Source: a virus. Taken from it: a stretch of 64,000 nucleotides of DNA. Positions 1-64,000 of the stretch are shown one piece after another; position 1 is the first letter of the stretch, and each line of letters starts with the position of its first letter. The stretch is from the IMG/VR virus record IMGVR_UViG_3300028394_000001, positions 1 through 64,000 of that record; one strand, 5' to 3'. A program made the translations under genes and the position numbers. Under the pieces are notes generated by a model. That model was not told where the DNA came from. It saw only the letters and a list, made by a program, of their open reading frames with translations, and ran no database searches.

Positions 1-1000
1 CAGTTTCAATCAGTTCTTATGCTAATGGTGCTTTTGATATAGCTAATTCAGCTAGTTCATATGCTAATGGTGCATTCACTATAGCTAATACAGCCAGTTC
101 TAATACAGTTTCAATCAGTTCCTATGCTAATGGTGCTTTTGCTGCTGCTAATACAAGTTCTGGTGGTGCAGGGTCTGCCAGTTCTTATGCTAATTCTGCT
201 TTTGCTGTAGCTAATACAGCCAGTTCTAATACAGTTTCAATCAGTTCTTATGCTAATGGTGCTTTTGGTATAGCTAATTCAGCTAGTTCTTATGCCAATG
301 GCGCATTCGCTGTAGCTAATACAGCCAGTTCTAATACAGTTTCAATCAGTTCTTATGCTAATGGTGCTTTTGATATAGCTAATTCAGCTAGTTCATATGC
401 TAATGGTGCATTCACTATAGCTAATACAGCCAGTTCTAATACAGTTTCAATCAGTTCCTATGCCAACTCTGCTTTTGGCATTTCTAACTCAGCCAGTTCT
501 TATGCTAATGGTGCTTTTGGCATTGCTAACTCAGCCAGTTCTTATGCTAATGGTGCATTCGCTGTAGCTAATACAGCCAGTTCCAATACAGTTTCAATTA
601 GTTCCTATGCCAACTCTGCATTCGATGTAGCTAATACAGCCAGTTCCAATACAGTTTCAATCAGTTCTTATGCTAATTCTGCTTTTGCTGTAGCTAATAC
701 AGCCAGTTCCAATACAGTTTCAATCAGTTCTTATGCTAATTCTGCTTTTGCTGCTGCTAATACTGGTTCTGCTGTAACAGCAGCCGGTTCCTATGCCAAC
801 TCTGCATTCACACAAGCTAATACAGCAATACCAGCAGGTTCTTATGCTAATGGTGCTTTTGCTGGTGCTAATACAGCCAGTTCATATGCTAATAGTGCTT
901 TTGCGGCCGCTAATACTGGTTCAGGTGGTGCATCAGGTTTTTATGCTAACAGTGCTTACCTACAAGCAAATGCCGCGTTTGCTGCAGCTAATACTGCTTC
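1..1000 (+). repeat. Coding tandem repeat array of 42-nt and 63-nt units
   Basis: Recurring AGTTC(T/A/C)TATGC(T/C)AA and GCTAATACAGCCAGTTCTAATACAGTTTCAATC; unit lengths are multiples of 7 codons. Confidence 0.9.
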
Positions 1001-1376
1001 TGGTGGTAGTACATCTATTCCTTTGGTTCTCAATGATATTTCGTCACAATTTGATGGCATAAAACAGGTGTTTAGTTTAAAGGTTGACCAAGCAAATGTA
1101 AGCAATACATCTATAACACAATCAAAAAATTTAGAAGTTATAGTAAACGGCCGAAGACTTGCGCCATATATTCAAGAACTCCGTTATCCTTGGTTAACCC
1201 CATACGATTCTTATAAAGGTTTTCGTGTAGTTGCAACCTCCAATTCGGCTGATTTAATACTATATAATACAGCAGACTCAGGAGACCAAGCTATTTTAAC
1301 TATCATAAATACTATATCAACAGTCCAAACAAGGAAATATCCATTTTCCGTGGCCACAATAGCTCTAGGAGATTAA
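3..1376 (+). CDS. 5'-truncated tail fibre-like protein with 14/21-aa SYANGAF repeats (the track's 1023..1376 ORF is its C-terminus)
   Basis: Frame open from position 3 (VSISSYANGAFDIANSASSYANGAFTIANTASSNT...) to TAA at 1374-1376. Confidence 0.8.
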   Translation, partial: VSISSYANGAFDIANSASSYANGAFTIANTASSNTVSISSYANGAFAAANTSSGGAGSASSYANSAFAVANTASSNTVSISSYANGAFGIANSASSYANGAFAVANTASSNTVSISSYANGAFDIANSASSYANGAFTIANTASSNTVSISSYANSAFGISNSASSYANGAFGIANSASSYANGAFAVANTASSNTVSISSYANSAFDVANTASSNTVSISSYANSAFAVANTASSNTVSISSYANSAFAAANTGSAVTAAGSYANSAFTQANTAIPAGSYANGAFAGANTASSYANSAFAAANTGSGGASGFYANSAYLQANAAFAAANTASGGSTSIPLVLNDISSQFDGIKQVFSLKVDQANVSNTSITQSKNLEVIVNGRRLAPYIQELRYPWLTPYDSYKGFRVVATSNSADLILYNTADSGDQAILTIINTISTVQTRKYPFSVATIALGD

Positions 1377-1382
1377 TTCAAA

Positions 1383-4262
1383 ATGTCAAAACATGTAATA
1401 TTAGAAGCGTATTCTTTTAACAAAGATACAAAAACAATTACTATAACTGGTAAAAATATCCGTAGGGAACAACTATTGTTGATTACAAATACCACAACAG
1501 GTACAGTGATATATAATTTTTCTGATCCATCGTTGCAAGCCACAAGTTACACCAACTCTGTCGATACAACAGGTCTAGAAACAACTACAATTATTCTCAA
1601 TTATAATACAGCGGCGATGGCCAATTCTGATAAGTTAGCAATTCTAACAGAAGAAACTTATCAAGAAATGACTCCTTCGGAAACAATGCGTGATCCAGTG
1701 GATAAAATGCGTGTTAGTACTCCTCAAGCATTGATTGACACCGACTTCGAATACGGTATGCAACCCACAAAATGGGAAAGTTTGACTTTGACCAATAATA
1801 GACCTTGTGCTTTCTATGATTTTACTCAAGGTATTACCTCGGTTGCAAGTAATGCATCATTCGTCGGTGGTGGTGGAACAGCATCTAGTGGTAGTTACAC
1901 GATTACCGGCATGACTGCTGCTTCTAAAGTGGTTACAGTTACAATTGCTAATACCACAGGTCTTACTGTAGGTACTCCAATTTTCGTTCAAGGTACATTA
2001 GATGATGCCAATGTGAGCGGATGGTGGTTAATTGAAGGTGTTACTGGGTCCACTAGTTTTACTTTTAGTGTAACCAATACTCCAGCTGCATCATTATTCG
2101 ATACCAACAAAACTACTTTTTTTGTGGGTTATTTCTATACTGGGGCTGCTATTCCAGTCAGTGCATCTTCGAGTGCTGCATTTGTTAATACTGGTACCAC
2201 AGTAACCGGAACAACTACTAATGACCACGGTCTTCGTGTAGGTGATGCAATTTATGTTATTGGTACGACCGCCACTTCCAATCCTCCTAACGGAAGTTGG
2301 GTAGTTGCAACAACTCCAACAAACACAACATTCACCTTTATAGTAAATAATGCACCTACAGGTTCTAATATCACAGGTGCGGGTGGTGCCAATGCTACAC
2401 TATATGCACGTCCATTAGGATATATTGCACACAGACCTTTCGACGGTGGCGTGGGTTTTGGTAATTTACTTCCTTATCATGGTTATCAAGTTATTCGTCA
2501 AACAAGACGCCAGTTCCGTTATCAAAGTGGTAAAGGTATACAGTTCTCTACCGGTACTGTTTTAAAACCACAATTAAATGCAGACAATTTAACTAGTAGT
2601 GGTGCTACAGTAACAGTGACCACAAAATATCCACACGGTCTATTTGCTGGAGCTAATGTCCAGGTCAGTGGTTGTACTCAAACAGCTTATAATGGTACAT
2701 TTGCGGTGGCCTCAACGCCAACTCCAATAACATTTACCTATACAGCATTAAGCACACCAAGTGCAACACCTGCAACAGGAACTCCAATTGTTAGTCCAAG
2801 TAGTTGGTACGGTGCTAGTAACCGTGTTGGTATGTTTGATTCTCAAAACGGATTTTATTTTGAATTTGATGGCCAGACAATTTATACTGTTCGTCGTTCT
2901 AGCACTTTTCAAATTAGCGGTGTAGCAGCAACCACCAACGGAAGTCAAAGTGTTGTTGGTACAAATACCAAATTTAGTAGTCAATTAACACCTGGTGATT
3001 TTATTGTTATTCGTGGACAAAGTTATTTAGTTCAACAAATTACCACTGATACACAGATGTATATCTACCCCGAATATCGCGGTGTAACTTCTAGTAATTC
3101 TCAAATTAGTAAAACGATTAACACACGTTATGCTCAAAGTAGTTGGAATATTGACAAGATGGATGGAACTGGTGCAAGTTTAATGACATTAGACCTATCT
3201 AAAATGCAAATGTTATACATCGACTATAGTTGGTATGGTGCAGGTGCTATACGTTTTGGATTTAAAAATAATCGTGGTGAAGTTGTATACTGCCACAGAA
3301 TTTCAAACAACAATTTAAATAATGAAGCATATATGCGTAGTGGTAATTTGGTAGCTAGATATGAAGTCAATCATCTACCTAACTATACATATTTAACCTC
3401 AACCCTATCAAGCGCAGCTACAACTGGTGCTACAATTTCTGTTAATGATACTACAGGTTGGCCAACCAGTGGAACAGTTGTGTTGACTAGTGCTGCAGCA
3501 ACTGGTGCAATAATCGAATATATTACATATAGTGCTAAAACTACAAATACTTTAACAATCAGTGCTCGTGGTGCAACTGGCGGCAGTGGTGCAACTACAT
3601 TCACATACTCAGCAACAGCTCCAATTAAGGCAGAACTCTATAGTCCACAAGCGGCTAGTCAGATAAGTCACTGGGGTTCTAGTGTTATCATGGACGGACG
3701 TTACGATGATGATAAAAGTTTGGTGTTTAACGTGGGTAGTAATTCTGCGTTATCCAATTTGGCGCAAGGTACTCGTCAACCTCTTTTGAGTTTGCGTATT
3801 GCTCCTAGTGTTGATAATGGTTTAACCGGTTTACTTGGCGTAAAAGAAATTATCAACCGTATGCAACTAACCCTGCGTCAGATGGACGTTTTTGCCGTCG
3901 GTACCGCTTTTCGTATTGAAGTGTTTTTAAATTCGCGCCTAAGTGGTGGTACTTGGGCACCCATAGGTGGTTCAAGTTTAGCTCAATATATTTTTCATAC
4001 TGGCGGCCAAACTATTACTGGTGGTGAAAACATTTTTGGATTCTTTACTTCTAGAGACGGTACAGTATCACAAGAATTAACACAAGTTAGAGACATTGGT
4101 AATAGTATTTTAGGTGGCGGCACATCAACATCCGCTAGTACGAATCCTGCAAATATTTACCCAGATGGTCCAGATATAATTACAGTTTGTTGTACAAATA
4201 TTACTTCAAATACTACAAACACAATTAATAGTCGTTTAAGTTGGACAGAAGCTCAAGCTTAA
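1383..4262 (+). CDS. Virion structural / tail fibre-associated protein, 959 aa
   Basis: Thr/Ser/Gly-rich beta modules; located in the fibre cluster upstream of the neck genes. Confidence 0.6.
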   Translation: MSKHVILEAYSFNKDTKTITITGKNIRREQLLLITNTTTGTVIYNFSDPSLQATSYTNSVDTTGLETTTIILNYNTAAMANSDKLAILTEETYQEMTPSETMRDPVDKMRVSTPQALIDTDFEYGMQPTKWESLTLTNNRPCAFYDFTQGITSVASNASFVGGGGTASSGSYTITGMTAASKVVTVTIANTTGLTVGTPIFVQGTLDDANVSGWWLIEGVTGSTSFTFSVTNTPAASLFDTNKTTFFVGYFYTGAAIPVSASSSAAFVNTGTTVTGTTTNDHGLRVGDAIYVIGTTATSNPPNGSWVVATTPTNTTFTFIVNNAPTGSNITGAGGANATLYARPLGYIAHRPFDGGVGFGNLLPYHGYQVIRQTRRQFRYQSGKGIQFSTGTVLKPQLNADNLTSSGATVTVTTKYPHGLFAGANVQVSGCTQTAYNGTFAVASTPTPITFTYTALSTPSATPATGTPIVSPSSWYGASNRVGMFDSQNGFYFEFDGQTIYTVRRSSTFQISGVAATTNGSQSVVGTNTKFSSQLTPGDFIVIRGQSYLVQQITTDTQMYIYPEYRGVTSSNSQISKTINTRYAQSSWNIDKMDGTGASLMTLDLSKMQMLYIDYSWYGAGAIRFGFKNNRGEVVYCHRISNNNLNNEAYMRSGNLVARYEVNHLPNYTYLTSTLSSAATTGATISVNDTTGWPTSGTVVLTSAAATGAIIEYITYSAKTTNTLTISARGATGGSGATTFTYSATAPIKAELYSPQAASQISHWGSSVIMDGRYDDDKSLVFNVGSNSALSNLAQGTRQPLLSLRIAPSVDNGLTGLLGVKEIINRMQLTLRQMDVFAVGTAFRIEVFLNSRLSGGTWAPIGGSSLAQYIFHTGGQTITGGENIFGFFTSRDGTVSQELTQVRDIGNSILGGGTSTSASTNPANIYPDGPDIITVCCTNITSNTTNTINSRLSWTEAQA

Positions 4263-4280
4263 TTAATATTAGGAATTTAA

Positions 4281-4931
4281 ATGTCATCTAGAGACTATAT
4301 AAAACACCTAGTCGCTAACACATCTTCATTACCGGGAGGAAAAAATCTTGGCGATGAAGTTTTTGATCCGGCTTTAAATAAGTTATACAAAAATATAGCG
4401 GTTAACGGTACGACCGTTACTCCTGTAGAGCTTGTTACTACAATTTCAAATAATGTTGCTAACTCAGCCAGTTTCTATGCAAATGGTGCATTTGGTGCTG
4501 CTAATTCTTCTGGTTCTTATGCTAACTCAGCATTTGCTATTGCTAACACAGCAACACCAGCTGGATCATATGCTAACTCAGCATTTGCTAAAGCTAATTC
4601 AAGAGTAACATTAATAACTGATGGAACTACATTGCCTATCAATACAGATACTACAGATATAGCTTATCAAATAAATACACAAGCAGCTGGAACACTTACA
4701 ATAAGTGTTTCTGGAACTCCCGTAAATGGCCAAAAACTCATAATTAGGATTAAATCGACAAATGCACAAACATTTGCTTTTTCTAGTTCCTGGGCAGCTG
4801 GTTCCACAGATTTGACATTACCAACTGTATCATCAGGACTAGCAGGAGTAGCCAAAACGGACTACATGGGATTTATATATAACACGACAGAAACAAAATG
4901 GCATATAATAGCTAAGAATTTTGGTTTCTAA
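4281..4931 (+). CDS. Fibre-associated protein with SYANSAF repeats
   Basis: Shares the repeat of the first ORF. Confidence 0.55.
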   Translation: MSSRDYIKHLVANTSSLPGGKNLGDEVFDPALNKLYKNIAVNGTTVTPVELVTTISNNVANSASFYANGAFGAANSSGSYANSAFAIANTATPAGSYANSAFAKANSRVTLITDGTTLPINTDTTDIAYQINTQAAGTLTISVSGTPVNGQKLIIRIKSTNAQTFAFSSSWAAGSTDLTLPTVSSGLAGVAKTDYMGFIYNTTETKWHIIAKNFGF

Positions 4932-4952
4932 TCATTAGTTAAGGAAAATAAA

Positions 4953-5159
4953 ATGGAAGATATTATAAATCAAATTGATGGAAAAGTTCAAGTAATCTTT
5001 GAAAAGTCTGATGGAGATAGGACGTACAGAGATGCTCTATGGTTCTCTCAAGAAGAATATGATGCATTGACACCTGAACAAATTTCGACAATGCAACAAG
5101 AAAGATTTGATAATTGGTTGGCTATCATTAATGCATTACCAACTGAACCTACCGAGTAA
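4953..5159 (+). CDS. Small acidic protein, possible fibre chaperone
   Basis: AAGGA SD; lies between fibre genes. Confidence 0.5.
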   Translation: MEDIINQIDGKVQVIFEKSDGDRTYRDALWFSQEEYDALTPEQISTMQQERFDNWLAIINALPTEPTE

Positions 5160-5165
5160 TAACTA

Positions 5166-8100
5166 ATGGCCAGCAGATTTTGGGTAGGTGGCACAGGAAC
5201 TTGGGATTCTACTACAACAACCAACTGGGCTGCTTTATCTGGTGGCACCGGCGGGCAGACAGCTCCCACTAATGCAGACACTGTTACTTTTGATTCGCTT
5301 TCAGGTACTGGTACAGTTACGGTCGCAGCATCTGCTGTTTCATTAAACACTACACACAATGCCGCAAATATTAATTTATCGTTGTCCGGTAGCCCTACAT
5401 TGTGTACTGTTGCCGGTACCTTCACCCTTACATTAGGTACAATCACCCTAAACAATAATAATTTAACTACCGGTAAATTCAGTTCCACAGGTACCGGCGT
5501 TCGTTCAATTGCATTTGGGACATCAGGTTCTATAACAGTTAATGCTGCAGGTGGAACTCTTTGGACAACACAAGTAACAACAAACATGACAAACACTGGT
5601 ACACCAGTTGTTAATGTTTCTTATGCCGGTGCTCTAGCTACAACTGTGTTGGCTGGAACTTTTTCTGAAGCAAATTCAATAAGTTATAATTTTACAGCAG
5701 GAACATATGCATTAACATTCTTGAATGGTTCTGGTTATACAGCAAAGAGTGTTGATTTTACCGGATGGACAGGTTCATGGCAGTCAATCTCAACAGTTAC
5801 ATTTTATGGAGGTTTTAAACTTGTAGGTGGATCATTCACAAACAGTTCATTAGGATGGACATTTGGTGCAACAAGTGGAACCTATACGATTGATACAAAT
5901 CAAGGTGTACCTAAATTAATTTTTAATGGTGCCGGTGGAACTTGGAATTTAGCTAGAGGTATTGGTAGTACAAATTCTGCAATACAAGTGTTAGCTGGGA
6001 CATTTAATACAAATAATTTTGCATTGTCCATTCTTCAATTAGATAGTGCTACCAATACAAGCGTTAGAGCTATTAATTTAGGCAGTTCAAATGTAAGTTT
6101 ATCTAGTACAACTTTACCAGTGACATTAGATTCAACCAATTTAACATTTACTCATACCGGTGGTACTATTACTTGTACCTCAGCAATTACTGGCTCGACA
6201 TTTGCTGGCGGAGGAGTAACTTTTTATAATGTAACTATTACTGAGCTTAGCCCAACTATAACAGGTACGAATACTTTTAATAATTTAACATTCACCGCAG
6301 CAAGCGCCGGCTTACAATATTATATTTCGTTTAGTAATAATCAAACAATAAATGGAACTTTAACGGCGGCGGGATTCTCGGCCACTAATCGTAGAAATTT
6401 TAGAGCTACTAACGTCGGAACACAAGTAACTATAACAGCAGCAGCAGTGTCATTAAGTAATCTTAATTTTAAGGATATTAATGCTGGTGGAAGTACTTGG
6501 TCAGGAACATCATTAGGTAATCTAGGCAATAATAATAATATAACATTTCCGGCCGCAAAAACAGTTTATTTAAGTTCAACTGTCAATGGTGCTGCTGGAC
6601 TTAATTGGACTGACAATATTTGGGCAACATCTCAAGCAGGTACACCTAGTGCTGCCAATTTTCCATTACCGCAAGATACAGCTTTTATAACTAATTCTGG
6701 TTGGAATAGTAGTCTTTCTGCAAACACTCTGCAAACGTCTTCTTACGATACACTTTGCAATTTAGATTTGTCAGGTAGAACACTTGCAATGATATTTCTT
6801 ATAAACTCTGTTAATGCGGCTGGAAGTATTACATTTGGTTCAGGCCAGACTTTTCCAGGATCAGGAACAATAACATTACTTGGAAATTCACAAACACTTA
6901 ATTTTGCAGGCAAGACTCTTCCAAACTCTTTAACTATGGATACCGGAACAGGAACGGTAACATTAGCTGCAGCTACAACACTCAATCAAACATCTTTTTC
7001 TCATTCTAGTGGCACTTTAAATTTAAATGGTTTCACTTTAACTGTAGGATCATATGTATCAGGTACGACAAGAAGTAGACAGGTTCAATTTGGTACTAAT
7101 AACATCGTGATGAGCGGCTCAGGTTTTTTAAATGTACTTGATGCTACAAACTGGAGTTTTACGGGAACTGGTGGTTTTACAAGCACACAATTTAGCTCAG
7201 CACAATCAATCACTTTTGGTTCTACAGCTGGCGGTACATCTTCAAATGCACCTAATTTTTCGTTATTACCTGCTGCGTCGATGACCACATCCCTGACTAT
7301 TACAACAGGTTCTTGGTTTAATAATTTAAGTTTTGGTTTAAATTATAATGGAAGTACGAACGCAACTACAGTAAATGTTGCTGGTGATTTAACTTTAACT
7401 GGTGGAACACACACTAATGTAACTGTAAATATGCAAGATACTGGTGCAATTATTGCATCTTCAAAAATATTAGCTAATGTATTTGTTTTGGGTGGAACAA
7501 CGACAATAAGTGGTACAGCAAACACCGCAGATCCTTCAGGTGTTTTTACAGTCAATGGTGGCACGTTTACACACCCTGCAGGCGCGACACTTAATGCAAA
7601 CACAATTGCATTAACCTCAGGTACAGTAAATTTTAATGGTGGTACAGTACCCAAAACAAATACATTTAACCACACTTCCGGTACAGTCAATGTAACAGTG
7701 AACACATCCTTGCGAACAACGCCGCCAGCAACATCTGGTACTTACACATTTACAGCCGGTACAATATCCATTTCTGACGGTGTTACATTCGAGGTAGGGC
7801 AATTCAGTTCAAATAATACCAATACTCGTTCAATTGCATTTGGTGTTACCACTGCTGGATTTTTATACCTGGGCCAGCAAGGCAATGGTCAAACTGTTTT
7901 AGATATGGCTACCGCAACTGGATTTACTTGGACAGGTCCAGGTGCATTTACGACAACCAATTTATACACTAGAACAATAGCTTTTGGTAGTACAGCAGGT
8001 GGATCAGTTGCAAATGCGCCTAATTTTACTTTTCTTTCTACTCTTTCTTCTGTTACAACCATTGTAAGCGGCAGTTGGTTTAATATACTTGATTATGGTC

Positions 8101-10535
8101 TTAGTACTTTTAACAACCCAAGCACAACTGTTATAAATGTAAGGTCTGTCATTTTTAACCGCGGCAATTTTGGCGGTTACGGAGGATGTCAATTTTTTAT
8201 GCAGGCTACTGGTGTCATTGACGGTGGTGCATCAGCGTTTCCAACAACAGCGGGCCCCACCGGAACGGGTTCAGTAACTTGTGTTGCAGGAACAACTACA
8301 CTAATTACTAGACTAACATCACCTATACTTACTGTAAATGGTGGAACATTCATACAACCCTCAGGCGCGTCACTCAACGTAGCCACAATTACAGTAACTA
8401 CAGGTACATTGAATCTGGCTGGTGGTGCTGGCACGATGGCGGCTGTGACGACCTTTAATCATACTTCCGGCACAGTCAATGTAACAAATACCGTGGCCAC
8501 GGCAGCGGCTCCATATACATTTACAGCCGGTACATTATCTATTTCTGACGGTGTTACATTCACAGTTGGTAGATTTATTTCAAATAATACCAATACTCGT
8601 TCAATTGCATTTGGTGTTACCACTGCTGGATATATTGATCTAAGTCCTGGAGTTAGTGGAGTGACTAGATTAGATATGGCCGATGTGACTGGTTTTACCT
8701 ACACTGGTTCCGGTGGTTTTACCAGTTCTATGGGGGCCACAGCAACATTTACTTTTGGTACAACAAGTGGTTCTATTACAAATTCAGTAAGAATGTATAT
8801 TAACGGAGGCACCGCGGTCCCAAGTTTCAGTACGGGCAGTTGGTTTAGGTTATTAGATTTCACTGGCAACTCATCAACTCCAGCAGCAACAGTATTGAAT
8901 TTAACTGCATTAACACTTACAGTAGGCGATTATACTGCTTTAGGTGCAACAATGGTTGACACAGGTACCATCACAACCAATAGTAAAACTATTGCAGCAT
9001 TCACCGTTAATCATTCAGGCACTACCACATTGGCTGGTTCATTGGGTGTGACCACATACACGCAAACATCAGGAACTATGAATTTTGCCACATTCAATTT
9101 AAGTTGTTCAGGTGCAGTAAATTATACAGGTGGTACATTAAATAATTTTGGGATTATTGCATGTACAACATTCACAATCAATGGTCCTGCATTTACGTTC
9201 TCTAGTGGTACAATTTCTCCAACAATTGGTTTTTTTCTGACATCAGGTTCATTCACATATGGTGGTACTGCTACATTGAGTCCCGCTCTTGGATTTACTA
9301 CATTTAATCATACTGCTGGTACTGTTACTTTTAATAAAAATTGGAGCATGACCTTTATCGCGGGCGCTGGGACTTACACGCTTACTAGTGGATCATTAAT
9401 ACTGGCTGATGGAGTTACACTGACTGTTGGTGCATTTAGTTCTTCTGGTACAGGTACACGTTCTATTGCATTTGGTAACACAACTGCGGGTAACATCAGG
9501 TTAAGCCATGAAACTGCTGGAACTACAGTATTGAATATGAGTGACATTACTGGATTTACATTTAGCGGTCTTGGAGGATTTACTGTTACTACAATGCCCA
9601 ATACAAGAACATTCACTTGTGGTACCGGTGGGGGAAGTCTGAGTAATGCACCAAATTTAACATTTGGTTCAGGTTCTAGTACTGCAACAATAACGAGTGG
9701 TAGTTTCTTTAAAAATTTAGATTTTGGAACAACATCATTTACTCTCCCAACATCGACCATATACTTATACGGTAATTTGACATTATCAAGTACTGGCACA
9801 TACACCGGATTGACCGCAAGAGCGTCTGGTATCAGCCATACAATTACCAGCAACGGCAAAACAATAACAGAATTAGGTGTTAATATCACAGGTACTGCAA
9901 CCTTGGCTGACGCACTGAGTGCAACCACACTCAGATTAAACGGCGGTATACTGAGTTGTTCAACATTCTCTGTGACAAGCAGTACATTCGTTAGTACCTT
10001 ATCCAACACCAGGTCCATGACCGGATCCGGCACATACACTATAACTGGATCAGGTGCTACAGCATTCTCAAATGCATTAACCGGTTTAACAATAAGCGGA
10101 TTGACTATCAGCATGACTTCCGCCTCAGCAAAAACATTTGCCGGTGGCGGCGGTACTTATCCAGTGTTAAATCAAGGCGGTGCTGGTGCATTGGAAATAT
10201 CGGGCGATAATTCATTTAGTGACCTAACATCAACCACATTACCCAGCACAATTAGTTTTTGGTCATTGTCCACGCAGACATTTGCCGCATTTACTCTTTC
10301 AGGCACATCTGGCAATTTAGTCACAATCAACAGCACTGTTGCAGGAATCCAAGCCACATTGAGTAAAGCATCAGGCACGGTGAGTGTTGGATTTTTAAGC
10401 ATACGAGATTCCAATGCCACAGGTGGCGCAGCATGGTATGCAGGCACAACATCAACCAATGTGAGCAACAATACAGGTTGGATATTTACTGCGCCGGGCA
10501 GCGCGTATAAAGGAAACTTTTTTGCTTTCTTTTAA
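5166..10535 (+). CDS. Large adhesin-like (predicted beta-helix) tail protein, 1789 aa
   Basis: G/T/S/N-rich, with repeated FTAGT...FSSxxTxxRSIAFG modules. Confidence 0.65.
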   Translation: MASRFWVGGTGTWDSTTTTNWAALSGGTGGQTAPTNADTVTFDSLSGTGTVTVAASAVSLNTTHNAANINLSLSGSPTLCTVAGTFTLTLGTITLNNNNLTTGKFSSTGTGVRSIAFGTSGSITVNAAGGTLWTTQVTTNMTNTGTPVVNVSYAGALATTVLAGTFSEANSISYNFTAGTYALTFLNGSGYTAKSVDFTGWTGSWQSISTVTFYGGFKLVGGSFTNSSLGWTFGATSGTYTIDTNQGVPKLIFNGAGGTWNLARGIGSTNSAIQVLAGTFNTNNFALSILQLDSATNTSVRAINLGSSNVSLSSTTLPVTLDSTNLTFTHTGGTITCTSAITGSTFAGGGVTFYNVTITELSPTITGTNTFNNLTFTAASAGLQYYISFSNNQTINGTLTAAGFSATNRRNFRATNVGTQVTITAAAVSLSNLNFKDINAGGSTWSGTSLGNLGNNNNITFPAAKTVYLSSTVNGAAGLNWTDNIWATSQAGTPSAANFPLPQDTAFITNSGWNSSLSANTLQTSSYDTLCNLDLSGRTLAMIFLINSVNAAGSITFGSGQTFPGSGTITLLGNSQTLNFAGKTLPNSLTMDTGTGTVTLAAATTLNQTSFSHSSGTLNLNGFTLTVGSYVSGTTRSRQVQFGTNNIVMSGSGFLNVLDATNWSFTGTGGFTSTQFSSAQSITFGSTAGGTSSNAPNFSLLPAASMTTSLTITTGSWFNNLSFGLNYNGSTNATTVNVAGDLTLTGGTHTNVTVNMQDTGAIIASSKILANVFVLGGTTTISGTANTADPSGVFTVNGGTFTHPAGATLNANTIALTSGTVNFNGGTVPKTNTFNHTSGTVNVTVNTSLRTTPPATSGTYTFTAGTISISDGVTFEVGQFSSNNTNTRSIAFGVTTAGFLYLGQQGNGQTVLDMATATGFTWTGPGAFTTTNLYTRTIAFGSTAGGSVANAPNFTFLSTLSSVTTIVSGSWFNILDYGLSTFNNPSTTVINVRSVIFNRGNFGGYGGCQFFMQATGVIDGGASAFPTTAGPTGTGSVTCVAGTTTLITRLTSPILTVNGGTFIQPSGASLNVATITVTTGTLNLAGGAGTMAAVTTFNHTSGTVNVTNTVATAAAPYTFTAGTLSISDGVTFTVGRFISNNTNTRSIAFGVTTAGYIDLSPGVSGVTRLDMADVTGFTYTGSGGFTSSMGATATFTFGTTSGSITNSVRMYINGGTAVPSFSTGSWFRLLDFTGNSSTPAATVLNLTALTLTVGDYTALGATMVDTGTITTNSKTIAAFTVNHSGTTTLAGSLGVTTYTQTSGTMNFATFNLSCSGAVNYTGGTLNNFGIIACTTFTINGPAFTFSSGTISPTIGFFLTSGSFTYGGTATLSPALGFTTFNHTAGTVTFNKNWSMTFIAGAGTYTLTSGSLILADGVTLTVGAFSSSGTGTRSIAFGNTTAGNIRLSHETAGTTVLNMSDITGFTFSGLGGFTVTTMPNTRTFTCGTGGGSLSNAPNLTFGSGSSTATITSGSFFKNLDFGTTSFTLPTSTIYLYGNLTLSSTGTYTGLTARASGISHTITSNGKTITELGVNITGTATLADALSATTLRLNGGILSCSTFSVTSSTFVSTLSNTRSMTGSGTYTITGSGATAFSNALTGLTISGLTISMTSASAKTFAGGGGTYPVLNQGGAGALEISGDNSFSDLTSTTLPSTISFWSLSTQTFAAFTLSGTSGNLVTINSTVAGIQATLSKASGTVSVGFLSIRDSNATGGAAWYAGTTSTNVSNNTGWIFTAPGSAYKGNFFAFF

Positions 10536-10580
10536 TGATACTTTTTATGTTAGATAAATAAGACATAATAGGAGTTTTTC

Positions 10581-11351
10581 ATGGCAACAATTAACAATAG
10601 ACAAGATTTCAAAGAGTACTGCCTTCGTAGGTTGGGTGCGCCTGTCATTGACATTAACATGGATGACGACCAAATTGAAGATAGAATTGATGATGCAATT
10701 CAATACTGGCAAGATTATCATTTTGACGGCACTCAAAAATTCTATTGGATTCGCACTTTAGGACCAAATGACGCCAATAACAGTTACATATCTACAGCCG
10801 GAATTACAGATGAGAGTAATAATGCAATAGAAATTCTTGGCGTTACTAAAGTATTTCCAATGTCAGATAGTCAATCTGGAACTAACATGTTTGACCTAAG
10901 ATACCAACTTCGTCTAAATGAACTTTATGATTTTACATCAGCTTCCTATGTTAATTATATTTTAACACACCAACATCTTCGTTCTTTAGAATTAATGTTT
11001 ACTGGGTCTGTTCCTATTCGTTTCAACAGAGCAACACAAAGATTACATATTGATATGAGTAAAACAATTGCTGATAACCAGGCCATGGCAATTGTTGCTG
11101 AATGTTATGGTAGTATTAATCCATCTTCTTATCCAAAAATTTGGGAGGATCGTTGGTTAAAACTTTACGCAACGGCTCTAATTAAGAAAAATTGGGGTGA
11201 AAATATGAAAAAATTTGGAGGTATCCAATTACCAGGTGGAATAACATTAAACGGCAAAGAAGTTTTTGACGAAGCTGTCGAGGAAATAAATCAACTTCAT
11301 TCAGAAATGGAAACAAATTACGGCGGCCCTCTAGAATTTATGATGAACTAA
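10581..11351 (+). CDS. gp13: Neck protein
   Basis: YCLRRLGAPVIDIN, GIQLPGGITLNG motifs; synteny. Confidence 0.93.
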   Translation: MATINNRQDFKEYCLRRLGAPVIDINMDDDQIEDRIDDAIQYWQDYHFDGTQKFYWIRTLGPNDANNSYISTAGITDESNNAIEILGVTKVFPMSDSQSGTNMFDLRYQLRLNELYDFTSASYVNYILTHQHLRSLELMFTGSVPIRFNRATQRLHIDMSKTIADNQAMAIVAECYGSINPSSYPKIWEDRWLKLYATALIKKNWGENMKKFGGIQLPGGITLNGKEVFDEAVEEINQLHSEMETNYGGPLEFMMN

Positions 11352-11352
11352 T

Positions 11353-12258
11353 ATGGCAACCAGTATTTATTTCAATAACTATAAAGCCAAATACAACGAA
11401 CAGAGGCTCGTTGATGATTTAATTTCCGAATCAATTAAGATTCAAGGCTTTGATGCTTATTATATTCCTAATGATAATGCAATTGCTCGAGACTTATTGT
11501 ATGGTGAAGATCCTGTAAAGAAATTCGTTTCGGCTTTTCCGGTTGAAATGTATTTGTCTAGTGTTATGGGTTCTGAAGGTCAAAAAGATTTCTTTTCTAA
11601 ATTTGGATTAGAGATTCGGAATCAAGTTCATGTTCTAGTTTCACGCAAAGCTTTCAATCAAAGAACACCACAAACAACATATCTAAGACCATTAGAAGGA
11701 GACTTAGTATATGTTCCATTCTTAAATGGTGGTGGAGAATTATATGAAATTAAATATGTTGACCAAAACAAAGATGGTTTTACACTTGGACGAAAAAGTC
11801 CATACTACTATGAGTTGGAAATGGAAAAATTCAAATACTCACAAGAAATTATTTCTACAGGTATGGCAGATATAGATATTGCAGCTTCAGATTCGGCTTA
11901 TCTATTGAATTTACATTTCGATCCAGATATACCGGGAGATCCATATTTGTTAAGAGAACAAGTATTTCAGTCGGTGGACAATCAGATTGGAAATGCAAAT
12001 GCTACAGGAATAGTACAAGGTTACGTTGAAGCAACCGGAATATTGTCAATATCCAATGTTTCAGGAGAATTCTTAATAAGTGCTAATAGTTTACCTGTAA
12101 TTGGTTTAACTAGTGGCGCAGTACATTATTTTGCAGGCGCTGCAATAGATCCTCTTGAAAATCCAAGCCATCTAGAACCATATGCAAACAAATTAATTGA
12201 AACTGGTGCAGATACTTATGTTAATACTACAGAAATTAATCCAATGGGAGGATTATAA
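11353..12258 (+). CDS. gp14: Neck protein
   Basis: LYGEDP, FSKFGLEIR, PLEGDLVY motifs; synteny. Confidence 0.92.
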   Translation: MATSIYFNNYKAKYNEQRLVDDLISESIKIQGFDAYYIPNDNAIARDLLYGEDPVKKFVSAFPVEMYLSSVMGSEGQKDFFSKFGLEIRNQVHVLVSRKAFNQRTPQTTYLRPLEGDLVYVPFLNGGGELYEIKYVDQNKDGFTLGRKSPYYYELEMEKFKYSQEIISTGMADIDIAASDSAYLLNLHFDPDIPGDPYLLREQVFQSVDNQIGNANATGIVQGYVEATGILSISNVSGEFLISANSLPVIGLTSGAVHYFAGAAIDPLENPSHLEPYANKLIETGADTYVNTTEINPMGGL

Positions 12259-13244
12259 TGGCTAGTATTTTTTACAACAGGATGATAAGAAAAATAACAG
12301 TTGCTTTCGGTGACCTTTTTAATAACATAACACTTATTCGTTATAATTCCAATGAAACCGAACAAGAGCGTTTTGTTGTTCCTATTGATTATGCAACTAA
12401 GGAACTTTATGTAATGCGTATTCAGGGTGACCCAAACCTTGACAAAAAGGTTATGATGACTTTACCTAGAATGTCATATGAGATGACTGGTTTGGAATAT
12501 GATTCAACCAGAAAACAAATGACAAACATCAAACATTTTAAACAAAATGGTGATGTAGTAAATGCACAATATGTTCCTGTTCCATATAATTTTGATTTTT
12601 CTTTATATCTCTATGTGAGGAACATTGAAGATGGTAATCAAATTATAGAACATATTTTGCCATATTTTACACCAGACTACACAATTAAAGTTAATATGAT
12701 TCCAGAAATGGGAATCATAAAAGAAGTTCCTGTTATATTAAAAGATACAAAATATGAAGTAACCTATGAGGGCGATTACACATCAGATACAAGAGCTGTT
12801 ATTTGGACATTAAATTTCACTGTCAAAGGTTTTATATTTGGTGCAACAACAACGGCAGGATTAATACAAACTTCTATCACAAATATACTGAACAATATTC
12901 CGGCAGACCAAGATATTATTTTTAATGTTAACTCTGGTGGAAATGGTAGTTATAAAACTAAAGAACTAGTTTATCAAGGCACCAATCCTTCTTTGTCAAC
13001 GGCATCAGGTAAAGTTGTGAAATGGTTACCTGCAAACAATCAATTAACACTAACAGACATTACTGGAAATTTTGTATCAAATAGTTCACCACTTATTGGT
13101 CAAACTTCTAACGCAAAATGGGTTTTTAATTCCTACAATATTGTTCAGAGAGATTATGCAACAATAACAATAACACCAAAACCAACAACCGCAAATGCAA
13201 ATTCAAAATATACATATACGACGGTTATACAGGAAGGTTTATAA
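12258..13244 (+). CDS. gp15: Tail sheath stabilizer / tail terminator
   Basis: AFGDLFNNI, LPRMSYE, QIIEHILPYFTP. Confidence 0.92.
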   Translation: MASIFYNRMIRKITVAFGDLFNNITLIRYNSNETEQERFVVPIDYATKELYVMRIQGDPNLDKKVMMTLPRMSYEMTGLEYDSTRKQMTNIKHFKQNGDVVNAQYVPVPYNFDFSLYLYVRNIEDGNQIIEHILPYFTPDYTIKVNMIPEMGIIKEVPVILKDTKYEVTYEGDYTSDTRAVIWTLNFTVKGFIFGATTTAGLIQTSITNILNNIPADQDIIFNVNSGGNGSYKTKELVYQGTNPSLSTASGKVVKWLPANNQLTLTDITGNFVSNSSPLIGQTSNAKWVFNSYNIVQRDYATITITPKPTTANANSKYTYTTVIQEGL

Positions 13245-13663
13245 TGAATACATTTGAAAAAAACATGGAGCAAATATTTGATATTGCTCCAAAACCAGAA
13301 ACACCTATTGTTCCAAAAAAAGAAACACCAATCTCAATTTTGGATTCAAATTTAGAAGAAGATTTAACGGATGCTTATGAGCAGACTAAGACCAATCTTC
13401 AAGACCTAATTGACCAAGGCAAAGATGCAATGGAAGAAATTTTAAACATTGCAAAAGCGGGTCAACACCCAAGAGCATTTGAAGTGTACGGCGTCCTACT
13501 CAAAAATGTCGTAGATGCAAACAAAGAACTTCTTGCAGTACAGAAACAGATGCGAGAAATGAATAAACAAAATCAACCATCAGGTGCAACTCATATAGAT
13601 AAAGCCATATTTGTTGGTTCAACTTCCGAACTCAACAAGTTAATTAAGGGTAAGAATGATTAA
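13244..13663 (+). CDS. gp16: Terminase small subunit
   Basis: HPRAFEV, FVGSTSEL. Confidence 0.92.
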   Translation: MNTFEKNMEQIFDIAPKPETPIVPKKETPISILDSNLEEDLTDAYEQTKTNLQDLIDQGKDAMEEILNIAKAGQHPRAFEVYGVLLKNVVDANKELLAVQKQMREMNKQNQPSGATHIDKAIFVGSTSELNKLIKGKND

Positions 13664-15335
13664 TAAAGATTCATATCGTGACAATCCTCTGCTGAAAAAA
13701 GCAGGGGTGCAAATGAAGTTCTCTAAAGAACAGGTAGAAGAATATATGAAGTGTGCAAAGGATCCAGTATACTTTGCAGAAAAATACATCAAGATTGTCA
13801 ACGTCGACCAAGGTCTGATGCCATTCAATATGTGGCCGTTCCAGAAAGACATGATTCGTTTATACCATGAGAATCGTTTTGCCATCACAAAATGTCCTCG
13901 ACAGGTTGGCAAGACAACAACCTCGGTAGCATATCTTCTCTGGTTGACACTGTTTACAGACTCACAGAACATTGCAGTCCTGGCGAACAAGGGATCACTT
14001 GCAAGAGACATTCTGGCTAAGTATCAGTTGGCTTATGAGAATCTTCCAATGTGGTTGCAACAGGGCATCATTACCTGGAATAAAGGTAATGTTGAATTAG
14101 AAAATGGTTCTAAGATTATTGCCGCATCTACTTCATCATCCGCAGTTCGTGGAGGTTCTTTTAACGTAGTATTCTTGGATGAATTTGCTTTCGTTCCTGC
14201 AAACATTGCAAATGAATTCTTTAACTCAGTTTATCCTGTTATCTCATCTGGTAAATCTACTAAGATTATCATTGTGTCTACACCAAACGGCATGAATCTG
14301 TTCTACAAATTGTGGATGGATGCAATTGCTAAGAAAAATGGATATAAGACTTTCTCTATTCATTGGTCTATGGTACCAGGTCGTGATGAAAAGTGGAAAG
14401 AAGAAACAATTAAGAACACCTCACTCGAACAGTTTAGGCAAGAATTTGAATGTGAGTTCTTAGGTTCTACAAATACTTTGATTTCAGGTGAGAAACTGCA
14501 ACAATTGGCATACATGGATGCCATCTATGAACACGACAAGGTTAAAATATACGAACAACCTATCAAAGAGTCTGACGGTGATAACCAAAAAGACCATTTG
14601 TATGCAATGACGGTTGACGTTTCTGAAGGTAGAAACATGGACTGTTCAGCCTTCAATGTTATTGATATTTCACATACACCATATAAACAAGTTGCAACAT
14701 ACCACAGTTCATCTATATCACCAGTATTATTTCCAACTGTAATCTATAACACTGCAAAATTGTATAACGATGCCTATGTCCTAGTTGAAATTAATAATAC
14801 ACCGCAGGTGGCTGAAACTTTACACAACGATTTGGAATATGAGAATCTTTGGAAAGTATTTACAGGTAACAAGAAACCACAACAACTATCGGCAGGATTT
14901 GCAAGAGGCATTCAGATGGGTCTGAAAATGTCACCTCAAGTCAAACGAATTGGTTGTTCAAATCTTAAAATGCTAATTGAGGGTGATAAACTTTTAATCA
15001 ACGATTTTGATACTATTTCTGAATTTACCACTTTTGTTGCAGAGAAAAACTCTTTTCAAGCTGAAGAAGGTGCAAATGATGATTTAGTTATGTCTTTGGT
15101 AATTTTTGCATGGTTGACCACTCAAACTTACTTCAAAGAAATTGTAAGCCACGACATTCGTAAACAAATTCAATTGGAAAGAATGAATCAGGTTGACGAT
15201 GAAGGATTACCAGAAATGATAATGGATGACGGTAGACAAACGGAACTTGAATTGATAGGTGGTGATTTATGGGACTCTAGTGTTGGCGGAGATACCTATG
15301 GTTCTTTCACGCGAGACATGCTCAGAAATATGTAA
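13656..15335 (+). CDS. gp17: Terminase large subunit
   Basis: Walker A PRQVGKTT, LDEFAF, VSTPNG, DDLVM. Confidence 0.97.
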   Translation: MINKDSYRDNPLLKKAGVQMKFSKEQVEEYMKCAKDPVYFAEKYIKIVNVDQGLMPFNMWPFQKDMIRLYHENRFAITKCPRQVGKTTTSVAYLLWLTLFTDSQNIAVLANKGSLARDILAKYQLAYENLPMWLQQGIITWNKGNVELENGSKIIAASTSSSAVRGGSFNVVFLDEFAFVPANIANEFFNSVYPVISSGKSTKIIIVSTPNGMNLFYKLWMDAIAKKNGYKTFSIHWSMVPGRDEKWKEETIKNTSLEQFRQEFECEFLGSTNTLISGEKLQQLAYMDAIYEHDKVKIYEQPIKESDGDNQKDHLYAMTVDVSEGRNMDCSAFNVIDISHTPYKQVATYHSSSISPVLFPTVIYNTAKLYNDAYVLVEINNTPQVAETLHNDLEYENLWKVFTGNKKPQQLSAGFARGIQMGLKMSPQVKRIGCSNLKMLIEGDKLLINDFDTISEFTTFVAEKNSFQAEEGANDDLVMSLVIFAWLTTQTYFKEIVSHDIRKQIQLERMNQVDDEGLPEMIMDDGRQTELELIGGDLWDSSVGGDTYGSFTRDMLRNM

Positions 15336-15407
15336 AAATTATGTTTCATAAATAATTCATTGGTATAAACTGCCAAACATCAGAACAATATTAAGGAGAA
15401 GACACAA

Positions 15408-17174
15408 ATGGCGCAAATAGCTCAATTATCTCCAGGCGTAATTACAACCGAAACCAACTTAACAACAGTTGTTCCTTCAGTTTTAACTACAGCCGGTGCG
15501 TATGCTGGAGCCTTCAAATGGGGACCAGGAAAAACAATTACAACAGTTGACAGTGAAAAAACACTTGTTGACATTTTCGATGAACCTGATTCCAACACAG
15601 CATCTTCTTGGCATACCGCTGCAGCTTTCTTAGCTTACGGTAACAATCTTCAAGTTGTTCGTGCAGTTAATGCTGGAACCTTAAATGCAGTTTCCATCAC
15701 ACCAGCGGTTCAAGTTCCCAATAAAGAAGCATTTCAATATACATTATTGAATGGCCTTAATGGAAATGCTTATGGTCCATTTATGGCAAGATATCCAGGC
15801 GCTCTTGGTAATTCATTGACAGTTTCTGTTGCTGACGCTGGCGCATCCGCAGGTGCATATGCTTCTTGGAATATTGCATTATATAATGCAGCTGGAACAA
15901 ATTATTCAAATGTTGCATTGTCAGGTTATTTCAATAGTGCTCCCACCACAGGTTATAATACTTCAATAGTTGGTGGCGCTAATGACCAGATTCACATTGC
16001 TGTCATTGATACTGGTGGTTTAATTTCTGGCACAAAAGGTACAGTCTTAGAAACCTTCTCTTATCTTTCTAAAGCAGCTGATTCTTTAGATTCATCAGGA
16101 CAATCAAACTACTACAAAAAAGCAATTTTTAATAGTTCAAAATATATTTACGCAGTTGACCCAGTAACTTTTATCAATACGAACGGAACATGGGGAAGAA
16201 ATGCAGCAAATACGAATTTTGACACTGTTGGAATAGTAACGTCAACTTTAGCTGGTGGAATTGATACACCTGTAACTGACTCTGATGTTATTGTTGCAAT
16301 GGCGAATTTCACAGACGTTGCACAAACATCTATTTCATTAATAGTAACAGGTCCATATACAAATACAGCAGTTCAAACAGCAGCTATTAACATGGCTGCA
16401 ACTCGTAAAGATTGTGTTGCATTTGTTTCTCCGCCGTATGCTGCAGTTGTTAATAATTCAGGAAGTGAACAAACTTCTGTTGCAACTTGGATGTCAGGCC
16501 TTTCTTCATTAGCAGGCGGACCAGTTGGTTCTTATGCATTTGCAGATTCTGGATGGAAATACACATTTGATCGTTATAATAACAACTATATTTGGGTTCC
16601 ATTAAATGGCGACATTGCAGGATTGTGTGTAAACACGGATCAAGCAGCAAGTCCATGGTTCTCGCCAGCTGGTTATTCTCGCGGTGTTATCAAGAATGTT
16701 ATTAAATTAGCATGGAATCCAACACAAACAAGTAGAGATTATCTATATCGAAGTGCTGTCAATCCAGTTGTTTCATTCCCAGGATCAGGTACAGTATTGT
16801 TTGGTGATAAAACCATGCAGACTCAACCTTCCGCATTTGACCGTATCAATGTTCGTAGGCTCTTTATTGTTCTTGAACAAGCAATTGCACGAGCAGCTCA
16901 ATTCTCACTATTTGAATTTAACGATGCGTTTACACAAGCACAATTTGTTTCGTTGATAACACCTTATCTTCGTGATGTTCAAGCGCAAAGAGGTATCACT
17001 TCATTTCAAGTTGTTTGTGATTCAACAAATAACACCCCTTCTGTTATTAATAATAATCAGTTTGTTGGTGATGTTTACATTCAACCTGCTCGTTCTATTA
17101 ACTATATTCAGTTGAATTTTGTTGCAGTTGGTACTGGTGTTAATTTCACAACAATTACTAACACCACAGCGTAA
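15408..17174 (+). CDS. gp18: Tail sheath protein
   Basis: LSPGV, PWFSPAG, FDRINVRRLF. Confidence 0.96.
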   Translation: MAQIAQLSPGVITTETNLTTVVPSVLTTAGAYAGAFKWGPGKTITTVDSEKTLVDIFDEPDSNTASSWHTAAAFLAYGNNLQVVRAVNAGTLNAVSITPAVQVPNKEAFQYTLLNGLNGNAYGPFMARYPGALGNSLTVSVADAGASAGAYASWNIALYNAAGTNYSNVALSGYFNSAPTTGYNTSIVGGANDQIHIAVIDTGGLISGTKGTVLETFSYLSKAADSLDSSGQSNYYKKAIFNSSKYIYAVDPVTFINTNGTWGRNAANTNFDTVGIVTSTLAGGIDTPVTDSDVIVAMANFTDVAQTSISLIVTGPYTNTAVQTAAINMAATRKDCVAFVSPPYAAVVNNSGSEQTSVATWMSGLSSLAGGPVGSYAFADSGWKYTFDRYNNNYIWVPLNGDIAGLCVNTDQAASPWFSPAGYSRGVIKNVIKLAWNPTQTSRDYLYRSAVNPVVSFPGSGTVLFGDKTMQTQPSAFDRINVRRLFIVLEQAIARAAQFSLFEFNDAFTQAQFVSLITPYLRDVQAQRGITSFQVVCDSTNNTPSVINNNQFVGDVYIQPARSINYIQLNFVAVGTGVNFTTITNTTA

Positions 17175-17204
17175 TAAATAAACTAACAAATAGAGGAGAA
17201 AAAA

Positions 17205-17792
17205 ATGACGTTTGCAATTAGTAACTTCACATCAAAATTAGCGGGGGATGGAGCTCGTCCAAATTTATTTCAAGTTGTTATGGAAGGATTACCTGATGAC
17301 GTAGGATCTGCAGCATCAGGTCCTTTTTCGTTCATGGTTAAATCAGCGCAATTACCTGGATCAACTTTAGGTATAGTACCAATATTCTATCAAGGCCGCG
17401 AAATAAAATTTGCAGGCAATAGAACTTTTGCGGACTGGACAGTAACAGTTATAAATGATGAAGATTTTAGAATCAGAAATTCTATTGAAAAATGGATGAA
17501 TAGTATTAATTCCCATGAAGCGAACATTAGAAATGTTGCGTCTGCGGGATTAAAAGGTGCTGTTGCTAATAACCAAAAATACACACTCGAGGCTAAAGTT
17601 AACCAATATGGTAAAGATGGCAACATTAGCAAACCAATAAAAACATATAACTTTGTTGGTATGTTTCCTGTTGATTTGTCACCAATTGATTTAGATTGGG
17701 GAACAAATGATACAATTGAAGAATTTACTGTTACTTTTGCATATCAATACTGGAGTACTGCCACGGCAGCCGGCGTTGCTATAACAACCTAA
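17205..17792 (+). CDS. gp19: Tail tube protein
   Basis: GARPNLF, WTVTVINDEDF, IEEFTVTFAYQYW. Confidence 0.96.
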   Translation: MTFAISNFTSKLAGDGARPNLFQVVMEGLPDDVGSAASGPFSFMVKSAQLPGSTLGIVPIFYQGREIKFAGNRTFADWTVTVINDEDFRIRNSIEKWMNSINSHEANIRNVASAGLKGAVANNQKYTLEAKVNQYGKDGNISKPIKTYNFVGMFPVDLSPIDLDWGTNDTIEEFTVTFAYQYWSTATAAGVAITT

Positions 17793-17807
17793 TTTGGTCT
17801 ACTATAT

Positions 17808-17830
17808 AAAGAGGACTTCGGTCCTCTTTT
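17808..17830 (+). terminator. Intrinsic terminator with a cUUCGg loop
   Basis: GAGGAC-TTCG-GTCCTC followed by TTTT. Confidence 0.9.
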
Positions 17831-17858
17831 AATGATTTTTTGAACGGACTTAAAATAA

Positions 17859-19529
17859 ATGGCAAATAAATTTTCACTTTTTGGTTTCACAATATCTCGT
17901 CAAGAGAATGAAAACAAACAAGATTCACAACAATCATTCTCACCTCCGAGTAATGATGATGGTGCATTAACAATTACATCTGCCGCATATTATGGAACTT
18001 ATGTTGATTTAGATGGAACAGCAAAAAATGAAGTTGAATTAATTTCTCGGTATCGTGAAATGGCAATGCAACCAGAAATTGAATCTGCTATTGACGATAT
18101 TGTAAATGAAGCAATATGCCAAGATGATGATGGCAAAAATATTCAGATTATTTTAGACGACCTAGAACAACCTGATAAAATTAAGAAGGCCATCAAAGAC
18201 GAATTTAGTACTATTTTGCGTATGTTAAATTATACGAAAATGGCACAAGACATATTTCGTAGATACTACATTGATGGTAAACTCTTTTATCATATCATTA
18301 TTGACCGTGAAGAACCAACTAAGGGTATTAGAGAGTTAAGATATATTGACCCACGAAAAATGCGTAAGGTTCGTGAAGTCAAAAAACAAAAAGATGAGCG
18401 CACTGGCGTAGAAGTTATGAATGTTGTGAATGAGTATTACATTTATAACGATAAAGTAACTACAGGGAGCTCGACAAACTATGGTCCAGTTGGTACAAGA
18501 ATTACTACAGATTCCGTGGTTTCTGTGGTTTCTGGTCTTATGGATTCTCGTAGGGCTGTTGTCTTATCTTATTTACATAAAGCAATCAAACCGTTAAATC
18601 AACTGCGTATGATTGAAGATGCAACAGTCATCTATCGTATATCTAGAGCACCTGAACGCCGTATTTTCTATATTGATGTGGGCAATTTACCTAAGTTGAA
18701 AGCAGAACAATATCTGCGGGACATTATGGTCAAGTATAAGAACAAATTGGTGTATGATGCCAACACGGGCGAAATTCGTGATGACCGTAAATTTCTTTCT
18801 ATGATGGAAGACTTTTGGTTACCTCGCAGAGAAGGTGGTAAAGGTACAGAGATTACTACACTTCCAGGTGGTCAAAACCTAGGTGAGCTAGAAGACGTTA
18901 AGTATTTTGAAAAGAAACTATATAAGTCATTGAATGTTCCTGTGTCCAGGTTAGATCCTAATCAATCTGGGTTCTCTTTAGGCCGTGTTGGCGAGATTAC
19001 CCGTGATGAATTAAAGTTTGCTAAGTTTGTTGGACGCATGAGAGGTAGATTCTCAGATTTGTTTGACCAATGCCTAAGAGTGCAATGTGTACTTAAAGGT
19101 ATCTGTACAGATGATGAATGGAAAATGTTCAGAGAACATATTCATTACAATTTCATCAAAGATAATAACTTCACTGAGCTTAAAGAAGCTGAGTTGATGA
19201 AAGAAAGATTATCATTGTTAGGTGAAGTTGATCCATATACTGGTAGATACTTCTCTCAGGCTTGGATTCAAAGAAACGTATTGCGCTTGGATGACGATGA
19301 AATCAAAGTCATGCAAGGCGAAATGGAAAAAGAAAAAGAAGCAGGATTTGGATTGCCAGTCGGAGTTACTACAGATGTTGCACAACAACAAATGTTAGGA
19401 CAACTAGATATGGAGAAGAATGCTCACCAGGCGGACCTAGATAAGAGTGTCAACCAGGCAAAAGAGAAAAATCCAAAAAATGAAGATTATAAACCGGTTT
19501 TAGAAGTAGTTAAAAGAACACTAAGTTAA
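17859..19529 (+). CDS. gp20: Portal protein
   Basis: YRISRAPERRIFYIDVGNLP, EDFWLPRREGG. Confidence 0.97.
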   Translation: MANKFSLFGFTISRQENENKQDSQQSFSPPSNDDGALTITSAAYYGTYVDLDGTAKNEVELISRYREMAMQPEIESAIDDIVNEAICQDDDGKNIQIILDDLEQPDKIKKAIKDEFSTILRMLNYTKMAQDIFRRYYIDGKLFYHIIIDREEPTKGIRELRYIDPRKMRKVREVKKQKDERTGVEVMNVVNEYYIYNDKVTTGSSTNYGPVGTRITTDSVVSVVSGLMDSRRAVVLSYLHKAIKPLNQLRMIEDATVIYRISRAPERRIFYIDVGNLPKLKAEQYLRDIMVKYKNKLVYDANTGEIRDDRKFLSMMEDFWLPRREGGKGTEITTLPGGQNLGELEDVKYFEKKLYKSLNVPVSRLDPNQSGFSLGRVGEITRDELKFAKFVGRMRGRFSDLFDQCLRVQCVLKGICTDDEWKMFREHIHYNFIKDNNFTELKEAELMKERLSLLGEVDPYTGRYFSQAWIQRNVLRLDDDEIKVMQGEMEKEKEAGFGLPVGVTTDVAQQQMLGQLDMEKNAHQADLDKSVNQAKEKNPKNEDYKPVLEVVKRTLS

Positions 19530-19541
19530 TAGGAGATAAAA

Positions 19542-20306
19542 ATGGACGCAACAAGAAATTTAATCGATTACGCAATGGATAGCAACGGTGTGGAATTTCG
19601 TAACGAACTTTACGCTTCTATTCATGATAGAGTGACTGCTGCTATTGAAGCAAAGAAACAAGAGATTGCTGGCAATTTAGTCAGACAGGAAGCTAAAGAA
19701 GAAAAAGAAGAAGGTGCGGGCCACGAAAAATCTGAAAAGAAGATGATGAAATCTTTGGATAAAAACGGCGACGGTAAGCACACTAAGGCTGACCACCAAA
19801 TGGAATCAGTGGAACCTTTAGATGAAGGCAAAATGGAAAAAATGACACTTTCCGGCCTATGGCACAAACACGGTAACGAATCTTACCATGCAGACCAAGG
19901 TTATGGTATTGGTGCAGGAAGTATGAAAAATAGTAGTCATGCTGCAACAGCTATTGAAAACCATGTTCGTAAACATTATGGAAATAAAGTTGCTGATGAT
20001 ATGGTATCACACTCCGACCACAGCGTTGCTCATGCAGAATATGCTGGTCCAGGTGAATCAGAACATCACGAAAAAGAAGCTGAAAAATTAAGAAAGAAAC
20101 ATGGAATTGGCGGTTCACTTCACGGTGAATCATACGTTAGAGAAGAATCTAATGATGAAAAAGATGAAAAGAAAGAAGAACCAAAGAAACCTAATGCTTT
20201 CACAATGAAGAGCAAAGGTCCTTCTGAGTTTGCAAAATCTTCTTCTGGTGGTAAAACAAAAGAAACAAAAACTGGACGCACACATAGCAGCGGCGACAGA
20301 TACTAA
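19542..20306 (+). CDS. Prohead core protein-like (gp67 position) with a His/Lys/Glu-rich extension
   Basis: Directly after the portal gene; charged, low-complexity sequence. Confidence 0.55.
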   Translation: MDATRNLIDYAMDSNGVEFRNELYASIHDRVTAAIEAKKQEIAGNLVRQEAKEEKEEGAGHEKSEKKMMKSLDKNGDGKHTKADHQMESVEPLDEGKMEKMTLSGLWHKHGNESYHADQGYGIGAGSMKNSSHAATAIENHVRKHYGNKVADDMVSHSDHSVAHAEYAGPGESEHHEKEAEKLRKKHGIGGSLHGESYVREESNDEKDEKKEEPKKPNAFTMKSKGPSEFAKSSSGGKTKETKTGRTHSSGDRY

Positions 20307-20320
20307 AATTGGATTAAAAA

Positions 20321-20875
20321 ATGGCAAATGCTTATACATATCAAGTCTTAAAAGACGACACTCAACATGCTGTTATTAAATTAACAGCTAAATTTGATGG
20401 TACTGGCCAAGAGTCTAATACTGTAAGAATACAAGCAAACACACTTTCTGGTGCTTTGGCAACCAATGGTTATCCTGTTGCAAACACACAAGGTGGTTCA
20501 GCAAATACAACACTACCATATTATGGACTTTCTTTGTATCGTTTATGGTATGATTGTGCAAGTTCAACTACAGCTGATGTTGAATTATTTTGGCAAGCAA
20601 CCACACCACAAACAATATTCTTTTTGAATGGTAATGGTGAATATGACGGCAACGGCAATTGGATTACTATTCCAAATAACACACAAGGAACAACTAATGC
20701 AAATGGAAATATTGGCATTGTAACTCGCGGAATGTTAGCAAATGATTCATATACAATTATCATGGAACTACGCAAACACAATGAATTTTATTCACGCGGA
20801 CAGTTCAGAGATCCTGCAGCGTTTAACTATACGCCTTATGGTCTAACACCTGGCGGCAACAACGGAATAGGTTAA
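20321..20875 (+). CDS. Hypothetical head-region protein
   Basis: ORF tightly packed before the protease gene. Confidence 0.6.
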   Translation: MANAYTYQVLKDDTQHAVIKLTAKFDGTGQESNTVRIQANTLSGALATNGYPVANTQGGSANTTLPYYGLSLYRLWYDCASSTTADVELFWQATTPQTIFFLNGNGEYDGNGNWITIPNNTQGTTNANGNIGIVTRGMLANDSYTIIMELRKHNEFYSRGQFRDPAAFNYTPYGLTPGGNNGIG

Positions 20876-20876
20876 T

Positions 20877-21521
20877 ATGAAATTAATTAAAGAAATCCAA
20901 GAAACAGTTAATTATATTACCGAAGGTAAAGACGGTGAAAAAGAACTGTACATAGAAGGACCTTTTCTTGTTTCCGAAAAGAAAAATAAGAATGGGCGCC
21001 TGTACGAATTCAATACAATGAAAAAAGAAGTGTATCGTTATACCACAGAATACATCAACAAAAATCGTGCATTTGGTGAACTGGGACATCCAGATTCACC
21101 TACAATTAATTTAGACCGTGTATCACACATGATTGTTGGATTGCGTGAAGACGGTACTCAATGGATCGGTAAAGCAAAAATTATGGCAACTCCTATGGGG
21201 AATATCGCTCGTCAATTAATTGAGGGTGGTGCTTCACTAGGTGTTTCATCAAGAGGCATGGGATCACTGAAGAATGTTAACGGTGTTAATGTTGTTCAAT
21301 CCGATTTTTATCTGGCCACAGCGGCGGATATTGTAGCAGACCCTTCTGCACCTGGAGCTTTCGTTCAAGGTATCATGGAAGGAAAAGAATGGATGTTGGT
21401 TGATGGTGTTTGGACTGAAGTAGACCACGCAGAAGCAGTAAGAGAAATCAGAAAAGCTTCTTCAGCGGAAATCGAGGCAGTAAGTCTTCGCATATTTGAA
21501 AACTTCGTCAAAAAACTTTAA
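20877..21521 (+). CDS. gp21: Prohead protease
   Basis: GELGHP, GVSSRGMGSL, DIVADPSAPGAFV. Confidence 0.96.
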   Translation: MKLIKEIQETVNYITEGKDGEKELYIEGPFLVSEKKNKNGRLYEFNTMKKEVYRYTTEYINKNRAFGELGHPDSPTINLDRVSHMIVGLREDGTQWIGKAKIMATPMGNIARQLIEGGASLGVSSRGMGSLKNVNGVNVVQSDFYLATAADIVADPSAPGAFVQGIMEGKEWMLVDGVWTEVDHAEAVREIRKASSAEIEAVSLRIFENFVKKL

Positions 21522-21523
21522 TC

Positions 21524-21531
21524 TATAAATA
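21524..21531 (+). promoter_or_regulatory. T4-type late promoter
   Basis: TATAAATA upstream of gp22; NNTAAATA variants precede gp13, gp18, gp19, gp23 and the 24211 ORF. Confidence 0.8.
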
Positions 21532-21558
21532 AATAATCAAAATCAAGGAGATTTTTAA

Positions 21559-22725
21559 ATGACAAACAGATTTAAACTGTCAGAAGCCGCTACTGCTATT
21601 CTAGAAGGTGCTAAAGAAACTTTCGATTCAAATATTGCAGCAAAGCGTGGACCAGGAGACAAAGGTGGAAAATTATCAGCATCTGTTGCTTATGGCACAC
21701 ATGATGCGGGTATTGTTGGCCAAGATGTTGACAAAATGGACGATGAATTGCCAGATTACCTAAAAGGTACTCCTTCAGCAACTCCTCCAGGTGCAACACC
21801 ACCCGTTAGTGCTGAAAAAGGTTCTAAACTAAAAGGACAACCACAAGAAACAATGGGTCGGAAAGACGTTATGCATCCAGCACAAGCTGATGCCAATAAC
21901 CGTGATGCAATCCGTGACCGTGTCGCTTCACCAAAAGCAAAACAAACAATGCAAGCAAATCCAGGCGCAACATTCCAATCATATGCAGAAGATTTGGATA
22001 TGTCTGATGATGTTAATGCTTTAATGGAAGGTGAAAACCTTTCGGAAGAATTCAAACAAAAGGCAACTACAATTTTCGAAGCAGCAGTTATGTCCCGCAT
22101 CGAAGTTATTGCTGAAGAAGTTGAAAAACAATTAGTTGAACAATTTGAATCTGCTGTTGAAGAAATTAAAGAAGAACTAGCAGGCAAAGTTGATGAGTAT
22201 CTAAACTATATGGTTAATGAGTGGATGGAACAAAATGAATTGGCTATTGAAAATGGCCTACGTTCCGAAATTGCAGAAGACTTCATTGGTGGTCTACGCA
22301 ACCTATTCATCGAACACTATATTGATATTCCAGAAGATAAAGTTGACGTTGTTTCAGAAATGGCACAAAAAGTTGCAGAACTTGAAGATGCTCTTAATGA
22401 ACAAATCACAAAAGGTATCGATTTAACTAAAAAGTTAAACGAGCAAAAGAAAGTCGAAGCCGTTTATGAAGCGTGCGAAGGCTTAACACAGACTCAAGTA
22501 GAAAAATTAAAATCACTCACAGAGGGTGTGGAATTTACTACGGAAGATGAATTCGCAAGCAAACTAGAAACTTTGAAGTCATCATATTTCAAAGAAGACT
22601 ATACAGTTGCAGATAATTCAGCTTTAGATGAAGAAGTTATAATCGAAGAAGAAAAGAAGACACCGCGTTCATCTGATCCTTCAATCGACCAATATGTCGC
22701 CGGTATTTCTAAATCACTAAAGTAA
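21559..22725 (+). CDS. gp22: Prohead scaffold protein
   Basis: KATTIFEAAV, VDEYLNY; acidic coiled coil; synteny. Confidence 0.92.
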   Translation: MTNRFKLSEAATAILEGAKETFDSNIAAKRGPGDKGGKLSASVAYGTHDAGIVGQDVDKMDDELPDYLKGTPSATPPGATPPVSAEKGSKLKGQPQETMGRKDVMHPAQADANNRDAIRDRVASPKAKQTMQANPGATFQSYAEDLDMSDDVNALMEGENLSEEFKQKATTIFEAAVMSRIEVIAEEVEKQLVEQFESAVEEIKEELAGKVDEYLNYMVNEWMEQNELAIENGLRSEIAEDFIGGLRNLFIEHYIDIPEDKVDVVSEMAQKVAELEDALNEQITKGIDLTKKLNEQKKVEAVYEACEGLTQTQVEKLKSLTEGVEFTTEDEFASKLETLKSSYFKEDYTVADNSALDEEVIIEEEKKTPRSSDPSIDQYVAGISKSLK

Positions 22726-22764
22726 TAAATAAAAAATCAATTTCACACTAAGGAGAAAACCCTC

Positions 22765-24111
22765 ATGTATATGACAGAAGAACTACAAAAAAAATGGGCC
22801 CCAGTTTTGGAACATCCAGAATTAGCATCCATTACCGACCCATACAAGAAAGCAGTTACTGCACTTGTTTTGGAAAACCAACACCAAGCAATGCGTCAAG
22901 ACCGTCAAGCACTTAATGAAACATTAACAGACAATGGTCCTACAAATGTTACAGGTGCTGGTGTTGCAAATTTCGATCCAATCTTAATCAGTTTGGTTCG
23001 TCGTTCATTGCCTAATCTAATTGCGTATGACGTTGCTGGTGTTCAACCAATGACTGGTCCTACAGGATTGATTTTTGCAATGCGTGCTCGTTATTCTCCA
23101 GCTGGAAATATGTCTGGTGCAGAAGCGTTCTACAACGAAGCAAACACAATCTTCTCTGGTAGCAATTCTACTGCAAACCCATACGGTTTCACAGGTACAA
23201 ATGCAACAGACGTTTCAACCAGTTTCCAAAACAATGCAAACACTGCAGCGGCTAATACCACTTCAGGTATTGCAATACCAACAGCTAGCGCAGAATTGTT
23301 AGGTTCAGAAGCAGGTGCAGCATTCCAACAAATGGCATTCTCTATCGAGAAAGTTACTGTTACTGCTCAAAGCCGTGCGTTGAAAGCTGAATACTCACTA
23401 GAACTTGCACAAGACTTGAAAGCTATCCACGGTTTGGATGCTGAAACAGAATTGAGCAACATTCTTTCTACTGAGATTCTTGCTGAAATCAACCGTGAAG
23501 TTATCCGTACAATCTACAACGTAGCAAAAATTGGTGCTCAATACGGTACAACTACTGCTGGATTTTTCGACCTTGACACTGACTCAAACGGCCGTTGGTC
23601 TGTTGAGCGTTTCAAAGGTTTGATTTTCCAAGTTGAACGTGATGCAAATGTAATTGCAAAACAAACTCGTCGTGGTAAAGGTAACGTAATGATCGTTTCT
23701 TCAGATGTTGCTTCCGCAATGGCAATGGCTGGCGTTCTTTCTTACACACCTGCTCTACAAACTGATTTACAAGTTGATGACACTGGTAACACCTTCGCAG
23801 GTTTGTTACACGGTCGTATCAAAGTGTACATTGATCCATACTATGGTGGTTACACATCTAACCAAGAATTGGTTACTATCGGTTATAAGGGTTCTTCTCC
23901 TTATGACGCTGGTATATTCTACTGCCCTTACGTTCCTCTACAAATGGTTCGTGCAGTTGACCAATTCACATTCCAACCAAAAATTGGATTCAAGACTCGT
24001 TACGGAATGGTTGCAAACCCATTCGCAGAAGGTCTAACAGCTGGTAACGGTAAATTAAATTCACAAGCAAATGTGTATTACCGTCTATTCGCAGTTAAGA
24101 ACTTGATGTAA
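22765..24111 (+). CDS. gp23: Major capsid protein
   Basis: GVQPMTGPTGLIFAMR, AQDLKAIHGLDAE, FQPKIGFKTRYG. Confidence 0.98.
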   Translation: MYMTEELQKKWAPVLEHPELASITDPYKKAVTALVLENQHQAMRQDRQALNETLTDNGPTNVTGAGVANFDPILISLVRRSLPNLIAYDVAGVQPMTGPTGLIFAMRARYSPAGNMSGAEAFYNEANTIFSGSNSTANPYGFTGTNATDVSTSFQNNANTAAANTTSGIAIPTASAELLGSEAGAAFQQMAFSIEKVTVTAQSRALKAEYSLELAQDLKAIHGLDAETELSNILSTEILAEINREVIRTIYNVAKIGAQYGTTTAGFFDLDTDSNGRWSVERFKGLIFQVERDANVIAKQTRRGKGNVMIVSSDVASAMAMAGVLSYTPALQTDLQVDDTGNTFAGLLHGRIKVYIDPYYGGYTSNQELVTIGYKGSSPYDAGIFYCPYVPLQMVRAVDQFTFQPKIGFKTRYGMVANPFAEGLTAGNGKLNSQANVYYRLFAVKNLM

Positions 24112-24138
24112 TCAGGGAACCTCCACAGAGAGGTATTT

Positions 24139-24168
24139 AAAAGGGAACTTTCGAGTTCCCTTTTTTTT
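24139..24168 (+). terminator. Intrinsic terminator after gp23
   Basis: GGGAACT-TTCG-AGTTCCC followed by T8. Confidence 0.92.
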
Positions 24169-24210
24169 GGCGCCTAAATAGGTGTATGTTAACTTATAAA
24201 GGAAATAATC

Positions 24211-24399
24211 ATGATTAAATTCATTAAATCTTTCTTCGGAAAAAGAGAATCAAAATTTGAACATCCATTGGATGCTGTTACAACCTCTAATGTGCCTGTA
24301 CCTGCTGATACTCCACCAATTGTTGAGACGGTTGTTGAAACACCTGTTGCAGAACCAACACAAAAGAAAAAACGCAATTACAACAAAAAGACTAAGTAA
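24211..24399 (+). CDS. Small hypothetical protein
   Basis: AAGGA SD; TAATG overlap with gp3. Confidence 0.6.
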   Translation: MIKFIKSFFGKRESKFEHPLDAVTTSNVPVPADTPPIVETVVETPVAEPTQKKKRNYNKKTK

Positions 24400-24926
24400 T
24401 GTCAGCTTTAACAAGAACACCAGAGAATACTAATCCGTTACAATCATCCAAATTTATTTTGGCGTTTAATAGATTGCCTACTGTACAGTATTTTTGCCAA
24501 GAAGCAAATTTACCTGGTGTTACTTTAGGTGTTATTGAATATGCAACACCCTTGCGTGATGTACCTATTGCGGGAAACAAACTATCTTACAATGAATTCG
24601 ACATAACTTTTATTGTGGATGAACAACTACAATCTTGGAATGAATTGTATAAATGGTTGTTGTCAATAGGGTCACCAAAAAGTTTAGAAGAAAGAAATAG
24701 ATTTAATCAGTTACAAAATCAATATACTAATAAAGATGAATATTATTCAGAAGCAACTTTAACTATTATGTCTTCTTTAAATAATCCATTATTGAGAGTA
24801 AATTACCATAGAATGTTTCCTATTTCAATTTCAGACATTAAGTTTGATACACAATTAGACGCAGACACAATTATAACGGCAACAGCATCATTTCAATATG
24901 AGTATTTTGATATAACACCAGCTTAA
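24399..24926 (+). CDS. gp3: Tail completion / sheath stabilizer
   Basis: YFCQEANLPG, FIVDE, FPISISDI. Confidence 0.9.
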   Translation: MSALTRTPENTNPLQSSKFILAFNRLPTVQYFCQEANLPGVTLGVIEYATPLRDVPIAGNKLSYNEFDITFIVDEQLQSWNELYKWLLSIGSPKSLEERNRFNQLQNQYTNKDEYYSEATLTIMSSLNNPLLRVNYHRMFPISISDIKFDTQLDADTIITATASFQYEYFDITPA

Positions 24927-24945
24927 CTTTTTTTTATTTTATATT

Positions 24946-25380
24946 ATGGAAAACCTTGAACAAATTTTAGAATACTGGACAGCCGATTCAGAAATAGACC
25001 AGACAGAACCCGGCAAAGAACTTCTAAAAATACCTAAACTACACAACAAGTATTTGTCTATACTTACGAAACACAAAATTGCATTCAAACGGATTCATTT
25101 TGATTACACCCGTATGCGTAAAATTAAATATGAATATTATTCAGGAAAAATGGACAAAGACGAACTTGAAAAATATGGTTGGCAACAGTTTGGGTATACT
25201 CTTAAATCTGATATGCCCACCTACTTAGAATCTGATAATGATTTAATCAAATTGCTTGAGAAAAAAATGTATCATGAGGAGGTAGTATCGGTGGTTGAAT
25301 CCATAATGGGTGAATTAAAACAACGCACATGGCAACTAAGAGAATATATCGCATGGGAGAGATTCATTGGAGGACAATAA
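24946..25380 (+). CDS. uvsY: Recombination mediator
   Basis: IPKLHNKYL, YEYYSGK; synteny. Confidence 0.9.
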   Translation: MENLEQILEYWTADSEIDQTEPGKELLKIPKLHNKYLSILTKHKIAFKRIHFDYTRMRKIKYEYYSGKMDKDELEKYGWQQFGYTLKSDMPTYLESDNDLIKLLEKKMYHEEVVSVVESIMGELKQRTWQLREYIAWERFIGGQ

Positions 25381-26881
25381 TCATATATTTATCTCTAAGG
25401 TCAATGAAGTATACTTGAAGATAAAATGTGAGAAACATATATCTCAAGAAATCTCAGAGTTTTTTACCTTCTTTGTTCCAGGTTATCAATTTGTTCCAGC
25501 TTATCGTAATAGAATATGGGATGGCAAAATCCGCCTGTTGGACCTGAGAACTAATCACCTATACATTGGATTAATAAAATATCTACAAGAGTTCTGTGAA
25601 TCTAGAGATTATACGATTGGTTACAGTAATGATTCGGATCATTTAGATATTGAAGATGAGTTTTCAGTTTATCATGCTAAAAAGTTTGCAGATAGTTTGC
25701 AACTTACATCAAGAGGCAAGAAGATTGAAATAAGAGACCATCAGGTTGATGCATTTTGCCATGCAATGCAAACTCGTAGAGCTCTATTGTTATCTCCTAC
25801 AGCATCAGGTAAATCACTAATCATATATTTGATTGTTCGACAATTAATCGACTATCAGAAATTAAAAGGACTGATTATTGTTCCAACAACTTCTTTGGTT
25901 GAACAATTATATTCAGATTTTGGTGATTATGCAGCTGAAACAGATTTTAAAAATGACAAACACATCCACAGAATTTATCAGGGTAAAGAAAAAGATACAG
26001 ACAAAGATGTAACTATTTCTACATGGCAATCGTTATATAAAATGCCTAAAGAGTATTTTGAACAATTTGACTATGTTATTGGTGATGAAGCGCATTTATT
26101 CAAGGCTCAATCACTTACAAGCATTTTAACTGCATGTACCAACGCAAAGTATCGAATAGGACTCACTGGAACGCTTGACGGCACTAAGACGCACAAGTTA
26201 GTATTGGAAGGGCTCTTCGGTTCAACCAAGCGCGTTATAACGACAAAAGAACTAATTGACAAGAATGAACTATCAAAATTTGAAATAAAGTGTCTTATTT
26301 TGAAACATCCAGATGAAATTTGCTTGGAAATGAAAAGCAAAGACTATCAGGAAGAAATACAATATCTTATTGCGAACGAACAAAGAAATAAGTTCATTAA
26401 GAATCTTGCGGTTAGTTTAGGTAATAATACACTTATATTATATCAAATGGTTGCCAAGCATGGACAAATCCTCTATGATATGATTAAGAACACCGAGAAA
26501 ATTGGTGAACGAAAGGTCTTTTTCATTTCAGGTAAAACAGAAACAGACGATAGAGAAAGTATTAGGAAAATTATGGAGACAGAAAATGACGCTATTGTTG
26601 TGGCTTCTTTTGGTACCTTTAGTACTGGTATTAATATTAGGAACTTGCATAATATTATTTTTGCATCACCTTCTAAAAGTAGAGTCAGGAATCTACAGTC
26701 TATTGGCCGAGGATTAAGGCAAAATGAAGGAAAAGAAATTGCAACTCTCTATGATATTGCGGATGATTTACGTTATAAAAAACATATGAATTTTACATTA
26801 AAACATTTCGTTGAAAGAGTGAAGATATATACTGATGAGAAGTTCCCATTTAAAACCTATAAGATAGGACTAAAGAAATGA
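25367..26881 (+). CDS. uvsW: SF2 DNA helicase
   Basis: SPTASGKS, DEAH, QSIGRGLR. Confidence 0.95.
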   Translation: MEDNNHIFISKVNEVYLKIKCEKHISQEISEFFTFFVPGYQFVPAYRNRIWDGKIRLLDLRTNHLYIGLIKYLQEFCESRDYTIGYSNDSDHLDIEDEFSVYHAKKFADSLQLTSRGKKIEIRDHQVDAFCHAMQTRRALLLSPTASGKSLIIYLIVRQLIDYQKLKGLIIVPTTSLVEQLYSDFGDYAAETDFKNDKHIHRIYQGKEKDTDKDVTISTWQSLYKMPKEYFEQFDYVIGDEAHLFKAQSLTSILTACTNAKYRIGLTGTLDGTKTHKLVLEGLFGSTKRVITTKELIDKNELSKFEIKCLILKHPDEICLEMKSKDYQEEIQYLIANEQRNKFIKNLAVSLGNNTLILYQMVAKHGQILYDMIKNTEKIGERKVFFISGKTETDDRESIRKIMETENDAIVVASFGTFSTGINIRNLHNIIFASPSKSRVRNLQSIGRGLRQNEGKEIATLYDIADDLRYKKHMNFTLKHFVERVKIYTDEKFPFKTYKIGLKK

Positions 26882-27249
26882 ATAACATCAAAGTAGTCAG
26901 ATTATTAGATGGCACAGACGTTGTATCTGTGATTGATGAAATTAAAACTGGAGTATTTCTTCTAATTAATCCTATGGAATTTCAAGTTCAAGTTCGCGGG
27001 CAAGCATCTCATATTACTTTAGCTCCGTACTTACCCTTTCAATTTGTTGAAAAGAATGAAGTTGTTATTTACGCAAAAGATGTTGTTTTTTCGACAACAC
27101 CAAAAGAAGAATTTGCCGAGTATTATGAAACCTCTGTAGAACAACTCCTCGAAAATGCAAATGAAGAAGAACCTATACCTGAGAGAATTAAAGACCTAAT
27201 GATTAAGGCATTTATTGCTCTTGATCCAGAAGAAAAGGTATTACATTAA
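26878..27249 (+). CDS. Conserved T4-like hypothetical protein (Sm-like)
   Basis: IKVVRLLDGTDVV; lies between uvsW and gp55. Confidence 0.6.
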   Translation: MNNIKVVRLLDGTDVVSVIDEIKTGVFLLINPMEFQVQVRGQASHITLAPYLPFQFVEKNEVVIYAKDVVFSTTPKEEFAEYYETSVEQLLENANEEEPIPERIKDLMIKAFIALDPEEKVLH

Positions 27250-27320
27250 TTTAAATGGTCAACACCGGGAGACTAACATTAGTCAAGCCCTTTTGTCAAC
27301 ACATATTTTGGTATACTTGA

Positions 27321-27920
27321 ATGAGCTCTAAACATTACATTAATAACGCAACCTTCCTACAAGAACTTCTGGCATACAAAGAACGCAAGTCTAAGAATCC
27401 AAAAGAACCAATACCAAATTATATTGGTGAATGCTGGATGAAAATTGCCGAAGGCCTATCACACAAACCAAACTTCATTAGTTATTCCTACAGAGATGAA
27501 ATGATTTCTGATGGTATTGAAAACTGTTTGATGTACTTTGAGAACTTCAATCCAGCTAAGTCTTCCAATCCATTTGCATACTTCACACAGATTATATACT
27601 TTGCATTCCTTAGACGTATCCAAAAAGAAAAGAAACAAACTTATATCAAGTACAAGTCTACAGCTCAGATGGGCATCCTAAGTGAATATGAGATGCAGGA
27701 CTTAGATTCAGGAGGCACTAAGCAGTTTGAATTGTATGATAACATTGCCGATTTCATTGAAGTCTATGAGTTGGGGCAATCCAAGAAAAAGGCGGAGAAA
27801 AAGAATGCCAAAAAACCAAAGGGCATTGAGGCATTCTTGGAACCTGAAGGTGAAATGGCATTAATACTTGCAGAAAAGGCATTCTTGAACGATAAAGAAG
27901 AAAATTTCTTGACAAGATGA
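27321..27920 (+). CDS. gp55: Late sigma factor
   Basis: HYINN, EMISDGIEN, NPFAYFTQIIYFAFLRRIQKEK. Confidence 0.96.
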   Translation: MSSKHYINNATFLQELLAYKERKSKNPKEPIPNYIGECWMKIAEGLSHKPNFISYSYRDEMISDGIENCLMYFENFNPAKSSNPFAYFTQIIYFAFLRRIQKEKKQTYIKYKSTAQMGILSEYEMQDLDSGGTKQFELYDNIADFIEVYELGQSKKKAEKKNAKKPKGIEAFLEPEGEMALILAEKAFLNDKEENFLTR

Positions 27921-27937
27921 ACCTTTTAGATTATAAT
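27909..27937 (+). promoter_or_regulatory. sigma70-type promoter, perfect consensus, upstream of gp47/46
   Basis: TTGACA-17 nt-TATAAT. Confidence 0.75.
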
Positions 27938-28345
27938 GAGAAAAACCTTGGTATAATTTCTGGATTAATCCTTAAAAATTTAACCCATGACCTGTTACCT
28001 AGGAAATGGTGGGGTAAAAACTCCACCAATCCATTATTTGGTCATTGCCATAACGCTACTGGTTGTTTATATAAGATTTTTGGATACAAAGCAATGCACA
28101 CCTATAAAGCTCTAGACTATGAAGATGTTTGGCATTGGTGGGCCATTGATAAAGAAAACAAGATTATAGACTTGACCGCTGGACAATATACAAGTAGAGG
28201 AAAGAATCCTCCTTATGCGGAAGGTAACAAGGCAAGTTTGTTAGGGTTTGAATACCGCAAAAGAATTTTAAGACTTACAGATAGGGTAATGTGTGAATAT
28301 GAAAGTAGCAATAATCACGGATCAACATTTTGGAGCCAGGAATGA
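27917..28345 (+). CDS. Hypothetical protein, possible Cys-His-Asp transglutaminase-like fold
   Basis: GHCH...HWW...IIDLTAGQY. Confidence 0.55.
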   Translation: MNLLDYNEKNLGIISGLILKNLTHDLLPRKWWGKNSTNPLFGHCHNATGCLYKIFGYKAMHTYKALDYEDVWHWWAIDKENKIIDLTAGQYTSRGKNPPYAEGNKASLLGFEYRKRILRLTDRVMCEYESSNNHGSTFWSQE

Positions 28346-29369
28346 CTCCGTTCACTTTTTGGATTACTATGAAAAATTTTATGATGAAACATTTTTTCCT
28401 GCTATCACAAGTGCCAACATTAATACTGTCCTTATTCTTGGTGACACGTTTGATAGGCGCAAATATGTAAACTTCTACTCACTCAAAAGAACAAAAGAAA
28501 TGTTCTTTGATAAGTTGGCCGAACTAGGTATTGAAGTACATATGCTGGCAGGTAACCACGATACATATTTCAAGAATACGAATGATGTTAACTCCGTAGA
28601 TTTATTATTGAGAGAGTATGGCAATATAAATGTGATTGACCATCCAGTAAACATATATGTTGGTCCTCATAAAGTTTGTATGATGCCTTGGATTTGTCCA
28701 GAAAACTATGAAGATAGTATGGAGACATTGAAAGAAACCGATGCAGAGATATGCATGGGACATTTTGAAATTGCAGGTTTTGCCATGCATCGTGGCATGC
28801 CATCTGAAGAAGGATTGAATCGTGGATTATTTAGGAAGTTTACACATACTTTTAGTGGTCATTATCACCATAAATCTAGTGCTAACGATATACATTATCT
28901 CGGGAACCCGTATGAGCTTACTTGGCAAGACTATGGCGATGATAGGGGCTTTCACATCTTTGATTTTGGAAGCAAAGAACTTACTTTCATAAAGAATCCA
29001 AATGTGATGTTTCACCGAATTGTCTATGATGACAAAACTGAAACAATCCAAGAAGTTATGGCAAAAGACCTGAGTAAGTTTGCCGGTTCGTATGTGAAAG
29101 TGGTCGCAGTCAATAAGACCAATCCATACTTGTTCGACCAGTTTATGAACAAACTCTATATGGTAAATCCACTCGATATTACCATTATTGAAGACGCTTT
29201 AGACTTGACAGAAGGTGTAGAAGATGATAAGATAGATGAAGCAGAGGATACAATAACCATCATTAACAAATACGTTGATGCATTGGAAAACTCCGGTATC
29301 GATAACACAAAACTAAAGACTATGTTAAAAGAACTTTATGTTGAGGCATTGAACTTAGAACAAGCATGA
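28299..29369 (+). CDS. gp47: Recombination endonuclease subunit (Mre11/SbcD-like)
   Basis: TDQHFG, GDTFD, GNHD, SGHYH. Confidence 0.95.
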   Translation: MKVAIITDQHFGARNDSVHFLDYYEKFYDETFFPAITSANINTVLILGDTFDRRKYVNFYSLKRTKEMFFDKLAELGIEVHMLAGNHDTYFKNTNDVNSVDLLLREYGNINVIDHPVNIYVGPHKVCMMPWICPENYEDSMETLKETDAEICMGHFEIAGFAMHRGMPSEEGLNRGLFRKFTHTFSGHYHHKSSANDIHYLGNPYELTWQDYGDDRGFHIFDFGSKELTFIKNPNVMFHRIVYDDKTETIQEVMAKDLSKFAGSYVKVVAVNKTNPYLFDQFMNKLYMVNPLDITIIEDALDLTEGVEDDKIDEAEDTITIINKYVDALENSGIDNTKLKTMLKELYVEALNLEQA

Positions 29370-31081
29370 TTATTTTTCAGACGATTAGATGGAAGAACCT
29401 ATTGTCCACAGGCAATACGTTTACTGAAATCAAATTAAACAAGTCAACAAACACATTGATTATTGGCAACAATGGTGCAGGCAAGAGTACGATTCTTGAT
29501 GCATTGTGTTTTGGCCTGTTTGGTAAGCCGTTTCGTAAGATAAACAAACCAAATCTTGTAAACTCAATTAACAACTCCGATACTGTGGTCGAAGTTGAAT
29601 TCACAATTGGTAAAAAAGAATATAAGATTGTTCGTGGAATTAAACCAAATTTGTTCGAAATTTACTGCAATTCTATTCTGGTAAATCAGGATGCCAGGGC
29701 GAAAGATTATCAAGATTTCCTAGAAAAATCAATTTTGAAGTTTAATTTCAAATCTTTTACTCAAATCGTTATTCTTGGATCGGCAGCATTCGTACCATTT
29801 ATGCAATTGTCACCAGCTGACCGGCGTACTATCATCGAAGAATTATTGGATATTCAAATCTTTACTTCAATGAATGGTCTAATCAAAGAAAGAATGGCGA
29901 CAATCAAAGAGTCCACAACAAAAACAAAGTATGCACTTGAATTGGTGAGTGAAAAGATACTGTTGCAGGAACACAACATTGAAGAACACAAGAAAAACAA
30001 TGATGAAGAAATTGCCAAAAAGAAACAAGAAATTGCAGACAATGAGTTAATTAACTCAAAGTTAACAAAAAATATTTTACTGATTAACAAACACATTGAA
30101 AAACTATCTACCAAAATCACTGACAAATTGGATGTTGAAAAACGATACAAAAAGTTTGTACAAGTTGAAGCTAAAATGTCATCCACTTATTTGAAAGTGG
30201 AGAAGGACATTCAATTCTATGAACACAATGATGATTGTCCTACATGCAAACAAGTAATTACAACAGAGTGGAAAAGTTCTCAGGTAGAAGAAAAGCAAAA
30301 CAAGAAAACAGAAATAGAAGGTGCTTTGGAAACCATCATAGATGAAATGTCAAAACTCACCACCAGAACCAATGAAATAATTGCCATCAACAAACATATC
30401 ACAGAACATAACAATGAGGTCGTCAAACACAATTCTACAATCACTGCCGTCAATAACTATATCGTTAAATTGAATAGAGAAATTAAAGAATTGGGTGAAC
30501 GCAAGGACAACCTAACAGATGTAAATGCGAAGTTAAAAGAACTCAGGTTAGAGTTGGCCAATTTGGAGAAAGAACAGGAAGACCTGTCTGTTGATAAACA
30601 CTATCATGAATATGCAGCTTCTCTGCTGAAAGATAATGGCATCAAGACTAAGATTATCAAACAGTATTTGCCAATCATAAACAAGTTTGTCAACAAGTAC
30701 CTGAAGGCTATGGACTTCTTTGTTAATTTTAATTTGAATGAGAATTTTGAAGAAACAATCAAATCTAGGCACCGTGATGAGTTTAGTTATTCCAACTTCT
30801 CTGAAGGTGAAAAGATGCGTATTGATTTGGCTTTATTGTTCACATGGAGACAGATTGCAAAACTAAAAAATTCAACGAACACAAACCTATTGATACTAGA
30901 TGAGGTGTTTGATTCTAGCCTAGATACAGTAGGTACAGATGAATTTTTGAAACTGATACATGAGATGGGACAAGATACAAACATATTTGTTATCTCCCAC
31001 AAAGGCGACCAACTCTTTGACAAGTTTAGGTCTATCGTAAAATTTGAAAAGAAGAATAACTTCTCACAGGTAGTAAAATGA
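29366..31081 (+). CDS. gp46: Recombination ATPase subunit (Rad50/SbcC-like)
   Basis: GNNGAGKST, CPTC hook, FSEGEK, LDEVFD. Confidence 0.96.
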   Translation: MIIFQTIRWKNLLSTGNTFTEIKLNKSTNTLIIGNNGAGKSTILDALCFGLFGKPFRKINKPNLVNSINNSDTVVEVEFTIGKKEYKIVRGIKPNLFEIYCNSILVNQDARAKDYQDFLEKSILKFNFKSFTQIVILGSAAFVPFMQLSPADRRTIIEELLDIQIFTSMNGLIKERMATIKESTTKTKYALELVSEKILLQEHNIEEHKKNNDEEIAKKKQEIADNELINSKLTKNILLINKHIEKLSTKITDKLDVEKRYKKFVQVEAKMSSTYLKVEKDIQFYEHNDDCPTCKQVITTEWKSSQVEEKQNKKTEIEGALETIIDEMSKLTTRTNEIIAINKHITEHNNEVVKHNSTITAVNNYIVKLNREIKELGERKDNLTDVNAKLKELRLELANLEKEQEDLSVDKHYHEYAASLLKDNGIKTKIIKQYLPIINKFVNKYLKAMDFFVNFNLNENFEETIKSRHRDEFSYSNFSEGEKMRIDLALLFTWRQIAKLKNSTNTNLLILDEVFDSSLDTVGTDEFLKLIHEMGQDTNIFVISHKGDQLFDKFRSIVKFEKKNNFSQVVK

Positions 31082-31857
31082 ATTTTCGTGAATATTTAAT
31101 GCACCATAAACAAGTGGTTGATGCTGAAGTTGAGGGATGGTTTTATCCTATTGATATTGTTATTCTTTATGGAATTTTTAATGAAATCCAAAAAGATTTA
31201 ACTGGCGACTTGTGTGAAATTGGTGTTGCTTATGGTAAGAGCGCAATAACTGTTTCCAATTTTAAACAACCAAAAGATAATTTGTATCTGTATGATATAT
31301 TTTCTGAAGATATAAAAAACAAAGCTTATGAAAATATTAAAAAATTTGGCAAAGATAAAAACATAATTTGGAGAATACAAGATACCACTGATTTAAGATT
31401 TGAGAATTTAGATTTTGAAAACAATCTCAAATTCCTGCACGTTGATGGTTGCCACGAACACTCTGTTGTTTTGAATGACTTGACGGTGTTCTCAGCTAAG
31501 ATGAAAGAATGGGGTATCATTTGTGTGGATGATTTCAATGACTATGAATATCCTGGTGTCAATAGTGCGGTCTGTCAATTTATATTTTCAAAACATAACT
31601 ACAATAATTGGAAAATATTTGCAATAGGACATAACAAAGCTTTTCTATGTCAACAAAAATACCATAAAGACTATCAAGTATCACTTTTGAATTATATGGA
31701 AAAATCAAAAATGGAAATGAATATTCCTGAAGAAATTGAAGTTGCTTATGGGGTTAGAGAAATATATGATACAAATGTATTGTTATTCAATTCCAGAATG
31801 AAATGGTCAATCGATGAGGCTTATGGTAATCTTTTTAAAAAACCTAAGGTGGTGTAA
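31078..31857 (+). CDS. Class I SAM-dependent methyltransferase (Methyltransf_24-like)
   Basis: EIGVAYGKS, HVDGCHE, VDDF. Confidence 0.8.
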   Translation: MNFREYLMHHKQVVDAEVEGWFYPIDIVILYGIFNEIQKDLTGDLCEIGVAYGKSAITVSNFKQPKDNLYLYDIFSEDIKNKAYENIKKFGKDKNIIWRIQDTTDLRFENLDFENNLKFLHVDGCHEHSVVLNDLTVFSAKMKEWGIICVDDFNDYEYPGVNSAVCQFIFSKHNYNNWKIFAIGHNKAFLCQQKYHKDYQVSLLNYMEKSKMEMNIPEEIEVAYGVREIYDTNVLLFNSRMKWSIDEAYGNLFKKPKVV

Positions 31858-31859
31858 AA

Positions 31860-32498
31860 ATGAGTGAAGAATTTAAATATAGTACAGAAGAAGTTGTAAA
31901 ACAACGTGCAACGGCAACAAAACAAGAACCTAAAATTTTTGATTTGGTTGCAGAAGATGCAGAAATCCTTAGGCAAAAAATGCCGGAATTTAATTTTGAA
32001 AATCCACCCGTGAATGCCAACGAATTTGCATCCACTTTGGTGGAAACTTGTAAAAAGAATGGAGGCCTAGGATTATCCGCAAATCAGTGTGGGTTTCCTT
32101 ATCGTATATTTGTCATGGGTGCCAATGATGAATATGTGGCATTTGTTAATCCTAAAGTTGTTTCATCTGAAGGTGAAGCACACATGATTGAAGGATGTCT
32201 ATCTTTTCCACTTCTAGGACTTAGAATTACGAGACCGCAGGATATTGTGGTAGAATACCAAGATTTTCTAGGTGCAAAACATACCACAAGACTTAATGGT
32301 ATATCTGCAAGGTGTTTTCTCCACGAGCTTGACCATATGGATGGAATAGTATATACTGACCGTGCAAAGCCTTTGGCGCTTAAATCTGGCCAAGATAAAC
32401 GTCAGAAAACTATTAGAAATATTTCTAAAGCACAAGCTAATTATATGAACATGATGAAGAAAATTGAGAAACAAGATAATGGCAAAAAAACCAATTGA
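31860..32498 (+). CDS. def: Peptide deformylase
   Basis: GLGLSANQCG, EGCLS, HELDH. Confidence 0.93.
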   Translation: MSEEFKYSTEEVVKQRATATKQEPKIFDLVAEDAEILRQKMPEFNFENPPVNANEFASTLVETCKKNGGLGLSANQCGFPYRIFVMGANDEYVAFVNPKVVSSEGEAHMIEGCLSFPLLGLRITRPQDIVVEYQDFLGAKHTTRLNGISARCFLHELDHMDGIVYTDRAKPLALKSGQDKRQKTIRNISKAQANYMNMMKKIEKQDNGKKTN

Positions 32499-33744
32499 AC
32501 CTTTAGACAAACAATGGGAGCGGTGGCAAGCAAAAAATCCACCAACCAAAAATATTAATGTTGATTTACTGAAGCAAACTTTGATTGATGATTTGACCCG
32601 TGCATCACAGATGGATGTAAAAGAATATACACTCTTTCAGAAATGGACTGAAGTTAAAGAACGATATCCAGGTAAAGCAACACACAATCTTTTTGGTGAA
32701 CCTGATATTGATTGGGGTGATGATAAACAAGCTGCTATTATCAATAAAGTAAAAAATAATATTTGGGTACCAAAAAACGCAGACGACTATGAAAAATTAG
32801 AACCTCAAATGTATTTGGCCAATTCAAAACGAGTTGATGAGTGGAACGCAATTAGAACTTTTTCATCCACAATGAAAAACAATTCTAATATTGGCAGAAA
32901 TTTATACTATATCGTTAGAGACCTTGTGACTGAAAAGTATCTTGGCGTTGTTTGTATTTCTTCTGATTTTCTGGACCTTACACCTAGAGATTCTGCAATT
33001 GGATGGCCTAGAGACATTAAGACACAACAAAAAATGATTAATCATACAGCAATTGGTTCTACTATTGTTCCATTGCAACCTCTTGGTTATAATTATATGG
33101 GTGGCAAGTTGTTAGCTATTCTTTGTTTGTCAGATACTGTACAGAAAGATTGGAAAGAAAAATATGGAGACACTCTTGTTGGTGTTACTACAACGTCACT
33201 ATATGGAAAAACAAAAGCCAACGGGCTTTCTCAGTATGATGGTTTGGAACATTGGCAGAAAATGGGATTTTCTTCTGGATCAGTTGCGTTTGAGCCTTCA
33301 CGTTCTACTCGTAATATGGTATATCAATGGGTTAAAGAAACCGATCCAAGAAAATATTTCGAATGGTGGGAAGCAAAACAAGGAAAAGGACTTCCATTAA
33401 AACGTGACCACAAAAACCGTTCATTGAATTATGCGTATTCAAAATTGAATATTCCAAAAAATATGATTCGAACGGAACACCAACGTGGAATTTATTTTTC
33501 TCCTCTTTATGATAATACAAATGAATTCCTAAGAAAAGAAATTGATGATAATGACTTGATTAAATCCTTCGACACAAGTGTAAAAACTTTGACGGATATT
33601 TGGAAAACAAAGTATGCAAAAGGCCGTATTAGGCAACTACAGAAACAAAACAAGGTTTCATATGAAAGTCTTTTCTATGATGACCTAATCTATTTGACTT
33701 GGGAAGAAACCAAGGCAAAGTATCTGCCACAAGTTGGCAGGTAA
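32479..33744 (+). CDS. DUF4338 / DruA-like protein (paralog 1)
   Basis: IGRNL, IVPLQPLGYNYMGGKLLA, TTTSLYG, SQYDG. Confidence 0.7.
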   Translation: MAKKPIEPLDKQWERWQAKNPPTKNINVDLLKQTLIDDLTRASQMDVKEYTLFQKWTEVKERYPGKATHNLFGEPDIDWGDDKQAAIINKVKNNIWVPKNADDYEKLEPQMYLANSKRVDEWNAIRTFSSTMKNNSNIGRNLYYIVRDLVTEKYLGVVCISSDFLDLTPRDSAIGWPRDIKTQQKMINHTAIGSTIVPLQPLGYNYMGGKLLAILCLSDTVQKDWKEKYGDTLVGVTTTSLYGKTKANGLSQYDGLEHWQKMGFSSGSVAFEPSRSTRNMVYQWVKETDPRKYFEWWEAKQGKGLPLKRDHKNRSLNYAYSKLNIPKNMIRTEHQRGIYFSPLYDNTNEFLRKEIDDNDLIKSFDTSVKTLTDIWKTKYAKGRIRQLQKQNKVSYESLFYDDLIYLTWEETKAKYLPQVGR

Positions 33745-33766
33745 ATCAAGTATACCACAAATATGC

Positions 33767-33795
33767 TTGACAAACATCATATATAAATGTATGAT
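33767..33795 (+). promoter_or_regulatory. sigma70-type promoter
   Basis: TTGACA-17 nt-TATGAT. Confidence 0.8.
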
Positions 33796-33844
33796 GGTGA
33801 CACTCACGCAATGTGAGGTATTTTTTAATTATTGGAGTTATATT

Positions 33845-34114
33845 ATGGAAAAAGTTTCCGCAAAACAAAAAATCTTGACCGCACTTAAACAAACTGAGGG
33901 TTACAACACCTTTACTGTTAAGGCTGCACAACGCCGTTTCGGTATCAAGAATGTTTCCGCACGGATCGAAGAGCTTCGCAAAGAAGGTCATGTTATTTAC
34001 ACTAACACACGTTACACAGAAAGTGGCGAAAAAATCAGTTTCTATCGTCTTGGTTCACCAACCAAATCAATGGTTAGAGCTGCAATGAGCGCAGGTTACT
34101 CACTAACTGCTTAA
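33845..34114 (+). CDS. Small winged-HTH-like DNA-binding protein
   Basis: GGAG SD before ATG 33845; ARIEELRKEGHVIY. Confidence 0.65.
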   Translation: MEKVSAKQKILTALKQTEGYNTFTVKAAQRRFGIKNVSARIEELRKEGHVIYTNTRYTESGEKISFYRLGSPTKSMVRAAMSAGYSLTA

Positions 34115-34126
34115 TAAGCAAATCAT

Positions 34127-34153
34127 AAACCACTTCTCTGCGGAAGTGGTTTT
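34127..34153 (+). terminator. Intrinsic terminator
   Basis: AAACCACTTC-loop-GAAGTGGTTTT. Confidence 0.75.
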
Positions 34154-34174
34154 CCCTATTTTAATGGAGTTTAC

Positions 34175-34972
34175 ATGGAAATAAATATTAAAACTGAAGA
34201 GCTTCGCAAACTTAGCCTTTTTATAGCTACACCTATGTATGGTGGTATGAACCATGGTTTGTACATGAAGGCTTGTTTAGATTTACAAGGCCTCTGTATG
34301 CAATATGGAATTCAAGTAAAGTTCTCTTTCTTGTTCAATGAATCTTTGATTACAAGGGCAAGAAATTATTTGGTGGATGAATTTTTGAATCGGTCAGAAT
34401 GCACACACATGCTGTTTATTGATTCTGATATTAATTTTAATCCCCAAGATGTTATCGCATTGTTAGCACTCGACAAAGATGTTATTGGTGGTCCTTATCC
34501 TAAGAAAGCCATCAAATGGAGAGCAGTCAAGAAAGCTCTTGAACGAAACCCAACACTTGAACCACAAGAACTGGAAAAAGTTGCAGGTGATTTCGTTTTC
34601 AATCCTGTTAAAGGAACTCAGCAATTCTCTGTACATGAACCTCTAGAAGTATTGGAAATTGGTACAGGTTTTATGATGATTAAACGTGAAGTATTTCCCA
34701 AATTCGCTGCACAGTATCCACAACTCAAATACAAACCTGACCATGTAGGCCAGGCAAACTTTGATGGTTCACGATACATTCATGCATATTTTGATACCGT
34801 AATCGACAAAGATTCTGAGCGTTATCTGTCGGAAGATTATATGTTCTGTCAGTGGTGGAGAAACATGGGCGGTTCAATTTGGTTGTGTCCTTGGATGCGT
34901 ACACAACACATCGGCACTTATCATTTTCATGGAGATATGCCAGCTGTTGCTAATTATGTTGGAGAAATGTAA
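34175..34972 (+). CDS. GT-A fold glycosyltransferase-like protein
   Basis: ATPMYGG, ESLITRARN, FIDSD, YLSEDY. Confidence 0.75.
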   Translation: MEINIKTEELRKLSLFIATPMYGGMNHGLYMKACLDLQGLCMQYGIQVKFSFLFNESLITRARNYLVDEFLNRSECTHMLFIDSDINFNPQDVIALLALDKDVIGGPYPKKAIKWRAVKKALERNPTLEPQELEKVAGDFVFNPVKGTQQFSVHEPLEVLEIGTGFMMIKREVFPKFAAQYPQLKYKPDHVGQANFDGSRYIHAYFDTVIDKDSERYLSEDYMFCQWWRNMGGSIWLCPWMRTQHIGTYHFHGDMPAVANYVGEM

Positions 34973-35316
34973 TGCCTAAATTAGTTTACGAAATTGGTCG
35001 TAAATATGATGCTGAAAAATTAGAATACGGTTTACTGCCGCCTTTAGCATTAGAAGAAACTGTTAGAGTTTTAACATTTGGTGCTAAAAAATATGAGCGT
35101 GATAATTGGAAAAAAGTACCTGATTCAAAACGCAGGTACTTTGATGCACTAGAAAGACATGTGTGGGCATGGAAGAAGGGTGAAATTATGGACCCTGAAT
35201 CTGGCATACATCACTTGGCACATGCAATGTGCTGCTTGATGTTTCTATATGAACATGATATAATGTATTCTAATGAAAATTTTGTAATGGAGAAAAAAGA
35301 TGAAACTATCAAATGA
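34972..35316 (+). CDS. dATP/dGTP diphosphohydrolase-like (DUF5664 type)
   Basis: KYDAEK, FGAKKY, NWKK, DPESGIHHLAHA. Confidence 0.8.
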   Translation: MPKLVYEIGRKYDAEKLEYGLLPPLALEETVRVLTFGAKKYERDNWKKVPDSKRRYFDALERHVWAWKKGEIMDPESGIHHLAHAMCCLMFLYEHDIMYSNENFVMEKKDETIK

Positions 35317-35965
35317 AACCCTAAATGTATTGAAGAATTTCTCATCAATCAATCAGGGTATTGAATTTAAAAAAGGTAATAAACTTACCACAATTTCCGC
35401 AGGTAAATCTATACTTGCACAAGCAACTTTGAAAGATGATATTCCAGAAGATTTCTGTGTATATGATTTGAATCAATTTTTATCTGCATATTCTTTGTTT
35501 AAAGACACAGAATTAAAATTTGATTCCGCAAATGTTATTTTTGATGGAGGCCGCCGTAAGACTAAGTTTCGTAAAGCTGCAAAGGAAATGATTGTCACTC
35601 CTCCTAATAAAGAAATTAAATTAGATGAAGTTGATTGCTCGTTCACTCTAACCTCTGATGATTATGCTGATATCCTGAAAACAGCTTCTGTGTTATCTTC
35701 TCCAAATGTTACCTTGCAATCAGACGGAGAGTCGGTTGAATTGGTTGCTTTTGATGCAAAAGACGATTCACAACATAACAGTTCTATTAGTGTTGGTGCC
35801 GGCAACGGTAAATCATACAGGATTGTTTTTAAAGTTGAAAACTTAAAAATGGTTCCTGGTGAATACGAAGTGCAAATCTCTTTCAAAGGATTCGCACATT
35901 TTAAAAATACAAAAGAAGACATTCAATACTGGGTCGCTTTTGAAAAGAATGAAAGTGTGATGTAA
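35300..35965 (+). CDS. gp45: Sliding clamp
   Basis: MKLSNETLNVLKNFSSIN, YDLNQFL. Confidence 0.95.
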   Translation: MKLSNETLNVLKNFSSINQGIEFKKGNKLTTISAGKSILAQATLKDDIPEDFCVYDLNQFLSAYSLFKDTELKFDSANVIFDGGRRKTKFRKAAKEMIVTPPNKEIKLDEVDCSFTLTSDDYADILKTASVLSSPNVTLQSDGESVELVAFDAKDDSQHNSSISVGAGNGKSYRIVFKVENLKMVPGEYEVQISFKGFAHFKNTKEDIQYWVAFEKNESVM

Positions 35966-36156
35966 TGTTAATTCCATTTCTAGATGCTGAAACAGAAGGC
36001 ACAATTTTTGTAAATCCAAAACAAATTTCTGTTGTATTTGAAGGTAAAAATCCTGAAGGTATCCAATTAACTATGATTAATCTTTTGAACGGTAATGTTG
36101 CAACAAGAGAACCTTTGTTGGACGTTGTTGGTAAACTACAAGCGGAGCTAAAATGA
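35965..36156 (+). CDS. Hypothetical protein
   Basis: Overlapping start/stop codons with both neighbours. Confidence 0.6.
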   Translation: MLIPFLDAETEGTIFVNPKQISVVFEGKNPEGIQLTMINLLNGNVATREPLLDVVGKLQAELK

Positions 36157-36428
36157 CTACAGTAAATACACTATTTGGTACATTCGATGAGAAACAACTA
36201 AAGAGCCTGAGGGGTTATATTGAGGAGATTGTTACATGTATGAACAGAACAAGATCCAATAATGAATCTATTTCCGACATGATTGATTTGGCTCACGATG
36301 AACTTAATCTTCCAAAAAAGATTATTCGTAAAATTGCCGTATACGAATTCAAACAGTCACTATCAACCGACTTTGCCGAATTCAAAGAAGTTGAGGCTCT
36401 AATTGAAGGTATCAAGGAAGCTAAATGA
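36153..36428 (+). CDS. T4 DsbA-like dsDNA-binding protein
   Basis: Size, LPKKIIRKIA motif, replication-cluster context. Confidence 0.55.
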   Translation: MTTVNTLFGTFDEKQLKSLRGYIEEIVTCMNRTRSNNESISDMIDLAHDELNLPKKIIRKIAVYEFKQSLSTDFAEFKEVEALIEGIKEAK

Positions 36429-36760
36429 CACCTACCGGTCGTAGAAGTTTTGCAAAATCATTAGGCCTTTTAGGCCTTTTTGCGGTTGGTGTAGAAGGAT
36501 ATAACCAAGTGACGGAACGAATTGTCTACAAAGATGACAAGATTGCTTCTGATGAAATGTCCAAAAAACTTGACGATGGTTATCATCTTTCTTTTACCGC
36601 CAAATACGGTGAAGTTGATAATAATCTATACTCACGTTATTCTCTTTATACTGGTACAAAATATGTTCCTGGGACAGAAAAAGATGTTACTATACATTTG
36701 AAACCTGGACCAGATGGTAAACTTTACGTCAAGGAGGGTGACATTTGGCGTAAAGTGTGA
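36425..36760 (+). CDS. Hypothetical protein with a twin-arginine-like signal
   Basis: GRRSFAKSLGLLGL N-terminus. Confidence 0.55.
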   Translation: MTPTGRRSFAKSLGLLGLFAVGVEGYNQVTERIVYKDDKIASDEMSKKLDDGYHLSFTAKYGEVDNNLYSRYSLYTGTKYVPGTEKDVTIHLKPGPDGKLYVKEGDIWRKV

Positions 36761-36793
36761 TACAATGAATTTTTTATATTATGGAGTCTTTGA

Positions 36794-37726
36794 ATGACTG
36801 AACACATGTTATGGGTTGAGAAGTATCGCCCAAAAACTATTGGAGATTGTATTCTCCCGGAATCACTGAAAGCGACATTTCAGGAATTCGTGAATCGTAA
36901 AGAGATACCTAATCTCTTATTGTCTGGCACCGCCGGTGTCGGTAAAACTACTGTTGCTCGAGCGTTATGTTTGGAAGTTGGTTGTGATTATATCATAATT
37001 AACGGTTCTGATGAAAATGGCGTTGATACTATCCGCGTTAAGATTAAAAATTATGCTTCTTCTGTGTCACTTATGGGTGGCAGAAAAGTAATCATTATAG
37101 ATGAATCGGACTATCTTACACCGAATGCACAAGCAATCCTTCGTGCATCCATTGAAGAATTTGCATCTAATTGTTCTTTCATCTTCACTTGTAACTTTAA
37201 GAATAGGATTATTGATCCAATTCATTCTCGTTGCACATGTATTGACTTCAAGTTGAATGGTTCTAAAGCCACTATGGCTTCTAGGTTCTTCAAACGGGTT
37301 GAGAGCATTCTTTTACTTGAACATGTAAAATATGATAAAGAAGTTGTTGCTGCACTAATCACAAAACATTTTCCAGATAATCGTCGGATTCTAAATGAAT
37401 TACAGAGATTTTCTGTTTCTGGTGTTATCGATAAAGGTGTTTTAGGTTCAGTTGCTGATATTGAAATTACTGGTCTAATCAAATCACTCAAATCAAAAGA
37501 TTTTGCAGGAGCACGAAAGTGGGTTACACAAAATATAGACAATGATGCAACAAAAATATATCGAAAACTTTATGATAGTCTGTATGAGCTGTTGCAACCA
37601 AATTCTGTTCCACAATTGGTTCTACATCTAGCTAAGTACCAGTACCAGGCTGCTTTCGTTGCAGACCATGAAATTAATATGATTGCCTGCCTGACTGAAA
37701 TTATGGTTGACTGTGAGTTTAAATGA
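36794..37726 (+). CDS. gp44: Clamp loader large subunit
   Basis: WVEKYRP, GTAGVGKTT, HSRC. Confidence 0.96.
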   Translation: MTEHMLWVEKYRPKTIGDCILPESLKATFQEFVNRKEIPNLLLSGTAGVGKTTVARALCLEVGCDYIIINGSDENGVDTIRVKIKNYASSVSLMGGRKVIIIDESDYLTPNAQAILRASIEEFASNCSFIFTCNFKNRIIDPIHSRCTCIDFKLNGSKATMASRFFKRVESILLLEHVKYDKEVVAALITKHFPDNRRILNELQRFSVSGVIDKGVLGSVADIEITGLIKSLKSKDFAGARKWVTQNIDNDATKIYRKLYDSLYELLQPNSVPQLVLHLAKYQYQAAFVADHEINMIACLTEIMVDCEFK

Positions 37727-38325
37727 TTTACACTAATGAAAATATGAAACTCTTTTGGACAACAAAAGACAATGTTTACAACCTTACAAAAGGACTTACT
37801 AGTGTTGTTTATGCTTTTTGCTGGGCAAATTCAGTTCCAACGGAACATGAATGGCCTTTTATGTTAAAAGAAACTTTCTATTTTGGTATGGCTGGTGGGT
37901 TAAGAGATAATTATATTGGAGATAGAAAAGAACCACATAGAGTACCTGTATTGACTACTGCACCGCATCAACGGATGAAAACTCATTTGTCTAAGTTTAA
38001 TGATAAGTATGGTAATTTTGGCCAAGAAAAGAGAAAGTATGAATTGTATCATAATTTATTTTCGGAAGATTTTATCAGCAAAAAGACTTTATGCATTGCT
38101 CTCTTGGTACCAAAATCACATGTGGCATCTATTGGCATGAGAAATTTATTGTCTTTGGTGGAAAGTGAACAGATATATCAATATCAAAAAATGTTTGGCC
38201 AACTTCCAGCATTGAATCTCGCAGAAGCTGATAATCTAAGTGATTCTAGAAAAGATGAAAAATCCATTTCTCAAACCTTCGTACAGAATCTGAAGAAACA
38301 AGATTTAACTCAGTGGATGAATTGA
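37723..38325 (+). CDS. Hypothetical protein, possibly a GIY-YIG-like nuclease
   Basis: VVYAF...FYFGMA...RMKTH...E...PALN spacing. Confidence 0.45.
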   Translation: MIYTNENMKLFWTTKDNVYNLTKGLTSVVYAFCWANSVPTEHEWPFMLKETFYFGMAGGLRDNYIGDRKEPHRVPVLTTAPHQRMKTHLSKFNDKYGNFGQEKRKYELYHNLFSEDFISKKTLCIALLVPKSHVASIGMRNLLSLVESEQIYQYQKMFGQLPALNLAEADNLSDSRKDEKSISQTFVQNLKKQDLTQWMN

Positions 38326-38326
38326 T

Positions 38327-38734
38327 ATGCCAGATTTATTTAAAGAGATTATACCGTCTATTCTCCAAACAAAAAAGAATGTTTTTGAAGGTGAATATTA
38401 TGAAGATTACAAACCTTTTCTTATTAACCGCTCTCTGTCCTATCACATGGACTGTGTACTGTATGCCAATGAAATGAACATCAATTCCAGTATTGATAAA
38501 GACATGCAATACCAGTATCTTCTAAATACTATTAGACCCATGAAACGGAAATTTCAACCGTGGCAAAAAACAGAGGTTTTGAAAGATTTGGAATGCGTGA
38601 AAATACATTTTGGTTATTCAAATGAAAAGGCCAAAGAAGCCCTCCGCATACTTAATGAAGACCAAATCGCTGAAATAAGAGCAAAAACAAATAAAGGCGG
38701 AATTAATAATGATAGGAATACAGGACTTAGTTGA
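38327..38734 (+). CDS. gp62: Clamp loader small subunit
   Basis: YKPFLINRSLS, GYSNEKAKEAL. Confidence 0.93.
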   Translation: MPDLFKEIIPSILQTKKNVFEGEYYEDYKPFLINRSLSYHMDCVLYANEMNINSSIDKDMQYQYLLNTIRPMKRKFQPWQKTEVLKDLECVKIHFGYSNEKAKEALRILNEDQIAEIRAKTNKGGINNDRNTGLS

Positions 38735-39113
38735 AGTAACTTTAACACAACCAGACGATTTTCTAAAAGTAAGAGAGACATTGACCAGAATTGGTGTTGC
38801 TTCGAAGAAGGACAAAACTTTATTCCAGTCTTGCCATATCTTACATAAACAAGGCAAATACTATATTGTACACTTTAAAGAATTGTTTGCACTTGACGGG
38901 AAACCGACAGATTTATCTGAAAATGATTTATCCCGTAGGAACGCCATTGCACTCCTATTAGAAGATTGGGGTTTAGTCAAGATTGTTAATGAAGCACAAG
39001 TACAACAACCTGAACCAATTTTTATTTCGCAAATCAAAATATTGTCACACAAAGAGAAGAATGAATGGCAATTAACACCTAAGTATAACATAGGCACTAA
39101 AAAGAAAATATAA
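38709..39113 (+). CDS. regA: Translational repressor
   Basis: DFLKVRETLTRIGVAS, CHILHKQGKYYIVHFKELF. Confidence 0.97.
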   Translation: MIGIQDLVEVTLTQPDDFLKVRETLTRIGVASKKDKTLFQSCHILHKQGKYYIVHFKELFALDGKPTDLSENDLSRRNAIALLLEDWGLVKIVNEAQVQQPEPIFISQIKILSHKEKNEWQLTPKYNIGTKKKI

Positions 39114-39505
39114 TGTCATATTCAAGCAAGGTTATAGACCATTACGAAAATCCAAGAAATGTTGGAAAATTTGTAGTTGATGATTCCATAGGAACAGGAA
39201 TGGTAGGCGCTCCTGCGTGTGGAGATGTGATGAAACTACAAATAAAAGTGGAAGATGGAATAATTACCGATGCTAAATTTAAAACATATGGATGCGGATC
39301 GGCGATTGCAAGCAGTAGTCTCGTCACTGAGATGGTTAAGGGACTCACTCTGGCACAAGCCGGAGAAATCAAAAATAATAGAATTGCGGCTGAGCTCGCC
39401 CTCCCTCCTGTCAAAATTCATTGCTCTATCCTTGCAGAAGATGCGGTCAGAGCAGCCATTAACGACTATCAAGGAAAACATGATAAACTTAACTGCCAGT
39501 GCTAA
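39113..39505 (+). CDS. iscU: Fe-S cluster scaffold
   Basis: DHYENPRNVG, APACGD, YGCGSAIASSS, LPPVKIHC. Confidence 0.96.
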   Translation: MSYSSKVIDHYENPRNVGKFVVDDSIGTGMVGAPACGDVMKLQIKVEDGIITDAKFKTYGCGSAIASSSLVTEMVKGLTLAQAGEIKNNRIAAELALPPVKIHCSILAEDAVRAAINDYQGKHDKLNCQC

Positions 39506-39791
39506 AGAACAAATAACAGAAATTCTTATGGATGAAGATGCTTCTTATGTGAGAGCTTTCATTTCAGGTGGTGGTTGTTCTGGTTTCAATTACGGTTTTA
39601 CTTTAGAAAGCCAAAAAGAAGAAGATGATATTTTGGTTGAAGACAATTTTATAATTGATGCACTAAGCATGCAACATTTTCTTGGTGCCACAATAGATTA
39701 TACAAGAGACAAATTAAAAGGTTCACAATTTGTTATAAAAAATCCAAATGCGAAAACAACTTGTGGTTGTGGAAGTAGTTTCAGCGTATAA
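39480..39791 (+). CDS. erpA: A-type Fe-S carrier (ErpA/IscA)
   Basis: GGGCSGFNYGF, NPNAKTTCGCGSSF; AAGGA SD before ATG 39480. Confidence 0.88.
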   Translation: MINLTASAKEQITEILMDEDASYVRAFISGGGCSGFNYGFTLESQKEEDDILVEDNFIIDALSMQHFLGATIDYTRDKLKGSQFVIKNPNAKTTCGCGSSFSV

Positions 39792-39794
39792 ATA
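39787..39794 (+). promoter_or_regulatory. T4-type late promoter
   Basis: TATAAATA. Confidence 0.75.
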
Positions 39795-39798
39795 TAAC

Positions 39799-39917
39799 AC
39801 AGGCCCACCTTAGGGCTGTTTGATGCTACGGTAAAAGGCGTCCGGGCAATTGCACTGTCACCCGTTAGTTGGCCCTGTATTAAGTAAGCAGGATTATCGT
39901 TACGCCTTCGGGGTAAC
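39799..39917 (+). ncRNA. Structured leader RNA of unknown family
   Basis: GC-rich successive hairpins in an intergenic gap. Confidence 0.5.
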
Positions 39918-39927
39918 AAATTATTAA

Positions 39928-39943
39928 CTCGCTTTTAAAGGAG
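39928..39943 (+). promoter_or_regulatory. ROSE-like RNA thermometer hairpin
   Basis: CTCGCTT pairs with the AAGGAG SD with a bulged G (UCGCU motif); heads the Hsp20 operon. Confidence 0.6.
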
Positions 39944-39949
39944 CAAAAA

Positions 39950-40153
39950 ATGCTATCATATGCAAATATGGCTATTGACGCCATTCAATCCGGTAAATCT
40001 TCTTGGGTCAACACATTCATTAAAAACGAAAGTGTCAGCAAACCTATGCAAGAATTCATTACAGCACAATCCGCATACACCAAACAAGTCTGTAAGACTC
40101 TTTGGGAATTATCTGGTTCAGTTGCTGGTGATGTTTTTAAATCTAAGAAGTAA
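39950..40153 (+). CDS. Small phasin-like protein
   Basis: Strong SD; amphipathic helical sequence. Confidence 0.5.
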   Translation: MLSYANMAIDAIQSGKSSWVNTFIKNESVSKPMQEFITAQSAYTKQVCKTLWELSGSVAGDVFKSKK

Positions 40154-40163
40154 GGAGAATATT

Positions 40164-40613
40164 ATGACATATATTAAAGATGTATTTGGTAATGACCTTT
40201 TTGGTAAACTTCAACCTTTCACAATCGGCTTTGACGAAACAATGGATATGTTGCGTAAAACTGCCGAACAAACACAAAAGGCTGTTGGTTATCCGCCATA
40301 TAACATCAAGCAAGTAAAAGAAAACAAGTACGTCATTGAAATGGCAGTTGCTGGTTTTGCTAAAACTGACCTTGAGATTACTATGGACGGAAACAAGCTT
40401 CTAGTCAAAGGTTCAACCAAAGATGAAGAAGGTGAACAATTCCTATACAAAGGTATTGCAAACCGTGGATTTGAACGTGCTTTTACTTTGAATGACAAAG
40501 TTGAAATCAAAGATGCAGAACTGGTAAACGGTATGCTTAAAATTTGGTTGGAAAACATCGTCAAGGCTCAAGATGCCATTAAGAAAATTGGCATCAAGGA
40601 CAAATCAGAATGA
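40164..40613 (+). CDS. Small heat-shock protein Hsp20 (IbpA-like)
   Basis: YPPYNI, MAVAGF, YKGIANRGFERAF, NGML; AAGGAG SD before ATG 40164. Confidence 0.93.
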   Translation: MTYIKDVFGNDLFGKLQPFTIGFDETMDMLRKTAEQTQKAVGYPPYNIKQVKENKYVIEMAVAGFAKTDLEITMDGNKLLVKGSTKDEEGEQFLYKGIANRGFERAFTLNDKVEIKDAELVNGMLKIWLENIVKAQDAIKKIGIKDKSE

Positions 40614-40780
40614 AAACCATTTTCAAATTTATCCAAGAAAAAATCCAAGAACTAAACCATTTACAAAATTATGGAAATGCTCTAGAGCAATACATTCTTG
40701 CAAATAATCCAACAAGTATCCACGATGTGGAAAAGTTGGAAAGACAATTTGACAAGAGAAATTCCATAAAAAATTGGTAA
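40610..40780 (+). CDS. 56-aa DUF3563-like protein (absent from the ORF track)
   Basis: ATGA overlap with hsp20; LEQYILANNPTSIHDVEKLERQFD. Confidence 0.55.
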   Translation: MKTIFKFIQEKIQELNHLQNYGNALEQYILANNPTSIHDVEKLERQFDKRNSIKNW

Positions 40781-40789
40781 TCTAGGACG

Positions 40790-40824
40790 GGGGGCTTGAC
40801 AAAGCCCCCTCTTTATGTTATACT
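40790..40824 (+). promoter_or_regulatory. sigma70-type promoter whose -35 lies in the loop of a terminator-like hairpin
   Basis: GGGGGC-TTGACAAA-GCCCCC-TCTTT; TTGACA-17 nt-TATACT. Confidence 0.75.
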
Positions 40825-40833
40825 GCGTTCATT

Positions 40834-41037
40834 ATGAAAAATCTTGAACAAAAACCAATCAAATTGCGTAATAAATTGAACCCGACGGAGTTCTATTGGA
40901 CATACTCGACCTGGGGTGTTGAACAGATTGACGGGGTAGATTTTTTACCTGTAACCAAATTCGAACCTTCGGATAAAAGAAATCATCAATTATATCGGAT
41001 TCGTAAAGATTCCTTGGAGAAAGTGAAAAATGGCTGA
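40834..41037 (+). CDS. Hypothetical protein
   Basis: ORF just downstream of the promoter. Confidence 0.6.
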   Translation: MKNLEQKPIKLRNKLNPTEFYWTYSTWGVEQIDGVDFLPVTKFEPSDKRNHQLYRIRKDSLEKVKNG

Positions 41038-41371
41038 TAAGAAACTCTATATTGTCGAAACTATTTCTATGTTTCGTATGCGTTATGTCGTGGAAGCTAA
41101 TGAATCTGAACATGCAGCAGATGAAGTTGTGTTTGGACTAGGTAATAGTGAATTGAAAGAATTCTCACAACACCATGTGGATGAGGTAATCACAAGCACC
41201 CGTGAAATCTCGCAAGAAGAATATGTGAAATTGTTTGATGTAGATAATGATTATTTGAAAGAATGGACTGTTGTACAAAAACTTGACTTTGTAAACAAAA
41301 TTGATTACGATAAAAACGACCGCAACGAGATTGGTGATCCACTCTTTGAACCGTTTGGTTCAACATCGTAA
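41030..41371 (+). CDS. Hypothetical acidic protein
   Basis: Overlaps the previous ORF. Confidence 0.65.
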   Translation: MADKKLYIVETISMFRMRYVVEANESEHAADEVVFGLGNSELKEFSQHHVDEVITSTREISQEEYVKLFDVDNDYLKEWTVVQKLDFVNKIDYDKNDRNEIGDPLFEPFGSTS

Positions 41372-41383
41372 TAAATAAAACTC

Positions 41384-41458
41384 CTGGCGGTAGTTCAATG
41401 GACAGAACAGTAGCCTTCTAAGCTATCAATCCAGGTTCGATTCCTGGTCGCCGGACCA
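41384..41458 (+). tRNA. tRNA-Arg(TCT)
   Basis: Cloverleaf; loop CTTCTAA; CCA. Confidence 0.93.
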
Positions 41459-41464
41459 GATAAA

Positions 41465-41539
41465 GCGCCAATAGCTTAATGGTAAAGCGTTCGACTCATA
41501 ATCGACTGAGTGTAGGTTCAATTCCTACTTGGCGCACCA
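41465..41539 (+). tRNA. tRNA-CAT (Ile2 or elongator Met)
   Basis: Cloverleaf; loop CTCATAA; CCA. Confidence 0.88.
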
Positions 41540-41557
41540 ACCTATCAAGGAGATAGC

Positions 41558-41878
41558 ATGAAGAAGATGGTAACGGGACTTTTATTATGTGTGACTGTTG
41601 CCATTAGTCATGGCCAAGATGCTGGTTTGGATAATATCAAATTTATAGATGCAAAGAAACCAATTAAATGTGCAGAAACAAAAGCACTTTTAATGGGACT
41701 AGAAAAAATATACGGAGAGAAAATACTTCGGGTTGCACCAAACGATTTGGCAATAGATGGGAAACCTACACAGATAGCGTTTCTAGAAAATGTAAAAACA
41801 AAATCATGGACAGTAATAGAATATGATGCAAAATATGCATGTGTCCTAGGTTCAGGAGAATACCCGGAAGTATATTAA
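41558..41878 (+). CDS. Secreted/periplasmic hypothetical protein
   Basis: Signal peptide; AAGGAG SD. Confidence 0.65.
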   Translation: MKKMVTGLLLCVTVAISHGQDAGLDNIKFIDAKKPIKCAETKALLMGLEKIYGEKILRVAPNDLAIDGKPTQIAFLENVKTKSWTVIEYDAKYACVLGSGEYPEVY

Positions 41879-41882
41879 TAAG

Positions 41883-42320
41883 ATGAGACAAAAATTTATT
41901 GATGCGTACATGGATGTAGCAAGAAGGTTTGCACAACTATCGTCCGCAAAACGCCTACAGGTGGGTGCCATTGTTGTGAAAGATGACCGAATCATTTCTA
42001 TTGGATATAATGGAATGCCATCTGGATGGACAAATGAATGTGAAACCGTATTCTATGATGAAAATGGTGATGAAAGATTAAAAACCAAAGATGAAGTTAT
42101 CCATGCGGAAGCGAATGCGATTGCCAAATTGGCTAAGTCTTCAGAATCTGGAGATGGTGCCACAATGTTCCTAACGCACGCTCCATGTATTCATTGTGCT
42201 AAACAGATATACACAGCAGGTATCAAGAAAGTTTACTTTGGAGAACCTTACCGTGATGAATCTGGTGTTGCCTTTTTGATGAAATGTGGAGTTAGTGTTT
42301 GGTCAGATAATAATAAATAA
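41883..42320 (+). CDS. dCMP deaminase
   Basis: GYNG, HAEANAI, PCIHC. Confidence 0.9.
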   Translation: MRQKFIDAYMDVARRFAQLSSAKRLQVGAIVVKDDRIISIGYNGMPSGWTNECETVFYDENGDERLKTKDEVIHAEANAIAKLAKSSESGDGATMFLTHAPCIHCAKQIYTAGIKKVYFGEPYRDESGVAFLMKCGVSVWSDNNK

Positions 42321-42340
42321 TATGAACAAATGGGGTGCCT

Positions 42341-42859
42341 ATGTATTTGAAGATTGTTGGTTGTCCTGATGAGAACTTCAAACCTTATCTAAAAAAGGCC
42401 GCCCACTTCTTCGCTAAAAATTTGTTCTCACCGCAATTATCTCCACACATTTACGTTCTGGTTAAGTTTGATAAAACATTAGATAGTCATGGAAGTTGTG
42501 AAGTTGCTGATTATGAAACAAGTAGAAAACCTAGAGAGTTTCTAATCAACATGAAACCAGGAATTGGTGCACCAGCTTTGTTTAGAACACTGGCTCATGA
42601 AATGGTCCATGTGAAACAATTTGCATATCAACATACGAATGCTTCTTTGAGTGTTTGGCATAAGAAAGAAATTGATTCGGATAATTTAGATTACTGGTTT
42701 CATCCGTGGGAGATAGAAGCATATGGTTTGGAAACAAGCCTTGTAACAAAATTTTCAGTTGAAGAAAAGTTGTGGGAAATCTTTGAAGAATTTAAAAATC
42801 CAGAAGAACCTGCAAAATATGAAGAAATAAAGTGGAAAACTTTAGAAACCACTAAATAA
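42341..42859 (+). CDS. Zn-metallopeptidase-like protein
   Basis: LAHEMVHVKQ...PWEIEA. Confidence 0.75.
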   Translation: MYLKIVGCPDENFKPYLKKAAHFFAKNLFSPQLSPHIYVLVKFDKTLDSHGSCEVADYETSRKPREFLINMKPGIGAPALFRTLAHEMVHVKQFAYQHTNASLSVWHKKEIDSDNLDYWFHPWEIEAYGLETSLVTKFSVEEKLWEIFEEFKNPEEPAKYEEIKWKTLETTK

Positions 42860-42902
42860 GTTGTATATATAGAGTTATAGTTAAATCTTTTTTGGAGTTA
42901 TA

Positions 42903-43010
42903 GTGTCTCAGTTTCTCAAGTCCTTATCGTCAGCCTGTGAGTATCGCACACCGTTTATTGGTAGCGATAATCAACCATGGGCGCATCTAGGGGGTTGTGG
43001 AGGACGATAA
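42903..43010 (+). CDS. Putative attenuator leader peptide, 35 aa (MSQFLKSLSSACEYRTPFIGSDNQPWAHLGGCGGR)
   Basis: GGAG SD at 42894-42897, GTG start, tandem TAA TAG stops; its 3' end overlaps the antiterminator strand. Confidence 0.65.
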   Translation: MSQFLKSLSSACEYRTPFIGSDNQPWAHLGGCGGR

Positions 43011-43039
43011 TAGAGTAAGAAAACTAAATCAGAATTCAC

Positions 43040-43069
43040 AAACCTCACCCTAAAAAAGTGGGGTTTTTT
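43040..43069 (+). terminator. Intrinsic terminator (attenuator) upstream of the tRNA array
   Basis: AAACCTCAC/GTGGGGTTT stem and a T6 tract. Confidence 0.8.
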
Positions 43070-43092
43070 GTTGTTCCAATACAACAAATGTG

Positions 43093-43121
43093 TTGACAGA
43101 AGCATCGACTTCTGTTACACT
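43093..43121 (+). promoter_or_regulatory. sigma70-type promoter P1 of the tRNA array
   Basis: TTGACA-17 nt-TACACT. Confidence 0.8.
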
Positions 43122-43147
43122 AGGTTCTTCGGTTGAGAAATCAATCA

Positions 43148-43175
43148 TGTTCTTTAAAAAGTAAGTGTAATTTGT
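43148..43175 (+). promoter_or_regulatory. rrn boxA-like antitermination leader 1
   Basis: TGTTCTTTAAAAA followed by TAAGTGTAATTTGT, shared with leader 2. Confidence 0.65.
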
Positions 43176-43249
43176 TGGGGCATTGTGTAGTGATAGCACA
43201 GGAGACTTTGAATCTCTTAGTCTAGGTTTGATTCCTAGTGCCCCTGCCA
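43176..43249 (+). tRNA. tRNA-Gln(TTG)
   Basis: Loop CTTTGAA; GCCA end. Confidence 0.88.
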
Positions 43250-43391
43250 TATTGAAACATATTTTAAAATCCAGTAACTTTCTAGCACGTCCGGCCGGCA
43301 ATCTAGAAAGCAACCCGTAGAGGGGTAAGAGTCGAAAGAGTGATGGATAATCGGCGGTGAGAATCCGCAGAAAGTGTGTTTCAATATGGTA
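43245..43391 (+). ncRNA. Long-stem T-loop RNA B1 (Y RNA/YrlA-like)
   Basis: TGCCATATTGAAACATAT pairs with GTGTGTTTCAATATGGTA; internal GCGG-TGAGAAT-CCGC. Confidence 0.6.
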
Positions 43392-43438
43392 ATGTTATCT
43401 GCAGGTAGCATCCATACTGGGGAGTAATTGCCCTCAGG

Positions 43439-43518
43439 AACTCGTAGTCTTCTAGTGGTAAGAAGCCCCATTAAAGGGGTGAACACAGGTTCGATTCCTG
43501 TCTACAATGAGTTTGCTA
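43439..43518 (+). ncRNA. tRNA-like element with a truncated anticodon arm
   Basis: Canonical D and T arms; anticodon arm CCCC-ATTAAA-GGGG; bulged acceptor; ends GCTA. Confidence 0.6.
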
Positions 43519-43616
43519 TATAAGAACACATTGCATGCCTGACCGAAAAAGTCGTGGTAAACTACAAGAGAAAGAGGTTCGAATCCTCGGGACTGGTAGT
43601 GTGTTCCTATATGGTA
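43514..43616 (+). ncRNA. Long-stem T-loop RNA B2
   Basis: TGCTATATAAGAACACAT pairs with GTGTGTTCCTATATGGTA; internal GAGG-TTCGAAT-CCTC. Confidence 0.6.
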
Positions 43617-43623
43617 AAATTTA

Positions 43624-43715
43624 GGAAGATGATGCAGCTGGGATGGTCCGGCGACTAGCCTTGAAAACTAGGTTCTCAGAAATGGGATGGGGTTCGACTC
43701 CTCCGTCTTCCGCCA
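43624..43715 (+). tRNA. tRNA-Ser(TGA), 8/4 fold
   Basis: 8-bp acceptor GGAAGATG/CGTCTTCC; 4-bp T stem; loop CTTGAAA; G73. Confidence 0.82.
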
Positions 43716-43721
43716 AAAATT

Positions 43722-43808
43722 GGAGAGTGGGCTGGATGGTAAGGCACCGGATTGCTAATCCGACGCTCCGAAAGGGGCGAGTGGGTTCGACTCCCACACT
43801 CTCCGCCA
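43722..43808 (+). tRNA. tRNA-Ser(GCT)
   Basis: Loop TTGCTAA; long variable arm. Confidence 0.92.
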
Positions 43809-43813
43809 AATTT

Positions 43814-43891
43814 GTACAGATGGCCGAGCGGTCCAAGGCAACAGTCTGCAAAACTGTAAAACCGTGGGTTCAAATCCCACTCTGTACTCCA
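43814..43891 (+). tRNA. tRNA-Cys(GCA)
   Basis: Loop CTGCAAA; U73. Confidence 0.93.
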
Positions 43892-43927
43892 GTATGTTGT
43901 TTTTTTACAACAATGTACCGAAAAGTG

Positions 43928-43955
43928 TTGACAAAGTGTGTGGTTGTGTTATACT
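43928..43955 (+). promoter_or_regulatory. sigma70-type promoter P2 of the tRNA array
   Basis: TTGACA-16 nt-TATACT. Confidence 0.75.
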
Positions 43956-43965
43956 CCATGCATGA

Positions 43966-44023
43966 GTTGAGAAAGTCATCGAACTTCTCAACAAGGCTCA
44001 TTAAAAAAATAAGTGTAATTTGT
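43966..44023 (+). promoter_or_regulatory. boxB-like hairpin plus boxA-like leader 2
   Basis: GTTGAGAA...TTCTCAAC hairpin; GGCTCATTAAAAA; TAAGTGTAATTTGT. Confidence 0.6.
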
Positions 44024-44098
44024 GCTCCCGTCGTCTACTGGCTAGGACGCTGCCCTTTCAAGGCGGAGAAGACGGATCGAAACCGTTCGGGAGTACCA
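44024..44098 (+). tRNA. tRNA-Glu(TTC)
   Basis: Loop CTTTCAA; variant T loop ATCGAAA. Confidence 0.9.
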
Positions 44099-44178
44099 TA
44101 GATAAACGCATTACCTCATAAGCCTGTCGGTGAAAACTGCTGTTACGCTTTTTGAGACTGGTGTGTTTTTCTATGGTA
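44094..44178 (+). ncRNA. Long-stem RNA B3
   Basis: TACCATAGATAAACGCAT pairs with GTGTGTTTTTCTATGGTA. Confidence 0.58.
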
Positions 44179-44187
44179 GTGTTATTT

Positions 44188-44262
44188 GGGGGTATAACTT
44201 AACGGCTAAAGTAGTAGGCTTTTAACCTATTAATCAGAGTTCGATTCTCTGTGCCCCTACCA
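44188..44262 (+). tRNA. tRNA-Lys(TTT)
   Basis: GTAGG-CTTTTAA-CCTAT. Confidence 0.93.
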
Positions 44263-44270
44263 AGAATTTT

Positions 44271-44347
44271 GCCCTGGTGATGGAATTGGTATACATACTG
44301 GTCTTAGAAACCAGGTTCTGGGAGTTCAAGTCTCCCCTAGGGCACCA
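44271..44347 (+). tRNA. tRNA-Leu(TAG), short variable loop
   Basis: Loop CTTAGAA; variable region GTTCT. Confidence 0.87.
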
Positions 44348-44353
44348 AATTTA

Positions 44354-44428
44354 GGCTCGTTCATATAATGGCTATTATCGCGGATTGTCTATCCGTAGAT
44401 GGGAGTTCGATTCTCCCACGAGTCGCCA
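44354..44428 (+). tRNA. tRNA-Asp(GTC)
   Basis: Loop TTGTCTA; G73. Confidence 0.9.
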
Positions 44429-44437
44429 AGTTAGTAT

Positions 44438-44511
44438 TCTTTCGTAGCTCAATGGTAGAGCAATCGGCTGATAACCGATAGACAAAAGTTCAATTCTTTT
44501 CGAAAGAACCA
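44438..44511 (+). tRNA. tRNA-Ile(GAT)
   Basis: Loop CTGATAA. Confidence 0.9.
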
Positions 44512-44517
44512 AGATAT

Positions 44518-44603
44518 GGAGTAGACGCCTGAGAGGAAGGGCACCCGGCTGTAACCCGGAGGTCAGTAATGCTGTAGAGGTTCGAACCCTCTCTGCTCCA
44601 CCA
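44518..44603 (+). tRNA. tRNA-Tyr(GTA)
   Basis: Loop CTGTAAC; long variable arm. Confidence 0.88.
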
Positions 44604-44790
44604 ATCTCGTTACTACTTTCGTTAAAGTAGCGTTTGATTAGCGATAGAGATCCGGTGGCAGAAGACCGTTAGTGAGGAGAACCCTCTGAATCTGATAGGC
44701 AGTATTCCTCTGCACACAGACGTTAGAATAAAAGGAATGGACAGAGTAACTGCTCAATCAAGGGCTGGCGTAGAACCCAGTAGCTTGTAC
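44604..44790 (+). ncRNA. Unidentified structured RNA between tRNA-Tyr and tRNA-Ala
   Basis: Multiple hairpins; no credible ORF. Confidence 0.45.
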
Positions 44791-44796
44791 TTATTT

Positions 44797-44871
44797 GGGC
44801 TGTTAGTGCTAATGGTAACACATCTGGTTTGCAACCAGAAATTAAGAGTTCGATTCTCTTACGGTCCACCA
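44797..44871 (+). tRNA. tRNA-Ala(TGC)
   Basis: Loop TTTGCAA; G3:U70. Confidence 0.93.
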
Positions 44872-44878
44872 AGTTTTT

Positions 44879-44952
44879 GCCCTATTAGTATAATGGTATT
44901 ACACCTGTTTTGTAATCAGGTTACGGCAGTTCGATTCTGTCATGGGGCACCA
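44879..44952 (+). tRNA. tRNA-Thr(TGT)
   Basis: Loop TTTGTAA. Confidence 0.9.
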
Positions 44953-44960
44953 AGTTTTAT

Positions 44961-45026
44961 GCAGACGTTTTTTAACAATAGAGGGGTCCACCCTTTATCT
45001 ACGCGGAAACCGTAGTGTCTGCTCCA
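44961..45026 (+). ncRNA. D-armless tRNA-like RNA ending in UCCA
   Basis: Acceptor GCAGACG/TGTCTGC; central hairpin; 5-bp/7-nt T-like arm. Confidence 0.65.
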
Positions 45027-45031
45027 GTTTT

Positions 45032-45105
45032 CTCGGTATGGTGAAATGGTATCACTCATGGTTTGGGACCATGGAGCGAAGGTTCGATTCCTTCTACCGA
45101 GACCA
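45032..45105 (+). tRNA. tRNA-Pro(TGG)
   Basis: Loop TTTGGGA. Confidence 0.92.
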
Positions 45106-45110
45106 ATTTT

Positions 45111-45180
45111 TAGGATGCGTTCAGCAAATTTTATACATTGAACTTTTAATTCAAACCGTAAAAAAGCATCCTGTTGTTTT
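45111..45180 (+). ncRNA. CAGCAA-scaffold RNA A1 carrying a Lys(UUU) anticodon stem-loop mimic
   Basis: AGGATGC/GCATCCT stem; GTTCAGCAA; TTGAA-CTTTTAA-TTCAA. Confidence 0.7.
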
Positions 45181-45182
45181 AT

Positions 45183-45257
45183 TCCCTTGTAGCTCAGCGG
45201 TAGAGTAGGTGACTGTTAATCATTTGGTCCGTGGTTCGATCCCACGCAGGGGAGCCA
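45183..45257 (+). tRNA. tRNA-Asn(GTT)
   Basis: Loop CTGTTAA; G73. Confidence 0.93.
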
Positions 45258-45261
45258 GTTT

Positions 45262-45330
45262 TAGAGTAGGTTCAGCAAACATAAAGCTAACTTTTGGATG
45301 TCTAGCGACAAAAACTACTCTGTTATTTTT
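45262..45330 (+). ncRNA. CAGCAA-scaffold RNA A2
   Basis: AGAGTAG/CTACTCT stem; GTTCAGCAA; GTTATTTT tail. Confidence 0.7.
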
Positions 45331-45331
45331 A

Positions 45332-45406
45332 GGTCATATGACGTAGACGGATGCGTAGCGGTCTCATAAGCCGACGAGAGTGGCTCGGTACCACTTATGA
45401 CCACCA
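45332..45406 (+). tRNA. tRNA-CAT (Met or Ile2), atypical T loop
   Basis: Loop CTCATAA; T loop CTCGGTA. Confidence 0.8.
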
Positions 45407-45410
45407 ATTT

Positions 45411-45485
45411 CGGTCCTTAGTAAAATGGATATTACACTAGGCTACGAACTTAGGAGTGGGAGTTCGATTCTCTCAGGACCGGCCA
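45411..45485 (+). tRNA. tRNA-Arg(ACG)
   Basis: Loop CTACGAA. Confidence 0.9.
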
Positions 45486-45503
45486 ATTTTAGGAGCATTA
45501 AAT

Positions 45504-45701
45504 ATGAGTGATGGTGGTAAAGGTTCTTCACCAAGACCGTTCAGTGTCGCTGATGAAGAATATGCAAAAAGATGGGACATGATTTTTAGTCGTGACCTGG
45601 AAGAAGTGAAAGAAGTAAATATCTCGGTAGCTCAATTGGCAGAGCAGCGGCCTCCAAAGCCGAAGGTTGAGGGTTCAACTCCTTCTCGGGGTGCCAATTA
45701 A
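45504..45701 (+). CDS. Small GKGSxPRP-type phage protein; its 3' part overlaps tRNA-Trp
   Basis: AGGAG SD; MSDGGKGSSPRPFSV...RWDMIF. Confidence 0.55.
   Translation: MSDGGKGSSPRPFSVADEEYAKRWDMIFSRDLEEVKEVNISVAQLAEQRPPKPKVEGSTPSRGAN
45621..45696 (+). tRNA. tRNA-Trp(CCA)
   Basis: Loop CTCCAAA; G73. Confidence 0.92.
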
Positions 45702-45716
45702 AAAAGGTGGTGTAAT

Positions 45717-46205
45717 ATGAAAGATTTTGATATTGAAAAAGTGAAGCAATTCATTGTGAATCAAGGACCAGATACTAAAATCTATCTTGGTGCCGATTCA
45801 GAAAGATTGCGTGTTGATGGCGTATGGTATGCAGATTACGCATTAGCTGTTGTTGTTCATATTGATGGCCGCCACGGTTGTAAAATCTTTGGTTTCGTAA
45901 ACCGTGAATTAGATTACGACCACAAGAAAAGCAAACCTGCTATGCGACTGATGACAGAAGTTTATAAAGTTTCAGAATTGTTCCAAGCAATGTCTGATGT
46001 ACTTGAAGACCGCCACGTTGAAGTTCATTTGGACTTGAACAAATCAGTTGAACACGGAAGTTCTTGTGTTGTGCAGCAAGCGATTGGTTATATCAAAGGT
46101 ACATGTAATGTGACACCAATGGTTAAACCTGATGCACCTGCAGCAAGTTTCTGTGCAGATAGGTTGAAACGTATTTTGGCTGAACAAGAATTGGCCGAAG
46201 CGTAA
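45717..46205 (+). CDS. RNase H-like YkuK/DUF458-type protein
   Basis: IYLGADS, RLMTEV, EVHLDLN, KPDAPAASFCAD. Confidence 0.8.
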   Translation: MKDFDIEKVKQFIVNQGPDTKIYLGADSERLRVDGVWYADYALAVVVHIDGRHGCKIFGFVNRELDYDHKKSKPAMRLMTEVYKVSELFQAMSDVLEDRHVEVHLDLNKSVEHGSSCVVQQAIGYIKGTCNVTPMVKPDAPAASFCADRLKRILAEQELAEA

Positions 46206-46211
46206 GAAAAT

Positions 46212-46286
46212 GCGGGTATGGTGCTAGTGGTAACACAAGACCTTGCCAAGGTTTAGTTGAGAGTTCGATTCTCTCTACCCGCTCCA
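46212..46286 (+). tRNA. tRNA-Gly(GCC)
   Basis: Loop TTGCCAA; U73. Confidence 0.93.
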
Positions 46287-46308
46287 AATTCTCCAAAGTT
46301 TACTTTGG

Positions 46309-46385
46309 GGTGACTATAGTGTAACGGTTTAGCACACCACTCTGTGAAAGTGGTAGAATGGGCTCGTCTCCCATTAGTCACCCCA
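46309..46385 (+). tRNA. tRNA-His(GTG)
   Basis: G-1:C73; loop CTGTGAA; T loop CTCGTCT. Confidence 0.87.
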
Positions 46386-46395
46386 AAGTAAATTT

Positions 46396-46470
46396 GCCTT
46401 GTTAACTCAGCGGTAGAGTAACTCTTTTACACGGAGAAGGTCGGCGGTTCAATCCCGTCACAAGGTACCA
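46396..46470 (+). tRNA. tRNA-Val(TAC)
   Basis: Loop TTTACAC. Confidence 0.92.
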
Positions 46471-46519
46471 AATATCGCCTTTGTTGACGGCGTACAATGA
46501 GATAAATTGTCAACAACTT

Positions 46520-46593
46520 GCTCTTATAGTATAATGGCATTACACGTCCTTGGTAAGGATGAAACACAAGTTCAATTCTTGTTAAGAGCACCA
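46520..46593 (+). tRNA. tRNA-Thr(GGT)
   Basis: Loop TTGGTAA. Confidence 0.9.
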
Positions 46594-46599
46594 AATTTT

Positions 46600-46675
46600 G
46601 CAACTTTAGCTGATGTGGTCATAGCGGTGGTCTGAAGAACCATTGAAAGAGGTTCGATTCCTCTAGGTTGCACCA
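46600..46675 (+). tRNA. tRNA-Phe(GAA)
   Basis: Loop CTGAAGA. Confidence 0.9.
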
Positions 46676-46679
46676 ACAT

Positions 46680-46771
46680 GCCAGCGAGACTGGGTAGTCA
46701 GAGAGGCCTTATACACCTTTTAGCGCCAGATTAGCGTTCTTGAGTGAGTTCGAATCTCACCGCTGGTACCA
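46680..46771 (+). tRNA. Non-canonical tRNA with a TAT anticodon (nominally Ile), 4-nt D loop and long variable arm
   Basis: GCCAGCG/CGCTGGT acceptor; GACT-GGGT-AGTC; loop CTTATAC; GTGAG-TTCGAAT-CTCAC; ACCA. Confidence 0.7.
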
Positions 46772-46778
46772 AATTTAT

Positions 46779-46856
46779 GCCCCCGTGGACAAATTGGCAA
46801 AGTCACTTCTCTCAAAAGGAAGAATTCTCTCGGTTCAACTCCGAGCGGGGGTACCA
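46779..46856 (+). tRNA. tRNA-Leu(CAA), short variable loop
   Basis: Loop CTCAAAA; variable region AATTCT. Confidence 0.85.
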
Positions 46857-46857
46857 T

Positions 46858-46932
46858 CTCTCTATAGTTCAATGGATAGAACACGTTCCTCCTAAGAATG
46901 AGATGCAGGTTCGATTCCTGCTGGAGAGACCA
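46858..46932 (+). tRNA. tRNA-Arg(CCT)
   Basis: Loop CTCCTAA. Confidence 0.92.
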
Positions 46933-46956
46933 AAACGGTATATTTTTTAAAAGGGC

Positions 46957-46985
46957 TTGACAAATTACACTTATTTTGATAGAAT
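46957..46985 (+). promoter_or_regulatory. sigma70-type promoter for the A3-A4-TROVE/vWA unit
   Basis: TTGACA-17 nt-TAGAAT. Confidence 0.8.
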
Positions 46986-47004
46986 ACGTTCATTGTTAGA
47001 TTTT

Positions 47005-55596: not shown

Positions 55597-56689
55597 AGAA
55601 GATGCAATTCACTGTGCTAAAGTATTTGAAGATTACTTTGGTAATTTTGAACGCATAGATGAATACATGCGAGACCAAAAACTCAATTCTTTGGCTGAAC
55701 TAGGTTCTTTCTTATTTCCACCAGAAGATGATTTATTCTCTGATTTCTCCATGCATCCAAATGATATGGAAATTGAGGTGTGTGAAATCTCAACAGAAAT
55801 CTGGGAAACACTACTTGCAATTACCTCGTCACATGTTAACATTAGACCAGTAGGTCGTAGTATACACCTGGCTGTCAGAGAAAACAAAACGGGAAAGTAT
55901 CTAGGATTCATTCGTTTAGCCTCACCAGTAATCAACTGCAAACCTAGGAATGAAATGCTAGGACAAGTGTTTACACAAGATCCTAAGTGGGGTAAAAGAT
56001 TCAATGATTCCGCTATGATGGGTTTTGTGATTGTTCCAAGTCAACCTTTTGGTTTTAATTATCTTGGTGGTAAACTCTTAGCTGCAATTTGTACTTCACA
56101 TACGGTCCGCGAGATTGTAAACAAGAAGTATGGAATGAATTTGTGCCTGTTTGAAACAACAAGTTTGTATGGTTCTTCTAAACAAGTATCACAATATGAT
56201 GGCATGAAACCTTTTATTCGTTACAAAGGATTGACAGATTCAGATTTCTTGCCTATGATGCATGGCAAACCATATTCTAATTTGAGAGATTTTGTTCAAG
56301 ATAGAGTTGGTGATTTAGTTGAAGATGATGCTTCTAGTAAGAAACTGAAAATCTCAATGAAAATTATTGCTTTGACTAAAGCGGCACTCAAAGGAACATC
56401 TGAAGGTGAAGCATTCAATACAACGATTACAAATGCTAAGAAATTGACGGAACAGAAAAGATATTACATAAGTAACTATGGATATAGCAACTATATAGAT
56501 TATATCTGTTGTAAAACTGACACGCTTATCAAAGATAAAGAAAATTATCATAAGTTTGAGCTAGAAAATGTTATACAATGGTGGAAGCAAAAGGCAACCA
56601 ATCGTTATGAAACATTAAAGACTGAAGGTCGTTTGCGAACAGAACTTGAAGTTTGGACTTCAGGTAAGGAGATACAAATTATCCGATAA
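55583..56689 (+). CDS. DUF4338 / DruA-like protein (paralog 2)
   Basis: IVPSQPFGFNYLGGKLLA, ETTSLYG, SQYDG. Confidence 0.7.
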   Translation: MMLSKEDAIHCAKVFEDYFGNFERIDEYMRDQKLNSLAELGSFLFPPEDDLFSDFSMHPNDMEIEVCEISTEIWETLLAITSSHVNIRPVGRSIHLAVRENKTGKYLGFIRLASPVINCKPRNEMLGQVFTQDPKWGKRFNDSAMMGFVIVPSQPFGFNYLGGKLLAAICTSHTVREIVNKKYGMNLCLFETTSLYGSSKQVSQYDGMKPFIRYKGLTDSDFLPMMHGKPYSNLRDFVQDRVGDLVEDDASSKKLKISMKIIALTKAALKGTSEGEAFNTTITNAKKLTEQKRYYISNYGYSNYIDYICCKTDTLIKDKENYHKFELENVIQWWKQKATNRYETLKTEGRLRTELEVWTSGKEIQIIR

Positions 56690-56699
56690 AGGAAATAAC

Positions 56700-57770
56700 A
56701 TGGCTTCAGGTGCAGGTTCCGAAATTACAGCTTTAGCTGAAAGTTTACAAGCATATGCTTGTGCTACAAGACAGTATCTTGGCAAAGATTTAACAAGTGT
56801 TACTGATATAAGCGATAAAACTATAAAAGACGCTGATTGTGATAGAACATTGGATCAATGTATTGATGGTCTAAATGCACAATGGTTTCACAGTGTTGTT
56901 GTTACCTCCAACAAAATAGCCAAAGATTTTAGAATTAACAAATCATCAAATTACATATACTATCGTGGTGGTGATTTAGTTGCTTCAATATATTCTGAAT
57001 TTTCCAATTTTAGAAAACAGAGTGGTATTGTTGGTGATGACAAATGGAATCCAGCTGATATTTGGATGGCAAAAAAAGGATTCAAATTTAAAAGTGATTG
57101 GCCTTCTTTAGAAGATTATAATAGATACATTTATGACAACTACCATGATAAAGAACTTATAGGTATTTCATTGAAATTAGTTCCAAAAGGTGATGCAACT
57201 TCCAAGGTGTATAACGATGGTATGCCAATTACTGCAAAATATGAAAACATTAAAATCAATCCTATTCCAATCGAATCAAAAGATGTATACATCCAATTCA
57301 AAACGGATGGAAACAAAACAGGTGAAATTCAATTGAGAAATTTTTCTAGTCGGCCAGTTCCATCTTCATGGCAAGGTGAAATTAAAGGTAAAACTGCTGC
57401 TGGTGGAAAAATTGGTGGAGGCCTTTTAATCAAAGCTGCACAAGAAAGTGGTGTTCCAAATAGTAAACTAACACCACCTTCAAGCTTTTCTTCTAGCATT
57501 GACAAACCTTCAGAACAATTAATAAAAGATTTTGTCGATATGTTTTGTTCACTTGCAAAAATTACAAATGCAGCCGAGAAAAAAAGAATTATGCAATTGG
57601 TTAAGATAAAGCAAAAAGAAGATAAAACTTGGTGGTTATCCAAGTATTTGGGTGTTGCATATTGTTATGCTATTCTCAATTCAGGCAAAGTTGATGATGT
57701 TACCAAATGGTTATATGGTTATGGTTCATCAGCAACAAAAAATAGTAGCATATTCATTAAATATAGTTAA
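56700..57770 (+). CDS. Putative PD-(D/E)xK-like nuclease
   Basis: DKWNPADIW...LIGISLK. Confidence 0.5.
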   Translation: MASGAGSEITALAESLQAYACATRQYLGKDLTSVTDISDKTIKDADCDRTLDQCIDGLNAQWFHSVVVTSNKIAKDFRINKSSNYIYYRGGDLVASIYSEFSNFRKQSGIVGDDKWNPADIWMAKKGFKFKSDWPSLEDYNRYIYDNYHDKELIGISLKLVPKGDATSKVYNDGMPITAKYENIKINPIPIESKDVYIQFKTDGNKTGEIQLRNFSSRPVPSSWQGEIKGKTAAGGKIGGGLLIKAAQESGVPNSKLTPPSSFSSSIDKPSEQLIKDFVDMFCSLAKITNAAEKKRIMQLVKIKQKEDKTWWLSKYLGVAYCYAILNSGKVDDVTKWLYGYGSSATKNSSIFIKYS

Positions 57771-57787
57771 AAAGGCATTTTTATATT

Positions 57788-58495
57788 ATGACAGCAACAG
57801 TGATTATACCAACAACAGGTGCACCTGAACTCCGCAAAGCAGTTGAAAGTGTTTTAAATCAAACATACGACACACAATGTTATGTTGTTGGTGATGGTGA
57901 ACAATATAATGGCCCTGCAAAGGTTATTTTGGATGAATTTGCCGGTAACAAGAATTTAAGAGTTGCATATCTTCCAATTAATGTCGGCGCCAATGGATTC
58001 TACGGTCATAGAGTTTATGCGGCCTTCACTCACCTAATCAATACAGATTATGTACTGTATCTTGACCAAGATTGTTGGTTTGAACCGAATCATGTACAAT
58101 CATGTATAGATAAGATTGAAAAAGACAAACTTGATTGGTCTTATTCCTTGAGATTAATTACAGACAAAAATGGTAACTACATATGTGAAGATAATTGTGA
58201 ATCTTTAGGTAAGTGGCAAACATATCATGGAATTAATCATATAGATACTAATAACTATTGCATTCCTACTAAAACTGCGATAAGATTAGCTTCTGTTTGG
58301 CATGGCGGATGGGGACAAGATAGAGTATGGTTTCAAACATTGGCAACACACTTTAAAAACTTTGATTGCACTGGTGAATATACAGTCAATTATCGTGTAG
58401 ATGGTAATGCTGGTTCCGTGAATGCTGATTTCTTTAAGAACGGTAATAACATAATGAATGAAAAATACAAAGGTGTTTTTCCTTGGAAAAAATGA
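57788..58495 (+). CDS. GT2-like glycosyltransferase
   Basis: VIIPT, SVLNQTY, YLDQD. Confidence 0.85.
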   Translation: MTATVIIPTTGAPELRKAVESVLNQTYDTQCYVVGDGEQYNGPAKVILDEFAGNKNLRVAYLPINVGANGFYGHRVYAAFTHLINTDYVLYLDQDCWFEPNHVQSCIDKIEKDKLDWSYSLRLITDKNGNYICEDNCESLGKWQTYHGINHIDTNNYCIPTKTAIRLASVWHGGWGQDRVWFQTLATHFKNFDCTGEYTVNYRVDGNAGSVNADFFKNGNNIMNEKYKGVFPWKK

Positions 58496-58505
58496 TAGGA
58501 GTATT

Positions 58506-59360
58506 ATGAAAAATTTGATTATTGGTGGTTGTACAAACTACGGAATTAACCAGTTGAAACCTTGGGTTCTTTCTATTAAAGAAACGATGCCTGATGCAGA
58601 CAAAGTGATGTGTGTTGGTAATGCATCAACTACAACTAGAGAATGGCTTGTTGAAAATGGATTCAAGTTGGTTAATATGCCAACAATGAATGTTCCAATC
58701 CATGTTCTCCGTTTTCTTTCAATCTATGAATATTTGAGAGAACACTGGCAAGAATATGAATATGTTATCACAACTGATGTTAAAGATGTTTATTTTCAAA
58801 AAAATCCATTTGTTTGGTTGCGTCAAAGACTTGAAATGAGTTCGACAAAAATGGTTGCAGGTTCAGAAGGTATGTTGTATAAAGATGAACCTTGGGGCAA
58901 TGACAATCTTATGCAAGCATATGGTGCATATGTACATGAACTATTTAAAAACAATGAAATTTATAATGTTGGAACAATTGGTGGCAAATCCGAATATGTT
59001 AAAGATTTAGTGTTCAATATTTTTACGAATGCAATTCACAGACCAATTTCTATTTGTGACCAAGCCGTATATAATGTATTGTTACAAACACAACCTTATA
59101 AGGCATGTACCTTTTTTGCTAGTCAACTTGATGGTTGGGCTTGTCAGGCTGGTACAACTGTTGATCCGTCCAAGATTGAACAATTTAGGCCATTTTTAAC
59201 CGAAAAAGAACCTATATTTGTCGATGGATTAGTTAAGACTTGTATGGGTGACATTTTTAATATTGTACATCAATATGATAGAGTACCGGAATGGAAAAAG
59301 TTTGTGCAGGAAAAGTATGAACAAGAAGATGAATCAAAATATTTTACTTATAGAACATAA
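58506..59360 (+). CDS. GT-A glycosyltransferase-like protein
   Basis: TDVKDVYFQKNPF, DQAVYN, HQYDR. Confidence 0.75.
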   Translation: MKNLIIGGCTNYGINQLKPWVLSIKETMPDADKVMCVGNASTTTREWLVENGFKLVNMPTMNVPIHVLRFLSIYEYLREHWQEYEYVITTDVKDVYFQKNPFVWLRQRLEMSSTKMVAGSEGMLYKDEPWGNDNLMQAYGAYVHELFKNNEIYNVGTIGGKSEYVKDLVFNIFTNAIHRPISICDQAVYNVLLQTQPYKACTFFASQLDGWACQAGTTVDPSKIEQFRPFLTEKEPIFVDGLVKTCMGDIFNIVHQYDRVPEWKKFVQEKYEQEDESKYFTYRT

Positions 59361-59369
59361 GGTTTTGAA

Positions 59370-60332
59370 ATGAAAAGAATATTATATGTTGTTCACCGTT
59401 ATGCTCCATTTCCTGGCGGGTCTGAGAATTATGTTAGAGATATGGCTGAAGAAACTTTATCTAGAGGCCATGAAGTTGCAGTATTTACCGGAGAACACCA
59501 AGGAGATTGGAATGGTGTTAAAGTTACATCTGAACCGAATGTACTTCTTGAAAAGTGGGATTTAATTGTTGTGCATGGTGGTGATGTTGGACTTCAAGAT
59601 TTTGTACTCAACAATATCAGCAAAATACCATCACCAGTTTTGTTTATGTTAATTAGGCCAAGCACTTCTTTGACTTATATGAATGCCATGCGAGAAACCA
59701 GTTTCATCGCTTGTTCAACAATTGAAGATTGGGAATTTGTAAAGAAAATGGGTGTTGAAAATAAATCAGTACAAGTTTCCCATGGAATTGATGCAAAAGG
59801 ATCTCTAGCTAAGAATAAAATTAATTTTAGAGAGAAATATGGAATCAAAACAGATTACATGTGGTTATCTTCTGGTGGTTTTTGGCCTAATAAAGCTTTT
59901 CATGAATTGATTGGTGTCTTTAAAGAAGTTGGCCGCAAAGATGTTACTTTAGTTCTAACAGGTTATGATAATCGTCATGGAATTATGCCTAAAGAAGAAG
60001 ATAACCTTCGTGTAATGATGTTAGATGACCGTAGTGAAGTCTTGGATGCTATATCAGGTGCAGACCTATATATTATGCATAGTCACAGTGAAGGTTTCGG
60101 TTTAGTTCTATTAGAATCTATGTTAAACAAAACACCTTGGGCCGCACGAAATATTGCTGGATCAAAGTTGATGAAAGATTATGGTTTTACATATGATAAC
60201 GATGCAGAATTGATAAAATTCTTGGGTGAATTTAAAACAGCACATGATGATGTCCTCGCAAATAATTTTTTATTTGTTAATAATAACCATTTGATTAAAA
60301 ATACAGTTGATGATATTTTAAAAACACTATGA
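59370..60332 (+). CDS. GT4-like (GT-B) glycosyltransferase
   Basis: PGGSE, EGFGLVLLESM. Confidence 0.85.
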   Translation: MKRILYVVHRYAPFPGGSENYVRDMAEETLSRGHEVAVFTGEHQGDWNGVKVTSEPNVLLEKWDLIVVHGGDVGLQDFVLNNISKIPSPVLFMLIRPSTSLTYMNAMRETSFIACSTIEDWEFVKKMGVENKSVQVSHGIDAKGSLAKNKINFREKYGIKTDYMWLSSGGFWPNKAFHELIGVFKEVGRKDVTLVLTGYDNRHGIMPKEEDNLRVMMLDDRSEVLDAISGADLYIMHSHSEGFGLVLLESMLNKTPWAARNIAGSKLMKDYGFTYDNDAELIKFLGEFKTAHDDVLANNFLFVNNNHLIKNTVDDILKTL

Positions 60333-61702
60333 ATAAACTTGTAATATTTGACCTTGACGGCGTTTTGATTGATAGCCGAGAATTACATTATGATGCACTT
60401 AATGATGCTTTGCGTAAAGTTGGTGAACAATATGTTATTACTAGAGAAGAACATCTTTCAACTTATGATGGTTTAAACACAACCAGAAAATTAAAATTAC
60501 TGTCGGAACAAAAAGGTTTACCTAGTAATCTTTATGACCAAATCTGGCAAGATAAACAAAATGCCACATTTGAACTGATTAGAACTTGTCCCAAAAATGC
60601 TTCAATTACTTATATTGTAACACAACTTAAACTGAAAGGTTGGAAAGTTGCAGTTGCTTCTAATAGTATTCGTGAAACAGTTAGACTTGCATTGAAGCGG
60701 GTTGGTATTTTGGAAGAAATTGACTTCTTTGTTTCCAATGAAGATGTGTTTCATCCAAAACCATTTCCCGAAATGTATTGGCAGTGCATGACTAAATTCA
60801 AAGCATTACCAAAAGACACGATTATCGTAGAAGACTCGCATATTGGCCGTGAAGCTGCTTTAAGTTCTGCGGCTACTTTATATCCAGTTGCGGATGCATA
60901 TGAATTGAATGGCAACAAGTTCATGGAATTCATTGATGAATTTGAAGCAGCAGACCGTAGAAAAAATATACCATGGAGAAATAAGAAAATGAATGTTTTG
61001 ATTCCAATGGCGGGTGCAGGCTCAAGATTTGCACAAGCTGGTTATACATTTCCTAAACCGTTGATTGATGTTAATGGAAAACCAATGATTCAAGTTGTCG
61101 TTGATAATTTGAATGTTGAAGCTCATTTTATCTTCTTAGTTCAAAAAGACCATTATCAGAAATACAATTTACAATCTGTTTTGAATCTAATTGCTCCTGG
61201 TTGTGATATTGTTCAAGTGGACGGCTTGACAGAAGGCGCTGCATGTACTACACTACTTGCAAAGGAACTGATTGATAACAATGAACCATTATTGATGGCT
61301 AATTCAGACCAATTTGTGGAATGGAATTCTAATGAGTGTTTGTATGCTTTCACCGCTGACGTTATAGATGGCGGCATTGTAACATTCGAATCAACCCATC
61401 CAAAATGGTCGTTTGCGAAGTTAGATTCTAGTGGTTTTGTTTCTGAGGTTGCTGAAAAGAACCCAATTTCAAATCTAGCTACAGTTGGTATTTACTATTG
61501 GAAGCATGGTTCAGATTATGTTAAGTATGCTGAACAAATGATTTTAAAAAATATCAGAGTGAATAATGAATTCTATGTTTGTCCTGTTTTTAATGAAGCT
61601 ATTGCAGACGGCAAAAAAATCAGAACTAAGAATATCAATAAAATGTGGGGATTAGGAATTCCTGAAGATTTACAATACTATTTGGAGCACCATAAAACAT
61701 GA
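60329..61702 (+). CDS. HAD phosphatase / nucleotidyltransferase fusion
   Basis: FDLDGVL, KPFP, EDS; IPMAGAGSRF, PKPLI. Confidence 0.85.
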   Translation: MNKLVIFDLDGVLIDSRELHYDALNDALRKVGEQYVITREEHLSTYDGLNTTRKLKLLSEQKGLPSNLYDQIWQDKQNATFELIRTCPKNASITYIVTQLKLKGWKVAVASNSIRETVRLALKRVGILEEIDFFVSNEDVFHPKPFPEMYWQCMTKFKALPKDTIIVEDSHIGREAALSSAATLYPVADAYELNGNKFMEFIDEFEAADRRKNIPWRNKKMNVLIPMAGAGSRFAQAGYTFPKPLIDVNGKPMIQVVVDNLNVEAHFIFLVQKDHYQKYNLQSVLNLIAPGCDIVQVDGLTEGAACTTLLAKELIDNNEPLLMANSDQFVEWNSNECLYAFTADVIDGGIVTFESTHPKWSFAKLDSSGFVSEVAEKNPISNLATVGIYYWKHGSDYVKYAEQMILKNIRVNNEFYVCPVFNEAIADGKKIRTKNINKMWGLGIPEDLQYYLEHHKT

Positions 61703-62418
61703 ACATAGCACTAATACTTACAGGACACATGCGTTGTTGGGAACAAGTTTTCCCAAATACCAAAGAAGTTATCCTCGATAGATACAAGCCTGATATTTTC
61801 ATTCATGCATGGGATGAACAAGCTTGGTGGGATCCTCACAGTAAAGAGGGGTTTGTTGCAAACTCACCCAAGATTGACCAAAAAGGTATTTTGGAATCTT
61901 ACAAACCAACAGCCATGTTTTTTGAGGATTTTGAACATAAGCGTGCAGATTTTGAAAAGGCTGCTGAGAATTATGAAAAACACTATCATGTAAAAAGGAA
62001 TATTCTTTCCATGTTTTACAAAATAGGTCGAGGTGTTGATATGATGAATGAACATACCTCTAGAACAGGCAAACAATATGATTTAGTTATTCGTATGAGA
62101 CCTGATTTGGTTTTTAAACAACAGTTACCAAATTTTGATTCCAATAAATTTTATACCATATTGCATCGAAATCACGTTGGCCAAGGAACAGGAGATATGT
62201 TTCAAGCAAGTAATCAATGGCTCATGACAATTTTTAGTAACATATCACTTATTTTGCCACAATTATACAAAGAAACTGGAATACTTTGTCCACACATTGT
62301 TTCTGAACATATGTTTAGACAATTACAATTGCCTTGGGAAGAATTTCCTATTGAACGAATGTTGATGCATACACCAGCTGGCGAATATAAACCAAAACAA
62401 CTTTATGGATACAATTAA
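61699..62418 (+). CDS. Glycan-modifying hypothetical protein
   Basis: IALILTGHMR, DIFIH, YDLVIRMRPD. Confidence 0.6.
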   Translation: MNIALILTGHMRCWEQVFPNTKEVILDRYKPDIFIHAWDEQAWWDPHSKEGFVANSPKIDQKGILESYKPTAMFFEDFEHKRADFEKAAENYEKHYHVKRNILSMFYKIGRGVDMMNEHTSRTGKQYDLVIRMRPDLVFKQQLPNFDSNKFYTILHRNHVGQGTGDMFQASNQWLMTIFSNISLILPQLYKETGILCPHIVSEHMFRQLQLPWEEFPIERMLMHTPAGEYKPKQLYGYN

Positions 62419-63157
62419 AATGACAAATGAAATTAAACTCACATCTGGTGAAGTTACACTTAGAGTATATGATGAACCAACCATCTTCGATGAAATTATT
62501 TCATTAAAAGACGGACCTGTCCAATATGAGAGAGTTGGTACAGGTAACATTAAAATGGTTCAACATCCTTATCCATATTCCATTAAACTAGAAGAATTTA
62601 ATTTTTTAACAAACTTGATTAAAGATAATAATCTACAAAGAGGTTATGAATGTGCAACAGCTTTTGGAATCAGCTCACTAGCCATTGGTTTAGGTTTTAA
62701 AGAAACTGGTGGAAAATGTGTTACCATGGATGCCTATATTGAAGAAAAATGTGGAGATGCCGGTGCATATGAAAAATTCGAAAGAGAAGTATATGAAAAG
62801 GCTGATGGGTTGAAATCGGTAAAGTATCTTATTGAAAAATACAATTTAGGAAATACATTGTATCCTGAAATTGGTTGGAGTCCAACAGATACAGAATCTG
62901 CTGTCAGAAAACATATCACTGAACCATTGGATTTTGTTTTTATTGATGCTGGTCATTTCCCTGAACAGATGATAAAAGACTTTGATGCATTCTTACCATT
63001 GCTCGGTGAAAAGTATGTGTTAGCTTTCCATGACGTTTATCCTTGGAGTTATTCAGATATGGTACATGACCATATTTACAAAAGGATAGGAAAACGTGTA
63101 GAAATTAAAGTTCCACATCCAGCTGGTGAAAACTTAGGTGTTATTATTAACTTATGA
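62405..63157 (+). CDS. Class I SAM methyltransferase (Methyltransf_24-like)
   Basis: ECATAFGISS, FVFIDAGH, FHD. Confidence 0.75.
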   Translation: MDTIKMTNEIKLTSGEVTLRVYDEPTIFDEIISLKDGPVQYERVGTGNIKMVQHPYPYSIKLEEFNFLTNLIKDNNLQRGYECATAFGISSLAIGLGFKETGGKCVTMDAYIEEKCGDAGAYEKFEREVYEKADGLKSVKYLIEKYNLGNTLYPEIGWSPTDTESAVRKHITEPLDFVFIDAGHFPEQMIKDFDAFLPLLGEKYVLAFHDVYPWSYSDMVHDHIYKRIGKRVEIKVPHPAGENLGVIINL

Positions 63158-63603
63158 TTTATATTGCTCATCGTGGACTAACAACCGGGCCCAATAAAGA
63201 TATTGAAAACTGGCCGAAACAGATTGAGAAAGCAATTTCAGAAGGTTTTCATTGTGAAATCGATTTGTGGGTGATGGATGATAAGAAAACTTTGATGTTG
63301 GGTCACGATAAACCTCAATATTTGATTGATTATACCTTTCTCTATGATAAACCCCTTTGGATACATGCAAAAAACTTTGAAGCTTTAAGTTGGTTATCTG
63401 AACGAATATTAAACTATTTTTGGCATGATAATGACAGTTATACATTAACCAGTAATGGTTGTATTTGGACATATCCCGGTTCCAAACTAAATGAAAATAG
63501 TATATGTAATCAGCCGGAATGGAATACACCAATTGAAAAACTATTAAATTTTAAAGAAAACTGTTTTGGTGTATGTTCCAAGTATGTGGGATTGATGAGA
63601 TAA
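63154..63603 (+). CDS. Minimal GDPD/PLC-like phosphodiesterase
   Basis: IAHRG, EN, EIDLW, GHD, WIHAKN. Confidence 0.7.
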   Translation: MIYIAHRGLTTGPNKDIENWPKQIEKAISEGFHCEIDLWVMDDKKTLMLGHDKPQYLIDYTFLYDKPLWIHAKNFEALSWLSERILNYFWHDNDSYTLTSNGCIWTYPGSKLNENSICNQPEWNTPIEKLLNFKENCFGVCSKYVGLMR

Positions 63604-63610
63604 AAAGTTG

Positions 63611-63618
63611 TATAAATA
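63611..63618 (+). promoter_or_regulatory. T4-type late promoter
   Basis: TATAAATA. Confidence 0.75.
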
Positions 63619-63660
63619 ACAGATGGTAACCAGAGTGTGTTACAATTCTAAGGGCAATCA

Positions 63661-63999
63661 ATGAAAACTTTTATTTCCTTCTTAAAAGAAGAAGCGGAGC
63701 CAGAAGGTTCGGCTTTAAAGCATATTCACCATGCGGAAGACCGTCCGTTAATGCACGGCGCCGAAGGGTTTGAACATGCACATGGTGCTTTAATGCAGGC
63801 TCACGAACACGTTAAAGCCAAAGCAAATAGCAGCAATCTAACCATGAAATATGATGGTTCACCTGCAATTGTCTTTGGTCACCATCCAAAAACAGGTAAA
63901 TTCTTTGTTGCAAGCAAGTCAGCCTTCAACAAGACTCCAAAAATTAACCACACAGAAAAAGATGTTGACAAGAATCATGGTCACGCACCTGGACTTGCA
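63661..63999 (+). CDS. 3'-truncated conserved T4-like protein with a ligase-like KxDG motif
   Basis: MKTFISFLKEE start; HIHHAED; TMKYDGSPAIVFG; runs off the window. Confidence 0.65.
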   Translation, partial: MKTFISFLKEEAEPEGSALKHIHHAEDRPLMHGAEGFEHAHGALMQAHEHVKAKANSSNLTMKYDGSPAIVFGHHPKTGKFFVASKSAFNKTPKINHTEKDVDKNHGHAPGLA

Positions 64000-64000
64000 T

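Follow-up and report, generated by a model that had tools for sequence, protein, structure and literature searches.

A putative ribosome-mediated attenuator with a nearly amino-acid-complete leader peptide in front of the tRNA arrays of T4-like phages

Introduction

Why phages carry tRNA genes is a long-open question, in which the compensation of codon usage stands against the replacement of tRNAs destroyed by host defence. The locus described here raises the question of whether such an array may be under conditional control and, if so, what its switch would sense. The window—the whole stretch of DNA analysed, 64,000 nucleotides in length—is the first 64 kb of a genome of 170,520 bp present as a single contig (IMG/VR record IMGVR_UViG_3300028394_000001). 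The phage is described as a large, lake-water one and its genome is T4-like, encoding a major capsid protein, a DNA polymerase, a clamp loader, a RegA-type repressor and a late sigma factor of the gp55 type. Its relatives come from freshwater metagenomes, and a contig carrying one of the related leaders has been binned as Methylophilaceae, which is only a hint as to the host. The element in question sits downstream of a gene for 174 aa (42335-42859), of unknown function, and upstream of the tRNA array, and in a preliminary description of the window it was read as a codon-sampling leader peptide that gates the array.

Sampling of related loci

Related loci were collected in three ways, i.e. by the upstream protein, by a core DNA motif, which favours one subfamily, and by the terminator sequence alone (blind to the ORF). 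The rule used to define the leader ORF ignores composition and admits at most 55 codons; it shortened one leader (L235), the full ORF of which has 58 codons and contains all 20 amino acids.

Results

The elements found between the upstream gene and the end of the array, all of them on the plus strand, are as follows:

42864-42871, plus strand: late-promoter-like octamer, a 7/8 match to the T4 late consensus TATAAATA
42894-42897, plus strand: Shine-Dalgarno sequence GGAG, 5 nt before the GTG
42903-43010, plus strand: leader ORF of 35 codons with 18 amino acids internally, control region at about codons 7-27
42912-42927, plus strand: segment 1, candidate protector predicted to pair with segment 2 if the leader is untranslated
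42933-42982, plus strand: hairpin within the ORF, candidate RNA polymerase pause hairpin, core 42942-42947 with 42964-42969
42990-43001, plus strand: segment 2, the antiterminator 5' arm, within the last codons of the ORF
43035-43048, plus strand: segment 3, the antiterminator 3' arm (43035-43046) overlapping the terminator 5' arm (43040-43048)
43040-43069, plus strand: intrinsic terminator, GC core 43043-43048/43058-43063, U-tract 43064-43069
43070-43121, plus strand: early-type sigma70 promoter (43093-43121) with upstream palindrome (43070-43085), bypassing the putative switch in the window genome
43132-43160, plus strand: boxB-like hairpin (43132-43145) and rrn-type boxA (43149-43160)
43176-49035, plus strand: array of 28 tRNA genes (25 genes at the default ARAGORN threshold), in which all 20 amino acids are represented

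The leader ORF of the preliminary description is indeed present in the sequence, with its GGAG, a GTG start at 42903 and a TAA stop at 43008-43010. The peptide is absent from the called proteins (exact look-up) and has no match in Pfam, no Rfam family covers the leader (42860-43170) up to E=5, and blastn of the leader against cultured phages returned chance matches only. Among the relatives, the equivalent ORF, antiterminator and terminator asked for by the preliminary description are kept despite the divergence of the peptides. A leader ORF precedes all 97 distinct terminators with a tRNA gene within 600 nt, the rule being satisfied by 18% of shuffled sequences, and grouping of the 97 peptides yields 24 clusters at 60% identity, or 14 when the cut-off is 35%. 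A start signal accompanies 84 of them, 34 having a Shine-Dalgarno sequence and 50 being apparently leaderless, with neither assigned to the remaining 13. Length differences within clusters are multiples of three only, so that indels are in-frame; the other two frames are open in just 2/24 and 1/24 cluster representatives; and the stop codon lies 26-38 nt upstream of the terminator across the family, within a searched interval of 18-48 nt. It is a feature of the attenuator class, seen here too, that a short conserved ORF with a start of translation precedes an intrinsic terminator.

In the near relatives the ORF is intact in all cases, while the spacers between the tRNA genes turn over. Many other relatives keep the upstream gene and lack the leader, a different small tRNA block starting at that place, so that the leader element is optional and tied to the large array. 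In three loci (L113, L114 and L128) a short remnant of the terminator directly follows the 174-aa gene and the leader ORF has been lost. In the cultured phages DLP_6 and Cr30 the upstream gene is present as well, with no annotated tRNAs in the stretches examined.

Concerning the alternative folds, the antiterminator pairing (42990-43001/43035-43046) amounts to -14.0 kcal/mol and overlaps the terminator 5' arm, which bears out the proposed mutual exclusion of the two helices, another feature of the attenuator class. The proposed terminator is present as well (-9.3 to -9.9 kcal/mol), but its run of six T's is 43064-43069, three of which had also been counted in the 9-bp stem. In the window alone neither helix beats shuffled sequences (z -1.5 and -1.3), and both carry a G-U pair where the nearest relatives have G-C; the support for the helices therefore comes from the relatives, a single genome making only a moderate case. 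Across the family the antiterminator duplex averages -16.7 kcal/mol (z -4.6), whereas seven terminators that share the motif but close ordinary genes, with no tRNA behind them, have duplexes of -2.8 to -11.7 kcal/mol and no such ORF (Mann-Whitney P=5e-5 for tRNA-proximal versus tRNA-less terminators). When leader and terminator halves were swapped among clusters, the cognate halves paired better in 23 of the 24 (permutation P=5e-5), and the antiterminator columns exhibit G-C, A-U, C-G and U-A variants, several pair types occurring per column. By sequence comparison, the ORF, its amino acid completeness (see below), the covariation of the antiterminator and the link to tRNA arrays may be taken as established. 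Segment 1 occurs at a similar position in many relatives, and the protector duplex it would form with segment 2 is no better than shuffles (mean z -0.07).

As to what the ORF encodes, the count of 28 different codons among the 29 codons 2-30 is correct (30 distinct codons of 34 in the whole ORF), as are the five different Ser, three Leu and two each of Gln, Pro and Ala codons, while the second Arg codon is codon 35 and thus outside that stretch. The chance of 28/29, a calculation that the preliminary description had called for, is P=1.9e-4 under the codon usage of the window and 4e-3 under uniform codons, but only 1.2e-3 and 0.04 for the whole ORF, the boundary at codons 2-30 having been chosen after the fact and flattering the former values; none of 16,625 29-codon stretches of real genes reaches it. 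At the family level maximal codon diversity was rejected as a selected trait, since, given the peptide, it does not exceed uniform synonymous choice (Fisher P=0.55), 28/29 being a high draw; given the peptide, distinct codons do exceed those expected from genome usage (P=8e-8). The claim of eighteen internal amino acids, without Met and Val, holds for the window, but most of the closest relatives have Val at codon 29, and the alleged preference for GC-ending codons is half true, with G-ending codons for Glu and Gln and U-ending ones for Asp, Tyr, Phe and Ile. The family signal, as far as these comparisons indicate, is amino acid completeness together with particular non-preferred codon choices, not codon sampling.

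This completeness is widespread: 18-20 amino acids are found within 25-51 internal codons in 21 of the 24 clusters, the combined Fisher P being 9e-21 relative to windows of the proteome and 8e-13 relative to the same ORFs after nucleotide shuffling—values that, like the other family P values, are optimistic because the clusters share ancestry. It is only the 16 codons before the predicted switch that hold the diversity (13.2 amino acids versus 10.5 expected), the N-terminal ten codons having no excess (7.7 versus 7.65). Within the control region most of the amino acids are present a single time; the leaders are enriched 2-4-fold in Cys, Trp and His, and Met is the residue most often absent; singleton amino acids are not significantly more conserved than repeated ones in the family leaders (P=0.12).

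With regard to codon choice, Glu is encoded by GAG in 23/25 cases versus 16% in the genome, which holds for 21/23 different contexts and for 10/11 where the third base is unpaired, and Gln by CAG in 20/31 cases, CAG being borderline when unpaired. The phage Glu and Gln tRNAs read GAG and CAG only by wobble. In the window leader 18 of the codons 2-26 have no phage anticodon that matches them perfectly, and family-wide perfectly matched codons are fewer than expected (z -3.7). Wobble-read codons would be expected to be slower and more sensitive to tRNA shortage. A general wobble-codon rule is, nevertheless, kept only in part, TAT and GAT being confounded by their position in the hairpin stem, and AAG, CAT and TGT show no bias in the family leaders.

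One lineage has arrays of only 10-14 tRNAs, and its leaders hold 15-17 amino acids. These share a core of eight invariant residues (Tyr, His, Asn, Cys, Asp, Glu, Ser and Trp) for which most of the arrays have kept tRNAs, and a variable stretch that partly tracks the gain and loss of Gln and Ile tRNAs. It should be pointed out that the match of inventories has exceptions and represents a single event in one lineage.

The ORF-internal hairpin has a predicted stability of -18.6 kcal/mol in the window (z -2.2) and is more stable than synonymous shuffles in 20/24 clusters and than codon-order shuffles in 22/24; a Tyr codon on its 5' arm and an Asp codon on its 3' arm stand in the same frame. In the consensus scheme of attenuation a leader hairpin pauses the polymerase until a ribosome melts it, which synchronises the race between the two (PMC1183508). 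The present hairpin is a candidate for such a pause site; as it would set the start of the race, it would also explain why only codons ~7-27 are selected for completeness.

Folding with a modelled ribosome agrees, provided that the RNA behind the ribosome is kept from pairing, with the preliminary description, in which a stalled ribosome favours the antiterminator and one at the stop codon the terminator. With no ribosome, the predicted terminator probability is 0.94-0.99 in the window and 0.82 on average in the family, and with a ribosome at the stop it exceeds 0.8 in all 24 representatives. When the ribosome is placed upstream and the RNA behind it is blocked, the antiterminator is favoured in 16/24, the other 8/24 not switching at equilibrium; in the window it wins up to codon 25-28, so that 17 amino acids would lie in the sensing zone. 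In a free equilibrium model segment 2 is taken up by the RNA behind a ribosome standing in mid-ORF and termination is restored, so a clean switch requires the upstream RNA to be blocked. An illustrative race model with textbook rates gave a basal read-through of 0-28%, rising to ~25-80% with one codon 20-fold slower and to 8-98% with all codons twofold slower; in general it needs a 10-50-fold slower single codon, but only a 1.5-3-fold global slowing. These sensitivities suggest that the device would suit the near-complete loss of one tRNA or a moderate general slowing, and not a mild shortage of a single amino acid. In the literature, single regulatory codons are reported to give low sensitivity (PMC1183508, section 11), and the his attenuator can read single codons and tRNA levels (PMC4046918).

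Transcription of the leader probably starts from the octamer at 42864-42871, judging from its sequence and position, besides read-through from the upstream genes. The exact T4 late consensus TATAAATA is found at the same place in a related locus (L008) and also 5 nt before the leaderless ATG in three others (L069, L122 and L177). Upstream of the leader most relatives carry a late-type octamer, a sigma70-type promoter in a position suited to a leaderless start, or the two together; in the window only the late-like octamer was seen.

Behind the terminator, the sigma70 promoter already pointed out in the preliminary description as bypassing the switch holds for the window genome, but such a site, together with its palindrome, is absent in 12 of the 24 clusters and present in the other 12. 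In most of the promoter-less clusters the first tRNA or the boxA follows the terminator at 9-60 nt, and in all 12 the switch appears, from the sequence, to be the only gate to the array. The palindrome GTTGT-N6-ACAAC lies just upstream of the -35 box at 43070-43085 and 43896-43911 in the window and at positions 83968, 95093, 98649 and 99793 of the genome; it defines an early promoter class and is probably the operator of a phage or host regulator. The 12-mer at 43149-43160, which we take to be an rrn boxA from its consensus, has boxA-like counterparts in 17/24 clusters, 6 of which are without any promoter. In the window an rrn-type boxA preceded by a GAAA hairpin stands behind both array promoters (43149-43160 and 43996-44007). 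The motif suggests that the phage borrows host Nus antitermination for the transcription of its tRNAs.

The array itself contains further promoter-like sites at 43928, 46507 and 46957. Default ARAGORN missed a tRNA-Ser(TGA), scored as tRNA-Sec-like by Rfam (43628-43711), and a tRNA with a CAT anticodon, possibly Ile2 (45332-45406). At 43441-43509 there is a degenerate tRNA-like gene with an unclear anticodon (Rfam tRNA, 36 bits), near the equivalent position of which relatives have tRNA-Ile(TAT) or another odd tRNA. Long inverted repeats at 43247-43389, 44094-44178 and ~43518-43615 start at or near a tRNA CCA end; between their arms lie 50-105 nt of structured sequence unrelated to one another, the 3' arms forming a repeat family, and tRNA-His is bracketed by a 21-nt inverted repeat (46296-46395). 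Four small RNA-like repeats (45106-45180, 45257-45325, 47000-47140 and 47137-47204) share a head ending in CAGCAA and a matching tail, two of them directly preceding a Ro60/TROVE-like RNA-binding gene (47219-48649); an RNase H-like gene (PF04308) also lies within the array (45717-46205). Outside it, Fe-S assembly genes (IscU/NifU-like and an adjacent IscA-like ORF) occur at 39113-39791 near hsp20, and a permuted tmRNA gene at genome positions 118093-118479, the latter being found also in three related loci (L009-L011).

Among cultured phages, the Xanthomonas phage X1 (OQ427096, at about 135,560-135,740) has a late-type octamer, a leaderless 39-codon ORF, an antiterminator, a terminator and a boxA before its tRNA array, none of them annotated. 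Its leader ORF contains 19 amino acids, i.e. all but Cys. The antiterminator (-23.2 kcal/mol) has z -4.9 as a fold, but z -1.0 in the duplex-shuffle test, and the terminator has -18.7 kcal/mol. Blastn against cultured phages detected no sequence similarity between the X1 leader and that of the window. Some 270 nt of unannotated, possibly structured sequence lie between the X1 leader terminator and the boxA (L375:8690-8960).

Discussion

Based on the above results, it is likely that the element is a ribosome-mediated transcription attenuator, the output of which is the phage tRNA array, released when decoding is slow; extra tRNAs would thus probably be made under such conditions. The polymerase would enter from the late-type promoter or from upstream genes and pause at the ORF-internal hairpin until a ribosome melts it, the two then starting together. 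While the polymerase covers about 75 nt, the ribosome would read some 16-20 codons, with one for almost every amino acid. Under normal decoding it would cover segment 2, from codon ~25-28 onward, which leaves segment 3 to the 3' arm of the terminator and ends transcription; if one codon were very slow, or all of them moderately slow, segment 2 would pair with segment 3 and the polymerase would read through, meet the boxA and transcribe the array. Without translation the terminator is predicted to form. We infer translation, pausing, switching and late timing, as well as a signal that would consist in a shortage of usable tRNA, whether destroyed, unmodified or uncharged. Against this reading in the window genome stands the fact that the promoter behind the terminator and the internal promoters feed the array anyway; early constitutive tRNA synthesis with a conditional late top-up would be the simplest interpretation.

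Among known systems, the closest scheme is that of the leader-peptide attenuators trpL, hisL, pheL, leuL and thrL (PMC1183508). A short leader ORF, a hairpin within it and an exclusive choice between antiterminator and intrinsic terminator are common to both, and a slow ribosome is proposed to lead to read-through and an absence of translation to termination in the phage leader, too. Whereas the trpL/hisL class repeats the codons of one amino acid, the phage leader devotes a single codon to almost each of them, the 5' arm of its antiterminator lies within the last codons of the ORF, and its output is tRNA genes; it is moreover phage-borne, often leaderless and followed by a boxA. The element would thus work like a trp/his-type attenuator, as suggested by its structural features, but it is not of the amino-acid-operon kind, since the downstream genes are tRNA genes, not genes that make or charge an amino acid, and the leader does not repeat codons. 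The attenuators of ilvGMEDA, ilvBN and thr are multivalent, and that of pheM controls the pheST synthetase. They resemble the phage leader in that more than one amino acid is sensed (ilvGMEDA, ilvBN and thr) or that the translation machinery is controlled (pheM), but they use two or three amino acids, repeated codons and enzymes, whereas the phage leader has 18-20 amino acids and tRNAs. The T-box riboswitch (RF00230) is likewise a tRNA-responsive choice between terminator and antiterminator, which binds one uncharged tRNA directly and needs no translation; the phage leader differs from it in giving no match to the Rfam model with its Stem I, specifier loop and T-box bulge (42860-43170, up to E=5). 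Translation-stress attenuators with an upstream ORF, such as whiB7/wblC (PMC10287673), the topAI leader (10.1101/682021), bmrB (PMC4191407) and vmlR (PMC9226507), also employ a short ORF to report ribosome stalling of several causes, and whiB7 rises after tRNA cleavage by VapC5 (PMC10287673). Unlike the phage leader, they act on resistance or toxin genes, amino acid completeness is not part of their description, and several of them work via Rho or translation control. The conserved ORF hairpin, the GAG bias, the rrn-type boxA and the promoter-less clusters are newly described parts. In the literature covered, which holds few subscription journals, no published account of leader-peptide attenuation of tRNA genes was found.

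The identity of the signal is the point at which the main competing interpretation departs. The same switch might be a general sensor of translation speed or coupling, in which mixed codons average the decoding speed and which would respond to elongation-factor cleavage, ribosome damage, antibiotics, amino acid starvation or a late-infection slowdown. This is rather unlikely in our judgement, even if the race model is far more sensitive to overall slowing than to the loss of one tRNA, and the uORF attenuation of whiB7 responds to antibiotics and, probably, to tRNA cleavage (PMC10287673): a speed gauge needs no rare residues, yet Cys, Trp and His are enriched, the completeness is confined to the control region, and the lineage with reduced arrays has a reduced leader. 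A stronger proposal, to which we would give an even chance, is that the attenuator is a feedback sensor of the whole tRNA pool. It would be, so to speak, an amino acid pangram with slow, wobble-read codons that senses the destruction or depletion of almost any tRNA during infection, including that by host anticodon nucleases, and switches on the (late) transcription of replacement tRNAs, its inventory being tuned to the array. A link to anticodon-nuclease defence, as supposed in the preliminary description, may be envisaged.

That the peptide itself is a functional product or a nascent-chain arrest peptide seems quite improbable; a core of 12 residues hardly varies in clusters 0, 1 and 3, partly by ascertainment, but the residue order is reshuffled across the family, whereas the amino acid completeness and the pairing of the RNA are retained. 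The Tyr and Asp codons that keep coming back make up the two arms of the hairpin within the ORF, Pfam gives no match, and in place of the conserved, ordered C-terminal motif of arrest peptides there is a C-terminus that follows the RNA pairing. It is very improbable that an untranslated structured RNA, or a protein-controlled switch at an ordinary terminator, underlies the locus with the ORF being incidental, for although the region is structured and the exact peptide is not among the called proteins, the constancy of the ORF (97/97), its start signals, the closed other frames, the in-frame indels and the lack of an Rfam match all speak against it. Finally, the attenuator could be real in the family and vestigial in the window genome, the promoter at 43093-43121 supplying the tRNAs; the G-U pairs in both helices and the missing Val codon would fit, yet 12 clusters keep promoter and intact leader together and the ORF survives in all near relatives in spite of the turnover of the tRNA spacers, which makes this scarcely credible.

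Phage tRNAs have been reported to replace host tRNAs destroyed by defence nucleases, the rescue depending on the level of expression (PMC10264068, PMC11555353); in the accessible text of these two papers the expression of the arrays is ascribed to a strong promoter, and feedback control was not found there. An attenuator in front of the array would extend attenuation to a stable-RNA output and to the sensing of all amino acids at once, and it would put on offer a 170-nt reporter of the health of the tRNA pool, for which the cultured phage X1 provides an experimental handle. A conditional switch on the array would imply that the tRNAs serve to answer translational stress and are not a supplement supplied all the time, and the stresses that trigger read-through would tell what phage tRNAs are for.

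Follow-up and report, generated by a model that had tools for sequence, protein, structure and literature searches.

A conserved 19-bp stem in phage tRNA arrays frames exchangeable small RNAs and is a likely site of host RNase III

The tRNA array of the lake-type phage genome IMGVR_UViG_3300028394_000001 contains three long-stem RNA elements, each starting inside the 3′ end of the RNA gene before it, which raises the question of what these elements specify and how they would be separated from their neighbors. The window, i.e., the whole stretch of DNA analyzed here (64,000 nt), represents the first 64 kb of the complete virus record of 170,520 bp, in which T4-like replication genes (e.g., a phrog_262 polymerase) are present. 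With ARAGORN in default mode, 27 tRNAs were detected in the window at 41384-49035. As a side observation on the host, the best match of IscU among plasmid records is from Ralstonia (78%). Two sigma70-type promoters with boxA-like leaders head the part of the array carrying the three elements (E1, E2 and E3), which is organized as follows:

43093-43121, + strand: sigma70-type promoter predicted for the first tRNA/ncRNA transcript from its consensus match (10 of 12 positions, extended -10 TG)
43148-43159, + strand: boxA-like antitermination sequence of the rRNA-leader type, recognized from the sequence; a similar motif precedes the rRNA stalks examined
43176-43249, + strand: tRNA-Gln(UUG), positions 72-76 of which are the first 5 nt of the E1 5′ arm
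43245-43263, + strand: E1 5′ arm, stem pairs 1-19, predicted cut after 43253
43264-43372, + strand: E1 cargo, 109 nt, multi-hairpin, with the hairpin GCGG-UGAGAAU-CCGC at 43354-43368
43373-43391, + strand: E1 3′ arm, predicted cut after 43384
43392-43437, + strand: two conserved spacer hairpins, predicted by folding, with homologs in the related loci L246, L252, L093, L039 and L244
43392-43414, + strand: first part of this spacer, an 8-bp minihelix followed by CCA
43417-43437, + strand: second spacer hairpin, with an AGUAAUU-type loop
43439-43518, + strand: pseudo-tRNA ending in GCUA, its end being the start of the E2 5′ arm (36 bits with the Rfam tRNA model)
43514-43532, + strand: E2 5′ arm, predicted cut after 43522
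43533-43597, + strand: E2 cargo, 65 nt, four-way junction supported by alignment and covariation, found in 36 viral loci
43598-43616, + strand: E2 3′ arm, predicted cut after 43609
43928-43955, + strand: sigma70-type promoter predicted for the second transcript, from tRNA-Glu onward (11 of 12 positions match)
44024-44098, + strand: tRNA-Glu(UUC), positions 72-76 of which begin the E3 5′ arm
44094-44112, + strand: E3 5′ arm, predicted cut after 44102
44113-44159, + strand: E3 cargo, 47 nt, interrupted hairpin
44160-44178, + strand: E3 3′ arm, predicted cut after 44171; tRNA-Lys(UUU) begins 9 nt downstream

Both arm patterns singled out by a sequence-only reading of the window occur exactly three times on the + strand and where that reading had placed them: the 5′ arms start at 43245, 43514 and 44094, and the 3′ sequence GTGTGTT-N4-TATGGTA at 43374, 43599 and 44161. 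The arms close stems of 19-21 bp. As whole elements, E1, E2 and E3 fold with z-scores of -5.67, -4.66 and -5.97, respectively, and none of 200 shuffled sequences folded as well. A scan combining a position weight matrix (PWM) with pairing returned E1-E3 as the sole elements of the 170.5-kb genome and nothing in five shuffled genomes. The covariation proposed for the N4 blocks is complete in E1, where all four positions pair, whereas E2 and E3 carry a mismatch at stem pair 10 (A.C and U.U, respectively). Pairing of the CCA end, also proposed before, applies to tRNA-Gln and tRNA-Glu, the last 5 nt of which belong to the arm (pairing probability ~1), whereas the tRNA-like element preceding E2 has GCUA at its end. 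This pseudo-tRNA, of which homologs were found in seven loci, has D and T arms, a variable, non-canonical anticodon arm and a 3-nt bulge in the acceptor stem. When the window was searched against Rfam at both thresholds, only tRNAs passed; E1-E3 were without any match, ribozyme families included, and no tmRNA was called in the window.

The cargos of E1, E2 and E3 fall into three different clusters. Folded alone they are no more stable than shuffled sequences (z of -1.3 for E1, +0.7 for E2 and -1.6 for E3), and the structure given for E2 rests on covariation. Within the four-way junction of E2, one 7-nt loop contains GNAA, GG is invariant in a stretch resembling a D loop (43554-43560), and 43574-43588 form a canonical T arm. 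T-loop-type hairpins are thus present in E1 (43354-43368) and E2 (43574-43588) but not in E3. The E1 cargo was found only in the close relatives L040, L240 and L241, always within the stem and identical in L040, and the E3 cargo is nearly invariant in five other phages, behind tRNA-Gln or tRNA-Glu. Instead of one ncRNA family, as had been assumed, there is one conserved 19-bp stem around three unrelated cargos, i.e., one stem format with many cargo families. The related empty hairpin reported farther downstream exists as well, at slightly corrected coordinates:

48676-48709, + strand: cargo-less hairpin of 15 bp (z -7.4) between the Ro-fold gene and tRNA-Leu, aligning to stem pairs 4-18

The arm GTGTGTT-N4-TATGGTA, on whose conservation in other phages the sequence-only reading had in part staked its proposal, was detected by an exact scan of viral contigs in at least 119 loci, and a two-arm pattern yielded at least 120 loci in metagenomes. 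After orientation of the copies by the tRNA strand and removal of duplicates, at least 449 distinct stem copies in at least 203 loci were obtained, nearly all of them within tRNA arrays (tRNAs lie nearby in 119 of the 120 metagenome loci listed). As the seeds were picked by arm patterns and PWM, arm conservation is partly built into this set; in loci fetched through the cargo sequence alone, the stem was present in every distinct homolog listed. Among the 449 copies listed, the 5′ arm starts exactly 5 nt before the tRNA end (tRNA position 72) in 225, and other close offsets are hardly ever used; a canonical tRNA directly upstream is missing in 196, and in 88 the stem shares the first 4 nt of the following tRNA, which is tRNA-Met in half of these cases. 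tRNA-Lys(UUU) precedes 106 of the copies listed. This bias persists in a scan leaving positions 72-73 unconstrained (66 of 139) and is therefore more than a search artefact.

Sequence conservation in the stem extends over pairs 3-8 and 11-19. At pair 9, A-U and U-A replace each other by covariation, pair 10 frequently has a mismatch, and pair 20 is present in 84%. On the tRNA strand, 355 G.U pairs compared with 30 A.C pairs were counted in the stem copies listed, an excess which indicates that the structure acts at the RNA level. In bacterial genomes, stem-bearing pattern matches were limited to three short tRNA-array MAG contigs, which are probably mis-binned phage DNA, and one doubtful case, so that no cellular family was found. 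The best-scoring Rfam matches listed for 34 related loci include tRNA, GOLLD, permuted tmRNA and group I introns.

A site of Escherichia coli RNase III consists of a 4-bp proximal box (G-C, W, A-U, W) and a distal box (U-A/U.G at +10/+9), and a single box set suffices (Pertzev and Nicholson, 2006, PMC1540722). In the proximal box, G-C at position 2 blocks binding, and G-C at position 4 lowers the cleavage of a minimal substrate 14-fold (PMC1540722). Scored by these rules across the family, the stem gave a peak at a single one of 23 registers, with the cut after arm position 9 (7.83 vs. 4.81 for the next register), bearing in mind that E. coli rules may not apply to the host of this phage. Permutation of the stem columns reached the observed score in 1 to 3 of 10,000 trials (p about 1e-4 to 3e-4). 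A cut at the inner end of the stem was rejected as a candidate, with a score of at most 4.3.

With 19 conserved pairs, and 19-21 bp in the window, the helix corresponds to the continuous length of ~20-22 bp asked of a substrate. The upper half carries a distal box, U.G at pair 18 in 71% and U-A at pair 19 in 94% of the copies (in E3, U.G at both positions), which the lower half lacks. Proximal position 2 is A-U or U-A in 99% of the upper and 99% of the lower halves, and position 3 is A-U in 93% and 98%, respectively, with G-C in the upper half of E2. The position-2 pairs are pair 12, an invariant A-U, and pair 5, which is nearly invariant. Position 1 (G-C) and position 4 (A-U/U-A) follow the rule in 82% and 98% of the lower halves and in 11% and 17% of the upper halves, where A-U prevails at position 1 and A.C (39%) or G-C (30%) occupies position 4. 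E1 has G-C at upper position 4, the pair that slows cleavage of the E. coli minimal substrate.

In register 9, the lower proximal box is complete and consists of C75 and A76 of the tRNA plus the U and A that follow. The constancy of the -5 register is thereby explained, as is the finding that copies without an upstream tRNA keep Y4, A5 and U6 (98-99%) but show the full CCA in just 54%. By sequence, the cargo-less hairpin at 48676-48709 agrees with 7 of 10 RNase III rules. Using a generic finder without PWM or family profile, an independent stem at the -5 register was found behind tRNA-Phe of Ralstonia phage RSP15 (NC_030948.1; 9 of 10 rules) and another such stem in Synechococcus phage BUCT-ZZ01. 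The rRNA stalks of Cupriavidus carry the same AGUGUG/CACACU run in another role, a resemblance only. No RNase III gene is present in this phage or in five other near-complete stem-bearing genomes, and the cutting enzyme would thus be that of the host.

On these grounds we consider it likely that the 19-bp stem is a standardized site for host RNase III and that the elements are cassettes, each expressing one small stable RNA. The earlier idea of processing-controlled cassettes, coupling tRNA 3′ maturation to the release of small RNAs, is well supported at the sequence level. Host-type promoters with boxA, as matched in the sequence, would produce long tRNA/ncRNA precursors, in which the arms fold as indicated by covariation, the last five nt of the preceding RNA forming the base of the stem. 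C75-A76 and the next U-A would act as the lower proximal box, and the upper half would provide a proximal box and the UG/UA distal box, in line with the box matches. Host RNase III would cleave the 5′ arm behind position 9 and the 3′ arm 7 nt short of its end. The predicted products are a tRNA with a 4-nt trailer behind its CCA, a downstream fragment whose short leader would be left to RNase P, and a cargo RNA of 131 nt (E1), 87 nt (E2) or 69 nt (E3), held together by 9-12 bp of stem and overhanging by 2 nt at its 3′ end. The leftover 7-bp duplex (-4.5 to -7 kcal/mol) would melt, allowing exonucleases to trim the tRNA to its CCA, as in the established pathway of tRNA 3′-end maturation. By making the tRNA's own CCA part of the RNase III site, a single cut could serve both tRNA 3′ maturation and small-RNA release. 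The cargos would be the selected payload, and recombination within the arms and neighboring tRNAs would carry them from slot to slot and from phage to phage.

A different and rather improbable course is that the stem stays uncut mid-way and that RNase P and RNase E/Z cut around it, as in permuted tmRNA; the product would then be the whole stem-closed RNA, possibly bound by RNase III but left intact. A G-C pair or a mismatch next to the scissile bond acts as a catalytic antideterminant in E. coli (PMC1540722), the upper half-stem also forms the intervening stem of phage permuted tmRNAs, where it holds the E2 cargo (L257, L260 and L262), and the 88 listed copies overlapping the next tRNA fit this course as well. 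However, an uncut stem would hold the CCA and the 5′ end of the next tRNA in a 19-bp helix (pairing ~1), which makes mature tRNA and intact stem mutually exclusive. Conservation of the full lower proximal box and the ends of RNAIII of phage T5, which lie mid-stem, also speak for the mid-stem cut by RNase III and against an uncut stem.

Cargo length ranges from 29 to ~230 nt with a median of 54, and the cargos form at least about 239 clusters, with a rough Chao1 estimate of ~580. Among the copies listed, 43 of the 52 families of three or more members occur in at least two upstream contexts, and a family is repeated within a locus in only one of the 203 loci listed. The E2 cargo follows tRNAs for Lys, Leu, Glu, Thr, Gln, Asn and Arg as well as the pseudo-tRNA, and it also occurs within the permuted-tmRNA intervening stem. 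In its family, 15 pairs are changed on both sides, compared with 9.1 in shuffles and 0-4 when slid, including compensated changes in the T stem and the first hairpin. Judged from the sequences, the cargos behave as selected, mobile units, and E2, with its T arm and invariant upstream GG, is probably a tRNA-elbow mimic.

These data bear on the notion that the stems are only tRNA-processing punctuation and the enclosed sequence is discarded spacer, which we regard as very unlikely. The empty version at 48676-48709 would agree with it, as would the weak predicted folds of most cargos, which are no better than those of shuffles (mean z -0.5). Nevertheless, the cargos are more conserved than the arms in copies with unrelated upstream flanks (identity 0.89 vs. 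0.83), one 29-nt cargo is identical behind different tRNAs in all seven listed copies of an 11-member family, and the T stem of E2 changes in compensated pairs.

There is just as little probability that the arms are mainly DNA-level sites of recombination or insertion, integron- or MITE-like, which target tRNA 3′ ends. The exact -5 register at tRNA ends (225 of the 449 copies listed) would suit such sites, and so would the cargo-swap breakpoints at arm ends. In the close relative L040, E1 is identical letter for letter and a different cargo stands behind a tRNA-Glu differing by one base; the shared sequence stops at the outer 7 nt of each arm. Against DNA sites stand the bias of G.U over A.C on the transcribed strand, the conserved U.G wobble and the RNase III box match, and neither a target duplication nor a linked recombinase was seen.

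As to the role of cassette-encoded RNAs, T loops are enriched in the cargos (15 vs. 0.6 expected) and occur in 15 of 178 cargo families, and most cargos are without a T loop or a common motif. GGA, hammerhead core, SD-like and palindromic motifs showed no enrichment in the cargos. A function as rRNA mimic or antisense RNA was rejected, with no clear excess over shuffles when E. coli rRNA was used, and no cargo target was indicated by the tests run. Owing to the diversity, turnover and non-redundancy of the cargos and to tRNA mimicry in a minority of them, we tentatively suggest that the payload could consist of folded decoys or aptamers that bind RNA-recognizing or defence proteins of the host; if so, the cargos would be a large untapped source of natural RNA inhibitors. 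A bolder and more doubtful picture is a plug-in RNA counterpart of anti-defence gene islands, with large freshwater phages trading several hundred RNAs, each an inhibitor or decoy of a host defence or RNA-recognizing protein, and with RNase III freeing them en masse along with the tRNAs.

The array furthermore contains a gene which, for the sequence-only reading, had made Ro-binding, YrlA-like RNAs a possible explanation:

47219-48649, + strand: DUF2828/DUF7788 protein with a Ro60-like fold, given as context only; by co-occurrence not the partner of the stems

The top Foldseek matches of its structural model (pLDDT 64) are 9kop, 9l5y and 2nvo (E about 1e-6 to 1e-5), and the Ro60 structures matched include that of Thermus phage phiLo; a PDB sequence search gave no match, the fold search being the only one that did. 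If the stems were Ro60-binding helices and the elements Y-RNA-like tethers for this protein, the modeled fold of a gene product encoded 3-4 kb away, the combination of a conserved stem with a variable effector module, which is the logic of Y RNAs, and the T arm of E2 would find an explanation. YrlA has T, AS and D stem-loops in that order and GNCGAAN0-1G near its 5′ end (PMC4201824). The YrlA model search called for by that reading (RF02553) gave no match on E1-E3, and its sole match, on tRNA-Asp/Ile, reached 22 bits at a threshold of 69. GNCGAAN0-1G is not enriched, being present in 6 cargos vs. 4.7 in shuffles and in the first 40 nt of 2 of 178 families; E1 has one match, in its 3′ half only, and E2 and E3 have none. 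Where YrlA has T-AS-D, the D-like GG of E2 precedes the T arm and there is no AS loop, and E1 and E3 lack the module. A Ro-fold DUF2828 protein lies within 4 kb on the same strand in the window, the placement expected of a Ro60 ortholog for a YrlA-type RNA, but four of five complete or near-complete stem-bearing genomes have neither a Ro-fold gene nor any TROVE gene.

It is a separate short-stem family with a CAGCAA motif, not the stems, that tracks the 47219-type gene: two copies lie directly upstream of the gene in the window, and the family is found in 11 of 12 records with a Ro-fold gene, compared with single matches in 7 of 38 records without. The wrong motif, the arm order and the independence of a Ro gene together indicate that the stems are not Y RNAs, and a tethering role for the elements is most improbable. 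What the elements share with YrlA and phage Yrl Y RNAs (RF02553; PMC4201824; PMC12135203) is a terminal stem with a variable module, the T arm in E2 and a Ro-fold gene in the locus. They differ from them in lacking the 5′ GNCGAAN0-1G and the T-AS-D order, in their independence of the Ro gene and in their few T arms. Cutting of the stems by a phage nuclease, e.g., the RNase H-like protein at 45717 (PF04308), can hardly be credited, as its gene, although located in the tRNA array and present in three of five complete stem-bearing genomes, is missing from the other two and the stem fits the rules of host RNase III.

Literature searches returned no description of the stem family, and some cargos may stand unnamed among the 10,006 candidate RNAs of PMC10690425. 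What appears to be new is a standard stem with hundreds of exchangeable conserved payloads, without an Rfam match in the window or a description in the literature searched. A simple sequence rule now predicts, to the nucleotide, where several hundred conserved but uncatalogued small RNAs of phages begin and end, and the stem would be a ready-made module for small-RNA expression.

Known systems resemble the proposed cassettes to different degrees. tRNA 3′ trailers are also the site at which theta ribozymes of gut phages act. In the tRNA cluster of phage T4, rnaC and rnaD (species 1 and 2) are unexplained stable RNAs, which lack a long closing stem. The intervening segment of permuted (two-piece) tmRNA (RF04321; PMC11915505) is likewise stem-closed and located between a CCA end and a 5′ end; in phages, the upper half-stem recurs in it, and the E2 cargo can be enclosed there. 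This segment is absent from the mature tmRNA, with no role given (PMC11915505), whereas the cassettes lie between two separate genes and their enclosed segment is itself conserved. With R1.1 of phage T7 and the rRNA stalks, the stem shares a helix of ~20 bp, a UA/UG distal box at +10/+9 and A-U at proximal positions 2 and 3; RNase III leaves a 2-nt 3′ overhang (PMC3867540), as predicted for the stems. In natural T7 R1.1 RNA, too, the pair at position 4 deviates from the standard. Unlike these sites, which separate mRNAs or rRNAs, the stem frames a small-RNA payload and uses the tRNA CCA as its lower box; in its upper box, position 1 is A-U and the pair beside the cut is frequently mismatched.

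Phage T5 likewise has non-coding RNAs between its tRNA genes that are closed by a long stem, namely RNAIII, RNA2H and RNAIV, annotated as "stable RNA with unknown functions" (GenBank AY543070.1). In the generic scan, the stem of RNAIII agreed with 7 of 10 rules. The CCA of RNAI forms the start of this stem, the 5′ end of RNAIII lies 4 nt after this CCA, and the 3′ end forms a 2-nt overhang, as does that of RNA2H. The annotated ends of RNAIII lie in the register predicted for E1 and E3 (in E2, GCUA replaces NCCA). The RNAIII 3′ end abuts the 5′ end of tRNA-His, which the stem overlaps, and could therefore also be defined by RNase P. Arm sequence and cargo are not shared with T5, which is absent among the BLAST matches listed. 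Processing of phage transcripts by RNase III is textbook knowledge and T5 RNAIII has the same architecture, so that the cassettes would work in an already known manner. T5 has few such RNAs, whereas the family described here has one standard stem with hundreds of cargos, and the stable RNAs of the T5 and T4 tRNA clusters, an old puzzle, become testable.

Of the 449 copies of the conserved 19-bp stem that encloses a cargo RNA in the cassettes, 225 start 5 nt before a tRNA end. Among the matches listed for all loci, tRNA-Lys(UUU) lies directly upstream of 106 of these 225 linked copies, and the next most common partners are tRNA-Glu(UUC) and tRNA-Gln(UUG). It is these three tRNAs that carry thiouridine at position 34.

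The window holds further RNA and protein genes around its own three cassettes (E1 to E3).

Further features of the window
39113-40613, auxiliary genes, with an IscU-like scaffold (78% to Ralstonia)
43392-43437, between E1 and the pseudo-tRNA, a conserved minihelix with CCA after it, plus a hairpin with an AGUAAUU-type loop
43439-43518, pseudo-tRNA of a conserved family whose acceptor stem has a 3-nt bulge, whose anticodon arm varies and whose end is of the GCA/GCUA type
43624-43715 and 45332-45403, tRNA-Ser(UGA) and another tRNA, both detected by Rfam and absent from the default ARAGORN calls
45112, 45262, 47006 and 47143, four short-stem RNAs that start with TAGRNTRNGTWCAGCAA
45717-46205, RNase H-like (PF04308) gene within the tRNA array

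The stems of the minihelix and the AGUAAUU-type hairpin covary among relatives, and the pseudo-tRNA has homologs in seven loci (L252, L246, L039, L052, L093, L069 and L006). In L040, a close relative, an ORF that appears HNH-like by eye and a different tRNA (6280-6750) take the place of the spacer, E2 and tRNA-Ser(UGA). Between tRNA-Tyr and tRNA-Ala lies a non-coding stretch of about 180 nt (44608-44790), structured in appearance, for which the Rfam search returned no match.

An identical 29-nt cargo occurs in L015:2601-2667, L097, L008, L066, L354, L406 and L329, with varying arms and differing upstream tRNAs. In three other loci (L257, L260:6730-6838 and L262), the E2 cargo lies within what looks like the stem of the intervening segment in a permuted tmRNA gene of a phage, and the upper half-stem is the same as that of the cassette. 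The flanks resemble those around the gene that Rfam calls in L069. GOLLD RNAs share tRNA arrays with stem cassettes (L069:2633-3098 and L011:5129-5549); in L069, a cassette immediately follows the GOLLD 3′ end. Among cultured phages, stems of the cassette type are present in RSP15 (L293:5306-5422) and BUCT-ZZ01 (L295:4657-4783). In the latter, an annotated hypothetical CDS covers the stem, whose 3′ arm also overlaps with a call for a permuted tmRNA.

Regarding the protein genes, three of five complete stem-bearing genomes have an RNase H-like (PF04308) gene. By eye, the auxiliary region 39113-40613 also encodes an IscA/ErpA-like protein, a phasin-like peptide and a small heat-shock protein. 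A betaproteobacterial host is plausible for the window phage.

The DUF2828/DUF7788 protein (47219-48649), with homologs in about 700 cultured-phage records, yielded no match in the PDB sequence search; its fold is Ro60-like, with 9kop, 9l5y and 2nvo as top matches. The TAGRNTRNGTWCAGCAA short-stem family was found in 11 of 12 records with the Ro-fold DUF2828 gene, as against single hits in 7 of 38 without it. By this co-occurrence, the short-stem family is the likelier Y-RNA-like partner of the Ro-fold gene.

What the first reader, a model, noticed from the sequence alone, without database searches (positions are those of the whole stretch)
45138..45154. Free-standing tRNA-Lys(UUU) anticodon stem-loop displayed in scaffold A1: possible nuclease decoy
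Seen: the cargo of A1 is TTGAA-CTTTTAA-TTCAA, a 5-bp stem with a 7-nt loop identical to the Lys anticodon loop and closed by A-U as in E. coli tRNA-Lys. The phage's functional tRNA-Lys (44188-44262) instead closes its loop with G31-C39. Established: tRNA-Lys(UUU) is the target of PrrC and of PARIS AriB, and T5 escapes PARIS with a tRNA-Lys altered in the anticodon stem. Inference: the phage pairs a resistant tRNA-Lys with a host-like decoy, or uses the stem-loop as a cleavage sensor.
Basis: partly seen in the sequence, partly recalled or inferred. Interest (0 to 1): 0.78.

Follow-up and report, generated by a model that had tools for sequence, protein, structure and literature searches.

The report
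Phage RNA displaying bare anticodon arm
A freshwater phage encodes a ~70-base RNA that carries only the anticodon hairpin of a lysine tRNA on a conserved "handle" shared with RNAs next to its Ro60-like protein gene; relatives keep the hairpin but swap the anticodon, so it is most likely a bait for host proteins that read or cut tRNA anticodon arms, which nobody has tested.

Summary
The hairpin is at the stated coordinates, and the phage tRNA-Lys does close its loop G31-C39. Alone the hairpin is weak evidence (1.3% of cargo shuffles), but homologs show selection. Anticodon-type hairpins occur in 43/77 and, in a second set, 41/113 short cargoes (shuffles 0.5 and 1.3). U33 is invariant, A37 nearly so, position 34 is almost only U or G, and the stems covary. 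A covarying 2-bp helix below imitates the tRNA D-stem junction. It is not Lys-specific: A1's own lineage switches among UUU, UCU, UGU and GCU, and Thr(UGU) is commonest overall. The handle accompanies a DUF2828 protein whose model best matches Ro60. Phage tRNA-Lys and tRNA-Thr depart from the usual proteobacterial A31-U39, but A31-U39 is family-wide in cargoes, and the host is unknown. A1 lacks the AriB and P2-OLD determinants; a PrrC-like loop reader fits better. Best reading (0.5): a Ro60-like RNP bait for anticodon-arm defence nucleases. Expression, binding and protection are untested. I found no paper describing it; this scan noted the same system in other genomes.

The parts
45138..45154 (+). 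Anticodon stem-loop mimic (tRNA positions 27-43), Lys-type loop, anticodon UUU at 45145-45147; weak stem with one G-C pair
45135..45159 (+). Extended anticodon-arm mimic: AC (45135-45136) pairs with GT (45158-45159), unpaired A at 45137; resembles tRNA R24-Y11 / C25-G10 and A26 (the resemblance is inference)
   Evidence: one pair is G-C in 21 and A-U in 14 sequences, the other C-G in 35/35
45111..45173 (+). Scaffold RNA A1: 8-bp terminal stem (45111-45118 with 45166-45173), unpaired CAGCAA box (45122-45127), A/U-rich linkers, U-tracts on both flanks; probably cut out of the tRNA polycistron (about 45107-45182; inferred)
45262..45322 (+). Paralog A2: same handle; cargo is not a canonical anticodon loop
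47005..47133 (+). Paralog A3: same handle; multi-hairpin cargo ending in a T-loop-like hairpin
47142..47197 (+). Paralog A4: same handle; 5-bp/7-nt hairpin without the anticodon consensus; directly before the protein gene
47219..48649 (+). 476-aa DUF2828/DUF7788 protein (phrog_850), predicted Ro60-like helical ring plus vWA domain with DVSGS at residue 277; presumed handle-binding partner
43928..43955 (+). Sigma70-like promoter (11/12) upstream of the tRNA run that contains A1 and A2
   Evidence: consensus match only
46957..46985 (+). Sigma70-like promoter (11/12) directly before A3-A4-DUF2828
   Evidence: consensus match only
44188..44262 (+). Phage tRNA-Lys(UUU) with G31-C39
44879..44952 (+). 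Phage tRNA-Thr(UGU) with U31.U39 mismatch and U32

Best explanation
A1 is a small non-coding RNA made from the phage tRNA operon. Its terminal stem and CAGCAA box form a handle that docks on the phage's Ro60-like DUF2828 ring, as Y RNAs dock on Ro60. The handle presents a stripped-down tRNA anticodon arm (a weak 5-bp stem, a Y32-U33-(U/G)34-N-(U/A)36-A37-A38 loop and two D-stem-like pairs). The particle acts as a bait or competitive sink for host defence nucleases that recognise anticodon arms, sparing tRNAs, while the phage's own tRNA-Lys and tRNA-Thr carry altered 31-39 pairs. The bait is class-wide (U-N-U and G-N-A loops), with Lys the identity this copy now has. Shown: sequence, structure by covariation, anticodon bias, linkage to the gene, predicted fold. 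Inferred: expression, processing, protein binding, target and protection.
For: Anticodon consensus in 43/77 and 41/113 distinct short cargoes vs 0.5 and 1.3 in shuffles. Chosen by loop motif alone, 77/85 have all 5 flanking pairs vs 0/85 in slid controls. Compensatory changes in handle, D-stem-like pair and anticodon stem, 99% of cells paired. Without any loop filter, position 34 is U/G in 50/55 distinct hairpins and A in 1. Other family members carry permuted or acceptor-less whole tRNA bodies. Thr UGU (31), Lys UUU (16) and Asn GUU (7) are three of the four commonest cargoes and are the AriB targets (PMC12409363); Thr UGU is the P2-OLD target (PMC12445682). Phage tRNA genes with A31-U39: Lys 12/49, Thr 2/68 vs proteobacterial genomes 81/95 and 73/90 (counted by eye); cargoes 16/16 and 30/31. 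Cargo stems are weak (mean +0.2 vs -3.6 kcal/mol); PrrC cuts 17-mer stem-loops and is inhibited by stable stems (PMC3014915). Top 13 Foldseek matches are Ro60/TROVE; VIA Z 15.2, rmsd 5.8, 373 aligned. A Ro60-like gene beside the tRNA cluster of phage Bas63 counters the ppl defence (PMC11482910).
Against: No experiment exists. A1 lacks the AriB site (C40|A41) and D-loop, and the OLD CNG motif. A31-U39 also stays in short UCU cargoes although host Arg(UCU) is C31-G39. PrrC depends on wobble modifications that a bare hairpin may not receive (PMC3014915). A cleavable bait competes poorly with a catalytic nuclease unless abundant or uncleavable (inference). In P2-OLD, phage tRNA rescue worked by replacement, not competition (PMC12445682). 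Many cargoes (A2, A4, Felixounavirus, Listeria phage) have no anticodon consensus, so the particle has wider roles. The sequences are related, so the counts overstate independence. The host is unknown.
Confidence: 0.5

Rival explanations
1. The hairpin tethers or titrates housekeeping proteins that read anticodon arms, such as position-37/34 modification enzymes (t6A, ms2i6A, Q, mnm5s2U pathways), synthetases or the ribosome. The Ro60-like particle thereby steers tRNA maturation or translation towards the phage's own tRNAs, as Y RNA tethers Ro60 to PNPase.
For: The fixed letters are U36-A37-A38 or A36-A37-A38 with position 35 free, which match the t6A and MiaA determinants (own knowledge). The RNAs lie inside the tRNA operon: 76/126 within 15 nt of an upstream tRNA. 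The tether role of Y RNA is established (PMC4201824, PMC12135203).
Against: One-step anticodon switching on identical stems argues against one synthetase. This reading does not by itself explain why phage tRNA-Lys and tRNA-Thr change the 31-39 pair that cargoes keep. The benefit of titrating enzymes that phage tRNAs also need is unclear.
Confidence: 0.25
2. The hairpin is a cleavage sensor or repair scaffold: cutting of the loop switches the Ro60-like particle or recruits RNA-repair enzymes, as in rsr-yrl-rtcB operons.
For: Ro60 loci are linked to RNA repair (PMC7790460 abstract; PMC7824862). Homologous genes in Serratia phage BF and Listeria phage LP-124 lie near RNA ligase or RtcB genes.
Against: This complete genome has no RtcB or PF09414 ligase match (controls rang) and no tblastn match to six phage repair enzymes. 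No effector or regulator is linked. A host ligase could still be used.
Confidence: 0.15
3. The loop is an inherited remnant of a tRNA-derived cargo, or a generic weak hairpin on the handle, and has no reader of its own.
For: Whole permuted and acceptor-less tRNA cargoes exist as possible ancestors. Linkers and stems are A/U-rich, and about half of the short cargoes lack the consensus. Only 41 distinct 17-mers underlie the counts.
Against: Loop positions 32, 33, 37 and 38 stay fixed while the stems on both sides change by compensation and the anticodon switches among real anticodons. A34 is almost absent in A-rich loops. Similar cargoes occur in distant phages and bacterial bins.
Confidence: 0.1

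Closest known systems
YrlA/YrlB and Yrn1 Y RNAs with Rsr/Ro60 (Rfam RF02553; PMC4201824); Thermus phage phiLo Ro60 with Yrl1/Yrl2 (PMC12135203)
   Same: Several small RNAs within about 2 kb of a Ro60-fold gene on the same strand; a terminal stem with an adjacent conserved box; a modular tRNA-mimicking domain. Some family members have the YrlA order T-arm, closed acceptor, D-arm (YrlA model 37.5 bits at L040).
   Different: The box is GUUCAGCAA, not GNCGAA(N)G/CGAA. The partner is DUF2828/DUF7788, 12-20% identical to solved Ro60s. A1 displays an anticodon arm, the part that YrlA lacks, and its anticodon varies. A1 has no YrlA match.
Nuclease-resistant phage tRNAs: T5 tRNA-Lys/Thr/Asn against PARIS AriB (PMC12409363), phage tRNA-Thr against P2-OLD (PMC12445682), general hypothesis (PMC10264068)
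   Same: Largely the same anticodon set; this phage group's tRNA-Lys and tRNA-Thr also alter the 31-39 pair.
   Different: Those are whole, chargeable tRNAs that rescue by replacement. A1 cannot be charged and keeps the susceptible-type loop, so it could only act by binding or competition.
Dictyostelid Class I RNAs (Rfam RF01414; PMC7919456)
   Same: About 60 nt, short covarying terminal stem, an adjacent 11-nt box ending ACAGCAA, AG...CUGU ends, variable middle. A1 scores 19.2 bits and homologs up to 30.2.
   Different: All scores are below the gathering cut-off of 41.5. Class I RNAs are amoebal, bind an RRM protein, and no anticodon cargo is reported in the passages read. Common ancestry was not tested.
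Bas63 (Felixounavirus) gp130, Ro60-like counter-defence against ppl (PMC11482910)
   Same: A Ro60-like gene upstream of the tRNA cluster. Felixounavirus JH2 has a 39%-identical homolog there with two handle RNAs behind it.
   Different: The authors only guessed at Y RNAs among the tRNA genes. The JH2 cargoes are not anticodon loops. That gp130 is this homolog is inferred from position, not checked.

Membership tests
Bacterial/phage Y RNA (YrlA type) | Within 4 kb of a Ro60-like gene, same strand | tested here: met
   A1 is 2.0 kb upstream of the gene; all 214 scaffolds in 80 homologous loci plus the window are on the gene's strand
Bacterial/phage Y RNA (YrlA type) | Stem joining the 5' and 3' ends | tested here: met
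   8 bp, 5 pairs with compensatory changes
Bacterial/phage Y RNA (YrlA type) | GNCGAA(N)G Ro-binding motif | tested here: not met
   The conserved box is (G/A/U)U(U/A/C)CAGCAA
Bacterial/phage Y RNA (YrlA type) | tRNA-like T / acceptor / D domain; RF02553 at 69 bits or more | tested here: not met
   A1 has none and no YrlA hit; long relatives reach 33-37.5 bits
Bacterial/phage Y RNA (YrlA type) | Binds the Ro60 ortholog | not testable with these tools
   Needs EMSA or co-immunoprecipitation
Ro60/TROVE proteins | Helical-repeat ring plus vWA domain | tested here: met
   Model (pLDDT 74.6, pTM 0.73): top Foldseek E 2e-9, TM 0.51; VIA Z 15.2, rmsd 5.8, 373 aligned, next non-Ro Z 10.3; predicted, not solved
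Ro60/TROVE proteins | MIDAS DxSxS motif in the vWA domain | tested here: met
   DVSGS at 277, invariant in 42 homologs
Ro60/TROVE proteins | Pfam TROVE match or sequence similarity to solved Ro60 | tested here: not met
   Only DUF2828 and DUF7788; no PDB sequence match
tRNA gene | Acceptor stem with CCA, D arm, T arm | tested here: not met
   Not called by ARAGORN or RF00005
AriB (PARIS, E. coli B185) substrate | U36-A37-A38-U39 | tested here: met
   Sequence; PMC12409363
AriB (PARIS, E. coli B185) substrate | C40|A41 at the cut and D-loop U16 contact | tested here: not met
   A1 has U40-C41 and no D-loop; a few homologs have the full site
P2-OLD substrate | [quoted passage not shown] | tested here: not met
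   Stem TTGAA/TTCAA; PMC12445682
PrrC substrate | Lys anticodon loop on a breathing stem; 17-mer accepted | tested here: met
   Sequence only
PrrC substrate | Modified wobble uridine; actual cleavage or binding | not testable with these tools
   Needs biochemistry
Dictyostelid Class I RNA | Terminal stem, 11-nt box, CUGU end | tested here: inconclusive
   Stem, CAGCAA and CUGU present; box position 3 differs in A1
Dictyostelid Class I RNA | RF01414 at 41.5 bits or more; dictyostelid host | tested here: not met
   19.2 bits, homologs up to 30.2; phage genome

The most novel reading that the evidence does not exclude
Phages run a modular RNA counter-defence. One Ro60-like protein carries a set of handle RNAs whose cargoes are interchangeable tRNA parts, and bare anticodon arms are retuned by point mutation to soak up or block whichever anticodon nuclease the host carries. 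This would be an RNA counterpart of sponge proteins, paired with escape variants of the phage's real tRNAs.
Probability: 0.35. Interest if true: 0.9.

Novelty: new variant of a known kind. Interest (0 to 1): 0.72.

Why it matters
tRNA cleavage is a common anti-phage effector. The counters described in the papers read are resistant replacement tRNAs and repair enzymes; competition by tRNA look-alikes has only been raised as a possibility (PMC12409363). A 63-nt RNA with a swappable anticodon loop makes that idea directly testable. It also gives a candidate function to a Ro60-like protein found in 697 phage records, and bears on what non-coding genes in phage tRNA clusters and phage Ro60-like particles do.

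Tried and rejected
Expression: four public runs were laid. All are assembled contigs, no listed piece bridges A1, and contigs cannot show ends or levels, so this is no evidence either way. Rfam: no family at gathering level for any scaffold. PDB sequence search: nothing. ESM Atlas: only DUF2828 clusters. T4-type Rnl1 search: the control rang nowhere, so it is uninformative. Handle finder: none in the fetched stretches of Ci1, DLP_6, BF or Zakai, but the finder is strict (it missed the two JH2 copies later seen by eye) and their tRNA clusters are partly outside the stretch. Co-occurrence in handle-found loci: 33/120 hold the gene, most stretches are too short, inconclusive. I left the 'Ser GGA' class out of the core argument: several of those loops have an ambiguous register and GG loops could mimic D-loops. 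Fisher p-values ignore relatedness and are not used as probabilities. Rejected: tRNA gene or pseudogene (no arms); terminator (no scan hit); Lys-specific and AriB-specific decoy (see membership tests). Literature: ten searches found no description of DUF2828 handle RNAs or anticodon-arm decoys. The Burroughs and Aravind RNA-repair survey could not be opened, and most subscription papers are not covered. No complex prediction was run, because the tool does not score RNA partners.

Full report
Setting. The window is part of a complete 170,520-bp T4-like phage genome; related sequence occurs in lake-water runs. The finding lies in a cluster of about 30 tRNA genes, between tRNA-Pro and tRNA-Asn, downstream of a strong sigma70-like promoter match at 43928-43955.

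Observation. The 17-mer is as described and is the only such hairpin in the genome (0.05 expected). It is too weak to fold alone but forms inside A1 (pair probabilities 0.60-0.74). The phage tRNA-Lys has G31-C39. For one copy in an A/U-rich cargo the chance is 1.3%, so homologs were needed.

The scaffold. The genome has exactly four elements with an 8-bp terminal stem and a CAGCAA box (45111, 45262, 47005, 47142). Two sit between a promoter match and the DUF2828 gene at 47219. In 80 viral loci found with that protein (66-95% identity) plus the window there are 214 such elements, all on the gene's strand. A relaxed finder detects the handle within 700 nt upstream of the gene in 19 of 70 prokaryotic-genome loci (some are probably phage contigs in bins) versus 1 on the control strand. 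Handles also occur in cultured phages of Synechococcus, Vibrio, Aeromonas, Klebsiella, Listeria and E. coli. The protein's model has Ro60/TROVE structures as its 13 best Foldseek matches and 10 best VIA matches (Z 15.2, rmsd 5.8, 373 aligned; next unrelated Z 10.3), with an invariant DxSxS. That the handle binds this protein is inferred from linkage and analogy with Y RNA.

The cargo is an anticodon-arm mimic under selection. Of 77 distinct short cargoes, 43 have a 5-bp stem with a Y-U-N-N-N-A-M loop (shuffles 0.5; permuting loop letters only, 2.4). A second set found by the handle pattern alone gives 41 of 113 (shuffles 1.3). To avoid circularity I selected by loop motif only: 77 of 85 then have all five flanking pairs, against 0 for slid registers. 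With no loop filter, 55 distinct hairpins show U33 in 47, U/G at 34 in 50, A at 34 in 1 and A37 in 41. In 35 close relatives of A1, 99% of cells pair and 9 of 15 pairs change on both sides. The five unpaired cells come from a one-column misalignment of longer variants. The alignment also shows a 2-bp helix below the hairpin, one pair switching between G-C (21) and A-U (14), separated by a fixed A. It matches the tRNA D-stem end and position 26 in permuted order (inference). Longer family members carry permuted tRNAs (anticodon arm, T arm, closed acceptor, D arm) or acceptor-less D-anticodon-T bodies, so the cargo slot holds tRNA parts.

It is not Lys-specific. Pooled anticodons are UGU 31, UUU 16, GGA 16 (partly ambiguous), GUU 7, UCU 5, GUA 4 and others. 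In A1's own lineage (same flanks) they are UUU 7, UCU 5, UGU 1 and GCU 1, and identical stems carry up to four anticodons. The constraint is on the loop class, with position 35 free.

The pairing idea. A31-U39 occurs in 12/49 phage tRNA-Lys(UUU) and 2/68 tRNA-Thr(UGU) genes, against 81/95 and 73/90 Pseudomonadota genomes (counted by eye) and 16/16 and 30/31 cargoes. This fits escape by the real tRNAs while cargoes keep the common form; U39 is essential for AriB cleavage (PMC12409363). Two controls weaken it. Host tRNA-Arg(UCU) is C31-G39 in 51/53 genomes, yet short UCU cargoes are A31-U39, so the pair is a family trait. G31-C39 is also native to 14/95 genomes, and the host is unknown.

Which reader? 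AriB needs C40|A41 and D-loop or other distal contacts; P2-OLD needs a CNG stem motif. A1 has neither. PrrC accepts 17-mer stem-loops and prefers breathing stems but depends on wobble modification (PMC3014915); cargo stems average one G-C pair and +0.2 kcal/mol versus 2.8 and -3.6 for phage tRNAs. The fixed U36/A36-A37-A38 would also suit position-37 modification enzymes (own knowledge). The genome shows no RtcB or PF09414 ligase, which lowers a phage-encoded repair role. The only functional datum is indirect: a Ro60-like gene before the tRNA cluster of Bas63 counters ppl (PMC11482910).

Verdict. This is a real, selected anticodon-arm mimic on an uncatalogued Y-like RNA handle. It works like a Ro60/Y RNA particle but fails YrlA membership (motif, domain, Rfam score). 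A bait for defence nucleases is most likely (0.5), then a tether or sink for housekeeping anticodon readers (0.25), a sensor or repair scaffold (0.15) and a remnant (0.1). I found no published description. Earlier notes of this scan report the same system in other genomes; I tested the claims independently. From them I took the lead to the Class I RNA paper, for a resemblance that had shown up weakly.

Noticed in passing
window 43245-43392, 43505-43622, 44098-44186: A second family of long-stem RNAs with related ends and different inserts; folding z-scores -6.4, -4.7, -2.8; no Rfam family.
   Followed up: partly
window 44955-45030: Structured element ending in CCA, tRNA-like without a D arm; z -3.5.
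   Followed up: no
window 43441-43509, 43624-43711, 45332-45403, about 46678-46771: tRNA-like genes missed by ARAGORN. Three have Rfam tRNA-clan scores of 32-39 bits; the last was seen only in the sequence and appears to have a UAU anticodon.
   Followed up: no
window 45717-46205: RNase H-like gene (PF04308) inside the tRNA array.
   Followed up: no
window 45262-45322 (A2) and homologs: Conserved cargo in which GCTA can pair with TAGC, itself the loop of a GTC-TAGC-GAC hairpin: two alternative pairings.
   Followed up: no
L009 7859-7976 and 6009-6107; L018 5074-5189: Handle RNAs carrying a circularly permuted tRNA with an intact anticodon arm, or an acceptor-less D-anticodon-T body; L009 and L042 differ at anticodon position 35 (UUU vs UCU).
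   Followed up: partly
short cargoes in many loci; L287 7571, L289 6211, L291 11634: Loops containing GG (for example AUUGGUA, CUGGUAA) may mimic D-loops rather than Ser/Pro/Thr anticodons.
   Followed up: no
L285 8837-8897 (Synechococcus phage BUCT-ZZ01): A cultured phage with a Lys-type anticodon hairpin (loop CUUUUAC) on the handle just upstream of the homologous gene.
   Followed up: partly
L286 8714-8804 and 8882-8958 (Felixounavirus JH2): Two unannotated handle RNAs between tRNA genes behind the homolog; candidates for the RNA partners of Bas63 gp130.
   Followed up: partly
L228 (321 nt upstream of the gene) and L232 (432 nt upstream): Handles in a gammaproteobacterial and a Ruminococcus assembly carry 4-bp hairpins with Lys(CUU)- and Leu(UAA)-type loops; Lachnospiraceae loci carry permuted tRNA cargoes.
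   Followed up: no
phage tRNA-Thr(UGU) genes, including window 44879-44952: U31.U39 mismatch in 32 of 68 distinct genes, not seen in the 90 proteobacterial genomes with a match.
   Followed up: partly
A1 and homologs: Consistent sub-threshold similarity to dictyostelid Class I RNAs (19-30 bits).
   Followed up: partly
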